NCBI GenBank assembly: GCA_963422645.2 | Contig: CAXXVO010000008.1 | Span: 192,001 to 256,000, forward strand | Source: Alphaproteobacteria bacterium | GTDB lineage: Bacteria > Pseudomonadota > Alphaproteobacteria > UBA828 | Length of the DNA: 64,000 nt | Reading direction: 5' to 3' | Shown: positions 1-64,000 of the stretch, in pieces | How positions within the stretch are numbered: position 1 is the stretch's first letter | Layout of the letters: every line of letters starts with the position of its first letter | The notes under the pieces: model-generated | Databases searched by the model: none | Seen by the model: only the letters and a program-made list of their open reading frames with translations | What the model was told of the DNA's origin: nothing | Made by a program: the position numbers and the translations under genes

Positions 1-610
1 CGCTGCGGGCGAGCCCAGCCTCGGCCGGCAGAAGATAGCTGTAGGGATCCGCGATCCAATCGACCACGAAGGCCCCCGCGTCGCGGGGATTGGTCGGTCC
101 CAGCAGCGGCAGCATGAGGAAGGGCTCGTCGCCAACGCCCCATTCCGCGAGAGTCTGCCCAAAATCCTCGGGCGCTCGCTCGTATCCCCAGTCAGAGGCC
201 ACATCGAAGATGCCGCCGACACCCATGGTGGTGTTGATCGTGAAGCGCATGAGCGTCGAGCCTGCCCGTTCGAACTTGCCCTGGGCCGCGTTGTTCACCA
301 GGTTGAGCGGCTCACCAAGATTGCCCAGAACATTGGCAATTCTGTGGCGAACCTCGTTCGGAAAAACGAACACGTAGAACTCGGCCACCGGCTTCAGCAG
401 GAAACGGTCGATCGTCTGGTTGACGTCGAACATCACCCGGTTGAAGTCCTCGAGAGGATCGTTCTCGCCGTAAGGATCCTGGGCGCGGCCATCGGTGGCG
501 ACGAAGAGGAGCGCACCGGCGAGCAGCAGGATCGCCAGAAGGCGCTGCGGGGCGGCCAGGAGGCCGGTGGCGCGGGGCGGAGCGGGCTGTCGCGGAAGGC
601 TCTCGCTCAT
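1..610 (-). CDS. mlaA: MlaA/VacJ family protein (3' end outside window)
   Basis: Manual translation from ATG 610 gives DPLEDFNRVMF...NLGEP...RFTINTTMGVGGIFDVA...EDFGQTL..WGVG.EPFLMLPLLGP..PRD, the VacJ signature. Absent from the ORF track because it runs off the edge. Confidence 0.9.
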   Translation of the reverse strand, partial: MSESLPRQPAPPRATGLLAAPQRLLAILLLAGALLFVATDGRAQDPYGENDPLEDFNRVMFDVNQTIDRFLLKPVAEFYVFVFPNEVRHRIANVLGNLGEPLNLVNNAAQGKFERAGSTLMRFTINTTMGVGGIFDVASDWGYERAPEDFGQTLAEWGVGDEPFLMLPLLGPTNPRDAGAFVVDWIADPYSYLLPAEAGLARS

Positions 611-618
611 GCCAAGTG

Positions 619-2646
619 TCAGTTGTCCTCCTTCGCGGCGGCGAGCACATCGTCGGCGAGACGCCCGGTGAGCTCCTGAAGACGGTCGAACTGGGATTCG
701 AAGATGCCGACGCCGAGGGTGAGCGAGCGAAGCTCGATGATCAGGTCGTGCATCTCCGCTTGCGGCATTTGGCTCGTGAGTTCGTCCCAGCCGGACCAGT
801 CCTCGCGCGCCTGGTAGCCCAGCACCTGACCGCGCCGTCCGGTCACCAGGCGCTGGACGTTTGGCGTGAACTCGCTCGGCACCGATATCCTGACCTCGCA
901 GATGGGCTCCAGCAGCACCGGGTTGCACTTGGGCAGCGCTTCGGCCATCGCCATGCGGCCGGCGGTCTTGAAGGCCATCTCCGAGCTATCGACGGAATGG
1001 TGCTTGCCGTCGGTGAGCGTCACCGAGACGTCGACGACCGGGAAGCCGAGCGGCCCGCTGGTCAGATAGTCGCGCACGCCGGCCTCCACCGCAGGGATGT
1101 ACTGGCGCGGCACAGCGCCGCCCACGACCTTATTCTGAAACTCGAAGCCGGTGCCGCGCGGGAGCGGCTTCACATCGATATGCACGTCGCCGAACTGGCC
1201 GTGACCACCGGTCTGCTTCTTGTAGCGCGCGCGCTGGGAGACCGGCTTACGGATCGCCTCCTTATAGGCAACACTCGGTCTGTAGGTCTGCATGGTGAGC
1301 CCGTATTTGCCGGCCAACCGGTCGAGCGCGACCTTCAGATGCATCTCGCCCTGGCCCCAGAGCACCGCCTCCTGGGTGTCGGGATTGGGCTGGAAGCTCA
1401 GCGAGGGGTCCTCCATGGCGAGGCGGCTCATTGCGCCCGACACCTTGACTTCGTCCTCGCGCCGGCTCGCCCGTACCGAGAAGGCATAAACCGAGGAGGG
1501 CAGCTCGGCGCGAGGCAGGTGCTCGACCTCGGGCCCGTCGGCGGGAGCGATCGTATCCCCGGTGACGATGGAGTCGAGTCGCCCGAGGCCGACGATATCG
1601 CCAGCGTGCGCCTTGTCGATCTTGCCCTGCTGTTGACCCCGCATCCGGTACATCCCGCCAATGCGCTGGCCGTCGTTGAGCGTCGTGCCGTCTTCGATGG
1701 TCCCCGCCCAGATCCGCGCGAGCGAAACCTTGCCGCCGTGCTGGGTCATGTAGGTCTTGATGACCTGGCCGACCGTTGCGCCGTCGGCACCGGCCGGCAG
1801 CCGCCGCGCCGCAAGCGCGTCGCCGGGCGCAAAGTCGATCAGCGTTTCCAGCAGGCGACGCACGCCCCAATCCCGCTCCGCCGATCCCATCGTCACCGGC
1901 ACCACGCCCGCATCGGCCAGCACGCCGCGCAGGTAGGCCTGAATCTCTTCGGGCTTGGGAATCTCGTCCTCGAGCAGGCTTTCCAAGAGCGTATCGTCGA
2001 AGTCCGCCAGGCTCTCGAGAAGCTGCGTGCGCGCGTCCTCCCGGCGCTCCGAAACCGTTTCCGGCGCGTCGACGCCAACGGCACCTTCCTGATCGCGATA
2101 CTCGTAGGCCTTGCCGCTGATCAGATCGACATAGCCCGTGACGCTGTCGCCATCGCGGATCGCGACCTGGCAAGGCACCAGCGGCCGGTCACTGACCGGC
2201 TCCATCGCCTCGATCAGCTCGGCGACCCGCACCGCAGTCTCGTCCATCCGGTTGGCGAACAGAACGTGCGGGATCTGGTGCTGGGCCAGGAACTTGAGCA
2301 GCCGCCCCATGGTCCAGACCCGGTTCAGATCGGGCGTGCAGACGATGACGGCGAGATCGACGCCCATGAGCGCATTGGCGGTCTCGGCGAAGAACTCGAT
2401 CGAGCCCGGACAGTCCAGGATCGTGAAGCGGCGGTCCCGGAACTCGAACGAGGCGGCATTGACCTCCACGCTCGACTGGCGCGCGCGGGCCTCGTCGGAC
2501 CAGTCGCCTACCGTGTTGCCTTCCGTGACCTTGCCCTTGCGGCCGATTGCCCCGGCCACGAACAACATGCTTTCCAGAAGCGTGGTCTTGCCGCTCGTAT
2601 AGGGGCCGACAAGCGCAACGTTCAGCGCCCCGGTCGAATCGCTCAT
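619..2646 (-). CDS. Elongation factor G paralogue (EF-G2-like)
   Basis: GPYTSGKTT, DCPG, NRMD; EF-G domain III-V motifs GQGEMHL, KKQTGGHGQFG, DSSEMAF, LLEPI. Start placed at ATG 2646 with GGGAG RBS. Confidence 0.9.
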   Translation of the reverse strand: MSDSTGALNVALVGPYTSGKTTLLESMLFVAGAIGRKGKVTEGNTVGDWSDEARARQSSVEVNAASFEFRDRRFTILDCPGSIEFFAETANALMGVDLAVIVCTPDLNRVWTMGRLLKFLAQHQIPHVLFANRMDETAVRVAELIEAMEPVSDRPLVPCQVAIRDGDSVTGYVDLISGKAYEYRDQEGAVGVDAPETVSERREDARTQLLESLADFDDTLLESLLEDEIPKPEEIQAYLRGVLADAGVVPVTMGSAERDWGVRRLLETLIDFAPGDALAARRLPAGADGATVGQVIKTYMTQHGGKVSLARIWAGTIEDGTTLNDGQRIGGMYRMRGQQQGKIDKAHAGDIVGLGRLDSIVTGDTIAPADGPEVEHLPRAELPSSVYAFSVRASRREDEVKVSGAMSRLAMEDPSLSFQPNPDTQEAVLWGQGEMHLKVALDRLAGKYGLTMQTYRPSVAYKEAIRKPVSQRARYKKQTGGHGQFGDVHIDVKPLPRGTGFEFQNKVVGGAVPRQYIPAVEAGVRDYLTSGPLGFPVVDVSVTLTDGKHHSVDSSEMAFKTAGRMAMAEALPKCNPVLLEPICEVRISVPSEFTPNVQRLVTGRRGQVLGYQAREDWSGWDELTSQMPQAEMHDLIIELRSLTLGVGIFESQFDRLQELTGRLADDVLAAAKEDN

Positions 2647-2848
2647 GCTATCTCCCTTTACCCAGAACCGCGCCGGCGGGCTTCGTCCCGCGGTCGCGGG
2701 GCCGGCATGTTTCCAGTGCCCCGGCCGGAATGCAACCGCGATTAGCAATCGTCCGTCGACGGGGCCTCCTAGTTGAGGCGCCCAGTCTGGCGTGGGTGCG
2801 GTGGGGCCGGTATGGTGACCAGGGTCAGGCTGCGAGGGCGGGCTTCGG

Positions 2849-3592
2849 TTGAGTATCTGGGGCAAGATCATCGGCGGCGCCGCGGGGTTCGCGCTGGGTG
2901 GCCCCATCGGCGCAATTCTGGGCGTGGCCGCCGGCCACTTCGTGGACCGCATGGCGACCGGCCGCCGCGTCCGGCGTATCGGCGCGGGCGATCAGGAGAC
3001 CAAGCAGGCCGCGGTCTCGGTCGCGTTGGTGGTGCTCGCCGCCAAGATGGCGAAGGCCGACGGCCACGTCACCCGCGAGGAAATTGACGCGTTCAAGCGG
3101 GTCTTCGCCGTCCCCGATGCCCATGCCGCCGCCATCGGGCGGATCTGGGACGAGGCGCGGCGCGAGGCGACCGGCTTCGAGCCCTATGCCGAGCAGATCG
3201 TGCAGATCTTCCCGCACGACACCACCATGCGGGAGGAGCTGCTCGGCGCACTCTTCCAGATCGCCATGGCCGACGGCGAGCTGCATGAGGGGGAGCGCGC
3301 CTTTCTTTCCCGCGTTGCTGAGATCTTCGGCTTCGATGAGCGCGGCTTCGCGCAGATCATGTCGCGCCACATGGGCGGCGGCGAGACCGACCCCTACCAG
3401 GTGCTCGGAATCGAGCCCAGCGCCTCGGACGACGAGATCAAGCAGACCTACCGCCAGCTGATCCGCGAGCATCATCCCGACAAGCTCATCGCCGAAGGCA
3501 TGCCGGAGGAGATGGTCCAGGTCGCCAACGAGCAGATGGCTGCGATCAACGCGGCCTACGACAGGGTCGCCAAGCTTCGCGGGCTGCGCTGA
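2849..3592 (+). CDS. djlA: DjlA-type co-chaperone (TerB-like + J domain)
   Basis: N-terminal WGKIIG..GGPIGA anchor, AKMAKADG, C-terminal J domain DPYQVLG...HPDK. Confidence 0.85.
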   Translation: MSIWGKIIGGAAGFALGGPIGAILGVAAGHFVDRMATGRRVRRIGAGDQETKQAAVSVALVVLAAKMAKADGHVTREEIDAFKRVFAVPDAHAAAIGRIWDEARREATGFEPYAEQIVQIFPHDTTMREELLGALFQIAMADGELHEGERAFLSRVAEIFGFDERGFAQIMSRHMGGGETDPYQVLGIEPSASDDEIKQTYRQLIREHHPDKLIAEGMPEEMVQVANEQMAAINAAYDRVAKLRGLR

Positions 3593-3650
3593 CCGCACGC
3601 TAAGCGCGCCCGCGCCGCCGCTACTTCCGCTCCTACCGCGTTCCCCCGTC

Positions 3651-4523
3651 ATGCAGCCGAGTCACATTGCGATCGCGGTCGGCACGGCCCTGCTCTGGGG
3701 CTTCGGCTTCGTGACCAGCAAGTACGGCGCGGACCACATGCCGCCGCTGTTCTTCCTGGCGCTGCGCTTTGCGCTGATGACGCTGATGCTGGTCTGGTTC
3801 GTGCGCCCGCCCCGCGGCCGCTGGCTCGCCGTGAGCTCCTTCGCTCTGACCATGGGCGTCGGCCATTTCGGCCTGTTCTACATCGCGCTCAACATCGGCG
3901 TGGAGGCTTCGACCGCGGCGATCATCTGGATCACGCAGGTGCCGCTCAGCGCCGTGCTGGCGGGGCTGGTCCTGCGCGAGCGGCCCGGCTGGGCGGCGAT
4001 CGTTGGCATTGCCATCGCCCTCGGCGGCGCCGTCGTGCTGGTTGGCGAGCCACGTCATACCGGCAACGCGCTGGGGATCGGACTGATGTTCGGCTCCAGC
4101 ATCGCGTGGGCCATCGCCAGCGTGCAGGTCAAGCGCCTCACGGATATCTCTCCGCTGGCGCTGAACGGCTGGATGTCGGCGATCTCCGCCCTGTTCCTGT
4201 TCCCGCTTTCCTTCGCCCTGGAGGAGGGGCAGCTCGCGAGCCTGCTGCAGCCCGACTGGCGGCTGCACGGCTCGCTCATCTATCAGGTCGTGGGCTCGAC
4301 CCTGCTCGCCTATTGGGCCTGGTACCATCTGCTCGCGCACAACAAGGTGGCGACGGTCGCGGGCTTCATGCTGCTGGTGCCGATGCTGGGCGTGATCTTC
4401 GGCGTCTTCCTACTGGGCGAGCCGATCACCTGGCAGTCTCTCGTGGGCGGCGTCATCATCGTCTCCGGCGTCGCCCTCATCGTGCTCAAGCGCTCGGAAG
4501 AGACCGCAGTGAAGACGAGATGA
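3651..4523 (+). CDS. EamA/DMT family transporter
   Basis: About 10 hydrophobic segments; LWG, ALRF, LRER, LLGEPIT motifs. Confidence 0.85.
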   Translation: MQPSHIAIAVGTALLWGFGFVTSKYGADHMPPLFFLALRFALMTLMLVWFVRPPRGRWLAVSSFALTMGVGHFGLFYIALNIGVEASTAAIIWITQVPLSAVLAGLVLRERPGWAAIVGIAIALGGAVVLVGEPRHTGNALGIGLMFGSSIAWAIASVQVKRLTDISPLALNGWMSAISALFLFPLSFALEEGQLASLLQPDWRLHGSLIYQVVGSTLLAYWAWYHLLAHNKVATVAGFMLLVPMLGVIFGVFLLGEPITWQSLVGGVIIVSGVALIVLKRSEETAVKTR

Positions 4524-4568
4524 CGTCCCGGCTGGGATAGGCGGCGGCAGGACAGTTCGGAGCGGAGC

Positions 4569-5345
4569 GTGAGCCAAGAGACCGTTGCCGGGCGCGGGGT
4601 GATTGACAGGGCTTCGCCCAACTGGGACGAGCGGCCTGGAGATGCCGGCCCGGTCGATACCCTGGTCCTGCACTACACCGGCATGGTCTCGGCCGAGGCC
4701 GCGCTCGCACGGATGACGGATCCTGCGGCCAAGGTCAGCGCGCACTGGTGCATCGGGGAGGATGGCACCCTCTGGCGGCTGGTGTCCGAGGAGCGCCGCG
4801 CCTGGCACGCCGGGGTGAGCGAATGGCGCGGCCGGCGCTCGCTGAACGACCGTTCCGTCGGGATCGAGCTGGTCAATCCAGGCCACGAGCACGGCTACCG
4901 CCCGTTCCCTCCCGCGCAAATGGATGCACTGGTCGACCTCGCCCGCGCCATCGTCGCGCGCCTCCCCATCGAGCCCCGCAACGTGGTGGCGCATTCCGAC
5001 ATCGCGCCGGCGCGCCGGAAGGACCCCGGCGAGCTTTTCGACTGGGCGCGTCTCGCCCAGGCAGGCATCGGCCTCTGGCCCGAGGTGGGGAAGGGGAGAG
5101 CACAGGACCGCCCGCCGCTCCACCAGGTCGACAGCGGTGCTGCCGTGCGACGGCAACAGGAACGTCTGTGCACAGTCGGTTACGGCATTGTGACCGATGG
5201 CGACTTTGGCGCGGCCACCGCGGCAGTTGTGCGTGCCTTCCAGCGGCACTTCCGCCAGACCCGCGTCGACGGCGTGATCGATGACGGCACAGCGGAAGTT
5301 CTGGAGCGAGTGAGCGCGCTCCTGGCGGGCGGCGCCCAGGCTTGA
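4569..5345 (+). CDS. N-acetylmuramoyl-L-alanine amidase (AmpD/AmiD-like) with PG-binding domain
   Basis: VLHYT, VSAHW, AWHAG.S.W, SVGIEL, HSDIAP.RK.DPG; C-terminal AFQRHFR. Confidence 0.9.
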   Translation: MSQETVAGRGVIDRASPNWDERPGDAGPVDTLVLHYTGMVSAEAALARMTDPAAKVSAHWCIGEDGTLWRLVSEERRAWHAGVSEWRGRRSLNDRSVGIELVNPGHEHGYRPFPPAQMDALVDLARAIVARLPIEPRNVVAHSDIAPARRKDPGELFDWARLAQAGIGLWPEVGKGRAQDRPPLHQVDSGAAVRRQQERLCTVGYGIVTDGDFGAATAAVVRAFQRHFRQTRVDGVIDDGTAEVLERVSALLAGGAQA

Positions 5346-5370
5346 CCGGGTCCGTGCGCTTGCGTAGTCA
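5342..5370 (+). promoter_or_regulatory. Putative sigma70 promoter of rnpB
   Basis: TTGACC-N17-TAGTCA ending 6 nt before the RNase P P1 helix. Confidence 0.55.
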
Positions 5371-5376
5371 GGGCGG

Positions 5377-5781
<405 letters not shown>

Positions 5782-5888
5782 ATTTCTCCCGCCGCCACCC
5801 TCAATATGTTGCGGAGCGAGAGCCCCTCCACCCAATATATTCCGCTATTGAGGCTTGTCTTGGCAGCAAAGCCCAGTAACCGATAATA

Positions 5889-5903
5889 GAACATAAAGAG
5901 AAC
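5889..5903. promoter_or_regulatory. Alphaproteobacterial LexA (SOS) box
   Basis: GAAC-ataaaga-GAAC, a perfect GAAC-N7-GAAC with AT-rich spacer in an intergenic region. Confidence 0.65.
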
Positions 5904-6050
5904 ATATAGTTGATCTCCGCCGAGACTTGAGCCCTCTCCCCGGTAACTGGCGCTCTAGTTTTTCCTCGCCGGTCTTCATCCGTCGTCAGGTCAGAGTGGT
6001 CGGGCCGCTGCTTTTGCGTGTCCACCTGAACACTTGAATTTTTGTCTTGC

Positions 6051-6095
6051 AACCATATTTTCCCATAGAGTACCATGCTGTCCCATGGCATCCCG
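6051..6095. promoter_or_regulatory. MraZ-binding direct repeat array
   Basis: Five units at 10-bp period (AACCAT, TCCCAT, TACCAT, TCCCAT, TCCC; TGGGA-like on the minus strand) upstream of mraZ. Confidence 0.7.
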
Positions 6096-6160
6096 GATCA
6101 GAGCGGGAACAGGTTAGGGCGAAGGCACGACGAACGGGACGCGACCCAAGGAGCAACGCG

Positions 6161-6598
6161 GTGGCTCTCTTTACTTACACGTTCGTCAACAAGGTGGATC
6201 GGAAGGGACGGGTCTCCGTCCCCGCCTCCTTCCGCAACGAGCTCGCTCGGCAATCCTTCAACGGGGTTGCGGTCTACCCCTCGATCGATGGCAGCAAGTC
6301 CCTGACCGGTTGCGAGGAAGAAGTCCTCAGGCAGTGGAGCGACAACTACCGGGCGGACGATCCCTTCGACACCCTTTCCACCAAGAAGCGAATGAGGCTC
6401 TTCTCTTCCGTCCAGCGTCTCCCCCTGGACGCCGACGGTCGGGTGCTGCTGCCGGCCGAGCTGCTTGCCCATGCGGGGATCACCACCCATGCCGCATTCG
6501 TCGGCATGGGCCACGAGTTCCAGATCTGGGACCCCGCGACCTTCGAGGCAGCCGGGGACGCGGAGGAGCAATCCGCCGAGCCGGGGGGCGATCAATGA
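6161..6598 (+). CDS. mraZ: Transcriptional regulator MraZ
   Basis: VDRKGRVSVPA, LDADGRVLLP, FQIW; GTG 6161 after AAGGAG. Confidence 0.93.
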   Translation: MALFTYTFVNKVDRKGRVSVPASFRNELARQSFNGVAVYPSIDGSKSLTGCEEEVLRQWSDNYRADDPFDTLSTKKRMRLFSSVQRLPLDADGRVLLPAELLAHAGITTHAAFVGMGHEFQIWDPATFEAAGDAEEQSAEPGGDQ

Positions 6599-7593
6599 GC
6601 GTTTCGCCGGAAAGCGAGCGGCGGACCATCTCGCCCGGGCACGTCCCGGTCATGACGGAGACGATGCTCTCGCTCATCGCGCCCAAGGACGGCGGCGTCT
6701 ATGTCGACGGCACCTTCGGCGGCGGCGGCTACAGCCGGGCCCTGCTGGAGGCGGCCTCCTGCACGGTCTACGGGATCGACCGCGACGCCGACGCGCTCAG
6801 CGCAGGCCAAGCGCTTTCGGTGCGCTTCGACGGCAGGCTGATCCTGCTCCATGGCCGCTTCTCCGAGATGGCAACCCTGCTCGCGCCCCATCAGGTGAGC
6901 GCCGTGGATGGCATCGCCCTCGATCTCGGCTTCTCCTCGCTTCAGCTCGACGACGGCGCGCGGGGCTTCTCGTTCCGGCTCGACGGGCCGCTCGATATGA
7001 AGATGGATCAGAGCGATCCGGGGCCGACGGCGGCCGACCTGGTCAACAATGAGTCTGAGGCCGAACTGGCTGCCATCATCGCGGGCTTCGGCGAGGAGCG
7101 TCGGGCGCGCGCGATTGCGCGGGCCATCGTCGCGGCCCGTGCGGACGGCCCGATCACCGGCACCGGCCAGCTTGCCGAGATCGTCCGGGGCACGGTGGCG
7201 CGGCGGTCGCAGGCCGGAATCGATCCGGCAACTCGCACCTTTCAGGCTCTCCGCCTCCGCGTGAACAACGAAATTTACGAGATCGAGCGGGGGCTCCGCC
7301 AGATCGAGCGGCTCCTGCGGCCCGGCGGCCGCGCCATCGTGGTGTCCTTCCACTCTCTGGAGGACCGGCCCGTGAAGCGCTTCTTCCGCGAGCGCAGCGG
7401 GGGGCGGCAGCCCAATCGCCATGAGCCGCCCGCTGCCAAGAAATCGCCCGATCCGACCTTCAGGCTGCTGACCCGCCGGGCGCGCAAGCCGGAAGGCGCG
7501 GAGGTCTCGGCAAACCCGCGTGCGCGCTCGGCACGGCTGCGGGCGGCCGAGCGCACCGGCGCACCGCCGTGGCACGAGAGGCTCGTCGCATGA
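6595..7593 (+). CDS. rsmH: 16S rRNA m4C1402 methyltransferase
   Basis: HVPVM, DGTFGGGGY, DLGFSS.QLD..RGFSF, SFHSLEDR, NPRARSA; ATGA overlap with mraZ. Confidence 0.96.
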   Translation: MSVSPESERRTISPGHVPVMTETMLSLIAPKDGGVYVDGTFGGGGYSRALLEAASCTVYGIDRDADALSAGQALSVRFDGRLILLHGRFSEMATLLAPHQVSAVDGIALDLGFSSLQLDDGARGFSFRLDGPLDMKMDQSDPGPTAADLVNNESEAELAAIIAGFGEERRARAIARAIVAARADGPITGTGQLAEIVRGTVARRSQAGIDPATRTFQALRLRVNNEIYEIERGLRQIERLLRPGGRAIVVSFHSLEDRPVKRFFRERSGGRQPNRHEPPAAKKSPDPTFRLLTRRARKPEGAEVSANPRARSARLRAAERTGAPPWHERLVA

Positions 7594-7907
7594 TGCGGCA
7601 CCTGGTCCTCATATCGATCGCAGCGTTCGTCGCCGCGATGCTCGCGCTCTTTCTCGTGAAGCACGAGGTGAGGGGGCTCGAACGCGAGCTCACCGCGCTC
7701 GAGCTCGACCGCAAGCGCCATGTCGAGGCGATCCGGGTGCTCCGCTCCGAGTGGAGCTACCTGACCCGCCCGTCTCGGCTCGCAGCTTTGGCCGAGCGCA
7801 ACCTCTCGCTTGAGCAGGTGCAGGCCGCTCAGGTGCGCTGGCTGCCCGGTCGGCCCGCCGGGCCCTCCGCCCTGGTGCTGCCGATCGGCGGGGAGCTCGA
7901 GCAGTGA
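7590..7907 (+). CDS. ftsL: Cell division protein FtsL
   Basis: Single TM plus coiled coil, LRSEWSYLTRPSRL; position between rsmH and ftsI. Confidence 0.85.
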   Translation: MMRHLVLISIAAFVAAMLALFLVKHEVRGLERELTALELDRKRHVEAIRVLRSEWSYLTRPSRLAALAERNLSLEQVQAAQVRWLPGRPAGPSALVLPIGGELEQ

Positions 7908-9643
7908 GAGACCTGGCCATAGGGCGCTGGTGGCGCCGCGATCGGGCGCAGGCTGCGGGTACCGCTTCCGAGCCGGCGCCTTCCACGCGTCTGGAGCGTG
8001 CGCGAATCCGCCTGCTGGCTACCGGCATGATCCTTGCTGTCTGTTTCGGCGCTGTGGTGTTGCGCACCCTTGACGTGGCGGTGATCGGCGCTCCTGCCGG
8101 CATCGGCGCCGCCGGCAGCGTCACCGTCCTCGAGCCTGCCGCGCGGGCCGACATCGTGGACCGCAATGGCGTGCTCCTCGCCTCCAACCTGCCCACCCAT
8201 ACGCTCTACGTCGAGCCGGACAAGATCTTCGATCGCGCGGAAGCGGTCGCCGCGCTGGGACGCGTGTTCCCCGATCTCGACCTGGAGCGCGCGGCCGCCC
8301 TCATCGCGTCTGGCAAAAAGACCGCCCTGCTGCGACACAACCTCACGCCGGAGCAGGCCGACGCCATCAACCGGCTCGGCATCCCCGGCCTGTGGCTTGA
8401 GCGCCAGGAGCAGCGCTTCTATCCGCAAGGTCGTCTCTTCGCCCACGCGATCGGGTTCACGGACGTGGACAACCGCGGGCTCGCCGGCGTGGAGAAGGCG
8501 GCCGACGACGAGCTGCGCCGGCGCGCCCGGGACCGCAGCGGACCGCTCGCGCTCTCCCTCGATATCCGGGTGCAGCACGTTCTCGCCCAGGCGCTTCAGG
8601 ACACCATGACCGTCCATCAGGCGCTCGGCGCCGCCGGCATGGTGATGGATGTGGAGACCGGCGAGCTGCTGGCCCTGGTCAGCCTGCCCTCGTTCAATCC
8701 CAAGGCGCCGGATCGCAGCGCGTCGGAAGCTCGCTTCAACCGCGCCACGCTCGGCACCTACGAGCTCGGCTCCACCTTCAAGCCCTTCACCGTGGCCATG
8801 TCCCTCGACCTCGGCATCGCCGGCATCGAGGACAGCTACGACGCCACCGAGCCGATCAGGGTCTCGCGCTATCTGATCCGCGACCACCATCCCGAGAACC
8901 GCTGGCTCACGGTGCCGGAGATCCTCATCCATTCCTCCAACATCGGCGCGGCGCGGATGGCGATGGAGGTAGGCGCGGAGCGTCAGCGGGCCTTCCTCGA
9001 CTCGCTCGGCATGTTCGAGCGGATGCCGCTTGAGACGTCCGAGCGCGGCCGGCCCCTCGCGCCCCGGCGCTGGTCCAAGCACACCACGATGACGGTGAGC
9101 TACGGTCACGGGCTCGCGGTGACGCCGCTGCACGTGATCGCGAACTACGCCGCGCTGGTGAACGGCGGCGTCACGGTGACGCCCACGCTTCTGAAGCGCG
9201 AGCCTGACGAGCCGCTGGTGCAGCGGCGGGTCATCAGCGCCGAGACCTCCGCCGTCATGCGGATGCTGCTCTACGCTGTGGTGGCCGAGGGCACCGGCAA
9301 GAACGCGGCGGTTCCCGGCTATCTGGTGGGCGGCAAGACCGGCACCGCCGAGAAGGCCATCGGCGGCAAGTACAAGCACGACGGCATGATCACCAACTTC
9401 GTCGGCGTCTTCCCCATCGACCGGCCCCGCTACGCGGTGCTGACGATGATGGACGAGCCCAAGGGGACCAAGGAGACCTTCGGCTTCGCGACGGCGGGCT
9501 GGACCGCAGCGCCGGTAGCCGGCGCGGTGATCGAACGCATTGCGCCACTTCTCGGCGTGCCGGCCATCATTGAGCCCGATGAGACCGAAGGGGAGCCCGC
9601 GTTCGCCCGTTGGGACGGCGGAGAACGTCATGCGTCTTTCTAG
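7904..9643 (+). CDS. ftsI: PBP3 transpeptidase FtsI
   Basis: RADIVDRNG, STFK, SSN, KTGT motifs. Confidence 0.95.
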   Translation: MRDLAIGRWWRRDRAQAAGTASEPAPSTRLERARIRLLATGMILAVCFGAVVLRTLDVAVIGAPAGIGAAGSVTVLEPAARADIVDRNGVLLASNLPTHTLYVEPDKIFDRAEAVAALGRVFPDLDLERAAALIASGKKTALLRHNLTPEQADAINRLGIPGLWLERQEQRFYPQGRLFAHAIGFTDVDNRGLAGVEKAADDELRRRARDRSGPLALSLDIRVQHVLAQALQDTMTVHQALGAAGMVMDVETGELLALVSLPSFNPKAPDRSASEARFNRATLGTYELGSTFKPFTVAMSLDLGIAGIEDSYDATEPIRVSRYLIRDHHPENRWLTVPEILIHSSNIGAARMAMEVGAERQRAFLDSLGMFERMPLETSERGRPLAPRRWSKHTTMTVSYGHGLAVTPLHVIANYAALVNGGVTVTPTLLKREPDEPLVQRRVISAETSAVMRMLLYAVVAEGTGKNAAVPGYLVGGKTGTAEKAIGGKYKHDGMITNFVGVFPIDRPRYAVLTMMDEPKGTKETFGFATAGWTAAPVAGAVIERIAPLLGVPAIIEPDETEGEPAFARWDGGERHASF

Positions 9644-12488
9644 CCTGATCCCTCAAGCCGCGCCGGACGTGGAGATCACGGGGCTCGCTTCGGATTCGCG
9701 CGATGTGCGCCCCGGCTACCTGTTTGCGGCGCTGGCCGGCACGCGTGCCACGGGCGTCGACTTCATTCCCGATGCCCTGGCGCGCGGTGCGGCTGCCGTG
9801 CTTGCGCCCGAGGGAACCGACCACGCCCTCGCGGAGGGGGTCAGCCTGGTGACCGACCCCAACCCGCGTCTCCGGCTCGCGGTCGCGGCCGCCCGCTACC
9901 ACGGTCCGCAACCGGAAGTCGTGGTTTGCGTCACCGGCACCAACGGCAAGACCTCGGTGGCGGACTTCACCCGCCAGATCTGGCGGGCCTCGGGCCGCAA
10001 GGCTGCCTCCCTCGGCACCCTGGGCGTCAACGCGGATGGCGCGTGGCGCCCCCTTCTACACACGACGCCCGATCCGATTGCGCTGCATCGCGTGCTCGCC
10101 GAGCTCGCGGAAGACGGCATCGACCACTTGGCGCTGGAAGCCTCGAGCCACGGGCTCGCGCAGTATCGCTTGGACGGGGTGCGCGTCGCGGCGGCGGCGT
10201 TCACCAACGTCACCCGCGACCACATGGACTACCACCCGGACGCCGACGCCTACTTCGAAGCCAAGGCGGGCCTCTTCGAGCGGGTCATGGCGGCGGATGG
10301 AACCGCCGTGCTCAACGTCGACGACGAGCGCGTGGCAGGACTCGCGGCGCGTTGCCGGGCGCGCGGGCAGAAAGTGCTCACCTTCGGCACCGGCGACGCG
10401 GACATTCATCTCCTGGCACGGCAGGATACCAAGCAAGGCCAGCGCCTCAGCATCGCCGCCGCCGGCGCGGTGCACGAGGTCGCGCTGCCGCTCCCCGGCG
10501 CATTCCAGGCACTGAACGCGCTGGCCGCTCTCGGCCTCGCAATGGCGACGGGTGTGGAGGCGGCGGACGCGATCCGAGCGCTTCATGGCGTGGAAGGCGT
10601 GCCGGGCCGGCTGCAACGGGTGGCGGGCCATCCGGCCGGCGCCGCCGTCTTCGTGGACTACGCACACACGCCCGACGCTCTGGCCACGGCCCTGCGTTCC
10701 GTGCGTCCGCTCATACCCGGCACGCTGGTGGTGGTCTTCGGCTGCGGCGGCGAGCGGGACATCGGCAAGCGACGCGAGATGGGCGAGATCGCGGCGAAGC
10801 TCGCGGACCGGGTCGTTGTCACCGACGATAACCCCCGCCGCGAGGAACCGGCCTCGATTCGCCAGGCCATTCTCGACGCCTGCCCCGGTGCCGAGGAGAT
10901 CGGCGACAGGGCGCGGGCCATTCGCACCGCCATCGAGGGGCTGGGCGCGGACGACGGTCTGCTCATCGCCGGCAAGGGCCATGAGCGGGAGCAAGTGGTG
11001 GGCGATCGCACGATCGCGTTCGACGATGTCGGCGTGGCCCGGAGCGCGGTGGCCGGCATGATCAGGCCTGCTCACAAGGTCCCGCTGTGGACCTCGGCGG
11101 AGGCCGTTGCGGCAACGGGCGGTAAGGCGCCCGAGGCCTGGAGCGCGACCGGCGTCTCCATCGATAGCCGCAGCGTCGAGGCGGGCGATCTGTTCGTGGC
11201 CCTCGCGGGCCCAAACCACGACGGCCACGACTACGTGCAGGCGGCGTTCGACCGCGCGGCGGCGGCGGCGATGGTGAGCCGGCAGCCCGAAGCGCAACCC
11301 GAGGGCGCGCCGTTCCTGCTGGTGGTCGATACTTACGACGGCCTGCGTACCCTCGCCGCCCGTGCCCGCGAGCGGAGCGCGGCCCACGTCGTTGCGATCA
11401 CCGGCAGCGTGGGCAAGACCGGGACCAAGGAGCTGCTCGCCGGCGCGCTCGCAGGCTGCGGCACCACGCTCGCGAGCGCAGGCAATCTCAACAACCACAT
11501 CGGCGCCCCGCTCAGCCTCGCCCGCCTGCCGCAGAGCACCGACTACGGCGTGTTCGAGCTCGGGATGAACCATCCCGGCGAGATCGCCCCGCTCTCGCAA
11601 CTGGTCCGCCCGCACACTGCGCTGATCACCACGATCGCGGCGGTGCACACCGAATTTTTCTCAGACCTCGACGCCGTCGCCGACGCGAAGGCCGAAATCT
11701 TCGAGGGTCTCGAGCCCGGCGGCACGGCCGTGCTCTACCGGGACAACGCCTATTTCGACCGCCTCGCTGCCGCCGCGCGGAGCGCTGGCGCAGGCCGGAT
11801 CGTCTCGTTTGGCGAGAGTGCGCAAGCCGATGCCCGGCTCCTCGCATGGCAGCCGGCTGCCTCAGGCGGCACCGTGACCGCCCTAATCGACGGCGCCGAG
11901 ATCGACTACGAAATCGCCTTTTCCGGCAGACACTGGGCGCTGAACAGTGTAGCTGTGCTGGCCTGCGCCCATGCGGCCGGCGCACCGGTGGAGCAGGCCG
12001 CCGGCTCGCTTCGGACCGTCTCCCCCGTTGCGGGCCGCGGCGTGCGCCACCGGGTCCCGCTGGCAGACGGCGCCTACGAGCTGATCGACGAGAGCTACAA
12101 CGCGAGCCCCGCCGCCGTCCGCGCCGCAATCGCGACGCTGGCCGAGGCCGCACCGCCGGCGAGCGGTGGCCGGCGGATCGCCGTCCTCGGCGACATGCTG
12201 GAGCTCGGCGGGGATGCGCCGCGCTGGCACGCCGATCTCGCCGGCGATCTCGAAGCCGCCGAAATCGATCTCGTCTACACCGCGGGCTCGCTAATGGCCC
12301 ACCTTCACAAAGCCCTCGACCCCGCGCAGCGCGGCAGCCACGCGCCGGATGCGGAAAGCCTGACCGACATCCTGCAAGCGGAGATCCGCGCCGGCGATGT
12401 CGTGCTGGTCAAGGGCTCGCTCGGCAGTCGCATGGGGCCGATCGTGCGGCGTCTCCTTGCCGACGCGCCGGCCGCTCACCGGCCATGA
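9630..12488 (+). CDS. murE-murF: MurE-MurF fusion protein
   Basis: One ORF with MurE motifs (TGTNGKTS, TTPD, EASSHG, DYAHTPD, DNPR, AGKGHE) followed by MurF motifs (SIDSR, TGSVGKT, NNHIG, ELGMNH, DESYNASP, GDMLELG, KGS). Confidence 0.9.
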   Translation: MRLSSLIPQAAPDVEITGLASDSRDVRPGYLFAALAGTRATGVDFIPDALARGAAAVLAPEGTDHALAEGVSLVTDPNPRLRLAVAAARYHGPQPEVVVCVTGTNGKTSVADFTRQIWRASGRKAASLGTLGVNADGAWRPLLHTTPDPIALHRVLAELAEDGIDHLALEASSHGLAQYRLDGVRVAAAAFTNVTRDHMDYHPDADAYFEAKAGLFERVMAADGTAVLNVDDERVAGLAARCRARGQKVLTFGTGDADIHLLARQDTKQGQRLSIAAAGAVHEVALPLPGAFQALNALAALGLAMATGVEAADAIRALHGVEGVPGRLQRVAGHPAGAAVFVDYAHTPDALATALRSVRPLIPGTLVVVFGCGGERDIGKRREMGEIAAKLADRVVVTDDNPRREEPASIRQAILDACPGAEEIGDRARAIRTAIEGLGADDGLLIAGKGHEREQVVGDRTIAFDDVGVARSAVAGMIRPAHKVPLWTSAEAVAATGGKAPEAWSATGVSIDSRSVEAGDLFVALAGPNHDGHDYVQAAFDRAAAAAMVSRQPEAQPEGAPFLLVVDTYDGLRTLAARARERSAAHVVAITGSVGKTGTKELLAGALAGCGTTLASAGNLNNHIGAPLSLARLPQSTDYGVFELGMNHPGEIAPLSQLVRPHTALITTIAAVHTEFFSDLDAVADAKAEIFEGLEPGGTAVLYRDNAYFDRLAAAARSAGAGRIVSFGESAQADARLLAWQPAASGGTVTALIDGAEIDYEIAFSGRHWALNSVAVLACAHAAGAPVEQAAGSLRTVSPVAGRGVRHRVPLADGAYELIDESYNASPAAVRAAIATLAEAAPPASGGRRIAVLGDMLELGGDAPRWHADLAGDLEAAEIDLVYTAGSLMAHLHKALDPAQRGSHAPDAESLTDILQAEIRAGDVVLVKGSLGSRMGPIVRRLLADAPAAHRP

Positions 12489-12509
12489 GCAGGAAAGGCG
12501 CGCCGAGCG

Positions 12510-13595
12510 ATGTTCTTCAACCTGCTCTATCCGCTCTCGGACTCGATCGGCATCTTCAACGTCTTCCAGTATCTGACCTTCCGTACCGGTGCGGCAGTGC
12601 TCACGGCACTGCTGATCAGCTTCGTCTTCGGTCCGCCGCTGATCCGCCTGCTGCGGGCGCGTCAGGAGCACGGCCAGCCGATCCGCAGCGACGTGCCGGA
12701 GAGCCACGCGGCCAAGGCGGGGACGCCGACCATGGGCGGGGTGATCATTCTCCTCGCCGTCACGGTCTCGACGCTGCTCTGGGCCGACATGACCAACCCG
12801 CTCATCTGGGCGCTGCTGGTGGTCACGATCGGCTTCGGCGCCATCGGCTTCACCGACGATGCGATGAAGCTGCTGAACCGCAGCCACCGCGGCCTGAACA
12901 TCCGCATCAAGGTCGCGGCCGAGCTGGTGCTCGCGGTAGGGGGCGTCTTCTGGGTCACGATGATCCTGGAGGCACCGCTCGATCACGGCCTGGCACTGCC
13001 CTTCGTCAAGTCGGTCCTGCTCGACATCGGCTGGTTTACGGTGCCCTTCGCCGCCTTCGTGGTCATCGGCTCGTCCAATGCCGTCAACCTGACCGACGGC
13101 CTCGACGGTCTCGCGATCGTGCCGATCATGATTGCCGCCGCGTGCTTTGCGCTGATTGCCTATGTGGTGGGCAACACCGTGTTCACCGAGTACCTCCAGG
13201 TCCACCACGTTCCCGGCACCGGCGAGCTCTCTGTCTTCTGCGGCGCTCTGGTCGGCGCGGGACTGGGCTTCCTCTGGTTCAACGCGCCGCCGGCGATGGT
13301 CTTCATGGGCGACACCGGCTCGCTCTCCACCGGCGCGGCGCTCGGCCTCATCGCGGTTATGACCAAGCACGAGATCGTGCTCGCCATCGTGGGCGGCCTC
13401 TTCGTGCTCGAAGCGGTCTCGGTGATCGTGCAGGTCGCCTCGTTCAAGCTCCTGGGGCGGCGGGTCTTCGCCATGGCGCCGCTGCACCATCACTTCGAGC
13501 AGAAGGGGGTTGCCGAGCCCACCATCGTCATCCGCTTCTGGGTGATCGCCGTGATCCTTGCCCTGATCGGGCTCTCGACGCTGAAGCTGAGGTGA
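12510..13595 (+). CDS. mraY: Phospho-MurNAc-pentapeptide transferase
   Basis: [36 protein letters not shown]. Confidence 0.97.
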
Positions 13596-13599
13596 GCCT

Positions 13600-14979
13600 G
13601 TGATCCGGGTCCCCCTCTATCGCAACCGCACCGTGGCCGTGCTGGGGCTCGCGCGCTCCGGCCTCGCCGCGGCGCGGGCGCTCAGCGCCGGCGGTGCCCG
13701 CGTGCTCTGCTGGGACGATTCGCCGGAAGCGCGGACAGCGGCACGCGAACAGGGCTTCGAAGTCCGCCCCACCGGGCCCGAGGACGGGATCGCCGCCCTG
13801 GTGCCGAGCCCCGGCGTTCCGCTCTCGCATCCGATGATCGTTGCCGCGCATGACGCCGGTATCGAGGTCGCGGGCGATATCGAGCTCCTGTGGCGCGTGC
13901 TGCCGGAGCCCCGCTACATCGCCGTCACCGGCACCAACGGCAAGTCGACGACCACCGCGCTCATCGGTCACCTGCTGCATTCGGCCGGCGCCCGTCACAT
14001 CCGCGTCGGCGGCAATCTGGGAACGCCGGTACTCGATCTGACGCCGGTGCCGGGCGAGGGGACCATCGTTCTCGAGCTCTCCTCCTACCAGCTCGATCTG
14101 ACCGTCGAGGCGACCTTCGACATTGCCGTGCTCCTGAACGTGGCCCCGGATCATCTCGATCGCCACGGGACCATGGCGGCCTACGTCGACGCGAAGCGCC
14201 AGGTCTTCCGCCCGGGCCGGCTCCAAACCGCTGTCGTCGGCATCGACGATCCGATCTCGCGGGATGTGCGCGACGTGCTCGGGGCGCGTGACCAGCTTCA
14301 GGTGGTGCCGGTGACCGTGGAGGGGACGTCGCGCGAAGGCGTCTTCGTCATGGATGGACTCCTCCACGAAGACGGCGAGCCGGTCTGTGATCTGTCGAAG
14401 GCGGCAGCGCTGCCGGGCGAGCATAACTGGCAGAACGCGGCGGCGGCCTATGCGGCGGCGCGGGCTTGCGGGCTCTCGCCCGAGCGGCTGGTGCCGGCCC
14501 TCCTCGACTTCCCCGGCCTGCCGCACCGCATGGAGACGATCGGCAGCGTCAGCGGCATCCCGGTCGTCAACGACAGCAAGGCCACCAACGCCGAGGCGGC
14601 GGCGCGGGCGATCGCCTGCTACGAGAACGTCTACTGGATCGCCGGCGGACGGCCCAAGGAGGGCGGGATCGATGCCATGGCGTCCGTCTTCCCGCGCATC
14701 GCCCACGCCTTCCTCATCGGCGAGGCGGAAGAGTCCTTTGCCGCCACTCTGGAGGGGCAGCTGCCGGTGACCCGCTGCGGCACGCTCGACCGTGCGGTGG
14801 CGGCCGCGCTCAACGCCGCGTGCAGCAACGGGCGCAAGGGCACCGTGGTGCTGTTCTCGCCGGCCTGCGCATCGTTCGACCAATTCAGCGATTTCGAGCA
14901 GCGCGGCGATCGCTTCCGCGCGCTGGTGCCCGTGGAAGAGGGCGCCACCAAGGGGGAGGCCACGCCGTGCATTCGGTGA
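13600..14979 (+). CDS. murD: UDP-MurNAc-L-Ala-D-Glu ligase
   Basis: GLARSG, TGTNGKSTT, ELSSYQL, DHLDRH, NDSKATN, SPACASFDQF. Confidence 0.96.
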   Translation: MIRVPLYRNRTVAVLGLARSGLAAARALSAGGARVLCWDDSPEARTAAREQGFEVRPTGPEDGIAALVPSPGVPLSHPMIVAAHDAGIEVAGDIELLWRVLPEPRYIAVTGTNGKSTTTALIGHLLHSAGARHIRVGGNLGTPVLDLTPVPGEGTIVLELSSYQLDLTVEATFDIAVLLNVAPDHLDRHGTMAAYVDAKRQVFRPGRLQTAVVGIDDPISRDVRDVLGARDQLQVVPVTVEGTSREGVFVMDGLLHEDGEPVCDLSKAAALPGEHNWQNAAAAYAAARACGLSPERLVPALLDFPGLPHRMETIGSVSGIPVVNDSKATNAEAAARAIACYENVYWIAGGRPKEGGIDAMASVFPRIAHAFLIGEAEESFAATLEGQLPVTRCGTLDRAVAAALNAACSNGRKGTVVLFSPACASFDQFSDFEQRGDRFRALVPVEEGATKGEATPCIR

Positions 14980-16103
14980 CTCCCTTCTCCCGCACCGACA
15001 CCAGCGTGCTCGGCCGCTGGTGGTGGACCGTCGACCGCTGGATGCTGACGGCGGTGATGCTGCTCATGCTGCTGGGTGCTGCCCTGGCGCTGGCTGCGAG
15101 CCCGGCGGCGGCCGAGCGGATCGGCCTCGATTCCTTCCACTTCGCGCGGCAGCAGCTCCTCTTCCTGCCAGTGGCTCTGATCGTGATGATCGGTGTCTCG
15201 CTGCTCTCCCGCACCGGGATTCAGCGCATCGCCACGGCCGGCACCGTGCTCGGCATCGTCCTGCTCGCGTTCACGCTCATCGTCGGGCTGGAGCTGAACG
15301 GCGCGCGCCGTTGGCTGCCGCTCGGCAGCTTCAATCTGCAGCCGTCGGAGTTCGTGAAGCCCTGCCTCGCGGTTTTCATGGCCGCTGTCCTCGTGCGGCC
15401 GCGGGACGAGCAGCTGCGCTACGGCACGCTCCTCGCGTCGATCCCCGTGGTGCTCGCAGCACTTCTCCTCGTCCTGCAGCCCGACATCGGGATGGCGGTG
15501 ACGGTGGCCGCCGTCTGGTTCGTGCAGATGTTCGTGGCCGGCATGCCGTTTGTGCTTGCCGTGTTGGGCGCCACCGCCACCGCTGGCGGCCTCGTGTTCG
15601 CCTATCACAACCTGACGCACGTCAAGGCCCGCATCGACCAGTTCATCGATCCCACGATCGGCGACACCTATCAGGTCGACACTTCGCTCCGTGCCTTCGA
15701 GGCGGGTGGGCTCTTCGGCCGCGGCCCCGGCGAAGGAGTCGTCAAGAGCGTGTTGCCCGATGCCCACACCGACTTCATCTTTGCCGTTGCGGCCGAGGAA
15801 TTCGGCGTCATCGCCTGCATCGTCATCGTCGGGCTGTTCGGCTTCATCGTCTTCCGCGGCTTCGCCCGCGCCATGCGCGGCGGCGATCTGTTCTCGCTGG
15901 TCGCGGTCGCCGGCCTGCTTGCTCAGTTCGGTTTCCAGGCCCTGATCAACATGGGAGTCGCGATCCGGCTCCTGCCCGCCAAGGGGATGACCCTTCCGTT
16001 CCTGAGCTACGGCGGCTCGTCGACGATGGCGACCGCAATCGGCCTCGGAATGGTGCTCGCGCTGACCCGCGAACGGCGGAGCAATGAAGGATATGTGCTT
16101 TGA
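14976..16103 (+). CDS. ftsW: SEDS polymerase FtsW
   Basis: WWWTVDR, GARRW, QPSEFVK, QPDIG, HTDFIF, SYGGSS; GTGA overlap with the murD stop. Confidence 0.95.
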   Translation: MTPFSRTDTSVLGRWWWTVDRWMLTAVMLLMLLGAALALAASPAAAERIGLDSFHFARQQLLFLPVALIVMIGVSLLSRTGIQRIATAGTVLGIVLLAFTLIVGLELNGARRWLPLGSFNLQPSEFVKPCLAVFMAAVLVRPRDEQLRYGTLLASIPVVLAALLLVLQPDIGMAVTVAAVWFVQMFVAGMPFVLAVLGATATAGGLVFAYHNLTHVKARIDQFIDPTIGDTYQVDTSLRAFEAGGLFGRGPGEGVVKSVLPDAHTDFIFAVAAEEFGVIACIVIVGLFGFIVFRGFARAMRGGDLFSLVAVAGLLAQFGFQALINMGVAIRLLPAKGMTLPFLSYGGSSTMATAIGLGMVLALTRERRSNEGYVL

Positions 16104-17250
16104 GAACGCCTGCGCCCAACCCTCCCATTCTCCTCGCAGCAGGCGGAACTGGCGGCCACGTGTTTCCGGCTGAAGCCCTCGCGGCTGAGCTGGAAGCACG
16201 TGGCCGTCGTCTTGTTCTCATGACGGATCGGAGGGGCGCCGCCTTCGGCGACGTACTGGGGCGCATCGAAAGACACGCCATCGCGGCCCGCAGCCCGAGC
16301 GTGCGCGGGCCCGTGGCACGCGTCATGGCCGTGCTCGGTCTCGCGCGTGCGGTCATGCAGGCGGCGCGCGTGCTGCGCCGGATTCGACCGGCCGCCGCCG
16401 TGGGCTTCGGCGGCTACCCATCGGTGCCGCCGCTGGTGGCGAGCGGACGGCTCGGCATTCCCAGCGTGCTGCACGAGCAGAACGCGGTGCTCGGCCGCGC
16501 CAACCGGATGTTGGCCCGCCGTGCATCGGCGATCGCCACGTCCTTCCCGGAAACCGAGCGCATCCCGCGCCGTCGCGCGGCTCTCGTCACCCATGTGGGC
16601 AACCCGGTGCGCGCGGCCATCGCGGCGCTGCGCGGCGCCGACTACGTCCCGCCTGCATCGGATGGTCAATTCCGCCTGCTGGTCACGGGTGGGAGCCAGG
16701 GTGCGCACATTTTCGCCGAGGTCGTGCCGGCGGCCATCGCGGCGCTGCCGCAGGCTTCGCGCGAGCGGATTGAGGTGAGCCAGCAGTGCCGCCCCGAGGA
16801 CCTCGCCGACGTCGAGCGCGCCTATACCGATGAGGGAGTCGAGGCGCGGCTTGCGCCCTTCTTCGATGATATCCCGGCGCGTCTCGGCGAATCCCACCTC
16901 GTGATCTGTCGGGCGGGCGCGTCGACCATCGCAGAGCTCGCTGCGGCGGGACGCCCGGCGATCCTGGTGCCGCTGCCCATCGCCGCCGACGACCATCAGA
17001 GCGCGAACGGGCGGGCCCTGGTTGCGGCCGGCGCGGCGATCATGATCCCGCAGCAGTCGTTCACACCGGCGGGGCTGGCCCGGGAGCTCGAATCCCTGAT
17101 GGCGGAGCCTGCGCAGCTAGCGCAGCAGGCCGCCGCCGCGGCGAGCTTCGCGCGGCCCGAAGCGGCGTGCGCGCTTGCGGATCTGATCGAGGGGCTGATC
17201 AACGGGTCGCTCCCGGGACACCCGGTGCCGGAGCGTGCGGGGGGCGCGGC

Positions 17251-17254
<4 letters not shown>
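16100..17254 (+). CDS. murG: Lipid II glycosyltransferase MurG
   Basis: GGTGGH, HEQN, GNPVR, GGSQGA, RAGAST. Confidence 0.96.
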
Positions 17255-18692
<1,438 letters not shown>

Positions 18693-18696
<4 letters not shown>

Positions 18697-19658
18697 TCGC
18701 GCACAGCAGGACCATGGATTGGGTCGACCGGCTACCTGCGGTTCGTGGCCGCTACTCCTTCGATGTCGACCTCTCCCGCACCGTCTGGTTCCGCGCCGGT
18801 GGGCGCGCAGACGTGGTGTTTCGGCCGGCGGACGTCGACGACCTGGCGCACTTCCTCGCTTCTCGGCCCGCCGGCGTACCGGTGACTGTCATAGGCCTCG
18901 GCTCCAATCTGCTTGTGCGTGATGGCGGCGTGGAAGGCGTTGTCATCCGCCTGCGCCAAGGCTTCCGGGACGTGGATGTGCGCTGGGAGGGCGAGCGTGC
19001 GCTGGTGGAGGTCGGTGCCGGCGCCCTCGACGTGAACGTCGCCCGCCATTGTCGCGCTCAGGGGGTCGACGGATTGGCCTTCCTGAGCGGCATCCCCGGC
19101 AGCATCGGCGGTGCGCTCCGCATGAACGCGGGCGCCTACGGGTACGAGTTGGCCGATGTCGTGGTCGAGGCACGAGCGCTCGATCGCGAAGGCGCCACGC
19201 ACGTGCTCACGCCGGACGCCATGGGACTCTCCTACCGCCACTCGGCAGTGCCGGACGACTGGATCTTCGTCTCCGCCTTGCTTGCCGGACGGTGCGGGGA
19301 GCCCGCCGCCATTGCCCGCCATATGGAAGAGATCAATGCCCAGCGTGAGGCGAGTCAGCCGATCCGCGCCCGCACCGGCGGCAGCACCTTCACCAACCCC
19401 GCAGATCGTTCCGCTTGGGAGCTGATCGACGAGGCCGGCTGCCGCGGGCTCACGCGCGGGGGCGCGCAGATCTCCGAGCAGCACTGCAACTTCATCGTCA
19501 ATGCCGGCGGTGCGACGGCTTCCGACATCGAGGGATTGGGCGAGGAGGTCCGCCGCCGGGTCGAGGAGAAGGCCGGCCTCTCGCTCCAGTGGGAGATCCG
19601 CAGGATCGGCCGTCACGGAAGCTGGCCGCAAGGCCAAGATGGGGAGAGCGCCAAGTGA
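18693..19658 (+). CDS. murB: UDP-N-acetylenolpyruvoylglucosamine reductase
   Basis: [36 protein letters not shown]. Confidence 0.96.
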
Positions 19659-20575
19659 GCGCCGCAGGCAAGCACGTCGCCGTGCTGATGGGCGGCTGGT
19701 CCGCCGAGCGCGAGGTGTCGTTGGTCTCCGGCGCCGCCGTCGAGCTCGCGCTCGCCGCAAGCGGCTATCGCGTGACCGGCATCGACGTGACCCGCGATCT
19801 ACCCGCGGCGCTGGCGGAGGTCCAGCCAGATGTCGCGTTCAACGCCCTGCACGGCTCCATCGGCGAGGACGGCTGCGTCCAGGGGCTGCTTGAGGTCATG
19901 GGCCTGCCCTACACCCATTCCGGCGTGCTCGCTTCGGCACTGGCGATGGACAAGCCCGCAGCGAAGCAGCTTTTCGCCGATGCCGGGCTCACCTGCCCCG
20001 AGGGTCGGGTGATGTGCCGCACCGATATCGCGGCGGGTGCTGCAGGCGAGCCGCCTTACGTGATCAAGCCGCTCGATCAGGGCTCCAGCGTGGGCGTCCA
20101 CCTGGTCTTCGGCGGCGACAACGCGAGGCTCCCGAACGGCGATTGGCCCTATGGCGACCAGGTGCTCGTCGAGCGCTACATCCCGGGCCGCGAAATCCAG
20201 GTCGCGGTGATGGGGGCGCGCGCGCTCGGCGCCATCGAGATCAGGCCGAAGGGGCGCTTCTATGATTACGAGGCGAAGTACACCGAGGGCCGGGCCGACC
20301 ATTTCATGCCGGCTCCCATCCACCCCGATGCGTACAAGGAGGCGCTGGAGATCGCGCTTACGGCTCACATGGCGCTCCGCTGCCGCGGCGTGACCCGTGC
20401 CGATCTCCGCTACGACGACACCGCCGGCGAGCCCGGCCGCTTCTACTTGCTGGAAATCAACACCCAGCCGGGCATGACGCCGCTCTCGCTCGTGCCCGAG
20501 ATCGCCGCTGATGTCGGCATCAGCTTCGAGGATCTCGTCTGTTGGCTCGTGGAGAACGCCACATGCGACAGCTGA
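19655..20575 (+). CDS. ddl: D-alanine--D-alanine ligase
   Basis: GGWSAEREVS, LHG..GEDG, GSSVG, YDYEAKY, EINTQPGMT. Confidence 0.96.
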   Translation: MSAAGKHVAVLMGGWSAEREVSLVSGAAVELALAASGYRVTGIDVTRDLPAALAEVQPDVAFNALHGSIGEDGCVQGLLEVMGLPYTHSGVLASALAMDKPAAKQLFADAGLTCPEGRVMCRTDIAAGAAGEPPYVIKPLDQGSSVGVHLVFGGDNARLPNGDWPYGDQVLVERYIPGREIQVAVMGARALGAIEIRPKGRFYDYEAKYTEGRADHFMPAPIHPDAYKEALEIALTAHMALRCRGVTRADLRYDDTAGEPGRFYLLEINTQPGMTPLSLVPEIAADVGISFEDLVCWLVENATCDS

Positions 20576-21408
20576 GCCTCTTCGGCACGCGAAAGCAGGC
20601 TGCAGGCCCGGCGCGGCGTCCGAGCGTCTACCGCCTCGCGTCGCGGCGCGCGCTCAAGTGGGCGGCAATCGCGTTGACAGGCGGCGGTATCGTCGCTGCG
20701 GCGATCTGGTTCGTACAGCCCGGCACGCTCGCAAGCGTGGGAGACGACATTCGGACGGGCTTCGAGTCGGCGACTGCGAGCGCGGGCATGACGGTGCAGA
20801 AGATCGAAGCGTCGGGCACCGCGCGGGCATCGGCAAGGGCAATCCGCACCGCAGTCGGTGTCGAAATCGGCACGCCCATCTTCGAGGTCGATCTCACTGC
20901 CGCACGCGACCGCGTTCAGACAATCGGCTGGGTCGACTACGCGACGGTCGAACGCCGTCTGCCGTCGACTCTCCATGTGCGGATCGTCGAGCGCATGCCG
21001 GTGGCGCTCTGGCAACGCAATCAGAAGCTGGTCATGGTCGACCGCGCCGGCGTTGAAATTGCTGCCGAATCCGTCAGCCAGTTCGCCCACCTGCCGGTCG
21101 TCGTGGGCGACGGTGCGCTTGCTTATATGCCGACCCTGCTCGATGCCATGGCGGCCGACCCAGCGTTGTCGCAACGCGTCCAGTCGGCAATCTGGATTGG
21201 GGGGCGGCGCTGGACGCTCCACTTCGACAACGGTCTCGAGGCCAAGCTGCCGGAGAGCGAGATCGGAGCGGCGTGGGCCCGCCTGGTCCGGGAGATCGGC
21301 GACCATCACCTGCTCGACCAGCCGATTGCGGTGGTCGACCTGCGCCTTCCCGACCGGACAATCCTGCGCGCCCGGCCGCCCAAGCCGCCGGCCGACGACC
21401 GGACATGA
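20563..21408 (+). CDS. ftsQ: Cell division protein FtsQ
   Basis: TM + POTRA (WV..ATVERRLP.TL...ER.P.ALWQ), C-terminal DLRLPDR. Confidence 0.92.
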   Translation: MRQLSLFGTRKQAAGPARRPSVYRLASRRALKWAAIALTGGGIVAAAIWFVQPGTLASVGDDIRTGFESATASAGMTVQKIEASGTARASARAIRTAVGVEIGTPIFEVDLTAARDRVQTIGWVDYATVERRLPSTLHVRIVERMPVALWQRNQKLVMVDRAGVEIAAESVSQFAHLPVVVGDGALAYMPTLLDAMAADPALSQRVQSAIWIGGRRWTLHFDNGLEAKLPESEIGAAWARLVREIGDHHLLDQPIAVVDLRLPDRTILRARPPKPPADDRT

Positions 21409-21430
21409 CGAGACGAGGAGCCCTGAGACC

Positions 21431-22693
21431 GTGATTGCCGCCCTCGATATCGGCACGACCAAGGTGGCCTGCCTCGTCGCTCAGCGCGACGCCGAGGGCG
21501 CACTGACGGTCGCCGGCAGCGGCCAGGAAGTGGCCGCCGGCATGCATGCCGGCCGTGTCGTCGACATGGAGGCGGCGGAGGAGACGATCCGCACCGCGGT
21601 TCATCGCGCGGAGCGGATGGCCGGCGAGAACGTCCGCAGCATCTTCATCGGCACGTCGGGCGGCGCACCCAGCTCCAGCTTCGCCGATATCGAGGTCGGC
21701 ATCGGCGGACGCGAGGTTGCCGAGCGCGACATCCAGCGCGCGTTCGACCAGCTTCAGACGACCGATGAGGGGCAGGAGCGCGACATCGTGCATGCCGTGC
21801 CCATCGACTACGCCCTCGACGGATCGCCGGGAATCCTGGACCCGCGCGGCATGTATGCCGGCAATCTCCAGGTGCGGTTGCACATGGTGAGCGTCGCCCA
21901 CGGCAGCCTGCGCAACCTGCTCTCCTGCGTCTCCCGCTGCGATCTGCAGGTCGCCGCCCCGGTTGCGGCCGCCTACGCCTCGGGGCTCGCGTGCCTGGTC
22001 TCCGACGAAATCGATCTCGGCGCGACCTGTATCGACATTGGCGGCGGTACGACCAAGCTCGCGATCTTCGGCGGCGGCAAACTGATTTGGACCGAGACAC
22101 TCCCGCTCGGCGGGGATCACGTCACCAACGACATTGCGCAGGGGCTGTCCACGCCGATCGCCAGCGCCGAGCGCATGAAGCGGCTTCACGGCAGTCCGGC
22201 TGACGATTCGGCGGACCCGAGCGAGAGCATCGAGGTGCCGGAAATCGGGCCCGAGAACGGCGGCTCAGGCACCGCTCATCACGTGCCGCGCTCGTTGCTC
22301 TCGCGGATCGTGCGTGCGCGGCTGGAGGAGATCTTCGAGTTCGCCCGCGCCCGTGTCGAGGCGAGCGGGCTCGACCCGTGGTCGGGAAACCGCGTCGTCA
22401 TCAGCGGCGGTGTGAGCCAGACGACCGGCCTCGGCGAGCTCGCGGGCCGCATCCTCGACAAGCAGGTGCGGCTCGCCCGGCCTCTTTCCCTACCCGGTCT
22501 GGCGCAAGCCGTCTCTGGCCCCGAATTCGCGACCTGCGCCGGCCTGCTCGTCTATGCGGCACAGAAGCACACGGAACCTTGGGCCAAGCCCGCGCGCGAC
22601 GCCGCTGCCGGGCGCTTCACCAGCTCCCTGTCGCACCTCGGCCGGTGGCTGAGGGGCAACTTCTGGGAACACACGGATCAAAGAGCACCGTAA
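21431..22693 (+). CDS. ftsA: Cell division protein FtsA
   Basis: [30 protein letters not shown]. Start uncertain: GTG 21431 after GAGGAG, or a frameshifted ATG 21405. Confidence 0.93.
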
Positions 22694-22704
22694 AGGAGGA
22701 CACC

Positions 22705-24687
22705 ATGACCATCGATTTCATGCCTGAACGGCAGCCGGAAAACAGACCGCGCATCACGGTCTTCGGGGTTGGCGGCGCGGGCGGCAATGCCGTCAACAAC
22801 ATGATCGCCGGCGAGCTCGAGGGCGTAGACTTCGTCGTCGCCAATACCGACGCGCAGTCGCTCTTCCAGTCGCTGTGCGAAAACCGGGTCCGCCTCGGTG
22901 TCAACATCACTCAGGGGCTGGGCGCCGGCGCCCGCGCCGATATCGGCAAGGTAGCCGCGGAGGAAGCCCTCGACGATATTCAGAGCTTTCTCCAAGGGAA
23001 CAACATGGTGTTCATCGCCGCCGGCATGGGCGGCGGTACCGGCACCGGTGCCGCGCCCGTGATCGCCCGCGCAGCCCGGGAGCACGGCATCCTCACGGTG
23101 GGCGTCGCCACCAAGCCGTTCCACTTCGAGGGATCGCAGCGCATGCGGGTCGCGGAACGCGGCATCCAGGAGCTGCACCAATACGTGGACACGTTGATCG
23201 TCATCCCGAACCAGAACCTGTTCCGCGTCGCGAGCGATCAGACCACCTTCGCGGATGCCTTCGGCATGGCTGACGACGTGCTGCACGCGGGCGTGCGCGG
23301 CGTGACCGATCTGATGGTCAATCCCGGCCTCATCAACCTCGATTTCGCCGATATCCGCACGGTGATGGGCACCATGGGCAAGGCCATGATGGGCACCGGC
23401 GAGGCCGAAGGCGAGAGCCGCGCGACCGATGCGGCCGAGGCGGCGACCAACAACCCGCTCCTCGACAATGCGTCGATCGAAGGCGCGCGCGGAGTGCTGA
23501 TCAACGTCACCGGCGGTACCGACGTCACGCTGCACGAAGTGGATGAGGCGGCGTCGCGCGTCTGCAAGCAGGTGGACGAGGAAGCCACGATCATCTTCGG
23601 CACCAGCCTCGATCAGAAGATGGACGGTCACATGCGCGTCGCCGTGATCGCGACCGGCATCGATTCCGATGAGGTTCGTGCGCCGATCCCCGACTCCACC
23701 GACAACATCCATGTCCTCGGCTTTTCCGATCGCAAGGGCGCGAGCGGTGGCGGCACCACGCTGTCGGCGGCAGAGTCCGAGACGGAAGTAGTCGAACCGG
23801 AAGCGGCCCCGTCCTCCGCCGCGACCGGAATCGACCCCTCCGACATCGTCATCCCTGTGGCCGAGGCAGTTGTCGAATCGGCGACGGCCGTGGGCGGTGG
23901 CGGCACCCAGTCCGCGCCGGCAGTGACCACCACGCCGCAGCCGTCGGCCTCACCGCGTGCTCAGAGCCCGGCGTCAACCGAGGCGCGGGCCAAGTCGGAG
24001 CACAGGGCGGTGGCGGCCAACGCAGCCGGTGCCGTCGCAGCGAGGGCGACCGTCGCGGCCGCCGAGGCGAAGGCGGAGCGACCGGCAGCGCGGTTCACGC
24101 CGCCCGAAGCCCGGGCGCCCGAGAAGAGGCCGAGCCCGGCGGTGGAGCGGCCGACGATCGAACGTCGTCGGGTCGAGCGCCCGGCGATCGAACGGCCGAC
24201 ACCCTCGACGCGCCGTGCGGAAAGCGACGATGCGCCGCAGACCGGCAAGCCCTCGCTCTTCGAGCGGATGACGGGTACGGGTCGGGCGCGGCGGAATGGC
24301 GCCGACGGAGATGCGTCGCCCGCCAGCACGCAGCCGCGCACGCCCCCCTCCGCGGAGGCGAAGCCGGCAAGCCCACAGAAAAGCGCTCCCGAGGCCCGGC
24401 TCCGCTCCGACCCGCCGTCGCGCACCGAAAAGGCGCCGGCGCTCGGCGGTGGGATGCCGAAGCCGGCAGCCCCGGCCTCGACGCCTGCGCCGACGCTGGG
24501 CGGCGATGCGCGCGAGGCAGCGACACCGGCACCGAAGCCGTCGCCGGACCTCGGCGCTCAGGCGCCCACGGCGGTGGCTCCGACGCCGGAGCCCTTCCTC
24601 GACGGGTTTTCGCCCTCCAACCGGGCTCCCGGTCGCACGGAGGACCCGCTCGACATCCCGGCATTTCTCCGCCGCCAGGCCAACTGA
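22705..24687 (+). CDS. ftsZ: Cell division protein FtsZ with very long linker
   Basis: [28 protein letters not shown]-terminal [11 protein letters not shown]; ATG 22705 after AAGGAGG. Confidence 0.98.
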
Positions 24688-24890
24688 GCCCGGCGTTGGA
24701 CTGACTGAACGGGAGATGGGACGGTAACAAACTGTAACAAACAGTGATTTGCCCGCTGATGGCACGTTTGCCAGGATCGTGGCGACTTAGATCGCCGAAT
24801 CCCTTCGGGGTTGTGTCGGGTCCGGTTGGCAAACGTGCCGTCTGCCGTGACGTACCCGAAGAAATCAAGGGGGGCGGCGATTCAGTGTGA

Positions 24891-25838
24891 ATGGCCAAGG
24901 GGGCGGCTCGCGCCCGTACAGCAATGATCCCACAGCAAACCCTCAAGTCGGCCATTCACTGTGCCGGTATTGGCGTACACAGCAACCGCAAGGTGCGCAT
25001 GGAGTTGCGCCCGGCGCCGCCGGGTACCGGCATCGTCTTCTGCCGCACTGACCGGCCGGCCGGCTCCGCTCGGACAATCGAGGCGGTCTACGACAACGTC
25101 GTCGACGCGACGCTCTGCACGGCGATCGGCAACGGCAGGGTCACGGTCCGCACCATCGAGCACCTGATGGCCGCCTTCGCTGGCTGTGGCATCGATAATG
25201 CGGTCGTCGAGCTGGACGGCGAAGAGGTTCCCGCGATGGACGGGAGCGCCGCGCCCTTCGTCTTTCTGATCGAATGTGCCGGCGTCGTCGAGCAGTGCGC
25301 CCCCCGGCGCATGATCGAGGTGCTCAAGCCGATCAGGCTCGGCGACGAGAACCGGTACATCACCATCACGCCGGCCGAGAGGTTCTCCATTCGCTGCGAT
25401 ATCGATTTTGATCATCCGGCGCTCGGCTATCAGTCGGTCGATTTCGATCCGCTGCACACCTGTTTTCGCACGGAGCTCGCGCGGGCCAGGACATTCTGCC
25501 GGGAGTCGGATGTGGCGAGCATCCTCGCCGCTGGCATGGGCCGCGGCGGGTCACTGGAGAACACCGTGGTCATCGGCGACGACGGCCCCCTCAACGAGGA
25601 CGGGCTGCGCTACGCCGACGAGTGCGCGCGCCACAAGGCGCTCGACTGCTTCGGCGACCTTTACCTCGCGGGAGCGCCGATCATCGGCCATGTCCGCTGC
25701 CTGCGCTCCGGCCACGGCATGAACCACGCGCTGCTCGCTGCCCTGTTCGACGATCCCGGCGCGTGGCGCCTCGTCGGCGCGGAGCAGGATACAGGCTTCG
25801 GAGAAGCGGACCGCGAGCCGGTTGCCGCCATCGCGTGA
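24891..25838 (+). CDS. lpxC: UDP-3-O-acyl-GlcNAc deacetylase
   Basis: QQTLK, GIGVHS, TIEHLMAA, MDGSA, ARTF, RHKALD, SGH; the start could be ATG 24924. Confidence 0.95.
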   Translation: MAKGAARARTAMIPQQTLKSAIHCAGIGVHSNRKVRMELRPAPPGTGIVFCRTDRPAGSARTIEAVYDNVVDATLCTAIGNGRVTVRTIEHLMAAFAGCGIDNAVVELDGEEVPAMDGSAAPFVFLIECAGVVEQCAPRRMIEVLKPIRLGDENRYITITPAERFSIRCDIDFDHPALGYQSVDFDPLHTCFRTELARARTFCRESDVASILAAGMGRGGSLENTVVIGDDGPLNEDGLRYADECARHKALDCFGDLYLAGAPIIGHVRCLRSGHGMNHALLAALFDDPGAWRLVGAEQDTGFGEADREPVAAIA

Positions 25839-25988
25839 TGCCAGGCCGCTTGAATAGCGGCGCCGCACGGCTAATTCCAATCCCGATATAGAAGAGTGCT
25901 ATGAGACGCCAACGCGTGCGGCCCTCGCCCGCGTTCGGCAGGTTCGTCTGACGCGTACCCGCGAAGGCCTTCGGATAGAGGAGCGACG

Positions 25989-26999
25989 GTGAGAGCCTGG
26001 GAGCTCGGTGGCCAACAGGGCAGCGTGGACAGTCTGCGGTTGGTCGAACGACCCGATCCCGTACCGGCGGCAGGCGAGGCTCTGGTCCGGATTCGGGTGA
26101 GTGCGCTCAACTACCGCGATCACATGATCCTCAACCTGATCGACAGCGCGCCGAAGCCCGAGCACAGGATCCCGCTGAGCGACGGTGCCGGCGAGGTCAT
26201 GGCGGTAGGCGCCGGCGTGGATCGGGTCAAGCCCGGCGATCGCGTGATGGTGAGCTTCTTTGCGAGCTGGCTCGACGGCCCGCTGCAGCCTGCGCACTTC
26301 GGCACCGATCTTGGCGGCGGCTGCGACGGGACGTTGGCGGAGCTCGCCGCCTTCCCGGCGTCGTCGCTCGTGGCGATCCCCGACTCCCTCAGCGACGAAG
26401 AGGCTGCCTGCCTCCCCTGCGCCGGGCTCACGGCCTGGGTCTCGCTGGTCGAGTTCGGGCAGATGAAGGCGGGCCACACGGTGCTCCTGCTCGGCACCGG
26501 CGGCGTCTCAATCTTCGGCCTCCAGCTCGCGCGCATGATGGGGGCCGACGCGGTCATAACCTCGTCGAGCGACGACAAGCTCGACCGCGCCCGCGCGCTG
26601 GGCGCCACCCACGGCATCAACTACAAGGACGATCCGAGCTGGGGCACAACGGTCGCCGAGCTCACCGGCGGCGCCGATCTGATCATCGAGACCGGCGGCG
26701 CCGCGACGCTGGCACAGAGCATCGAGGCCGCCGCCTTCCACGCGCGCATCGCGCTGATCGGCATGCTGGGCGGGGTCGGAATCGAGAATGACCCGCTCGC
26801 GCTGATCTGGAAGAACGTCCACCTCAAGGGCGTGCTGGTGGGTAGCCGGCGCTCCCTCGAAGAGATGACGAAGGCGATCGACCGCAACGGGCTCAAGCCG
26901 GTGATCGACCGGCGCTTCCCCTTCGCCGAAGCACCGGCTGCTTACCGCCACCTCGCCTCAGGAGCGCATTTCGGCAAGATCGTGATCACTCACGATTAG
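25989..26999 (+). CDS. MDR-family NAD(P)-dependent oxidoreductase
   Basis: LNYRD, SDGAGEV, LPCAGLTAW, GTGGVS, HFGKIVI. Confidence 0.9.
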   Translation: MRAWELGGQQGSVDSLRLVERPDPVPAAGEALVRIRVSALNYRDHMILNLIDSAPKPEHRIPLSDGAGEVMAVGAGVDRVKPGDRVMVSFFASWLDGPLQPAHFGTDLGGGCDGTLAELAAFPASSLVAIPDSLSDEEAACLPCAGLTAWVSLVEFGQMKAGHTVLLLGTGGVSIFGLQLARMMGADAVITSSSDDKLDRARALGATHGINYKDDPSWGTTVAELTGGADLIIETGGAATLAQSIEAAAFHARIALIGMLGGVGIENDPLALIWKNVHLKGVLVGSRRSLEEMTKAIDRNGLKPVIDRRFPFAEAPAAYRHLASGAHFGKIVITHD

Positions 27000-27023
27000 G
27001 CACTGGCGTAGCCCAAAGCCCCA

Positions 27024-27469
27024 TCAATAAGTGTTCAGCCTTTCGAGGTTGGTCTTCCGCAGCTCGTCCTCGGTCAGGCCGAGATCGTAAGCAGGTGAGA
27101 GAATCATCTCGGCTGCCGTCACGGTGATGCTCACGTAGGCGCTCATGCTGGGCCGGTACGGACCCCACGCGGCGTCGAAGGCGGCGTCGAGCGCGGCGTC
27201 GGCGTCGTTCTGGCGAACGATCGCGGCCGTGCCGGTCACCCGCACCGCCCTGCGGGTGACGACGTCGGTGAAGCAGACCTCGACCGCGGGATTGCGGCGC
27301 AGGTTCGCCACCGTCCCGGCGAGCGGATATGGCCGAAGGCGAGGGTGCGCTCGTCCAGAACCACGAAGGTTGCCTTGGGCGAGACCGACGGCGTGCCGTC
27401 GGCGTTCACCGTCGCGACGGCACCGGCGGAAAACCGCCGGATCAGCGTCTGCATCTCATCGGTCAGCAT
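27024..27469 (-). pseudogene. Pyridoxamine 5'-phosphate oxidase-family protein, frameshifted
   Basis: MLTDEM..VATVNADGTPSVSPK..IRSPG in one frame continues as TVANLRRNP.VEV in another; one base is missing in a G run near 27316. Confidence 0.75.
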
Positions 27470-27492
27470 CGCGGCCTCTCCACTGGTGGGTT

Positions 27493-27960
27493 CTACGGGT
27501 TCGCGCCCCAGTCCGGATCGTCGCTGGGTGCGGCCGGGTTTTCGCCAGCGAGCAAACCCTTGCCCGGGATGTGGTTGATCTCCAAGCGAATTCCATCGGG
27601 ATCCTCGAAGACCACGAAGTAGTAGCCGGGCGCCCACTCTCGCTCCATCGGCCCGCGGTCGATCGTCGCGCCCATCGCGCGAAGCTTCGCCGCCGCCTTG
27701 TCGACGTCCTCGCGCGAGCGCGCACGCAGGCACAGGTGGTGCAGCCCCACCCGGTTCTGCACGAAGCGCTCGCCCTCGTAGTCCGGCGCCGCGCGCTGGA
27801 TGCCGAGCGCGGTGCGCCCGCCCACGTGGTAGACGAAGTCGTTGCCGTCGAAGACCCTGTGCATGCCGAGGAAGGGCAGCAGTTCGCAGTAGAACGCCCG
27901 CGCCTCGTCGAAGCTGCTCACGGTGAGCACGACGTGGGCCATGCCGTTGATCTCGATCAT
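27493..27960 (-). CDS. VOC/glyoxalase family protein
   Basis: HVVLTV, GLHHLCLRA.SREDVD, FEDPDGIRLE. Confidence 0.9.
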   Translation of the reverse strand: MIEINGMAHVVLTVSSFDEARAFYCELLPFLGMHRVFDGNDFVYHVGGRTALGIQRAAPDYEGERFVQNRVGLHHLCLRARSREDVDKAAAKLRAMGATIDRGPMEREWAPGYYFVVFEDPDGIRLEINHIPGKGLLAGENPAAPSDDPDWGANP

Positions 27961-28031
27961 CGGGCTCCTCTGGATTACCCGGTGCCGTGACGAGCGGCGC
28001 GGGTAGCGCCGCCGATCAATACAGCACTCCC

Positions 28032-29087
28032 TCAGGCTGCCCGGGATCCCAGCGGCTGACTGCCGCCGAGGCGGTTGAAGACGGCAAGCGAGTCCTCGAT
28101 CAGCGCCCGCTCCAGGCCGCGCACGATGAAGACGACGCGGGATTGGCGGCTCTCGTCCGGCCAGGCGTCGAGGTGCATCGGCGGGTGGATAATGTGCTGC
28201 ACGCCGTTGATGACCACCGGCGTGTCGACGCCTTCAACGTTCAGCAACCCCTTCACTCGTAGGATGTTCTCGCCGTGGGTGTGCAGCAGCATGGTGAGCC
28301 AGATGCCGAAGGCGGTCCAATCCACCGGCTCGTCGTGGACTAGGCAGAACGAGTGGATGCTGGCGTCGTGCCGGTTCACATCGTGGATGTGGCCGTGCAA
28401 CTGGGGTGCCGCCGTCTCCGCCTCGATCCAGCGCAACACTTCCCGGCCCTTGGTGGCGGGGTCGTAGACATCGGCGCGGAGCACGCGCTCCACGTCGACC
28501 GCGCCGTGCTGGCCGATCAGAAACTCGGCCGACGGGTTGATCTGGTCGAGCCGCTGCCTCAACGTCTCGACCGCCTCCGCCTCGGCGATATCGGTCTTGG
28601 TCAGCACGATGCGGTCCGCCACCGCCGCCTGCTTGAGCGATTCCTCCTGGCGGTCGAGCTGGCCGAGGCCGTTCACGGCATCGACCGTGGTGATGATCGT
28701 GCCGAGCCGGTAGTGGTAGCGGAGCGAGACGTCGTTCATCAGCGTGGCGAGGATCGGCGCGGGGTCGGCGAGCCCGGTGGTCTCGACGATCATGCGCCGA
28801 AAAGGCGGCACGATGCCGCGGGCGCGCTTGTCGTGGACCTCCATGATCGCCTGCTTGAGGTCGTCCCGGATGGTACAGCAAAGGCAGCCACTCGAGAGCA
28901 GGACCGTGCTCTCGTCTACGGTTTCGACGAGTTGATGGTCGATGCCGACCTCGCCGAACTCGTTGATGAGCACCGCCGCGTCGCCGAGGGAGGGGTGCTT
29001 CAGCAGGCAGTTGAGCAGCGTCGTCTTGCCGCTGCCCAGAAAGCCGGTCAGCACGATGATCGGCGTCAGTTCGGTATAGGCGCTCAG
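28032..29087 (-). CDS. COG0523/CobW-family metallochaperone GTPase
   Basis: TGFLGSGKTT, NEFGE, GCLCC, ETTGLADP, LRVKG; likely CTG start at 29087 after GGGAG. Confidence 0.9.
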   Translation of the reverse strand: MSAYTELTPIIVLTGFLGSGKTTLLNCLLKHPSLGDAAVLINEFGEVGIDHQLVETVDESTVLLSSGCLCCTIRDDLKQAIMEVHDKRARGIVPPFRRMIVETTGLADPAPILATLMNDVSLRYHYRLGTIITTVDAVNGLGQLDRQEESLKQAAVADRIVLTKTDIAEAEAVETLRQRLDQINPSAEFLIGQHGAVDVERVLRADVYDPATKGREVLRWIEAETAAPQLHGHIHDVNRHDASIHSFCLVHDEPVDWTAFGIWLTMLLHTHGENILRVKGLLNVEGVDTPVVINGVQHIIHPPMHLDAWPDESRQSRVVFIVRGLERALIEDSLAVFNRLGGSQPLGSRAA

Positions 29088-29132
29088 CGCGGTCTCTCCC
29101 GAGTGGCGTTCGCTCTCGCGCGGGCGGGACGA

Positions 29133-30017
29133 TCAGTCCGCGTCTTCGGCCGCGGCACTGCCCTTGCGCCGGTGGCGCTTCGCCTCGTCGGCAACTGCCG
29201 ACGCATCGGCATCGTAGACAAGGCGGTCTGCACCAGCGAGAGCGATGAAGCGCTTGCCACGCGCGCGCCCGATCAGTGTGAGATTGGCCTGGCGGGCGAG
29301 CTCGACGCCCCAGGCGGTGAAGCCCGAGCGCGAGATCAGGATCGGGATGCCCATGGTCACCGTCTTGATGACCATCTCGCTGGTGAGCCGGCCGGTGGTG
29401 TACATGATCTTGCCAGAGGCTCCGATTCCTTTCTGGAACATGTAGCCCGCGATCTTGTCGATGGCGTTGTGACGGCCGACATCCTCCATGTAGATGAGCG
29501 GCCGCGACTCTTCGCAGAGCACGCAGCCGTGGATGGCGCCCGCCGCGAGATAGAGGCTCGGCTGCATGTTGATGGCCCGGCTCAATGCATAGAGCCACGA
29601 GGTCTTGAGGCGAGCCTCCGGGTCCAGCACGGTCGCCTCGAAGCGCTCCATCAGGTCGCCGAACACGGTTCCCTGGGCGCAGCCCGAAGTTAGCGTTTTC
29701 TTGCGGAGCGTTTCCTCAAAATCGGTCGCGCGCTCGGTGCGGACGACGACCGTCTCGATGTCCTCGTCGTAGTCTATGCCGGTCACCTCGTCGTCGTGGC
29801 TCAGCATGTTCTGGTTGAGCAGGTAGCCGAGCGCCAGGTAATCCGGGTAATCGCGGATCGTCATCACCGTGACGATCTCCTGCCCGTTGAGGAAGAGTGT
29901 CAGGGGCCGTTCTTCGACGACGCGGGCTTCGGCCGCCGCGCCGTCCTGATCGACGCCATCGAGCAGGCGCGTGAGGCGCCCGTCCTCGGGGTCCGGCTTG
30001 ACCACGAATGTCCGCAT
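29133..30017 (-). CDS. fdhD: Formate dehydrogenase accessory sulfurtransferase FdhD
   Basis: SGCAQG, GAIHG, EDVGRHNA.DK, TGRLTSEMV.K. Confidence 0.93.
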   Translation of the reverse strand: MRTFVVKPDPEDGRLTRLLDGVDQDGAAAEARVVEERPLTLFLNGQEIVTVMTIRDYPDYLALGYLLNQNMLSHDDEVTGIDYDEDIETVVVRTERATDFEETLRKKTLTSGCAQGTVFGDLMERFEATVLDPEARLKTSWLYALSRAINMQPSLYLAAGAIHGCVLCEESRPLIYMEDVGRHNAIDKIAGYMFQKGIGASGKIMYTTGRLTSEMVIKTVTMGIPILISRSGFTAWGVELARQANLTLIGRARGKRFIALAGADRLVYDADASAVADEAKRHRRKGSAAAEDAD

Positions 30018-30127
30018 GGCGCGCAGGGTGCCACGGCCCGGCGCGGGGTTCCAGAACCGTGCGTCTTTCTCCTATTCCCGCTGGCGCTCTGCGATACTAG
30101 TCGAGGTAGCGGTGGAGTCGCCGACTC

Positions 30128-31564
30128 ATGACACGCAAGACATCCCCGGCCGAGCCGCCGGCGCCCGAGGCGGGCGCCGGGAACGCGCCCAACCGCATGT
30201 GGGGCGGCCGGTTCGAAGCATCGCCCGACGAGGTGATGGAGGCGATCAACGCGTCCATCGACTTCGACCGCCGGCTCTACGCCGAGGACATCGCGGGCTC
30301 CATTGCCCACGTGACCATGCTGGCCAAGCAGGGGATTGTCTCGCATGACGACGCCGAGGCGATCGCGGACGGCCTGCGCCGTGTTCAAGCCGAGATCGAG
30401 GCCGGCGGCTTCTCCTTCGACCGCGCGCTCGAAGACATCCACATGAACATCGAGGCCCGGCTTGCCGCCTTAATCGGCCCGGCGGCCGGCCGCCTCCACA
30501 CCGCGCGCTCGCGCAACGACCAGGTCGCGACCGACCTCCGGCTCTGGCTGCGCGCGCGTCTGGGCCAGGCCGACGAGGCGTGCCGCGCCCTTCAGGGCGC
30601 GCTCATCGATCGGGCCGAGGAGCACGTAGCCACGGTCATGCCGGGTTTCACCCACCTGCAGGTGGCGCAGCCGGTCTCCTTCGGCCATCACCTGCTCGCC
30701 TATGTCGAGATGATCGGGCGCGACCGCGGGCGCCTTGCCGACTGCCGCAAGCGCCTCAACGAATCGCCGCTCGGCGCCGCTGCGCTCGCCGGGACCTCGT
30801 TTCCCATCGACCGCGCCATGACCGCCGAGCTGCTCGGCTTCGACCGGCCCGCGGCCAATTCCATCGACGCGGTCTCCGACCGCGACTTCGTCGTGGAGGC
30901 GCTCGCGGCGGCGGCGCTGATCGCCATGCACCTCTCGCGCTTCGCGGAAGAATTGGTTCTCTGGTCGAGCGCGCAGTTCGGCTTTATCGCGCTCTCCGAC
31001 CGCTTCTCGACCGGCAGCTCGATCATGCCGCAGAAGCGCAACCCCGATGCCGCCGAGCTGGTGCGCGGCAAGAGCGGGCGCATCGTCGGCGCGCTGATCA
31101 GCCTTCTCACCATGATGAAGGGCCTCGCGCTCACCTATTCGAAGGACATGCAGGAGGACAAGGAGCCCTTGTTCGACGCCTTCGATTCGCTCGCGCTTTG
31201 CCTCGCGGCAACGACGGGCATGGTGCGCGACATGTCCGTGAACGCGAACGCGATGGCGCGCGCCGCCGGCACCGGTCACGCAACGGCGACCGACCTTGCC
31301 GACTGGTTGGTGCAGGAGGCAGGCGTTCCCTTCCGCGAGGCGCACGCGATCACCGGGCGGATCGTGCGGCTTGCCGATGAGAACAGTTGTGATCTTAAAG
31401 ACTTGGCGCCTGCCGACCTGCAAGCCATCGAGCCCCGGATTACCGCCGACGTGGTGGCACTACTCGACCCCGCCACGGCCATCGCGCGACGCACCAGCGA
31501 GGGCGGCACGGCGCCGAGCGAGGTCGCGAAACAAGTTGCCCGCGCCCGGCAGCGTTTCTTATAA
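30128..31564 (+). CDS. argH: Argininosuccinate lyase
   Basis: [34 protein letters not shown]. Confidence 0.97.
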
Positions 31565-31624
31565 GCGCTTCTTATAGAGGCGCCCCTCAGCCGGGCAGAA
31601 GGGCCGCTCGGAGGGCCTAATCAC

Positions 31625-31777
31625 ATGATACGCAAGCTCAGCCTGCTGATGACGATCGTTGCGGCGATCGGCCTGGTCGTCGCCCTGTCGAGCTGCGGCA
31701 GAAAGGGGCCGCTCGAGCCCCCGCCCGCTGAGGCCCACGTGGTGCCTCACGCCGCTCCTGCTACGTTCCAAGCCTGA
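31625..31777 (+). CDS. Small lipoprotein, LptM/YifL-like (50 aa)
   Basis: Manual translation MIRKLSLL...ALSS-CGRKGPLEPP; lipobox plus CGxKGPL motif; below the ORF-track cutoff. Confidence 0.85.
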   Translation: MIRKLSLLMTIVAAIGLVVALSSCGRKGPLEPPPAEAHVVPHAAPATFQA

Positions 31778-31789
31778 CGGGCGCCTGAC

Positions 31790-33058
31790 GTGGATGCATT
31801 CGTCTACCGGGAGGAGAACGGCAGCAGCGTTCTTCACGCCGAGGGAGTCTCCCTCCCCGCGATCGCGGCGCAGTTCGGCACACCCACCTATTGCTACGCG
31901 AACGGGGTCCTCGTCGCCCGCTATCAGGCGCTTGCCCAGGCTGCACCCAACGCGCTCGTCTGCTACGCGGTCAAGGCCAACGACACCCTTGCGGTTGTCC
32001 GCACGTTCGCCCGCCTCGGTGCCGGCGCCGACATCATCTCGGGCGGCGAGCTACGCGGCGCGCTCCGGGCCGGCATCGCGCCGGATCGTCTGGTGTTTGC
32101 CGGACCCGGCAAGACGCGAGACGAGTTGGACCTGGCGCTCGCTGCCGGAGTCGGGCAGTTCAACGTCGAATCTCCGGCGGAGCTTGAGGCTCTCGACGCA
32201 GCGGCGCGCGCTGCGGGCACGCGCGCGCCGCTGGCGCTCCGCGTCAACCCCGATGTTGATGCCGAAACCCATGACAAGATCGCCACCGGCCGGCGGGGCG
32301 ACAAGTTCGGCATCGACGACGCGGATATCCCGGCGCTCTACGCCAGGGCTGCCGCGCTGGAGGGCATCGAGCCGGTCGGCCTTGCCGTGCACATCGGCTC
32401 GCAGCTCTCGCGGCTCGCGCCCTTCGAGGCCGCTTTCGAGCGGCTTATCGCCTTGGTGGAGGATCTGCGTGCGGCCGGCCACCCGGTGACCCGGCTCAAC
32501 CTCGGCGGCGGGCTCGGCGTGCGCTACCGGAACGAGACGCCGCCCGATGTCGAGGCCTACGGCGCGCTGGTCGAGCGCGTCCGCCAGCGTCTCGGTGTGA
32601 CCGTGGTGATCGAGCCCGGCCGCTGGCTGGTGGCGCCGGCAGGCGTCCTGCTCACCCGCGTGATTGCGGTCAAGCAGGCCGGCGAGCGCTGCTGGGCGAT
32701 CGTCGATGCCGCCATGAACGACCTGATGCGGCCCGCGCTCTACGACGCATGGCACGCCATCGAGCCGGTTGCGGAACCCGTGCCGGGCATCGGAACGGCC
32801 GAGACCGATATTGCTGGGCCGATCTGCGAGAGCGGAGACGTGCTGGGGCGCGGGAGGACACTACCCCCGCTTGCCGCCGCCGACCTCTTGGCAGTACGGG
32901 ATGTGGGCGCCTACGGCTCCGTCATGGCGTCGACCTACAACGGGCGGCCGCTGCCGGCCGAGGTCATGGTGCGGGGCGACGCGCTTGCCTGTATCCGGCC
33001 GCGCCAGGACCACAAGGCGTTGCTGGCCCGCGACCTGGTCCCCTCCTGGCTCTCTTGA
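31790..33058 (+). CDS. lysA: Diaminopimelate decarboxylase
   Basis: YAVKAN, KFG, HIGSQ, GGGLG, EPGR, GPICESGD, GAYG. Confidence 0.95.
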   Translation: MDAFVYREENGSSVLHAEGVSLPAIAAQFGTPTYCYANGVLVARYQALAQAAPNALVCYAVKANDTLAVVRTFARLGAGADIISGGELRGALRAGIAPDRLVFAGPGKTRDELDLALAAGVGQFNVESPAELEALDAAARAAGTRAPLALRVNPDVDAETHDKIATGRRGDKFGIDDADIPALYARAAALEGIEPVGLAVHIGSQLSRLAPFEAAFERLIALVEDLRAAGHPVTRLNLGGGLGVRYRNETPPDVEAYGALVERVRQRLGVTVVIEPGRWLVAPAGVLLTRVIAVKQAGERCWAIVDAAMNDLMRPALYDAWHAIEPVAEPVPGIGTAETDIAGPICESGDVLGRGRTLPPLAAADLLAVRDVGAYGSVMASTYNGRPLPAEVMVRGDALACIRPRQDHKALLARDLVPSWLS

Positions 33059-33084
33059 GCGCCGATCCTACGCAGCGCGCTGCG

Positions 33085-33702
33085 CTACTCCTCACTGTCG
33101 GCGACGAAGTCGACCGAGAGCTTGGCCGCCCCTTCCGGCGGATTTTCGAGCCAGCTCTCGAAGGCGGTCAATTGTCCGCCGTCCAGAACGCGCAACAGCA
33201 CCGCCACCGGCCACTCATGCAATTCGGTGCCGGCCTCATCCGCGAGCACCGCACGGAGCGGCGGCAACCTGCGTCCCTTGTCCGTGGTGTTCTCGACAAG
33301 GCCGCGCACAAGCAAGATGGTCCTGTCGCCTTCCTGCACCCGCTCGGATTCGACATCGACGATGCGCAGGCCCTGCGCATGGGGGGCCTGGATCGGCAAG
33401 CCGACGGCATCGTAAATGCTGACCGTACCCGGCCAGCTGTCGACGATCGCGTTGCGCGCGAGTGCGAGGCCTGCGAGGGCGGCAATGACGAAGAGTCCCG
33501 CCGCGGCCCAGCCCGCCCATGCCGGCGGGCGGTCCAGCGGCACCGGCGGCGCGGTCGAGCCGGGCGCCTCCGGCGCATCGGCGCTTGGGGTCTGGTGCCA
33601 GACATGACCGCAGCGCGTGCATCGCACCTGGCGCCCGGCCTCGCCGAGGGCGGAGAGATCGACCTGGTAGCGGGTCGCGCAGGAAGAGCAGCTTACGATC
33701 AT
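33085..33702 (-). CDS. MJ0042-type zinc-ribbon / DUF3426-like membrane protein
   Basis: CSSC.TRY...GRQVRCTRCGHVW, one TM, periplasmic domain. Confidence 0.85.
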   Translation of the reverse strand: MIVSCSSCATRYQVDLSALGEAGRQVRCTRCGHVWHQTPSADAPEAPGSTAPPVPLDRPPAWAGWAAAGLFVIAALAGLALARNAIVDSWPGTVSIYDAVGLPIQAPHAQGLRIVDVESERVQEGDRTILLVRGLVENTTDKGRRLPPLRAVLADEAGTELHEWPVAVLLRVLDGGQLTAFESWLENPPEGAAKLSVDFVADSEE

Positions 33703-33850
33703 GGGGGGCGGGGCAGGGGCCCTCTCTCCTCATCAAGGCCCGTCGCAGGGGGGGTCCGACCAAGTCACCTCACAGCCCGCCCTGTCAAGCCCGGTGCTCG
33801 GTCACGCTGCGGGCAAGTGCCGCAGCCCGGAGCCGCGGGGACGACTGGTC

Positions 33851-34540
33851 ATGCAGTCTAAGGCGGCTTCGGGCGTTCGGCGTTGGGCGCAGCGCGCTGC
33901 GGGGGCGGTGCTTGTGGCGGTCGCGCTCTTCGCGCTGCTCTGGTCCGGCGGGCTCGCGTGGTTCGCTGATACGGCGGGCGAGGGGTCCAAACAGCCCGAT
34001 CTTGCGACCGAGGCCATTATCGTCCCGACCGGCGGTTCCGGGCGCCTGGAGGAGGGGCTCCGCCTGCTCGAAGACGGCCTCGCGCAGGCGCTCTTCGTTA
34101 CCGGCGTCGCCGAGGGGGTCGAAAGAGCGGAGCTGCGCGCTCGCCACGATCCGGCGCTCTGGGCCTGCTGCGTGGAGCTCGGATACGAGGCCGAGGACAC
34201 AGCGGCGAACGCGCAGGAAGCGGCCGCATGGATGGCGGACCGCGCCTTCACCAGCCTTCGCCTGGTTACGAGCGGCTACCACATGCCAAGGGCCATGATG
34301 GAGTTCCGAAGCGCCATGCCAAGTGCTACTCTAGTGGCACATCCTGTGTTTCCGGATCACGTCAAGGTCGAGCATTGGTGGCGCTATCGCGGGACCGCAG
34401 CCCTGATCGCGAGCGAGTTCACCAAGTATCTGTGGGCACTGGTGCGCCGGACGCTCGGTCTCGGCCTGCGCAGGCGCACACCCTGGGGAACACGCTCCGC
34501 TCGGTACTCTGCACGGTCGCATTCTACACCTGGGGGGTGA
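33851..34540 (+). CDS. YdcF/DUF218 family protein
   Basis: IIVPTGGSGRL, T..NA.E, LVTSGYHMPRA, E..KY; the 3' end overlaps plsC and is uncertain. Confidence 0.85.
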   Translation: MQSKAASGVRRWAQRAAGAVLVAVALFALLWSGGLAWFADTAGEGSKQPDLATEAIIVPTGGSGRLEEGLRLLEDGLAQALFVTGVAEGVERAELRARHDPALWACCVELGYEAEDTAANAQEAAAWMADRAFTSLRLVTSGYHMPRAMMEFRSAMPSATLVAHPVFPDHVKVEHWWRYRGTAALIASEFTKYLWALVRRTLGLGLRRRTPWGTRSARYSARSHSTPGG

Positions 34541-35265
34541 TGATCGGCACCGTCATGGTGCCGATGCTGGTGCTGCCGCGCAGCTGGTTCCGCCAATTCG
34601 TGATCACCTGGTCGGCGGGCAACGGTGTGCTGCTGAGGATCATCGCGGGCGTCCATTCCGAGATCCGCAACCGCGAGCACAGGCCCACGGGCGCCGCGAT
34701 CATCGCGTCCAAGCATCAGTCGGAGTGGGAGGCTCACGTCTTCCTGCACGAGCTCGACGACCCCGCCTACGTGATCAAGAAGGAGCTCTCCTACGTTCCC
34801 GGCTACGGCTGGTTCTCCGCCAAGGTGAACATGATCTTCGTCGACCGCCACGGCGGCGGAAAGTCGCTGCGCGGGCTGGTCAAGGGCGCGCAAAAGGCGG
34901 TGGCGCGCGGCCGCCCAGTCGTGATCTTTCCTGAAGGCACGCGGGTCATGCCGGGGGAGAAGCTGCCCTACCGGCCGGGAGTCGCCGCCCTCTACGGCGC
35001 TCTCAACGTGCCGGTGGTGCCGGTGGTTCTCAACTCGGGCATGCATTGGCCCAAGGGCTCCATCAGACGCTATCCCGGCACCATCGTCATGGAGTATCTG
35101 CCGCCGATTCCGCCGGGGCTGCCGCGGCGGGAATTCATGGAACGCCTCGAATCGACGATGGAAGAGGCATCGCAACGGCTCTTCGCCGAACTCTATGGCG
35201 CCAAAGACGAGCCTGCGCCCGAACAGGCCGAAGACACCGAACCCGGACAAGCCGACGCGGCATAG
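34483..35265 (+). CDS. plsC: 1-acyl-sn-glycerol-3-phosphate acyltransferase
   Basis: KHQSEWE, KKEL, FPEGTR, PVVPV.LNSG; start uncertain (CTG 34483 or GTG 34537). Confidence 0.88.
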   Translation: MGNTLRSVLCTVAFYTWGVMIGTVMVPMLVLPRSWFRQFVITWSAGNGVLLRIIAGVHSEIRNREHRPTGAAIIASKHQSEWEAHVFLHELDDPAYVIKKELSYVPGYGWFSAKVNMIFVDRHGGGKSLRGLVKGAQKAVARGRPVVIFPEGTRVMPGEKLPYRPGVAALYGALNVPVVPVVLNSGMHWPKGSIRRYPGTIVMEYLPPIPPGLPRREFMERLESTMEEASQRLFAELYGAKDEPAPEQAEDTEPGQADAA

Positions 35266-35559
35266 GTCTTGGCCCGGCCGCTCCGGCCCGAGTCTTCGAT
35301 CGCGCGGCCGCCCCATTGCACTATATTCAGACTTCCTGACCTCGTGATGCTGGCTGTTCTGGGCAGCGTGCCGGGAACTCCTTGAATTCTGATACATTTC
35401 GGTTGTTTCAGGCGGTTTTTCGCTGGGTGTCGCGCCCGAGTGTTGTTAAGCGTGGAAAAGTGACCCCCTATTGGGGGTGATCGGCGTCCAAAATTGACCC
35501 CCTTGGATTTGTGTCCATGAACACACCTCGTCGTTTGGACGGACGGGGTGGTGGGGGAG

Positions 35560-37074
35560 ATGCTGGTTGTGGAAACGATCGCGAAGATCCGTCGGGATCA
35601 TCTGGTGAAGGGCGTTCCGATCAAGAAGCTCGCCCGGGATTTGAGGGTTTCCAAGAACACGATACGCAAGGTGGTGCGGGGCGATGCGACCTCGCACAGC
35701 TACGAGCGCAAGATCCAGCCGATGCCGAAGCTTGGGCTGTGGGTGGAGGAGCTTGAGCGCCAGCTGAAGGCCAACGAGAAGAAGGCACGCAAGGATCGGC
35801 TGTCTCTTCTGCGGATTCATGAAGACCTTGTGTCGCTGGGCTACAAGGGCGGCTATGACGCGGTTCGCCGCTATGCCAGGGCCTGGCGGCGCCGGTGGCG
35901 GCTGTTGTCGCCGGCGCAGGCCTATGTGCCGCTGATCTTCGATCCCGGCGAGGCCTACCAGTTCGACTGGAGCCACGAGTACGCGCGTCTGTCGGGCGCG
36001 ACGACCAGGGTGAAGGCGGCGCACATGCGGCTGTGCCACAGCCGGATGTATCTGGTCCAGATCTTTCCCCGCGAGAGCCAGGAGATGGTCTTCGAGGCGC
36101 ACGAGCGTGCCTTCCGCTTCTTCGGCGGGGTCTGCCGGCGGGGCATCTACGACAACATGAAGACGGCGGTGAGCACGATCTTCGTGGGCAAGAAGCGGGA
36201 CTACAACCGCCGCTTCCAGGAGCTGTGCTCGCACCATCTGGTGGAGCCTGTGGCGTGCACGCCAGGGGCTGGCTGGGAGAAGGGGCAGGTCGAGAAGCAG
36301 GTGGGTGACCTTCGCGGCCGCCTGTTCGTGCCCATCCCGCGGGGCCGCTCCTACGCCGAGATCAACGAGTGGCTGATGGATCGGTGCATCGAGGACGCCA
36401 AGAAGCATCCGCATCCGACAATCCCGGGCAAGACGGTGTGGCAGGTGTTCGAGGAGGAGCAGCCCTTCCTGATGGCGTATCGCGGCCCCTTCGACGGCTT
36501 CCATGCCAGCGAGGTGTCGGTCTCGAAGACCTGTCTGGTGCGCTTCGACAACAACCAGTACAGCGTCGCGGCCCGCGCCGTCGGCCGGCCGGTGGACGTG
36601 CGGGCCTATGCCGATCGGATCGTCATCCGCCAGGACGGCGAGACCGTTGCCGAGCACCCCCGCAGCTTCGGGCGCGGCCGGTTCGTCTACGATCCGTGGC
36701 ATTACGTGCCGATCCTGACGCGGAAGCCCGGCGCGCTACGCAATGGCGCGCCCTTCAAGGACTGGCAGTTGCCCAACGCGCTCGGCCGCCTGCGAACCCG
36801 GCTCGCGGGCCACGACGACGGCGACCGGCAGTTCGTCAAGGTGCTCGCGGCGGTGCTGGAGGACGGACTGGAGGCGGTTGAGGCGGCCTGTGCCGAGACG
36901 CTCGACTGCGGTGCCTGCAGCGCCGACGTGGTGCTCAACATCCTCGCCCGGCAGCGCCAGCCGGCACCGCCGGCAATCATCCCGACGCCCGAGGGCCTGC
37001 AGCTTCGCCACAAGCCGGTAGCCGACTGTCAGCGCTACGACAGCCTGAGGGAGGCCGGTCATGGAGCGTCATGA
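35560..37074 (+). CDS. istA: IS21 transposase IstA
   Basis: N-terminal [34 protein letters not shown]. Confidence 0.95.
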
Positions 37075-37789
37075 TGTGCTGGAGATGATGACCCAGCTGA
37101 AGCTCGCAGGTATGCGCGCCGCTTACGACGACATCCTTGCCGACGGGCTCAAGCGCCGCCATCCGGTGCAACAGATCATCGGTACGCTGCTGCAGGTCGA
37201 GATCGCCGACAAGAGGGCCCGCTCGATCAAGTACCAGATGGCCTCCGCCAAGCTGCCGACGGTCAAGGAGCTGGCCGACTTCGACTTCGCCGCCTCGCCG
37301 GTCAACGAGCCCCTGATCCAGGAGCTCGCCGGCGGCGGCTTCCTCGAGGGCAAACGCAACATCGTGCTGGTCGGCGGCACCGGTACCGGCAAGACCCATC
37401 TCGCCGTCGCCATCGCGCGGTCCTGCATCCGCAAGGGCGCGCGCGGCCGGTGCTACAACGTCGTCGACCTGGTCAACCTCCTCGAGGCCGAGCTTCGCGC
37501 CGGACGCCAGGGCCGCACTGCAGACCAGCTCGTCCGCCGCGACTTCGTCATCCTCGACGAGCTCGGCTACCTGCCCTTCGCCCAGGCCGGTGGGCAGCTG
37601 CTCTTCCATCTGATGAGCCGGCTCTACGAGCGCACCTCGATCGTCATCACCACAAACCTCGCCTTCGGCGAATGGCCATCCGTCTTCGGCGACCCCAAGA
37701 TGACCACAGCGCTGCTCGATCGCCTCACCCATCATTGCGAGATCATCGAGACCGGCAACGAGAGCTGGCGCTTCAAGAACCGCTCCTGA
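37061..37789 (+). CDS. istB: IS21 helper ATPase IstB
   Basis: [33 protein letters not shown]. Confidence 0.96.
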
Positions 37790-40027
37790 CCCGCCGCCGG
37801 CCTCCCTTGCGGCCCGGTTGCCCCGGTGGGCCAACAGGGACCCCCCACGCGGCTTCGCTCCGCGTAGCGCAGGGCGCCACACGAAGCCGCGCGGGTCCCC
37901 CCTATTGGCTACCGGGACAACCTCCGCCGTGCCACTCAGGGGGGTCAATTTTGCACGCCGATCGGGGGTCAGTATTGAAAGCCGATTGACAACCTGGCCG
38001 AGGGCGAAGCGGGGTTCATGAAGCCCCGGCGCGGTCGCGGGCCGTCGGTGTTCACTCCGGAGTTGGCGGAGAAGGCGACGGCGTTGCTGGCATCGGGCCT
38101 GAGCGGCTCTGCGGCGGCCCGGGTTCTCGGCGTGTCAGCGCCATCGGTCAACAAGTGGCGCCGTCAGGGACTGATCGGCAACACGGAGGCGGATGGGGAG
38201 CCCGGACGCTCAGCGCTGGCTGCGCCGCCTGACGCGGGTGCGGCTCCTGAAGGCCGTGTCGATGAAGAGAGTACCGGTGCCCCGGGGCCGGAGACGGCGC
38301 CGGGGCTGGAAGCGCAGCCGCAAACGGATCGCAGCGCGCGCGATCGGCGGGACCGGCAGGCGCCGATGGGGCGTGCGACTTGCGATGTTCCGGCTCGGGT
38401 TCTGGCCAGTTGTGGCCTCCTGCGGGTCCACATTCTTGGCCTCGCAAACGACGCCTGCGACCGTTGGATCGATGCGGTTCTGAGCGACCTGAACGCCACC
38501 GAAACGGTCTTCCCCGGCACCCGTCTGCGCATAGTCTACGACATCGACGGGGCCTCGGAATCCGCGCGGCTCGTGTCACCTAAAATCAGCAGAGGTCAGG
38601 AAGTCTGAACTTATCGAGCGGATGGGCGCGCAACCCACGCGCCGAACAACAAATGAGACGCGCAAGCCGTCTCTCATGCCCCCCGAGTTCTGCTTCCGCC
38701 TCGCGCGATGGAAGATTAGACGGGGCCACTATGAGCATGACGAAAACCCGAAATGATTGGCCCAATAGGCACCAAGTGGTTTCCTGCGGGTCGGGATCGT
38801 GGCTTGGGAATGGATTTGACAGAAGCCTAATGTTGTTCGTCGTGGAGCCTTAGCTCGTTCGAACGTAGCCGCCCCTGCCGGGCCGCCGGAGGGGCCGATT
38901 TCGAGGCCCTTTCGGCCTCGATTCCGGGCTATATTTCCAGGCGTTCAGGATTAGTTTTCATCGTTTGGGCCGACTTTCGGGTGGGTACATCGGTCCAAGA
39001 CATAACGGTGGACCACTCCCAATGGGGGAGGATCATATTCACACGCAGCCGGACCGAAGGAAGCGCGACTCATGAGAACGCTTGAGCTCGATACAGGACC
39101 GAACGGGCTGCCCACCTGGAAGGCCATCTATGAAGCGCCGGCCAAACTGAGCCTGAGCGCAAGAGCGCAGGCGGCTCTCGCACGGTCGCACATGACTGTT
39201 GCCGGGATTGTCGAAGGCGGCGATGCGGTTTACGGCATCAATACCGGCTTCGGCAAAATGGCCGACACCCTGATCCCGCAGGACGCGTTGGCAACCCTGC
39301 AATCCAATCTTGTGTTGTCCCACACTGTCGGCAGCGGCGCGCCCTTATCGCTGCCCGAAACTCGTCTGGTCATGGCCCTGAAGATCGCCTCGCTGGCGCA
39401 GGGGTATTCCGGAGTGCGGCCCGAACTGGTGGACCTGATGATCGCCATGGTCAATCACGATGTTCTGCCGGTGATCCCCTGCCAGGGCTCGGTCGGTGCA
39501 TCGGGGGATCTTGCGCCGCAGGCCCATCTGGCGGCCCCGTTGATCGGTGCGGGTTTCGTTCATGCCTTCGGTCAGGTGATGGCGGCCGAGGAGGCCCTTG
39601 CACGCGCCGGGCTGACGCCGCTGACACTGCACCCCAAGGAGGGCCTGTCGCTGCTGAACGGCACGCAGGTATCCACCGCGCTCGCATTGACCGGTGCCTT
39701 CGAAGCCCGGCAGGCGCTCGACACCGCCGTTATCATCGGGGCACTGACCAGCGAGGCCGTCCTGGGCTCGGTGCAGCCGTTCGAGGATCGCCTGCACCGG
39801 ATCCGACGTCACCCCGGACAGATCGAGATCGCCCGGCGTCTGCGCGCGCTCACCGCCGGTAGCGAATTCCGCGGCGTTGCTCTGACCGATGGGCGCCGCC
39901 AAGACCCGTATTGCATTCGCTGCCAGCCGCAAATCTTGGGCGCCTGCCTCGAGCTGCTGGACAGCGTCGATGTGACGCTCGAGCGCGAGGCGGATGCGGT
40001 CACCGACAATCCGATCGTATTCTCAGA

Positions 40028-41078
40028 ACCGCTTATGCACATGGCTCCGGTCGCGAGAGTTTGCCACCAGATGTTGAGGTTGAGGTTAGGGCGGGAGAAC
40101 GGGTAGAATGTTGCCTATACGTTCCTGCCGACGGAGCCACCACATGAAACAGGTCGCCGACAGCCTCCTCGCCTTCCAGCACATGTTCCCGGACGATGAC
40201 GCCTGCGCCGCCTGGCTGATCGAAATGCGCTGGCCGGACGGCTTCGTCTGTCCCGCGTGCGGCCATGAAAAGGGATGGGCGCTGCGCAGAAAAGCACACA
40301 CCTTCGAGTGCGCCGGCTGCCGCCGGCAGACCTCGGTGACGGCCGGGACGATCCTGCACGCCAGCAAGCTGCCGCTCACCGTCTGGTTCTGGGCCGCCTA
40401 CCTGATGGCGACCCACTCCAACGGCATCTCTGCCCTGCAGCTCCAGAAACAGCTCGGTATCGGCTCTTACCGCAGCGCTTGGCTGCTCGCCCACAAGCTG
40501 CGCGCCAGCATGGTCGACCCCGAGCGCAACCCGTTGTCGGGCCTGGTGGAAATCGACGAGGCCAGCCTTCCATTCCGGACCAAAGACGATCCTCCCACCG
40601 GAGGGCAAGGACGCAGCCACGACGGCAAGATGCTCATCGTCGGCGCCATCGAACTGGGGGATGGAACCATCCCGGGCCGCCTGCGGCTGGCCGAAATCTC
40701 CTCCTACGGCGCCGCCGACCTCGGACACTTCGTCGAAACCGCCGCCGATCCCGACGCCATCGCGAAAACCGACGGCTGGTCCGGCTACGCTGCGGTCCCC
40801 GCCGATCGCCACAATGTCCATGTCGTCGGGAAGACCGCCGCTCACCTCGTCCTGCCGTGGATCCACCAAGTCTTCTCCAACCTCAAAGGATGGGCGCGAG
40901 GCGTCTACCACGGGCTGCGCCGCAAGCATCTGCAGGCCTATCTCGATGAGTTCGCCTTTCGCTTCAACCGCCGCAAAACCCGCCACGCTGCTTTCCGCTC
41001 GCTCTTCCGCATCGCCACCAATGCAAAACCCCTTACCTACAGCATGTTGATCGAACCGGAGCCATGTGCATAAGCGGT
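40028..41078 (+). mobile_element. IS1595-family insertion sequence
   Basis: Perfect 24-bp IR ACCGCTTATGCACATGGCTCCGGT; 8-bp TSD TTCTCAGA (40020-27, 41079-86). Confidence 0.95.
40144..41073 (+). CDS. IS1595 transposase
   Basis: [11 protein letters not shown] zinc ribbon, VEIDE, TDG, YLDEF.FRFNRR. Confidence 0.93.
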
Positions 41079-41805
41079 TTCTCAGATACTGGAGACATCC
41101 TGACGGGCGGAAACTTCCATGCCGAACCGGTGGCCTTCGCCGTCGACCAGACAGCCCTCGCGATCTGTGAGATCGGCGCCTTGTCCGAACGGCGACTGGC
41201 GATGATGGTGGACACGGGCCTCTCGGGCCTGCCCGCCTTTCTGACCAGTGACGCCGGCCTCAGTTCGGGTTTCATGAGCGGCCAGATCGCCGCCGCTGCA
41301 ATGGTCGCCGAAAACCGTCAAAAGGCGCACCCGGCGTCGGTGGACAGTATCCCCACTGTGGCCAATCAGGAGGATCACGTTTCGATGGCAACCCATGGCG
41401 CGCGTCGCCTGACGGGCATGATCGAGACGCTCAACAACATCCTGGCGATCGAGCTTCTGGCCAGCGTCGAGGGGACCGACCATGTCGGGCTGGCATTGTC
41501 GCCAAGGCTGGCAGCGGTCAAAGACCGTGTCCGCGCCCGCGTGCCGCGCATGAACAAAGACCGTTGGTTCGCTCCCGACTACGCCGCCGCCCGCCACATG
41601 GTCAAATCCGGCGAGATCGCGGAAGCCTGAGGAGCCACGTCCTCTCTACCACGCGACGCGGAGCCTTGGGGAGGACGGTTTCGAGCGGCGTACTGTCCGC
41701 TCACGCGCTCAAGATTGGCCATCCCCCTTCGGTCCGCCACGTCATGCCTGCGCGCTCGGCAATGCGGACCGAGGCCTCCTGTGCCGAATGGAGGGTCGCT
41801 CTCTC

Positions 41806-41885
41806 GTCTTGCTCGAAGCGGAGATCGACGAGATTCTGAGCTGCTTCGGCGCCGCGCTCGAAGACACGCGGACGATGGTGCGCCG
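41806..41885 (+). pseudogene. Possible C-terminal remnant of a class-III aminotransferase
   Basis: LLEAEIDEILSCFGAALEDT resembles the terminal helix of omega-amino acid transaminases; very short. Confidence 0.3.
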
Positions 41886-42007
41886 GAGAGGGACCTCCCC
41901 CGACAGAATACGTCAGCGCTCGGCGTCGATGGCGCCGATGAACAGCGCGGCCCGCCCGGCGCTTATCACCCGTAGCCCAGAATTCACGTGGCTCCGGCTA
42001 TCGCGCT

Positions 42008-43453
42008 TCAGTTAACCGGCAGGCAGAAGGGAGACAATTCGTCGGCGCTGCGCTTCGCCCAGTCCAATTCCGGAATTCGGTCGAGCGCCCGCTTCTGGCC
42101 TTCTTGCAGACGGTCGAGCGCATCGTCCTGATCGATTGTGAGTACCGTCCGGTCCTTCACCACGAGTTCGCCGCCCACGAAGACGTCGCGGACCGCGGCC
42201 GCTGTGCCGGAATAGATGAGGCACTTCAGCGGATCGCGCACCGGCCGCATCGAGGGATGACGCAGATCGACCAGGGCGAGGTCCGCCTTGGCACCGACCG
42301 CAATACGCCCCAAGTCATCCCGCCCGAGCGCGCGCGCAGCGCCGAGCGTCGCGATCTCGAACACCGCGTCGGTCGAGAGCAGATCGACGTGGCCGCTCGC
42401 CACCTTCGACATGAGGCCGGCAATCCGCATCTCTTCGACCAAGTCGTGCGGGTAGCAATCGGTGCCGAGCGCCATGTTGACGCCGGCGGCACGGTATCCG
42501 CCCAGGCTGCGCATCATGTCTCCCCACTGGGCGAAGGCGCGCGGGCAATGCACAACGGTCGTCCCGGACCGGGCGAGGCGTTCAAGGTCCTTGTGCTCGT
42601 GGTGATTGACCCAGGGATGCTGGTCGATGTCGATGGCGTGCCCAAGAAGCGTGTTCGGGCCGAGCACGCCGATATCGTCGAGCCACTCGATCGGTGTCTT
42701 CCCATGGCGCCGGATCATCTCACGATGTTCCATGACGGACTGCGCGGCATGCGTCTGCAACGGAATATTTCTGGATTCAGCGGCCTCCTTGCACCGTCGG
42801 AACATCTCTTCCGTGCAGGTATCGGCCTGGGCCGGCCCGACCATTCCATGCAACCGGCCGCTGGGATGCGCAATCGCGTCGTCGATCAGTTCGAGTGCGC
42901 GTTCGAGGTTCTCGAACCCCTTCTCTTCGTACCACTCGTAGAGATGATCCTTGCCATCGGACGTGTACCAGTGGGCGGACTGCACCATGGGACACGCATA
43001 GGTCCGAATGCCCGTGCCTCCCAGCATGTCCACCCAGCCGTCGAACGGCAGGCCCGAGCAGTAGAGTTCCGCCATGGTGGTGCAGCCGCTCTTGAGCAGG
43101 TCACAGGCCGACGCTTGCGTCGCGGCAGTCGACGACTCCTTGTCGTCCTGCAATATCCACGTGTACTCGAGCAGTTGGGTCATCCACATATGCTTTGTGG
43201 CAAGGTCTTCGAAAAATCCCTTGCCATGCATTTCCATGTAGCCATGCAGATGAAGGTCGAGCGTTCCGGGAAGAACTAATAGATCCTCGCCGTCGATGAT
43301 CTGCTCGGCTTCGCCGTCGTAATCCTTGCCGACATGGGCGACCGTATCGTTCGTGAATGCCACGTCGGCGTTACGGAGATAAGCGTGGCCATCCGCCTCC
43401 CGGTCGTAGGCCACGATCCAGTCGGCGTTCCTGATCAGTGTCGTACCAGGCAT
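42008..43453 (-). CDS. Amidohydrolase (Atz/Trz/MTA-SAH deaminase-like)
   Basis: PG..DLHLH, THAAQ, LGH, HCP, ALGTD, ATLGAARALG, G.KADL. Confidence 0.9.
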   Translation of the reverse strand: MPGTTLIRNADWIVAYDREADGHAYLRNADVAFTNDTVAHVGKDYDGEAEQIIDGEDLLVLPGTLDLHLHGYMEMHGKGFFEDLATKHMWMTQLLEYTWILQDDKESSTAATQASACDLLKSGCTTMAELYCSGLPFDGWVDMLGGTGIRTYACPMVQSAHWYTSDGKDHLYEWYEEKGFENLERALELIDDAIAHPSGRLHGMVGPAQADTCTEEMFRRCKEAAESRNIPLQTHAAQSVMEHREMIRRHGKTPIEWLDDIGVLGPNTLLGHAIDIDQHPWVNHHEHKDLERLARSGTTVVHCPRAFAQWGDMMRSLGGYRAAGVNMALGTDCYPHDLVEEMRIAGLMSKVASGHVDLLSTDAVFEIATLGAARALGRDDLGRIAVGAKADLALVDLRHPSMRPVRDPLKCLIYSGTAAAVRDVFVGGELVVKDRTVLTIDQDDALDRLQEGQKRALDRIPELDWAKRSADELSPFCLPVN

Positions 43454-43695
43454 GACATGACTCCCATCGAATAGCGTTGAATTGCGTCTTCACATGTGGC
43501 CCTAGACGGCGGCGACGCCGATCCGGCTCGTCAGTCGATTGCCGAACCGCCGCACGGTATCGCCCAGATCAATTCTGCGACCGACGTCGGGGGCCAAAGC
43601 ATCCCTGCCTGACCCAGCATCCCCTCCCTGCACTCGGCTCCGCCTCCGTCCCGCGCGGCGGCGGTCTTCGTGGCTCCGCGTCAAGCTCGATCGCA

Positions 43696-44601
43696 CTACT
43701 CGGCGGCTAACCTCTCCAGTTCGGGCACCATGCCATCATAGTACGGCAGCTGGTCCACCCGGGGCGTCCAGCTGCCGTCGTCGATGCAGGCCTGAACGTG
43801 CAGGCCAATCTCTTCCATGGTCGCGAACCAGACGCCGCCTTTGTTTTGCATGTACTCGATCATTTGCAGGACGCGGCGGCAACGGGCGAGACGGCCAGAG
43901 ACGAAGGGGTGCCAGACGGTCACCCACAAGCCGCCAAAGTCGTACATCGCCTCGAATTCGGACATGAAGACGTTCATCGCCTCGTCCGGCGACTTGATCG
44001 TCATCATGTAGTTCATGTCCATCGAATGGGTGTAGTGCGGCCAGTCGTCCATCGCCCAGTGGGAGGGAAGCTCGATGACGCTTCCCTGCGCCGTCTTCAA
44101 TATGTACGGCACGTCATCGCCCATCAGGGTGGCGTCGTAGATGAAGCCCTCTTCGATCAGCAGGTCGGGAGAATACTTGGACGCATTGTAGAGCGGGCCG
44201 CGCCAGCCGCGCGGGCGTTGCCCGGTCATCTTTTCGATGACCTCGATCTGCCGTCTGAGCCAGTAGTGCTCCTCCTCCCGAGGCAACTTGTTGGGATCCT
44301 CGTGGATGTAGCCGTGGGCCGCAATTTCGTGGCCGCCTTTGAGAATCATGTCGACGAGATGGGGGTAACGCTCCATACACCAAGCTGGGTAGAAGAAGGT
44401 CTGCTTGATGCCGCATTGCCGATACATGTCGAGAATGCGCGGGATCGCCACCTCGTCGTATTTCAGCCATGACAGCGACGACAGCATGGTATCCGCCCTC
44501 TCTCTATGCTCGAGATGCAGGATGCTGTCGGTATCGATGTCAAAGGTTATGGCCGCAGCACACTTGGCGCCGTCCGGCCAGGGAACGGGGTTCTTGATCA
44601 T
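43696..44601 (-). CDS. Polysaccharide deacetylase-fold hydrolase (PuuE/PgdA-like)
   Basis: WPDGAKCA..ITFD.D, TFF.P, HEIAAHGY.HE, GWRGP, HPFVSGR. Confidence 0.88.
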   Translation of the reverse strand: MIKNPVPWPDGAKCAAAITFDIDTDSILHLEHRERADTMLSSLSWLKYDEVAIPRILDMYRQCGIKQTFFYPAWCMERYPHLVDMILKGGHEIAAHGYIHEDPNKLPREEEHYWLRRQIEVIEKMTGQRPRGWRGPLYNASKYSPDLLIEEGFIYDATLMGDDVPYILKTAQGSVIELPSHWAMDDWPHYTHSMDMNYMMTIKSPDEAMNVFMSEFEAMYDFGGLWVTVWHPFVSGRLARCRRVLQMIEYMQNKGGVWFATMEEIGLHVQACIDDGSWTPRVDQLPYYDGMVPELERLAAE

Positions 44602-44637
44602 GGCAGCTCCTCCTTGGCGCTCCGTCGGGTCGCCGGA

Positions 44638-45876
44638 TCACGACCCGACATAGGCGATGGCCTCGATTTCGATGAGCAGTTCCTTATAGCCGAGCCCGTT
44701 GACGCGGACGGCGGTGCCGACCGGCCCGGGGTCCGCGAGATAGTCCATGCGGACTTTCGTCATCGCTTCCCAGAAATCCTGCAACGCCTGGCCCTCGCCG
44801 TCATAGTCGTAATAGGTGTTGAGGCGCACGATGCTGTCCAGGTCCGCGCCGGCCTCCTTCAGCACCGCGCGGATATATTCGAACGTGTTGCGGGTCTGCG
44901 TGGCGATGTCGCCGGCGCCGATGGCGCGGCCCTTGCTGTCGGCAGACACCTGGCCACCGACAAAGATATAGTCGCCGACTTTCCAGCCCTGCGACATGGG
45001 GACCGGTATGCTCCAGTCCCAATGGTTGGCCGGCATCAGGCGTTGCTTGTCTTTCCCCGTATAGGCGATGCCCTCGATCTCGATCACCAGGTCCTCGTAG
45101 GCGAACCCGTTGACGCGCACCGCGGTGCCGGCCGGGCCGGGATCGGCCAGGTAGTCCAGACGAACGCGGGTCATGTCCTCCCAGAAGAGTCTGAGATCCT
45201 CGCCCTCGCCCTCGAACTTGTAATAGGTGTTGAACTTGATCAGTTCCTCCAGATCCGCGCCGCCCTCCTGCAGCGTGTTCTGGATATGGCCAAAGATGTT
45301 TCTGATCTGCTGCTTGATGTCGCCCGGCGCGACGGTGCGGCCCCTGTCATCGGCCGAGATCTGTCCGCCGACGAATATGAGATCGTCCACCTTCCAGCCC
45401 TGGGAGAAGGAGACCGGAATGCTCCAGTCCCAATGATTGGGCGGCATCAGCCGCAATTTTTTGCGGCCGACAATGGCGATGGCCTCGATTTCGATCAGCA
45501 GGCCCTCATAGGCGAAGCCTTTGACCCGCACGGCCGTCCCGACCGGGCCCGGGTCGGCCAGATACTCCTTCCTGACCTCGGTCATCACCTCCCAGAAGCG
45601 GGTGATATCAGCGCCCTCGCCGTCGTATTGGTAGTAGGTGTTGAGCTTCACGATGTCGGAGAGATCGCCGCCGGCCTCCTCGAGCACGCGTTTGATGAAC
45701 TCGAACGTGTTGAACGTCTGGACCTCGATGTCGCCTTCCCCGATCGTCCGGCCCTGCGCATCGGCGGAAACCTGCCCGCCGACGAAGATGACGTCGTCGA
45801 TCTTCCACCCCTGCGAAAAGGGCACGGGCATGCTCCAATCCCAGTGATTCGCGGGCATCAGTCGTGTCTTGGTCAT
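44638..45876 (-). CDS. Protein of three tandem Rid (YjgF/YER057c/UK114) domains
   Basis: Three repeats of about 137 aa: RLMP.NHWDWS.PV..SQGWK..D.IFVGGQ...IEIE.IA. Confidence 0.9.
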   Translation of the reverse strand: MTKTRLMPANHWDWSMPVPFSQGWKIDDVIFVGGQVSADAQGRTIGEGDIEVQTFNTFEFIKRVLEEAGGDLSDIVKLNTYYQYDGEGADITRFWEVMTEVRKEYLADPGPVGTAVRVKGFAYEGLLIEIEAIAIVGRKKLRLMPPNHWDWSIPVSFSQGWKVDDLIFVGGQISADDRGRTVAPGDIKQQIRNIFGHIQNTLQEGGADLEELIKFNTYYKFEGEGEDLRLFWEDMTRVRLDYLADPGPAGTAVRVNGFAYEDLVIEIEGIAYTGKDKQRLMPANHWDWSIPVPMSQGWKVGDYIFVGGQVSADSKGRAIGAGDIATQTRNTFEYIRAVLKEAGADLDSIVRLNTYYDYDGEGQALQDFWEAMTKVRMDYLADPGPVGTAVRVNGLGYKELLIEIEAIAYVGS

Positions 45877-45923
45877 GGCAGCGTGACCTCGTGGTTCATG
45901 GTGAATGGCCGAGACGCTTCATC

Positions 45924-46847
45924 CTATCGTGCTCCGGCACGCACCAGCCGCGTCTTCGGATCGAGCGCGTCGCGCAGGCTGTCGCCGAGCAGGTTGAAAC
46001 CCGTGACCATGAGAAAGATCGCCACCCCCGGCAGAGTAGAGACATGGGGGGCGATGTGAAGCACGGTGCGGCCGTCGCTCGTCATGATGCCCCACTCGGG
46101 CGTCGGCGGCTGCACGCCCAAGCCGAGGAAACTCAAGCCCGCCGCCGTCACCACGATCGTGCCCACGATGGTCATGGAATAGACGACCGATGCGGAAACG
46201 ACATGGGGCAGCATCTCGACGAAAAGAATCTTGAAGTCGCTGGTGGCATCGGCGCGCGCCGCCTCGATGTAGCCCTGCTCCTTCTGCGCCAGCGCCTGCA
46301 CATAGACGACGCGCGTGTTGTAGGGGATCAGGACCACGACGAGTGCAATGATCAGATTGCCGAGCCCCGGCCCCATGAAGAAGGAGAGCGTGATCGCCAG
46401 CAGCACCATGGGGAAGGCGAAGAGCACATCCATGGAGCGCATGATGAAATAGCCGACACGCTCGTAATAGGCGGCGATGGTGCCAAGCGGTATCGACAGC
46501 AACGCGCCGAGCACGACCGGGGTGACGCCGGCGATGAGGGAGTAGCGGGTGCCGTAGATCAGGCGGGAGAGAATATCGCGTCCCTGCTGGTCCAACCCGA
46601 GAATGTGGCCCTCGGTGCCCGGTCCTCGCAGCCGCAACCTGGGATCGGCATACTGCGGGTCGTAGGGCGCAATGTAGGGCGCGAACAGCGCGCAAATGAC
46701 GAGAACCAGGATGATCAGGGCGCCGGCCATTCCGTATGGATCGTTGCGGATACCGCGCCAGACGAAATAGAGCGACGAGCGCGCACGTTCCGAATCCACC
46801 CTGTGGCGGGAGCGCTTCAATGCGCTCTTCTTCCGGCTTCTGCTCAT
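45924..46847 (-). CDS. Peptide/nickel-type ABC permease (DppC-like)
   Basis: HILGLDQQGRDILSR, MDVLFAFP, YIEAARA, LSFLGLG..PP.PEWG, GDSLRDALDP. Confidence 0.93.
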   Translation of the reverse strand: MSRSRKKSALKRSRHRVDSERARSSLYFVWRGIRNDPYGMAGALIILVLVICALFAPYIAPYDPQYADPRLRLRGPGTEGHILGLDQQGRDILSRLIYGTRYSLIAGVTPVVLGALLSIPLGTIAAYYERVGYFIMRSMDVLFAFPMVLLAITLSFFMGPGLGNLIIALVVVLIPYNTRVVYVQALAQKEQGYIEAARADATSDFKILFVEMLPHVVSASVVYSMTIVGTIVVTAAGLSFLGLGVQPPTPEWGIMTSDGRTVLHIAPHVSTLPGVAIFLMVTGFNLLGDSLRDALDPKTRLVRAGAR

Positions 46848-46868
46848 GGCCGTTCGACTCCGCCCTTG

Positions 46869-47039
46869 CTACTTCCGGGTGGTGTCGAGAGCGTAGACGA
46901 TGATGTCGGCCATCATGTTGCCCAATACGAAAATCACGGCGACGGCAAGCACGCAGCCCTGCACCATCGTCAGATCGCGGTGAAGGATCGACTGGTAAAG
47001 CTGCAGCCCGAGTCCCGGCCAGTTGAAGATAATTTCCGA
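46869..47039 (-). pseudogene. C-terminal remnant of a DppB-like ABC permease, truncated by the IS66-type element
   Basis: Manual translation EIIFNWPGLG..LYQSILHRDL.MVQG...NMMADIIVYALD; the sequence breaks exactly at the IR at 47040. Confidence 0.85.
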
Positions 47040-47361
47040 GTAACTACCCAGGTACCCCGCCGCCAGTTCTGAGTGCGTGCTGATGTTGCTTGCCGTCGGT
47101 GCCGTTTCGCCGTCGGCGCGTCGTTGATCCCCGCTTGACTGTATAGGTTCTCTCGCCTATGGGTTGCACTCTCGCATGAGAGGAGCAGCCGGTGGGGTAT
47201 TTCGGGTCGAAGGCGACGACCGGTCTGAGCCAGGCGCTGATTGCGCTGATGCCGCGGCACTCTGTCTATATCGAGAGCCATCTTGGGGGCGGGGCGCTGA
47301 TGAAGCGCAAGCCTGCGGCCATGCGCTCGATCGGGATCGACCGCGACGAGCGGGCGCTTGA

Positions 47362-49520
47362 CCCAGGTTGGCACTTTTTGTGTTCTGCTGTCGTTTATCG
47401 CTTTGATATGGCGCAATATTTTTCTCTGCCGATTCCAACATGGCACTACATTTTGTGAGATTCTGTCAGCTCGTCAGGCGGGTCCTCGTGCGGTGGATGG
47501 CGGGGTCAACACCCGCCGCCGAGGAGATTTGGGCGACCTCGGCGGCCGGGCGCGTGTCCTGGCGGTTGACGATCAAGGTGCCGTCGGTCTGGCGCAGTCG
47601 CGTGGTGATCCGCACCCAGGTCCGCATGCCCTCGCGGATCGATGCCCAGCACTTGTGGATGCCCCGCGCGGCCAGTCGGGTACGGATCAGATGCACGGCG
47701 TGATAGGCCAGCACGGCGATCAGCAGGTGGGCCGCGATGCGACGGTCGAGCTGGTGCCAGATCGGGCGAAGGCCGAGCTCGGATTTCAGGCTGCGGAAGG
47801 TGGCCTCGATGTCGGTGATGCGCCAGTAGGTCCGCAGGATCGTCTCGATATCCCAGTCGACGTGGCTGGTGCGCAGCACATAGGCGCCGGCGCCCTCGTC
47901 GGCCTCGTCGTATTGCGGCCTGCGCTTGAAGCGCACGGCGGCGGCGTTGGGGCCGGTTTTCGCCTTCTCGACCGTGACCTCGTAGTGTCTGGCGACGGTG
48001 GAGAAGCGCTGCTTGAGACGGCCAATGCTCTCCAGCACCCTGTCGTAGCGCTTGAGGCGGCCCTTGACCGGCAGGCCGCTATGGAGCCTTTCCAGCGCCG
48101 CCTCGAAGCGGTTCCGCCTGAGGCCGATGATCGCGTTCTCGGCCTTCTTCTTGCCCTCGCTGACGACGTAGAGCCGCGCCTCGCCGTCCTCGCTGGCAAG
48201 CCGCCAGGCGCGCACCTCGTGCCGCGCGCTGGTGATCAGCAGAGCCTCGGGCCCGCCCTCGGGCAGCGGCGGCCTGGCGCCGCGGCTGACCGCGATCCAG
48301 TCGTAGCCCTGCTCGCCCAGCCACGCGACGTTCTCCTCGGTGGCGATGCCCGCGTCCATGACCACCGTGGGCTTCGGCGCCGTGCCGCCGCACACCGCCT
48401 CGAGCCTGACCAGCGCGTCCTCCAGCGTGCCCGGCTCGCTCACGTTGCCCGGCAGGATCTCGCAACTGCGCGGGAAGCCTGCGCCGTCGAGCGCCAGCGC
48501 CAGCGTGATCAGCGGACAGTCGTCGCGCTTCTGCTTGGAGCGCCCGAACCTGGGAAGCTGGCCGTGGGTGTGGCCGTGGTAGTGGACATTGGTGAGATCG
48601 TAAAAGGCGATCGTTTCGGGCAGGTCGAGCAGCGCGCGCTCGCGGTTGAACAGCTCCCGCTGAATGGCGGCCCGGTGGCGCCAGAGCAGGTCGCCGATGC
48701 GGTAGAGCGTCTTGCGCCGCAGCGCCTTGCGGTCGCCCTCCAGCCCCAGGAGCTCGGCGGTCGCGCTGTCGCGGCGCAGCCAGCGGCTGGTGTCACGCTC
48801 GCTGGCGGGATGGACCATCCTGGCGACGATCAGCGCGCTGGCGATGCGCCCGTCGCGGCCCTTGATATCGAGGCCGTGGAGGATGTCGGCGAAGCCGAGG
48901 TCGTCGAGGGCCTTGAGGCACAGGCGCTCGCAGCCGACCGTGCGCGGGTTCTCGTGCTCCAGGGTATCGAGGTCGACGGTGGCGATGTCGGGCTTGCGCG
49001 CCTCTTCCTGTATCGCCTCGGGGCGGAACCCCCTGGCCCTGAGCTTGGCGACGATGTCCTCGGCTGCGGCCTGCACGTCCGGCGCGGCTTCGAGCAGCGG
49101 CGGGCGGCCGTTGAGCAGCGCCTCGGCGAGTCCGGCAACTTCGCGCCATTTCTCCTTCGGCACCGGATAGTCGGTGCCGAGGTTGAGAAGCGTGCGCTGC
49201 CTGACCTTGTCGCCGATGCGCTGCGAGAGCACGAGGCGATGGCTGCGGACCGGCTTGCCTTCGGTAGTGTGGGTCTTGGTTGCCCTGATGAACATGTCGC
49301 CCGGCACGTTTTGGTCGTGGCGGGTTCAGATATGTCGGCTTTGGTGGTGGGGTCAAGGGAAATCCTGCAAACCCACCATTCCCTGGCACTACAAAGGGAG
49401 TTCGAGACGGCAATCGCAAATGTAGGGGCGTGCCCTTCTCGTCAACGCTATATCTGGTGTGTCAGCCGGAAAAACCTGGCCAATTCGGCCCCGAACAAAC
49501 GGAAAAAGTGCCAACTTGGG
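47362..49520 (-). mobile_element. IS1634-family insertion sequence
   Basis: 18-bp IR CCCA(G/A)GTTGGCACTTTTT; TTGA duplicated at 47358-61 and 49521-24. Confidence 0.9.
47466..49295 (-). CDS. IS1634 transposase
   Basis: KVRQRTLLNLG, YDLTN, GRSKQKR.DCP, VMDAGIA, IEATFRSLKSELGLRPI.H. Confidence 0.92.
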   Translation of the reverse strand: MFIRATKTHTTEGKPVRSHRLVLSQRIGDKVRQRTLLNLGTDYPVPKEKWREVAGLAEALLNGRPPLLEAAPDVQAAAEDIVAKLRARGFRPEAIQEEARKPDIATVDLDTLEHENPRTVGCERLCLKALDDLGFADILHGLDIKGRDGRIASALIVARMVHPASERDTSRWLRRDSATAELLGLEGDRKALRRKTLYRIGDLLWRHRAAIQRELFNRERALLDLPETIAFYDLTNVHYHGHTHGQLPRFGRSKQKRDDCPLITLALALDGAGFPRSCEILPGNVSEPGTLEDALVRLEAVCGGTAPKPTVVMDAGIATEENVAWLGEQGYDWIAVSRGARPPLPEGGPEALLITSARHEVRAWRLASEDGEARLYVVSEGKKKAENAIIGLRRNRFEAALERLHSGLPVKGRLKRYDRVLESIGRLKQRFSTVARHYEVTVEKAKTGPNAAAVRFKRRPQYDEADEGAGAYVLRTSHVDWDIETILRTYWRITDIEATFRSLKSELGLRPIWHQLDRRIAAHLLIAVLAYHAVHLIRTRLAARGIHKCWASIREGMRTWVRITTRLRQTDGTLIVNRQDTRPAAEVAQISSAAGVDPAIHRTRTRLTS

Positions 49521-50019
49521 TTGAGGCCTTTGGCTGCGACTACCCGGTGGAGTTGGTGCCCGGCTGCGCCCATTCCTTCCTGGCCTCGTTCCCGTTTCTG
49601 GGCCCGGAGCTGGTCTACAGCGATCCGCCCTATCTGCACGCGACCCGGCGTTCGTCGCAGCGCTACCGCTTCGAGTACGAGGAGGCCGACCACGTCGCGC
49701 TCCTCGAACTGCTCAAGGGTCTGCCCTGCCAGGTGATGGTCTCGGGCCACCCGTCTGCGCTCTATGACGAGCTGCTGGCGGGCTGGCGCCGGCTGGCGCT
49801 GCAGGTGACGACCCAGGCCCAGGTGCGGACCGAGGTCGTGTGGTTCAACTTCGTGCCTGACCGGGTGCACTGGGCGAGCTTCGCCGGCCGGAACTTCACC
49901 GAGCGCCAGTGCATCAAGCGCAAGGCGGCCAACTGGGGCCGGCGCTACGAGGCCATGCCGGCGGGCGAACGCCTGGCGGTGCTGGCCGCGATCATGGCCG
50001 TCGAGGCCGACGAGGGTTC

Positions 50020-51561
50020 GTGACAGTGTCGCGCTGGCACGAGGACCTCGCTGCCCACGACGAGGCCTTCGCGTGCCTGCAGGACCTTTTCACCCCACAA
50101 TCCTTCGCAATGACCGCCGTCAAAGCCATTCGGGAATGGGGCCAGAGGTTGCTGCGCCTGAGCGCGGCCCTGGTCAAGGAGAACGACGCGCTGGAGCGGG
50201 AGAACGCCCGCTTGCGCGAGCGGATCGCCGAACTCGAGCGCAGCGCCGCGCTCGACAGCACCACCAGCTCCAAGCCGCCGGCCAGCGACGGTCTGAAGAA
50301 GAAGAGCGGTGACCGGGAGAAGCGCACCCGGAGCCAGCGCGGCAAGTCCGACAGGCCCAGTGGCGGCCAGCCGGGCCACAAGGGAACTACCCTGGAGCGG
50401 ACCGCGACGCCCGACCATGTCGTCGATCATGATCCGTCCGCCTGTGAGGGCTGCGGCGCGCCGCTGTCGGACGCTGACCGTCACGGAGCCCCCGTCTGCC
50501 GGCAGGTCTTCGATGTGCCCGAGCCGCAGCCCCTCGAGGTCACCGAACATCGCGGCCATCGTTGCCTCTGCGCTGCCTGCGGCACCGTGACGACAGCCGT
50601 CTTCCCGAACGGCGTGAGCGCACCGGTCCAATACGGGCCGCGCATCACCGCGTGGGTGACCTACCTGCTGCACGCTCAGTTCATTCCCGAGAAGCGGGTC
50701 GCCGAGGTCATGAGCGACCTCTTCGCGGTCAAGCTCTCAACAGCCACCATCGTCGCCATGGGAAGGCGCACCGCCCGGCGCTTCGAGGGCTTCCTCGATC
50801 GCCTCGCGGAGATCATCCGCACCGCAGCCCCAGTCAAACACCTCGACGAGACCGGCATCCGCATCGCCGCCCGGACCCATTGGCTCCATGTGCTGTGCAC
50901 CCCGTTGCTCACCATCCTGCGCGTCGCCACCGGGCGCAGCCACATCGACGAGAAGCTCAACGGCATCGTCATCCATGACGACTACGCCACCTACTTCGCT
51001 CTCGAGGGCGTGCGCCACGGGGCCTGCAACGCCCATCACCTGCGCGAGCTCCAAGCCCTCATCGAGATCGAGAAGGAAGACTGGGCAACGAGCACGCACC
51101 GGCTCCTCATCCGTGCCAACAGAGCCGCCCGCTTCGCCCACAAGAACGACCGCGACGTGCCCGCCTCACTGGTGGCCCGCATCTCGCGAGCCTGGGACCG
51201 CATCCTCGAACGTGCCATCGCCTCTCACGAAGAAATGCCACCGCTCCAGACCGGAAAGCGCGGACGACAAAAGCGCCGCATCGGTCACAACCTCGCCCTC
51301 CGACTCCAGAAGTACAAGGAGGGGTGCCTGCGCTTCCTCACCGATCCGCGAACCCCCTTCTCCAACAACGAGGCCGAGCGCGACCTCCGAATGGGCAAGC
51401 TGCGCCAGAAAATCTCAGGCGGCTTCCGCTCGATACAAGGCGCCCGCGACTTCGCAAACCTGCGATCCGTCATCGCCACCGCTCGAAAACAGCGCTGGAA
51501 TGTCCTCGAAACCCTGGCGCACCCCGATCCAATCCAGCTGATCCCCGTATTGCGCTTCTGA
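50020..51561 (+). CDS. IS66-family transposase (element A)
   Basis: Coiled coil, SSKPPASD, GGQPGHKG, CxxC pairs, DETG, CNAHHLREL, NNEAERDLR; GTG overlaps the MTase stop. Confidence 0.93.
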   Translation: MTVSRWHEDLAAHDEAFACLQDLFTPQSFAMTAVKAIREWGQRLLRLSAALVKENDALERENARLRERIAELERSAALDSTTSSKPPASDGLKKKSGDREKRTRSQRGKSDRPSGGQPGHKGTTLERTATPDHVVDHDPSACEGCGAPLSDADRHGAPVCRQVFDVPEPQPLEVTEHRGHRCLCAACGTVTTAVFPNGVSAPVQYGPRITAWVTYLLHAQFIPEKRVAEVMSDLFAVKLSTATIVAMGRRTARRFEGFLDRLAEIIRTAAPVKHLDETGIRIAARTHWLHVLCTPLLTILRVATGRSHIDEKLNGIVIHDDYATYFALEGVRHGACNAHHLRELQALIEIEKEDWATSTHRLLIRANRAARFAHKNDRDVPASLVARISRAWDRILERAIASHEEMPPLQTGKRGRQKRRIGHNLALRLQKYKEGCLRFLTDPRTPFSNNEAERDLRMGKLRQKISGGFRSIQGARDFANLRSVIATARKQRWNVLETLAHPDPIQLIPVLRF

Positions 51562-51996
51562 AATCCTGCGCTGCTCCGGGAAAGCGCCGCCTGACCCCTG
51601 GCTGGTCAGAACCATCAATCCATCACGTCCGAGTGCTCGGCAGAATCAGACCTGGGCAGTTACCATTGCTTGCGATATGGTCTCTCGCTCAGCCCCTGCC
51701 GCACACTCTTGAACTGAACAAACTGAAGACGTTACAACAGTTGCAATTGGCATCTTGCACGCATGGAGTCGTTCCATACTGTGAATACCTGCGCCTTATT
51801 TCCTCTCCGGCAATGGTGAACGCAGCCGAGAGGAGTCACCCGAGGGCCAATGCTAGGATGAGCTGGCGGCAATGTCTGAACTGCGATCCCATAGCCTCAA
51901 TACAGTATTTCTCGCAATGCTCTTTGGCTCTCTAGTACGAATTGCTCCATGGACGTACCATCTTAATGCAACCGCTGATCAGACAGGAAGCGCACA

Positions 51997-52136
51997 ATGA
52001 TGGACCTCATGCTTGACTTCTACCGCTTTTATGTACCACTCTTTAGTGCAGAAAAAGAGACTGAAAACTACTTCGCCTACAAAAGTATAGATGTTAAAGG
52101 CTTCAAGGGTCTAGATCATGTTTCTCTAAATTTTTC
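51997..52136 (+). pseudogene. N-terminal fragment of an OLD-like ATPase
   Basis: AT-rich; ...YKSIDVKGFKGLDHVSLNF matches the start of SMC/OLD-type ATPases; cut by the IR at 52137. Confidence 0.65.
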
Positions 52137-52381
52137 GTAACTGCCCAGGTCGTCTGATTTGTCATTTTGGGCCAGTGGATTGAGGCGTTTCTCGTTCGGA
52201 GTTGGTGGAAAGGGCTTGACGGGAATTTCGGGAAATGACGTAACTACCCAGGTACCCCAATCCTGAGTTGAGGACGGTGATTATGGCGGCGGCCGCGGCC
52301 TGGTTCTGCCACCGCGATTGGTTCTTGACCTCATAGAGTTGCGGGACTATGGACTGCTCTCTCGCGTGACGGGAGCGGTCC

Positions 52382-53047
52382 ATGGGGTATTTCGGCTCGA
52401 AGGCGACAGCAGGTCTGTGCCAAGCGCTGATTGCGCTGATGCCGCCGCACTCCGTCTACATCGAGAGCCACCTTGGGGGCGGGGCGCTGACGAAGCGCAA
52501 GCCGCCGGCCGTGCGTTCGATCGGCATCGACCGCGATGCGCAGGCGCTCGAGGCCTTCGTCTGCGACTACCCGGTCGATCTGGTTCACGGCTGTGCCCAT
52601 GACTTCCTGGCCTCGTTCCCGTTCCTGGGCCCGGAGCTGGTTTACAGCGATCCGCCCTATCTGCACGCGACCCGCCGCTCGGCGCAGCGCTACCGCTTCG
52701 AGTACGAGGAGGCCGGCCACGTCGCGCTTCTCGCGCTGCTCAAGGCTCTGCCCTGCCAGGTCATGATCTCGGGCCATCCGTCGGCGCTCTATGACGAGGT
52801 GCTGGCGGGATGGCGCCGGCTGGCGCTGCAGGTCACGACCCAGGGTCTGGTGCGAACCGAGGTCGTCTGGTTCAACTACGCCCCCGACCGGATGCATTGG
52901 GCCAGCCACGCAGGCCGGAACTTCACCGACCGCCAGCGCATCAAGCGCAAGGCAGCCAACTGGGGCCGGCGCTACCAGGCCTTGCCGCCGGGCGAACGCC
53001 TCGCCGTGCTCGCCGCCATGATGGCCGTCGAGGCCGAAGACACGTGA
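52382..53047 (+). CDS. Compact DNA adenine methyltransferase (221 aa)
   Basis: YFGSK, YIESHLGGGA (SAM-binding motif I), GIDRD, YSDPPY (motif IV), MISG. Confidence 0.88.
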   Translation: MGYFGSKATAGLCQALIALMPPHSVYIESHLGGGALTKRKPPAVRSIGIDRDAQALEAFVCDYPVDLVHGCAHDFLASFPFLGPELVYSDPPYLHATRRSAQRYRFEYEEAGHVALLALLKALPCQVMISGHPSALYDEVLAGWRRLALQVTTQGLVRTEVVWFNYAPDRMHWASHAGRNFTDRQRIKRKAANWGRRYQALPPGERLAVLAAMMAVEAEDT

Positions 53048-54582
53048 CGGTGTCGCACTGGCACGAAGACCTCGCCGCCCGTAACGAGGCCTTCTGCTGC
53101 CTGAAGGAGCTTCTCGAGCCATCATCCCTCGCAACCACTGTCGTCGTTGCCGTCCGGGAATGGGGGCAGGGGCTGCTGCGATCAGCCACCGCGCTCGCCC
53201 GGGAAAATGCCGCACTCGAGCAGGAGAACGCGGCCCTGCGCGAGCGCATCGCCGAACTCGAGCGCAGCGCGGCCCTCAACAGCACCACAAGCAGCAAGCC
53301 CCCCGCCAGCGACGGGCTCAAGAAGAAAAGCGGAGCCCAGAGGCGCACCCAAAGCCAGCGCGGAAAGTCCGGCGGGCCCAGTGGCGGCCAGCCCGGCCAC
53401 AAGGGAACCACCCTCGCGCGGAGCGACAGCCCGGACCGTGTCGTCGATCACCACCCCTCCACCTGTTCCGGCTGTGGCGTCGAGCTCTCGGACGCCGACC
53501 GGCAAGGCGCGCCCGCCTGTCGGCAGGTCTTCGACGTACCCGAGCCGCAGCCTCTCGAGGTCACCGAACACCGCGCCCATCGCTGCCTCTGCGGCGCATG
53601 CGGCACGCTGACACGAGCCGCCTTCCCGCCGGGCGTCACCGCCCCGGTCCAGTACGGCCCTCGCATCACCGCTTGGGTGAGTTACCTGCTGTACGCCCAG
53701 TTCGTGCCCGAGAAGCGTCTGGCCGAACTCATGAGCGACATCTTCGCGGTGTCCATCTCCACTGCCACGATCGCCGCCATGGGCCGGCGCACAGCGCAGC
53801 GCTTCGAGGGCTTCCTCGACCATGTCGCCGATCTGATCCGCACGCAGGCGCCGGTCAAGCACCTCGACGAGACCGGCCTGCGTATCGCCGCCCGTACCCG
53901 CTGGCTCCATGTGCTGTGCACCCCGTTGCTCACCGTCCTGCGCATCGGCGAGGGACGCGGCGATGTCGAAAAGAACCTGAAAGGCATCCTCGTCCACGAC
54001 GACTTCGCCCCCTACTTCACCATCAAGGGCGTCCGCCACGGCGCCTGCAACGCACATCACCTGCGCGAACTCCAGGCCCTGATCGACATCGAGAAGGAGG
54101 AATGGGCGGCGAGCATGCACCGCCTGCTTCAGCGCGCGCGCAGGGCCGCCCGCTTCGCCCGTGAGAAAGACCGTCAAGTCCCCGCCTCCCTGGTGGCCCG
54201 CATCTCAAGGGCATGGGACCGTATCCTCGAAGAAGCCATCGCCTTCCATGAGGCCCAACCGCCGCTCCAGATCGCAAAGCGAGGGCGAAAGAAACGCCGC
54301 ATCGGCCACAACCTCGCGCGCCGCCTTCAAAAGCATAAGGAGGGCTGCCTGCGCTTCCTCACCGACCTGCGCACGCCGTTCACGAATAACGAGGCGGAGC
54401 GTGACATCCGTATGAACAAAGTGCATGAGAAGATCTCAGGCGGCTTCCGCTCCCTGCAAGGCGCCTGCAACTTCGCCGGAATGCGCAGCGTCATCGTCAC
54501 CGCTCGAAAGCAAGGCTGGAACATCCTGCAAATCCTGGCGCACCCGGAACCGATGCAGCTGATCCCTATACTGCGCTCCTGA
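53044..54582 (+). CDS. IS66-family transposase (element B)
   Basis: Same motifs as the element A transposase (DETG, HDD, NNEAERD); GTGA overlap with the MTase. Confidence 0.93.
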   Translation: MTVSHWHEDLAARNEAFCCLKELLEPSSLATTVVVAVREWGQGLLRSATALARENAALEQENAALRERIAELERSAALNSTTSSKPPASDGLKKKSGAQRRTQSQRGKSGGPSGGQPGHKGTTLARSDSPDRVVDHHPSTCSGCGVELSDADRQGAPACRQVFDVPEPQPLEVTEHRAHRCLCGACGTLTRAAFPPGVTAPVQYGPRITAWVSYLLYAQFVPEKRLAELMSDIFAVSISTATIAAMGRRTAQRFEGFLDHVADLIRTQAPVKHLDETGLRIAARTRWLHVLCTPLLTVLRIGEGRGDVEKNLKGILVHDDFAPYFTIKGVRHGACNAHHLRELQALIDIEKEEWAASMHRLLQRARRAARFAREKDRQVPASLVARISRAWDRILEEAIAFHEAQPPLQIAKRGRKKRRIGHNLARRLQKHKEGCLRFLTDLRTPFTNNEAERDIRMNKVHEKISGGFRSLQGACNFAGMRSVIVTARKQGWNILQILAHPEPMQLIPILRS

Positions 54583-54766
54583 ACTTCTCCGGCTCATCCT
54601 GAGTATCGCTGTCCTCTCATCTTGTTCGCGACGCGGCGTTCATCATCCTCTCGCGCTCAAGAGAGTAGGCACCCCCGCGGCGTGGGGGCGTTGACGCAAA
54701 AGGAACTGGCTTGTTCCATAAGAGAGAGGGGGTACCTGGGCAGTTACGAAATGACTCAACAACGAC

Positions 54767-56273
54767 ATGAGCAATCCCGAGTCGCCGCGCGGCCCTTCGA
54801 CGGGAGCAGCGCCCGAAACGCCCGCGCAGAAGATCGCCCGCCTGGAGGAGGAGAACGCCCGGCTTCGGGAGGAAAATGCCTGGCTTCGGCAGCAGAACGC
54901 GCGGCTGGAAGAGCAAGTCGCGCGTCTCGTCGAGCGCATCGAGGAGTTGGAGCGCCGTCTCGGCCTCAACAGCGGCAACAGCGGCAAGCCGCCTTCGAGC
55001 GATGGGCTGAGGAAGCCGAATTCGAAGCGGCGAACCCGAAGCCTGCGCGGCAAATCGGGCCGCAAGCCCGGTGGCCAGCCCGGCCACAAGGGCAAGACGC
55101 TGCGCCGCGCCGATCACCCGGATCGGGTGAAGGATCACGTCCCGGCTTCCTGCAAGGGATGCGGTTCGCCGCTTTCGGACGCGGCCAGGGCGGGAACGCC
55201 CGTCGCCCGCCAGGTGTTCGATCTGCCCGAGCCGAGCCCCCTGGAGGTGACCGAGCACCGGGCGCATGCCAAGTGCTGCGGGCATTGCGGGACGGTGACC
55301 CGGGCGGCGTTCCCCGGCGGGGTGTCGGCGCCGGTGCAGTACGGCCCGCGCATTGCCGGGGTGGCGGTCTACCTTCAGCACGCTCACTTCCTGCCGGAGG
55401 ATCGGCTGTCGCAGGTGATGGCCGAGCTCTTCGGCGCGCCGGTGACGGCTGCGACGTTGGCGACGATGAGCGAGAGGGCGGCCGAGCGGCTGCGGGACGC
55501 GGCCTTGCACATACAGGACCTGGCGGCGGGCACGGCGCGGGTGAAACACATGGACGAGACCGGCTTGCGGATCGGCGGTCAGACGCAGTGGCTTCATGTG
55601 ATCTGCACGCCGCTGCTGGCGGCGTACCGGGTCAGCGGCAAGCGCGGCGCCCTGCTCTCGGGTGTCTCCGGCATCGTCGTGCACGATCACTGGAAGCCGT
55701 ACTTCGCGATGGAAGGGGTGGAGCACGGCCTGTGCAACGCCCATCACCTGCGGGAGTCAGCAGGCGCTGGTGGACATCGAAGGGGAGGCTTGGGCCCGGC
55801 GGATGCAGCAGCTCCTGCGCCGAGCCAATCGCGCCGCCCGCATCGCGCTGGACAAGGATATCGCCGTTCCGGCGAGGCTTGTGGCGCTGATCGAGCGCCG
55901 ATACGACGAGATCATCGCCGATGCGCTGGCCTTTCACGAGAGCCAACCACCGTTCTCGCCTGGCAAGAGGAAGAAGCGCCGGAAGCGAAGGATCGGTCAC
56001 AATCTGGCCTTGAGGCTGCGCGACCACAAATGCGCGGTGCTCCGGTTCCTGATCGACCTCGAGGTCGGGTTCACGAACAACGAGGCCGAGCGCGACCTTC
56101 GGATGATGAAGCTGCGCCAGAAGATCTCCGGGGGCTTCCGGTCCGCGCAGGGGGCCGAGAACTTCGCCATCCTGCGCAGCGTCATCACCACCGCCAGAAA
56201 GCAGGGCTGGAATATCATCGAAGCCCTGACCAGCCCATCGGATCGGCTCATCGCCACCGTCAAGTGCGCGTAA
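54767..56273 (+). pseudogene. IS66-family transposase (element C), frameshifted
   Basis: CNAHHLRE then a shift near 55757 into the QALVDIE...NNEAERDLR frame. Confidence 0.85.
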
Positions 56274-56582
56274 GCTCACCTGGCACGGGTTCTCCAACAG
56301 CGGAGCCATTCTCATAAACGATCATGGTCGACGCCGTGCTGGACCACCCCATAGAATGAAAATCGGTGCCCGTCGCGCGGGCGGACTTCGGGCCACATCG
56401 GGGTAGCTTACCGGTCGCAGTCCGCAAGAGGGGCATCGTGAGCTGTGAAACCCGGCGACCCCAGAGGAGCACACGGGCGTCGCGTGGGTAGCGTTGTGCC
56501 GAATCCCAGAGAATTTTCACAGCAAGAACCTGGGTAGTTACCTAGAGTCATCCCATTCAATAACGGCAATGCCGGTCCAAGC

Positions 56583-58941
56583 TCAGACTTCCTGACCTCT
56601 GCTGATTTTAGGTGACACGAGCCGCGCGGATTCCGAGGCCCCGTCGATGTCGTAGACTATGCGCAGACGGGTGCCGGGGAAGACCGTTTCGGTGGCGTTC
56701 AGGTCGCTCAGAACCGCATCGATCCAACGGTCGCAGGCGTCGTTTGCGAGGCCAAGAATGTGGACCCGCAGGAGGCCATTGCCAGGATCCGGCAGGATGT
56801 CGGCATCGGCGGTGAGCAGCGCTTGAAGCAGTTTCCGGGGATGGGGCTTGTGGCCCTGCGCCTGCATGACGGGAAGCATCATGCGGGTTTCGGCGCGGTA
56901 GGCGATCATCCGGATGACGTCGAGGAGGAGGCGCTCGCGCGCGGGCAAGGCATCGAGCTGCTCGGCTTCGTCGAGGTCGCCGGCCCGGCAGTGCTTGGGC
57001 GTCTCCCTGCGGCTGGCCCTGACGATGTCGCGGACATCCTGGAGGTCCCTGACTTCCCTCCTGAGTTCCGCCGTCGGCTGCTTCTTCCGGGCCGTGTCGG
57101 CGATGCGGTTGCGCAGGCGGCCAAGCTGGCGGTCGAGGCGATGGATTGCCTTGTCATAGGCCCGCCGCAGCGGGTTGACGACCATGGCGGCGGGATCGAG
57201 AGGCTCGAGCTCGTGGGTCGGCAGGGCGTCGAGATTGAACTCGTCACGCATGTACTTGAAGAAGTTCTCCTGCGACCAGCGCGAGAACATGGCGCCCGCA
57301 ACCTCAGCCATCGGCTTGTGCGGATCGGTGGTGATCAGCGGCACCTGACGGCCGTTGTCGAGCAGGCGGCGGATCTGGCGCACCCTGAAGCCGTTCGGCA
57401 ACGTCACCGGCTTCTCAGCCAGCCGCATGGTGGCGCTGCCGTCCGCCGCCGGTCCGTGAATGGGAACGGTCATCGCGCCGAAGTCCTCGGCCGGCCAGTC
57501 CTCGCCCCTGAAGTTCTTGTGCCAGGTCAGGCAGGCGACGCCGCGCCTCGCCAGCCGGCGGAACAGATCCGGGCTCCAGCCCTCGCGGTCGAAGACCAGG
57601 GTGAGCGCCGGCTGGCCGGGATGCTCGGCGGTCAGGTCCGGCGCCCCGGCGCCAACGATCCCAAGCTCCTGCAGCGCCGGCACCACGTCGGCTTCGATGG
57701 CCGCGACCATCTTCGGGTCCAGCGGCTTGTGCAGACAGAGCAGCGGCTTGCCGCCCAGAGCGTTGATCCAGTAGCTGGCGCTCGCCGGCAGGCACAGCTT
57801 CTCGCGCGAGACGAAGTGCTTGGGCAAGCGCCCCTTGCGGCCGGAGTAGACCTTGACGTGCCCGTCGATGGCCAGCGTCGCCCAGAGCTCCGGCTCGTCG
57901 GCCTTGCCAGCGCCTGGCAAGGGCGAGCTGCCACGCCCGCACGCCGGCCTCGTCGTCGGCGATGAGAGCGATCTTGCGGCGCAGCGTCTTGACCTCGGGG
58001 CAGCGATCGAGGCCGAGAATGGCGCCCCATTCGCCCGGCGCCTGGTAGCGCAGGCTCTCGGGGTTGCGCACCCGCGCCAAGGTCATGAAGGCCAGGAAGA
58101 GCAGGATCGTAGGCAAGCCGTAATAGCCCTTCGGCAGCAATGGCAGGAGACCGGTCTCGGAGAGAAGACCTTCCTTCAGCAGGGCCGGCAGGGCGGCGAG
58201 CACGCCGCCGAAGCGGACACCGCGGGCGGCGGCGGCGAACTGCGGTTCGACCGGCCCCGCCTGTCCACAACTGGCCAGAACCCGAGCCGGAACATCGCAA
58301 GTCGCACGCCCCATCGGCGCCTGCCGGTCCCGCCGATCGCGCGCGCTGCGATCCGTTTGCGGCTGCGCTTCCAGCCCCGGCGCCGTCTCCGGCCCCGGGG
58401 CACCGGTACTCTCTTCATCGACACGGCCTTCAGGAGCCGCACCCGCGTCAGGCGGCGCAGCCAGCGCTGAGCGTCCGGGCTCCCCATCCGCCTCCGTGTT
58501 GCCGATCAGTCCCTGACGGCGCCACTTGTTGACCGATGGCGCTGACACGCCGAGAACCCGGGCCGCCGCAGAGCCGCTCAGGCCCGATGCCAGCAACGCC
58601 GTCGCCTTCTCCGCCAACTCCGGAGTGAACACCGACGGCCCGCGACCGCGCCGGGGCTTCATGAACCCCGCTTCGCCCTCGGCCAGGTAGCGCCGTCGTG
58701 CGCGCTGCACCGTCGCGCGCGAGACAGCGAAAGCGTCAGCCAGTTCCTGCGGCGAGACCGCGCTGATCGCCGCGAGGCGGCCGATCCGCAAGAGCATGGC
58801 CGTGCGGTCATCGGCGGCGTGGCTGTCAAAGGGAATGAGGTTGGAAAAGTAGGTGAAGGTGTCGTCCGAGATCAGGACGGCGAAGCAGCTGTTGCCGATC
58901 GAGACCGCCTCTGGAGGGCACATTGGGAGGGTACTGGGCAT
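56583..58941 (-). pseudogene. Large putative DDE transposase (about 785 aa) with one frameshift
   Basis: Two N-terminal HTH-like segments, IDGH, VFDREG, RWSQENFFK; one extra base near 57904 splits it into two ORFs. Confidence 0.8.
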
Positions 58942-59095
58942 GGTTGAGACCGTGCAATTGGTATCAAATTATAATATCAGACCTCGGGCGCGACACCCAG
59001 CGAAAAACCGCCTGAAACAACCGAAATGTATCAGAATTCAAGGAGTTCCCGGCACGCTGCCCAGAACAGCCAGCATCACGAGGTCAGGAAGTCTG
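56584..59095 (-). mobile_element. Unclassified DDE insertion sequence, full length
   Basis: 16-bp perfect IR CAGACTTCCTGACCTC; AAGCT duplicated at 56579-83 and 59096-100. Confidence 0.9.
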
Positions 59096-60403
59096 AAGCT
59101 ACTATACGTTTGAAGGCGATACCCCATTTTCTGACCCGAGATTAGAATCAGTTCTCGCGCAAGAGATTGTAAGGCGCAGTCCTTACATTTTGTATTTCGA
59201 AGATTTTCAAGATGCTATCCCTGCAAAGATTTTGCGAGTAAGAGGAGTGATGGATTCAATTCTGTATGGTATGAAATTGTTGATGGTATATTTTTCAACA
59301 CGAACCCGAGCTATAGCGTAAAAAAATATCTCGGATATTATTCCAAGAAAAATCCCCGGGATGATGATGCTAGGACGGTCCTTAGGCAAGTCAACAACAC
59401 CCTCCAGGAGACGTTCACGCAAAAGTGGAGAGACTTGTCGGAGGTGGAAGAAATTGACCGGACGGAAATTGCGTTTCAGGAATCGAAAAAGTATTTTGAA
59501 ATTAAAGTTACGGAAAAAGACGGGACCACGTACTCGGTGCATGAGAGGAGCAAAGGGGCCATTTGGTACCTCGCATTTCTAATGAAAACAGAATTCCGAA
59601 GAAAAAAATTACGTGAAGGTTCAGGTAAGCCGATCTATTTGATAGATGAGCCGGCTTCCAACTTGCACTCGACGGCACAACTCAATATGGTAAACAACTT
59701 TGAAAAGCTGGTGGAGGATACCACCGTCATTTACACCACGCATAGTCAATACTTGATATCTCGACGTAATGTGAAGAATACTTATGTCGTAAGTCGAAAT
59801 GCCGGTACCGTTTCTTGCGCCAAGTGGGGAGAGTATATCAAGGGCAAGGACGCGAATGTGTCATACTATCAACCATTGTACGATTGTTTGCAAATCGTAC
59901 CAAACAGCTTTGACATTCCATGGAAGAGGGCAATTATTACCGAAGGTCCGTCTGACGCTTCGGTTTTGGAACTCATGCAGGTGATTCTAGAAGAAGAGGT
60001 TACCCACGTTATCTATCCTGGTACGGGTGCATCGAACTTGTCCACGCTAATTTCCTTAAATATCGGTTGGTCGGCAAGTTTCAAAGTGCTATTGGATTCA
60101 GATTCTGAAGGTAAGAAGCAAAGAGAGCGGTACATAAAGGATTTCGGTTTGCCCGAGTGCCAATTCGTTATGCATTCAAAGAAGCGCCGTGAGATAGAGA
60201 AAATGTTTGATGAGGAGGAGTTAATTGAGCTTTACAGATTTGCATTTGAGGAGCAAGTGAAAGCAGTAAACAAGAAGCAGTTTCTTGAACTCATGAGAGT
60301 GCTTCTGGCAAAGGCCGGAACGGACAAGGATCAAATAGCATCACTAATCGGAGATTCCACAAAGGAGAGATTCAAAGAACTTCTGGAAGCTCTCAGGGTG
60401 TAG
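59096..60403 (+). pseudogene. C-terminal part of an OLD-family ATPase-TOPRIM nuclease
   Basis: AT-rich; YLIDEPASNLH (Walker B), YTTHS, ITEGPSD and LLDSD (TOPRIM); no Walker A; indel in a T run near 59231. Confidence 0.85.
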
Positions 60404-60542
60404 TAAATGTGAAGGTACCATGGATAAGGGAATCCTTGATTGGTGGGAAAACGTCTACACGGGGCGGATAGTCCTGTAATTTGGGTGTGTGCTGTTGAAG
60501 GGCACTGGCAGGCAACTACGGTCTCACTACAGTAAGGGGAAA

Positions 60543-60618
<76 letters not shown>

Positions 60619-60662
60619 GACGCGGCGGCCGGCGATCCTCAGGCCGGCCGAAAGGCGGCCGG

Positions 60663-60691
60663 ATCATGCGGCGGCACCCCCACCCTGTCAA
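60663..60691 (-). promoter_or_regulatory. Putative sigma70 promoter of tRNA-Ala
   Basis: TTGACA-N17-CATGAT on the minus strand about 45 nt upstream of the tRNA. Confidence 0.6.
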
Positions 60692-60855
60692 GCGAGCACC
60701 GCCGCCCTGCCGCTCGCTTGTCAATCGATCGCCGAATCCCGACAGTCCTATCGCATGGGCAGGATGCATCGTTGGGTCGCCATCGGCACAGGAATTGGCC
60801 GGGGGCCAGCCTCCCCGCCGTCGAGTCCTAGCCAACTGCTCCCGCCGGGCGGCCG

Positions 60856-61347
60856 TCAGCCATACGATCTCCAGACCGGCTCTATGCCCTTCTCCCGGAG
60901 GAAGGCCTCGGCCATCGCCTCGATTTCCGCATCCCGGAAGTCGTAGAAGGCGCGGATGGCGTCGTCGTCTCCGACGTCTCTCTTCCATTTGCCGATCGAA
61001 CCCCTGTAGGCGTCTTCCGCCCGGTGCCTCCTCCCTTTGTCGCGGGTCCAGTCCGACATCAGGAAGCGCCTGAGTATCCGATGGTGATCGTCGTGATCGA
61101 GGCCGGGAATCTCCAGATAGCGCGCCGGCTCGGCCTCGATCGCCTGGCGTCCCACGCGGTTCTCGTCGGCGGGTATGCCGGCCTCCATGTAGGCGTCGTC
61201 GTCCGAGCCGTAGAGCCAGACGATGTCGCCCGTCTGCCGGTCGAGGTAGATCAGTTGCGGCACGGTGTCGTGGTAATCCACGTCGCGGCCGAAGGCCATC
61301 GCGAAGAGTCCCCGGTCGATGCTTAAGCCGCCGTCACCGCCTGCCAT
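60856..61347 (-). CDS. UPF0158-like protein
   Basis: YLDRQTGDI, RYLEIP, C-terminal FR...IE..AE.FL...GI pattern. Confidence 0.65.
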   Translation of the reverse strand: MAGGDGGLSIDRGLFAMAFGRDVDYHDTVPQLIYLDRQTGDIVWLYGSDDDAYMEAGIPADENRVGRQAIEAEPARYLEIPGLDHDDHHRILRRFLMSDWTRDKGRRHRAEDAYRGSIGKWKRDVGDDDAIRAFYDFRDAEIEAMAEAFLREKGIEPVWRSYG

Positions 61348-61385
61348 ACGCGTGACCTTTCCTCTCTACGACCCAATTACACGAG

Positions 61386-63266
61386 CTACCTGGGCCCGGC
61401 GCGTTCCAGTGCCTCTGCGGCGGCGAGCCAATCGCTCTCGGCTACCGTCTCGGCCCGCTTCGCCTCCGCCAGATCCTTGCCGAGCGCAGCGATCCGCGCG
61501 GCATCGTTGTCTTCCGCCGCCGAGGCGAGCGCCGCCTGCAGGGAGCGCTGTGCTTCCTGGGCATGTGCGATGCGTTGCTCCGCCGCGGCGTAGGCATCCT
61601 TGAGGGGCTTCTGCCTGGCCCGGAACGCCGCCGCGGCCTGCCGCGCGGCCTTGCGTGCGGGCGGTGGGCGGCTCTCCCGGCCCTCGTCGTCCGCCCGCCG
61701 CGATCCCTCGCCGCCCAGGATCTCGGCACGGTAATCGGCAAGATCGCCGTCGTAAGCGTGCACCGTGCCATCTTGCACCAGCCACAGCCGGTCTGCCACG
61801 AGCTGGACCAGATGCATGTCGTGCGTGATCAGGACCACCGCGCCGTCGTAAGCCTCGAGCGCCTCGACCAGCGCGTAGCGGCTCTGGATGTCGAGATGGT
61901 TGGTCGGCTCGTCGAGCACCAGCAGTTGCGGCGCCCGGCTCGAAATGAGCGCGAGGTTGAGCCGCGCCTTCTCGCCGCCCGAGAGGGCTGCGACCCTTAC
62001 GTCCGCCTGCTCTCCCCCGAAGCCGAAGGCGCCGAGGCGCGCGCGGACTCGGTCGGGCGCAGCATCCGGCATGAGCTGCGCGAGGTGGCTGAACGCCGTG
62101 CCTTCGGGCTCCAGCGTATCGATCTGATGCTGCGCGAAGTAGCCGACCGCGAGCCTGGGCGCCCGCGTCACGGTGCCTCGCTCCGGTTGCAGCATGTCCG
62201 CCAGCAGCTTGGCGAAGGTGGACTTGCCGTTGCCGTTCGCGCCGAGCAGCGCCACCCGCTCGTCGGGGTCGATCCGCAGGTTGACGCCGCGCAGCACGGG
62301 GCGGCCCGGCTCGTAGCCGACCGCGACGCCTGCGAGGCTCATCAGCGGGGGCGCGAACGCGGCAGGCTCGGGGAAGGTCAGGTCCGGTGTCCGCTCGTCA
62401 GCCACGATCGGCGCGTCGGCGAGCTTCGCAAGCGCCTTGAGGCGGCTTTGCGCTTGCCGGGCCTTGCTCGCCTTGTAGCGGAAGCGGTCGACGAAGCCCT
62501 GGAGATGGCGCCGCTTGGCATCGACGCGGGCCTGCTGGGCGCGCGCCGTGGCGAGAGACTCGGCATAGGTCTTCGCGAAGCGCGTGTAGTTGCCGGGGTA
62601 GAAGGTCAGGCCCCGGCCCGCCATGTGGAGGATGCCTTCGGGCACGGCATCGAGCAGGGTGCGGTCGTGGCTCACCACCAGGAGCGCCCGGGGATAGCGC
62701 TTGAGATGGTTTTCCAGCCACGCGGCTGCCTCGAGATCGAGGTGGTTGGTCGGCTCGTCCAGCAGCAGCAGGTCGGGCTCGACGAAGAGCGCGGCGGCGA
62801 GCGCGACCCGCATGCGCCAGCCGCCGGAGAGGTCCGCGAGCGGCGCCTGTTGCATCGTCTCGTCGATGCCGAGGCCGGCGAGCAGGCGCGCAGCACGCGC
62901 CGGCGCCGCGTGCGCGCCTATCTCCGTGAGCCGGGCCTCGATTTCGGCGCGGCGCCCGCCCTCCGCGCCCTCCGCCTCGGCGATCAGGGCCGCGCGTTCC
63001 CGGTGTGCCGCGAGCACGGCAGCGCGCGGCGTCTCCGGCCCGCCCGGCACCTCCTGATCGACCAGGCTCACGGCAAGCCCGCGGGTGCGGAGGATCGCGC
63101 CCTCATCGGGCTCGAGTCGGCCCGCGATTAGGCGGAGCAGGGTTGTCTTGCCGCAGCCGTTGCGCCCGACCAGCCCGAGCCGCTGGCGTGCGCCGATCTG
63201 CGCGGTCACGCCTTCGAAGAGGAGGCGCCCATCGACGCGGTAGGCGATGTTCTGCAGGGTCAGCAT
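61386..63266 (-). CDS. ABC-F family ATPase
   Basis: Two ABC domains (GRNGCGKTT/LSGGW/DEPTNHLD and GANGNGKST/LSGGE/DEPTNHLD), no TM; start MLTLQNI. Confidence 0.95.
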   Translation of the reverse strand: MLTLQNIAYRVDGRLLFEGVTAQIGARQRLGLVGRNGCGKTTLLRLIAGRLEPDEGAILRTRGLAVSLVDQEVPGGPETPRAAVLAAHRERAALIAEAEGAEGGRRAEIEARLTEIGAHAAPARAARLLAGLGIDETMQQAPLADLSGGWRMRVALAAALFVEPDLLLLDEPTNHLDLEAAAWLENHLKRYPRALLVVSHDRTLLDAVPEGILHMAGRGLTFYPGNYTRFAKTYAESLATARAQQARVDAKRRHLQGFVDRFRYKASKARQAQSRLKALAKLADAPIVADERTPDLTFPEPAAFAPPLMSLAGVAVGYEPGRPVLRGVNLRIDPDERVALLGANGNGKSTFAKLLADMLQPERGTVTRAPRLAVGYFAQHQIDTLEPEGTAFSHLAQLMPDAAPDRVRARLGAFGFGGEQADVRVAALSGGEKARLNLALISSRAPQLLVLDEPTNHLDIQSRYALVEALEAYDGAVVLITHDMHLVQLVADRLWLVQDGTVHAYDGDLADYRAEILGGEGSRRADDEGRESRPPPARKAARQAAAAFRARQKPLKDAYAAAEQRIAHAQEAQRSLQAALASAAEDNDAARIAALGKDLAEAKRAETVAESDWLAAAEALERAGPR

Positions 63267-63370
63267 GGCCGGCCGGATTTCTGCGCCGCCCGCGCCCGCG
63301 ACGCAAGGGCGGCCCGCGCTCCAGGATGTGCGACAATGGCGGTGCACCAATGAACGAGAGGGAGCGCTCC

Positions 63371-63703
63371 ATGTTGATCGTCGCCGTCGTTTTCGAGTTC
63401 GTACCCGGCGGGTTCGACCGCATCAAGGCAGAGGTGGTGGATGCTGTCGAGAACTCGCGCAAGGAACCCGGCGCCCAGATCTACGACTGGGCCATCGATG
63501 TCACCGCGCCCAACCGGGCCATCATCTTCGAGGTGTGGGACGATCAGGCGGCGCTCGATGCGCACTTCACCCATTCCTACATGGATACGCTGGTCGCGGC
63601 GCTGAGCGCGGCCAACATCCGCGGCGACATCACCCATTACTCGGCGGAGATCTACGACGTGAGCGGGAAGCGCGACATGGGGTTCCGGCTGCCGACGGAA
63701 TAG
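63371..63703 (+). CDS. ABM-domain (putative quinol monooxygenase) protein
   Basis: SRKEPG...Y, FEVW.DQAALDAHF; GGGAG RBS. Confidence 0.85.
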   Translation: MLIVAVVFEFVPGGFDRIKAEVVDAVENSRKEPGAQIYDWAIDVTAPNRAIIFEVWDDQAALDAHFTHSYMDTLVAALSAANIRGDITHYSAEIYDVSGKRDMGFRLPTE

Positions 63704-63725
63704 GGCTCTGCCGGGGGAGGGCACC

Positions 63726-64000
63726 ATGAGCGCCGGTCCCATCGCGCCGCCCTTCGACGAGGGCCAAGCCCGCGCCATCGTCCAGGCCTTCGAGGAGGCC
63801 TGGAACCGCAGGGTCGCGGAAGAGATTCCGGGGACCTGCACACCGGACACGCGCTGGCGCTATCGCGATGCCTTCGTCGAGGGGCGGGACAACATCGTGC
63901 CCTTCCTGCTCGCGCGCTGGCCGATCCAGGAGCGCTACCGGCTTAAGAAGGAGCTCTGGAGCTTCACCGCGAACCGCATTTCGGCGCGCTTCATCAGCGA
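63726..64000 (+). CDS. DUF1348/SnoaL-like protein (partial)
   Basis: Manual translation PPF....EAWN...TPDTRWR.R..F..GR..I..FL...W......YRL.KELW.F..NRI..RF. Confidence 0.8.
   Translation, partial: MSAGPIAPPFDEGQARAIVQAFEEAWNRRVAEEIPGTCTPDTRWRYRDAFVEGRDNIVPFLLARWPIQERYRLKKELWSFTANRISARFIS

What the first reader, a model, noticed from the sequence alone, without database searches (positions are those of the whole stretch)
52240..54747. Complete IS66-type element carrying its own DNA adenine methyltransferase coupled to the transposase
Seen: 19-bp IRs and an 8-bp TSD enclose exactly two genes, a DPPY-motif MTase and an IS66 transposase, joined by a GTGA stop/start overlap. The MTase therefore moved as part of the element. 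Known: canonical IS66 elements have tnpA/tnpB in this upstream slot, or a transposase alone, and host Dam methylation regulates IS10/IS50. IS passenger genes including MTases have been reported in other families, so novelty needs checking. Inference: this is a self-methylating IS that shields itself from restriction, regulates its own ends or promoter, or rewrites host methylation.
Basis: partly seen in the sequence, partly recalled or inferred. Interest (0 to 1): 0.9.

Follow-up and report, generated by a model that had tools for sequence, protein, structure and literature searches.

The report
Insertion sequence carrying its own methylase
A jumping gene present in dozens of identical copies in this bacterium carries, ahead of its transposase, a small DNA-adenine methylase gene with its own control signals, and the same methylase module sits in very different jumping genes across many bacterial groups.

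Summary
Window 52240-54747 is a complete 2,508-bp IS66-family element: 19-bp ends matching at 18 of 19, an 8-bp target duplication, a 221-aa DPPY methylase and a transposase joined by a GTGA overlap. The genome holds 36 full-length copies at 99.6% identity or more; 22 have perfect, all-different 8-bp duplications. The methylase therefore moves with the element.

The protein has a Dam-family (D12) catalytic core but lacks Dam's DNA-recognition domain. Its activity and target site are unknown.

New beyond the finding:
- The methylase is a portable cassette of promoter-like site, palindrome, start-site-hiding hairpin and ORF.
- In 153 of 153 informative loci from other genomes and metagenomes it lies just upstream of a transposase on the same strand: 141 IS66-type, 10 IS701-type, 2 IS66-type remnants.
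- It stays about 70% identical while the linked transposases fall to 25-31%.
- Its dN/dS (0.13-0.24) is below the transposase's (0.24-0.34).

What the methylase does is inferred. I favour control of the methylase-transposase operon, with restriction evasion as the main rival. ISs with passenger genes, including methylases, are already a named category. ISfinder and REBASE could not be queried.

The parts
52232..52239 (.). left copy of the 8-bp target-site duplication GAAATGAC
   Evidence: identical 8 bp at 54748-54755; 22 of 36 genomic copies have their own perfect 8-bp duplication
52240..52258 (+). left terminal inverted repeat (IRL), GTAACTACCCAGGTACCCC
   Evidence: 18 of 19 match to IRR; the same GTAAC... 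ends occur in relatives from other genomes
52325..52353 (+). promoter-like site of the methylase cassette: TTGAC (52325-52329), 17-nt spacer, TATGGA (52348-52353). A palindrome CATAG (52332-52336) - N10 - CTATG (52347-52351) lies over the spacer and the -10
   Evidence: 92 of 103 unique leaders match TT[GT][AG]C-N3-5-TAG-N9-12-CTAT, and 85 of 103 match the strict form; 0 of 2,060 shuffles match. The same ACATAG-N10-CTATGCT stands before a 56%-identical plasmid methylase gene. The simple sigma-70 scan did not call it. Function is inferred.
52356..52376 (+). 5'-leader hairpin core, GCTCTC ... GGGAGC. Its 3' arm holds the Shine-Dalgarno-like GGGAG, 6 nt before the ATG
   Evidence: The minimum-energy fold of 52342-52384 is -23.3 kcal/mol, z = -3.5. 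On 58 distinct leaders of the A+T-richer relatives, a hand-named helix in the same place pairs in 83% of cells against 23-54% when slid. It has 46 doubly changed cells against 20 +/- 4 in shuffles, reached in 0 of 500.
52382..53047 (+). orphan Dam-family (D12-class) N6-adenine methylase gene, 221 aa; LGGG motif I near residue 31, DPPY at residues 90-93
53044..54582 (+). IS66-family DDE transposase, 512 aa; its GTG start overlaps the methylase stop (GTGA)
54729..54747 (-). right terminal inverted repeat (IRR)
54748..54755 (.). right copy of the 8-bp target-site duplication GAAATGAC
47040..51663 (+). second, diverged copy of the same kind of element ('type B'; methylase about 86% identical in protein). 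Its methylase gene is split at 47360/49522 by another IS
   Evidence: GTGA overlap also present; no target duplication at its ends
47361..49521 (-). 2.16-kb IS with a DDE_Tnp_1 transposase (47466-49307) inserted in the type B methylase gene
   Evidence: 24-nt inverted repeats 47361-47384 / 49498-49521; Pfam; 13 copies in the genome
52137..56541 (+). methylase-less IS66 element ('type C'; its own DNA is 52137-52239 plus 54748-56541) into which the finding's element inserted
   Evidence: ends GTAACTGCCCAGGTC / GTAACTACCCAGGTT; transposase 54767-56317; 89 near-identical copies in the genome

Best explanation
SHOWN. This is an active, high-copy insertion sequence of the IS66 family. It has a single transposase gene and no tnpA or tnpB, as I recall for the ISBst12 group. 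Its first gene is an orphan Dam-family DNA adenine methylase. The methylase comes as a self-contained cassette. The cassette has a promoter-like TTGAC-17-TATGGA site overlaid by the palindrome CATAG-N10-CTATG. It also has a leader hairpin that pairs the ribosome-binding site, followed by the ORF. The transposase start overlaps the methylase stop by 4 nt. The same cassette, about 70% identical in protein, heads very distant IS66-family and IS701-family elements in many phyla. It is under purifying selection at least as strong as that on the transposase.

INFERRED, about one chance in three for the specific mechanism. No separate promoter or ribosome-binding site for the transposase was looked for, so dependence of the transposase on the cassette's promoter and on translation of the methylase is read from the 4-nt overlap alone. 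On that reading the cassette acts as the IS's expression governor in three steps.
1. The palindrome over the -10 is the site where the methylase, by methylating or by binding, feeds back on the operon. An unmethylated copy arriving in a naive cell, or a just-replicated copy, would then fire. Accumulated methylase from all copies would shut it down in trans. This would be a portable version of Dam control of IS10, IS50 and IS903.
2. Transcripts reading in from outside carry both arms of the hairpin and are not translated. Transcripts from the cassette's own promoter should start inside the 5' arm and be translated. This is as I recall for IS10 fold-back inhibition.
3. Because the module works in any host, unrelated ISs that picked it up spread widely.
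For: Structure:
- IRs, duplication, two genes and GTGA overlap.
- 36 full-length copies, 22 of them with unique 8-bp duplications.
- By blastn at 90% identity and 90% coverage or more, the type A methylase gene has 52 copies and its transposase gene 44; type B has 26 and 24.

Methylase identity:
- A profile of 40 relatives hits DpnM at 4.4e-9 and E. coli Dam at 1.2e-5. Only motif I and motifs IV onward align, which skips about 110 residues of Dam-type recognition domain.
- 34 of 40 relatives hit PF02086.
- The AlphaFold model has pLDDT 91, and its top Foldseek hits are Dam, DpnM and Mcbe1 at TM about 0.5.
- D90, P91 and P92 are invariant.

Linkage:
- In 80 genome loci, 69 have an IS66 match directly downstream and L080 has a truncated one. 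Eight have an IS701-family transposase inside their own IRs with 3-bp TNA duplications. Two are IS66 left end plus methylase remnants.
- In 80 metagenome loci, 73 have at least 700 nt of room or a hit. Of these, 71 are IS66-type and 2 are IS701-type.

Cassette behaviour:
- Nucleotide similarity between the IS66-type and IS701-type carriers covers only element positions 86-809. That is a 57-nt leader plus the ORF up to its stop.
- This window against L090: methylases 69% identical, transposases 31% over 320 aa.
- L070 against L179: methylases 71%, transposases 25% over 163 aa.

Selection and coupling:
- dN/dS is 0.13-0.24 for the methylase and 0.24-0.34 for the transposase in 7 pairs.
- The 4-nt overlap is present in 10 of 10 close IS66-type relatives that have a complete transposase ORF, and in the IS701-type L087.

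Control signals:
-.
- The same palindrome stands before a plasmid homologue that is not in an IS. It therefore belongs to the methylase gene rather than to the IS.
Against: - No methylation activity, target motif, transcription start or regulation has been measured.
- The window's own protein has no Pfam hit and scores 21 bits on TIGR00571 against a cut-off of 114.85.
- The consensus promoter scan found nothing here.
- The palindrome's right half coincides with the -10 hexamer, so only the left half needs a special explanation. Eleven of 103 leaders miss the loose pattern.
- A methylase-less IS66 relative with nearly the same ends (type C) has 89 copies in the same genome, more than either methylase-bearing type. 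The methylase is therefore not needed in cis for expansion. With about 78 methylase genes present, any repression is not keeping copy number low.
- Homologues on conjugative plasmids and P2-like phages point to restriction evasion as the ancestral role.
- The tree places IS701-linked methylases in three spots, but the AU test does not reject a single origin (p = 0.18).
Confidence: 0.55

Rival explanations
1. Restriction passport. The methylase modifies all DNA of the cell that carries the IS. Any plasmid, phage or free DNA leaving with a copy is then pre-protected against cognate restriction enzymes in the next host. The IS gains by horizontal spread, and the link to the transposase is only co-expression.
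For: The nearest relatives outside the IS clade (46-56% identity) sit on plasmids, and 134 of the 196 matching records are typed conjugative. They include records annotated upf31.0 putative site-specific DNA methyltransferase. Others sit on P2-like phages. In the records opened they are backbone genes, not IS genes. The IS clade is patchy. It was found in 0 of 400 sampled genomes of the phylum at E <= 1e-60 and in 3 of 20 genomes of the same genus. Yet members at 66-92% identity carry record titles from Pseudomonadota, Chloroflexota, Planctomycetota, Acidobacteriota, Bacillota, Binatia, Tectimicrobiota and a candidate-phylum bacterium. That fits frequent transfer.
Against: A pure passenger has no need to be always first, on the same strand, and overlapping or within about 130 nt of the transposase start. 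It also has no need of an IS-style hairpin over its start site. One specificity protects against one restriction enzyme only. Short IS contigs in metagenome bins can be mis-assigned, so part of the phylum breadth may be a binning artefact.
Confidence: 0.3
2. Plain passenger (ordinary transporter IS). The methylase was captured once or a few times. It is kept because it supplies a good broad-host promoter and start site for the transposase, or some host benefit. It has no part in transposition control.
For: Transporter ISs are a recognised class, reported for IS1595 and IS66, and a methylase passenger is cited for IS220. The methylase-less type C is the most abundant IS66 element in this genome at 89 copies. 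A single origin of the IS701-linked methylases is not rejected.
Against: If only the promoter mattered, the ORF would decay. Instead dN/dS is 0.13-0.24 and catalytic residues are invariant in 40 of 40 aligned relatives. By my count of the table, 51 of the type A methylase matches are full length at 97% identity or more, with no stop.
Confidence: 0.12
3. Obligate cofactor. The transposase needs methylated DNA, or the methylase protein itself, to act on its ends.
For: Tight translational coupling, and selection on the methylase at least as strong as on the transposase.
Against: Carriers from two transposase families have unrelated ends: GTAAC... against GCTCGAC.... Type C lacks the gene and still has 89 copies, although supply in trans from types A and B cannot be excluded.
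Confidence: 0.03

Closest known systems
IS66 family, single-gene (ISBst12-like) members
   Same: The transposase carries DDE_Tnp_IS66, zf-IS66 and DUF6444. Ends start GTAA and the target duplication is 8 bp. There is no tnpA or tnpB. Plasmid-borne relatives of the transposase at 36-48% identity are annotated IS66 family transposase in Bacillus, Deinococcus, Nostoc and others.
   Different: An extra first gene, the methylase, has its own control region and is coupled to the transposase. The definitions of the ISBst12 group and of IS66 ends and duplication are recalled (Gourbeyre, Siguier and Chandler 2010, paper not held).
Transporter ISs (tIS), e.g. IS220 of the IS1380 family with a methylase passenger
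   Same: An IS-sized element, bounded by IRs and a duplication, carries a non-transposition gene. The category and a methylase example are in print (passages).
   Different: Here one conserved methylase cassette recurs in two unrelated transposase families, always first and co-oriented. It is more conserved than the transposases.
Dam control of IS10, IS50 and IS903
   Same: Adenine methylation at a transposase promoter ties expression to replication (background passage in PMC9296519). Here a Dam-family enzyme sits on a promoter-overlapping palindrome that drives a transposase.
   Different: In those cases the host supplies Dam and the site is GATC. Here the IS would carry the enzyme. There is no GATC within 279 nt of the left end or 186 nt of the right end. 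The target site is unknown.
IS10 / IS50 protection from outside transcription ('fold-back inhibition', recalled)
   Same: A leader hairpin pairs the ribosome-binding site, and its 5' arm lies at or upstream of the expected transcript start.
   Different: It guards the methylase start and, through coupling, the transposase. The transcript start is not mapped.
Orphan Dam-like methylases of conjugative plasmids (records annotated upf31.0) and P2-like phages
   Same: Same protein family at 46-56% identity, same short architecture and conserved C-terminal helices. One plasmid gene has the same promoter palindrome.
   Different: Those are backbone genes without a linked transposase. The one ISSp1 neighbour seen is an independent insertion.

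Membership tests
IS66 family | DDE transposase of the IS66 type | tested here: met
   PF03050 at 4.4e-41; NF033517 at 289.7 bits against a cut-off of 180
IS66 family | terminal inverted repeats starting 5'-GTAA and an 8-bp target duplication (criterion recalled) | tested here: met
IS66 family, canonical three-gene form | tnpA and tnpB upstream of tnpC | tested here: not met
   The only gene upstream of the transposase is the methylase. It has no Pfam hit, and its one NCBIfam hit is a weak Dam match. The element is therefore filed with the single-transposase form.
Transporter IS (tIS) | a gene unrelated to transposition lies inside the IRs and moves with the IS | tested here: met
   36 full-length copies, 22 with their own duplications. 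Whether the gene is truly 'unrelated to transposition' is the open question.
D12-class (Dam family) N6-adenine DNA methylase | AdoMet motif I (FxGxG-like) followed by catalytic DPPY | tested here: met
   LGGG near residue 31 and DPPY at residues 90-93; G32, D90, P91 and P92 are invariant in 40 of 40 sequences
D12-class (Dam family) N6-adenine DNA methylase | reaches the curated family thresholds | tested here: not met
   The window protein has 0 Pfam families and scores 21.1 bits on TIGR00571 against 114.85. However, 34 of 40 relatives hit PF02086 at E <= 0.01, and the profile hits DpnM at 4.4e-9.
D12-class (Dam family) N6-adenine DNA methylase | Dam-type target-recognition domain between motif I and motif IV | tested here: not met
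   The profile-to-DpnM alignment jumps from chain residue 74 to 183, while the query moves from 62 to 80. The model has two C-terminal helices (181-199 and 203-220) instead.
D12-class (Dam family) N6-adenine DNA methylase | m6A formation on DNA | not testable with these tools
   needs expression and methylome sequencing
Dam-regulated IS (IS10 type) | GATC in the transposase promoter or the ends | tested here: not met
   The first GATC is at element position 280 and the last at 2322. The mechanism may still be analogous with another motif.
IS701 family carriers of the same cassette (other genomes) | IS701-type transposase, own IRs and duplication enclosing the methylase | tested here: met
   L070 scores 309.1 bits on NF049999 against a cut-off of 170. 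The IRs are GCTCGACTTTGTACA..., the duplication is 3-bp TNA, and 2.78-kb copies at 99.5-99.9% identity lie at different sites.

The most novel reading that the evidence does not exclude
The methylase cassette is a portable epigenetic governor that unrelated DDE insertion sequences have acquired. It places the transposase under a promoter that the element's own methylase switches off in trans and that replication or arrival in a new cell switches on. The IS thereby carries its own version of Dam control and its own copy-number sensing into any host.
Probability: 0.3. Interest if true: 0.8.

Novelty: new variant of a known kind. Interest (0 to 1): 0.6.

Why it matters
ISs are usually seen as relying on host factors such as Dam for control. 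If an IS carries the methylase itself, control would not depend on the host. That could help explain bursts on arrival in a new cell, later quiescence, and wide host range. The recurrence of one cassette at the head of very different transposases is also a clear case of module exchange between IS families. Practically, the cassette marks at least 559 metagenome stretches and 142 genome stretches. Annotation calls these 'DNA adenine methylase' or 'hypothetical protein' without noting that they are IS genes. With about 78 gene copies in this genome, the enzyme could dominate the cell's methylome. This matters for methylation-based binning and for restriction barriers in the communities that hold it.

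Tried and rejected
- A third carrier family (IS1634) was rejected. L116 has an IS1634 transposase (NF033559, 249 bits) after the methylase. Comparison with L120 shows the first codons of an IS66 transposase still present between them, and an IS66-type end upstream. This is a nested insertion, so I counted it as IS66-type.
- IS630 after the methylase in L066: the shared sequence with L069 stops about 26 nt past the methylase. Both are IS66 left end plus methylase remnants.
- An IS91-type gene lies 1.6 kb downstream in L080. A truncated IS66 transposase lies directly after the methylase in the same contig (L107).
- The IS1380-like ISSp1 transposase next to a 51%-identical plasmid methylase is an independent insertion. 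The IS and the methylase region occur apart in other plasmids.
- M.EcoGII as an analogue of a recognition-domain-less enzyme was dropped. It is listed as a beta-class enzyme (abstracts in a search listing).
- Methylase homodimer: complex prediction gave no verdict.
- RNAalifold on MAFFT alignments of the leaders predicted no pairs. The hairpin was then named by hand from single-sequence folds and counted, so that count leans towards the named structure.
- Polyphyly of the IS701-linked methylases: the free tree needs 2 changes, but AU p = 0.18, so it is not claimed.
- An N-terminal transposase extension specific to methylase-linked elements was dropped. By eye in the translations, type C has an N-terminal region of similar length.
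- Shared motifs in the ends were examined by eye. GTAC or GGTACC is present in the ends here and in L070 but absent from L087, L086 and L089.
- GANTC depletion: 0 observed against 4.6 expected in type A, but 2 against 4.5 in type B and 3 against 3.3 in type C. This is weak and was one of several motifs tried.
- Expression: no RNA holder was listed, and read laying was not used.
- Literature: ten searches found no paper describing this methylase-IS66 or methylase-IS701 module. The key IS66 review and the FEMS IS review are not held. No supplementary files were opened. ISfinder, TnCentral and REBASE could not be queried, so 'not catalogued' is not shown.
Full report
OBSERVATION. The left end GTAACTACCCAGGTACCCC (52240-52258) matches the reverse complement of 54729-54747 at 18 of 19 positions. 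GAAATGAC flanks both sides (52232-52239 and 54748-54755). A 221-aa ORF (52382-53047) carries DPPY at residues 90-93. A 512-aa ORF starts at GTG 53044, inside the GTGA that ends the first ORF. The second protein is an IS66-family transposase. Pfam gives DDE_Tnp_IS66 at 4.4e-41, DUF6444, and zf-IS66 below its cut-off. NCBIfam transpos_IS66 scores 289.7 bits against a cut-off of 180.

THE ELEMENT MOVES AS A UNIT. The window's genome has 5.9 Mb in 23 contigs. It holds 92 tblastn matches to the methylase and 36 full-length copies of the whole 2,508 bp at 99.64-100% identity. Twenty-two of the 36 have a perfect 8-bp duplication, different at every site and mostly A+T-rich. Among the 14 without one, one pair has swapped flanks (C6:391794 and C9:534228), which points to recombination between copies. 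Counts by blastn at 90% identity and 90% coverage or more are as follows:
- type A: methylase gene 52, transposase gene 44;
- type B, a second variant about 86% identical in the methylase: 26 and 24;
- type C, a methylase-less IS66 relative: 89;
- a DDE_Tnp_1 IS: 13.

THE WINDOW IS A NEST OF ISs. A type B copy lies at 47040-51663, and its methylase gene is split by the DDE_Tnp_1 IS at 47361-49521. The finding's element itself sits inside a type C element, whose own DNA is 52137-52239 plus 54748-56541.

THE FIRST GENE. The window protein has no Pfam hit, 21 bits on TIGR00571 dam, a PHROG 'DNA methyltransferase' hit at 4.8e-17, and no PDB hit by phmmer. A profile of 40 relatives (A1) hits DpnM at 4.4e-9 and E. 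coli Dam at 1.2e-5. The alignment covers only motif I and then motif IV onward, so about 110 residues that form the Dam/DpnM recognition domain are absent. Thirty-four of the 40 relatives hit PF02086. The AlphaFold model has pLDDT 91. It is a Rossmann-type core followed by two long C-terminal helices. Its best Foldseek matches are Dam, Mcbe1 and DpnM at TM about 0.5. Residues G32, D90, P91, P92, R98, H113, S130, G178 and R184 are invariant. It is therefore a Dam-family catalytic core with a different, probably C-terminal, DNA-reading part. Activity and target are unknown.

THE WIDER FAMILY. The family is large: 5,554 representative clusters at E <= 0.001. Members at 46-56% identity lie on plasmids; 134 of the 196 matching records are typed conjugative, and some genes are annotated upf31.0. 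Others lie on P2-like phages. In the records I opened they are backbone genes. The one transposase neighbour, ISSp1, is an independent insertion.

LINKAGE TO TRANSPOSASES. The clade at about 64% identity or more behaves differently from the wider family.
- In genome contigs, 142 stretches matched and 80 were kept. Of the 80, 69 have an IS66-family match directly downstream. L080 has a truncated one, seen in its metagenome twin L107. Eight have an IS701-family transposase: L070, L071, L073-L076, L087 and L088. Two (L066, L069) are an IS66-type left end plus methylase with the rest lost.
- The IS701-type elements are real units. They are 2.5-2.8 kb, with IRs GCTCGACTTTGT..., 3-bp TNA duplications, and 99.0-99.9% identical copies at different sites. 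L070's transposase scores 309 bits on NF049999 against a cut-off of 170.
- In metagenome contigs, 559 of 597 matched stretches encode a relative and 80 were kept. Seven end within 700 nt of the methylase without a hit. All of the other 73 have a transposase gene next, on the same strand. Sixty-seven were assigned by a tblastn panel. L162 and L178 were assigned by Pfam. L154 was assigned by likeness to L150 only. L116 is a disrupted IS66-type. L179 and its broken relative L170 are IS701-type.
- In total, 153 of 153 informative loci fit: 141 IS66-type, 10 IS701-type and 2 remnants.
- Other genomes also show 8-bp duplications: L012, L051 and L056 directly, and L013 after correcting the register.

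A MODULE, NOT A CO-DIVERGING GENE. Nucleotide similarity between this element and the IS701-type L070 runs only from element position 86 to 809. That is 57 nt before the ATG to the stop codon. The methylase of L090 is 69% identical to ours, but its IS66 transposase is 31% identical over 320 aa. The methylases of L070 and L179 are 71% identical, while their IS701-family transposases share 25% over 163 aa. The difference in dN/dS is less than twofold, which is too small to explain this gap. Exchange of the cassette between IS lineages is the simpler reading. In a tree of 113 clade members with 5 outgroups, the clade is one branch (99% SH-aLRT). The IS701-linked rows fall in three places. The AU test does not reject holding them together (p = 0.18). 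I therefore claim at least one transfer between the two families and no exact number.

SELECTION AND DISTRIBUTION. In 7 comparisons, dN/dS is 0.13-0.24 for the methylase and 0.24-0.34 for the transposase. The clade is patchy. It was found in 0 of 400 sampled genomes of the phylum at E <= 1e-60 and in 3 of 20 genomes of the same genus, with 1, 2 and 16 matches. Record titles of carriers span eight phyla or candidate phyla. Short IS contigs can be mis-binned, so this breadth is an upper estimate.

CONTROL SIGNALS OF THE CASSETTE. In all contexts the leader reads TTGAC, 3-4 nt, (C)ATAG, about 10 nt, CTATG. Of 103 unique leaders, 92 match a loose form of this pattern and 85 a strict form; 0 of 2,060 shuffles match. 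The spacing gives a -35 and a -10 (TATGGA here, TATGCT in A+T-richer relatives) 17 nt apart. The left half-site falls in the spacer, where promoters are not normally conserved. The same ACATAG-N10-CTATGCT, with further CTAT/ATAG repeats, precedes a 56%-identical plasmid methylase that has no IS. It is absent before the Sphingobium plasmid and phage SEN5 homologues.

Between the -10 and the ATG, most of the 24 leaders folded singly give a hairpin whose 3' arm holds the GGAG/GGA (read by eye). The stem sequence differs between groups: GCUCUC/GGGAGC against GAUCCAA/UUGGAUC. On 58 distinct leaders, a helix I named by hand pairs in 83% of cells, against 23-54% when slid. It has 46 doubly changed cells against 20 +/- 4 in shuffles, reached in 0 of 500. 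A transcript starting about 7 nt after the -10 would begin inside the 5' arm. This last point is inferred from geometry, not measured.

HOW IT MOST LIKELY WORKS. Shown: the cassette sits directly upstream of the transposase on the same strand, and in the overlap forms the two ORFs share 4 nt. Inferred: the transposase depends on the cassette's promoter and translation; the palindrome is where the methylase feeds back on the operon; and the hairpin blocks translation of read-through transcripts. Both inferred controls have precedents in IS10 and IS50 (background passage in PMC9296519; the rest recalled).

Against a strict need for the methylase, type C lacks the gene and has the most copies. 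The main rival is restriction evasion, as assumed for the plasmid and phage relatives. The two readings are not exclusive.

NOVELTY. [quoted passage not shown] Methylase passengers are cited for IS220 of the IS1380 family. What I did not find in ten searches is one conserved, self-regulated methylase cassette that heads distant IS66-family and IS701-family elements and is more conserved than their transposases. ISfinder, TnCentral and REBASE could not be queried, and the main IS66 review is not held. I therefore rate it a new variant of a known kind.

Noticed in passing
window 47040-56541: This is a nest of five IS copies. A type B methylase-IS66 element is split by a DDE_Tnp_1 IS. A 473-bp spacer follows. 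Then comes a methylase-less type C IS66 that has been split by the finding's element. Types B and C have no target duplications at their outer ends, which suggests rearrangement between copies.
   Followed up: partly
own genome, e.g. G000:C5:530237-537426, C18:2912-7937, C5:441324-441761: Many type A copies are broken at element position 2071-2076, with 2.5-4.7 kb inserted. At least ten solo 438-bp right-end pieces (2071-2508, 100% identical) are scattered in the genome. This may be an insertion hot spot in the transposase 3' part or a chimeric derivative; I did not resolve which.
   Followed up: no
G000:C6:265597-266811: A type A derivative keeps positions 1-1031 (ends plus methylase) and 2328-2508 but lacks most of the transposase. 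It is a non-autonomous copy that retains the methylase.
   Followed up: no
window 54767-56317 and 88 other copies: The window's type C transposase reads as a 516-aa frame plus a second ORF at 55662-56273. Forty-seven of the 89 copies have a 501-aa ORF and are 1 nt shorter. The window copy therefore carries a 1-nt indel or an assembly error.
   Followed up: partly
window 52240-54747: There is no GANTC (the CcrM site, recalled) in the 2,508 bp, against 4.6 expected from the genome-wide rate. Type B has 2 against 4.5 and type C has 3 against 3.3. This is weak and was one of several motifs tried.
   Followed up: partly
L180:2400-2500 (Xanthomonas oryzae plasmid pCIX2779_1): The leader of a 56%-identical plasmid methylase has the same ACATAG-N10-CTATGCT plus a second GACTATGCTGCAGG repeat and a CTAT-N8-ATAG palindrome. 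This looks like an operator array for this methylase family.
   Followed up: partly
L116 and L120 (metagenome contigs): The same IS1634-family element has inserted into the 5' part of the IS66 transposase gene of a methylase-bearing IS66 element, at two different points.
   Followed up: yes
window 52240-54747: Coded public runs X1-X8, labelled with four coded organisms and five studies, each hold 80-97% of the element's sampled 31-mers. One run labelled sponge metagenome holds 18%. None of these runs was laid.
   Followed up: no
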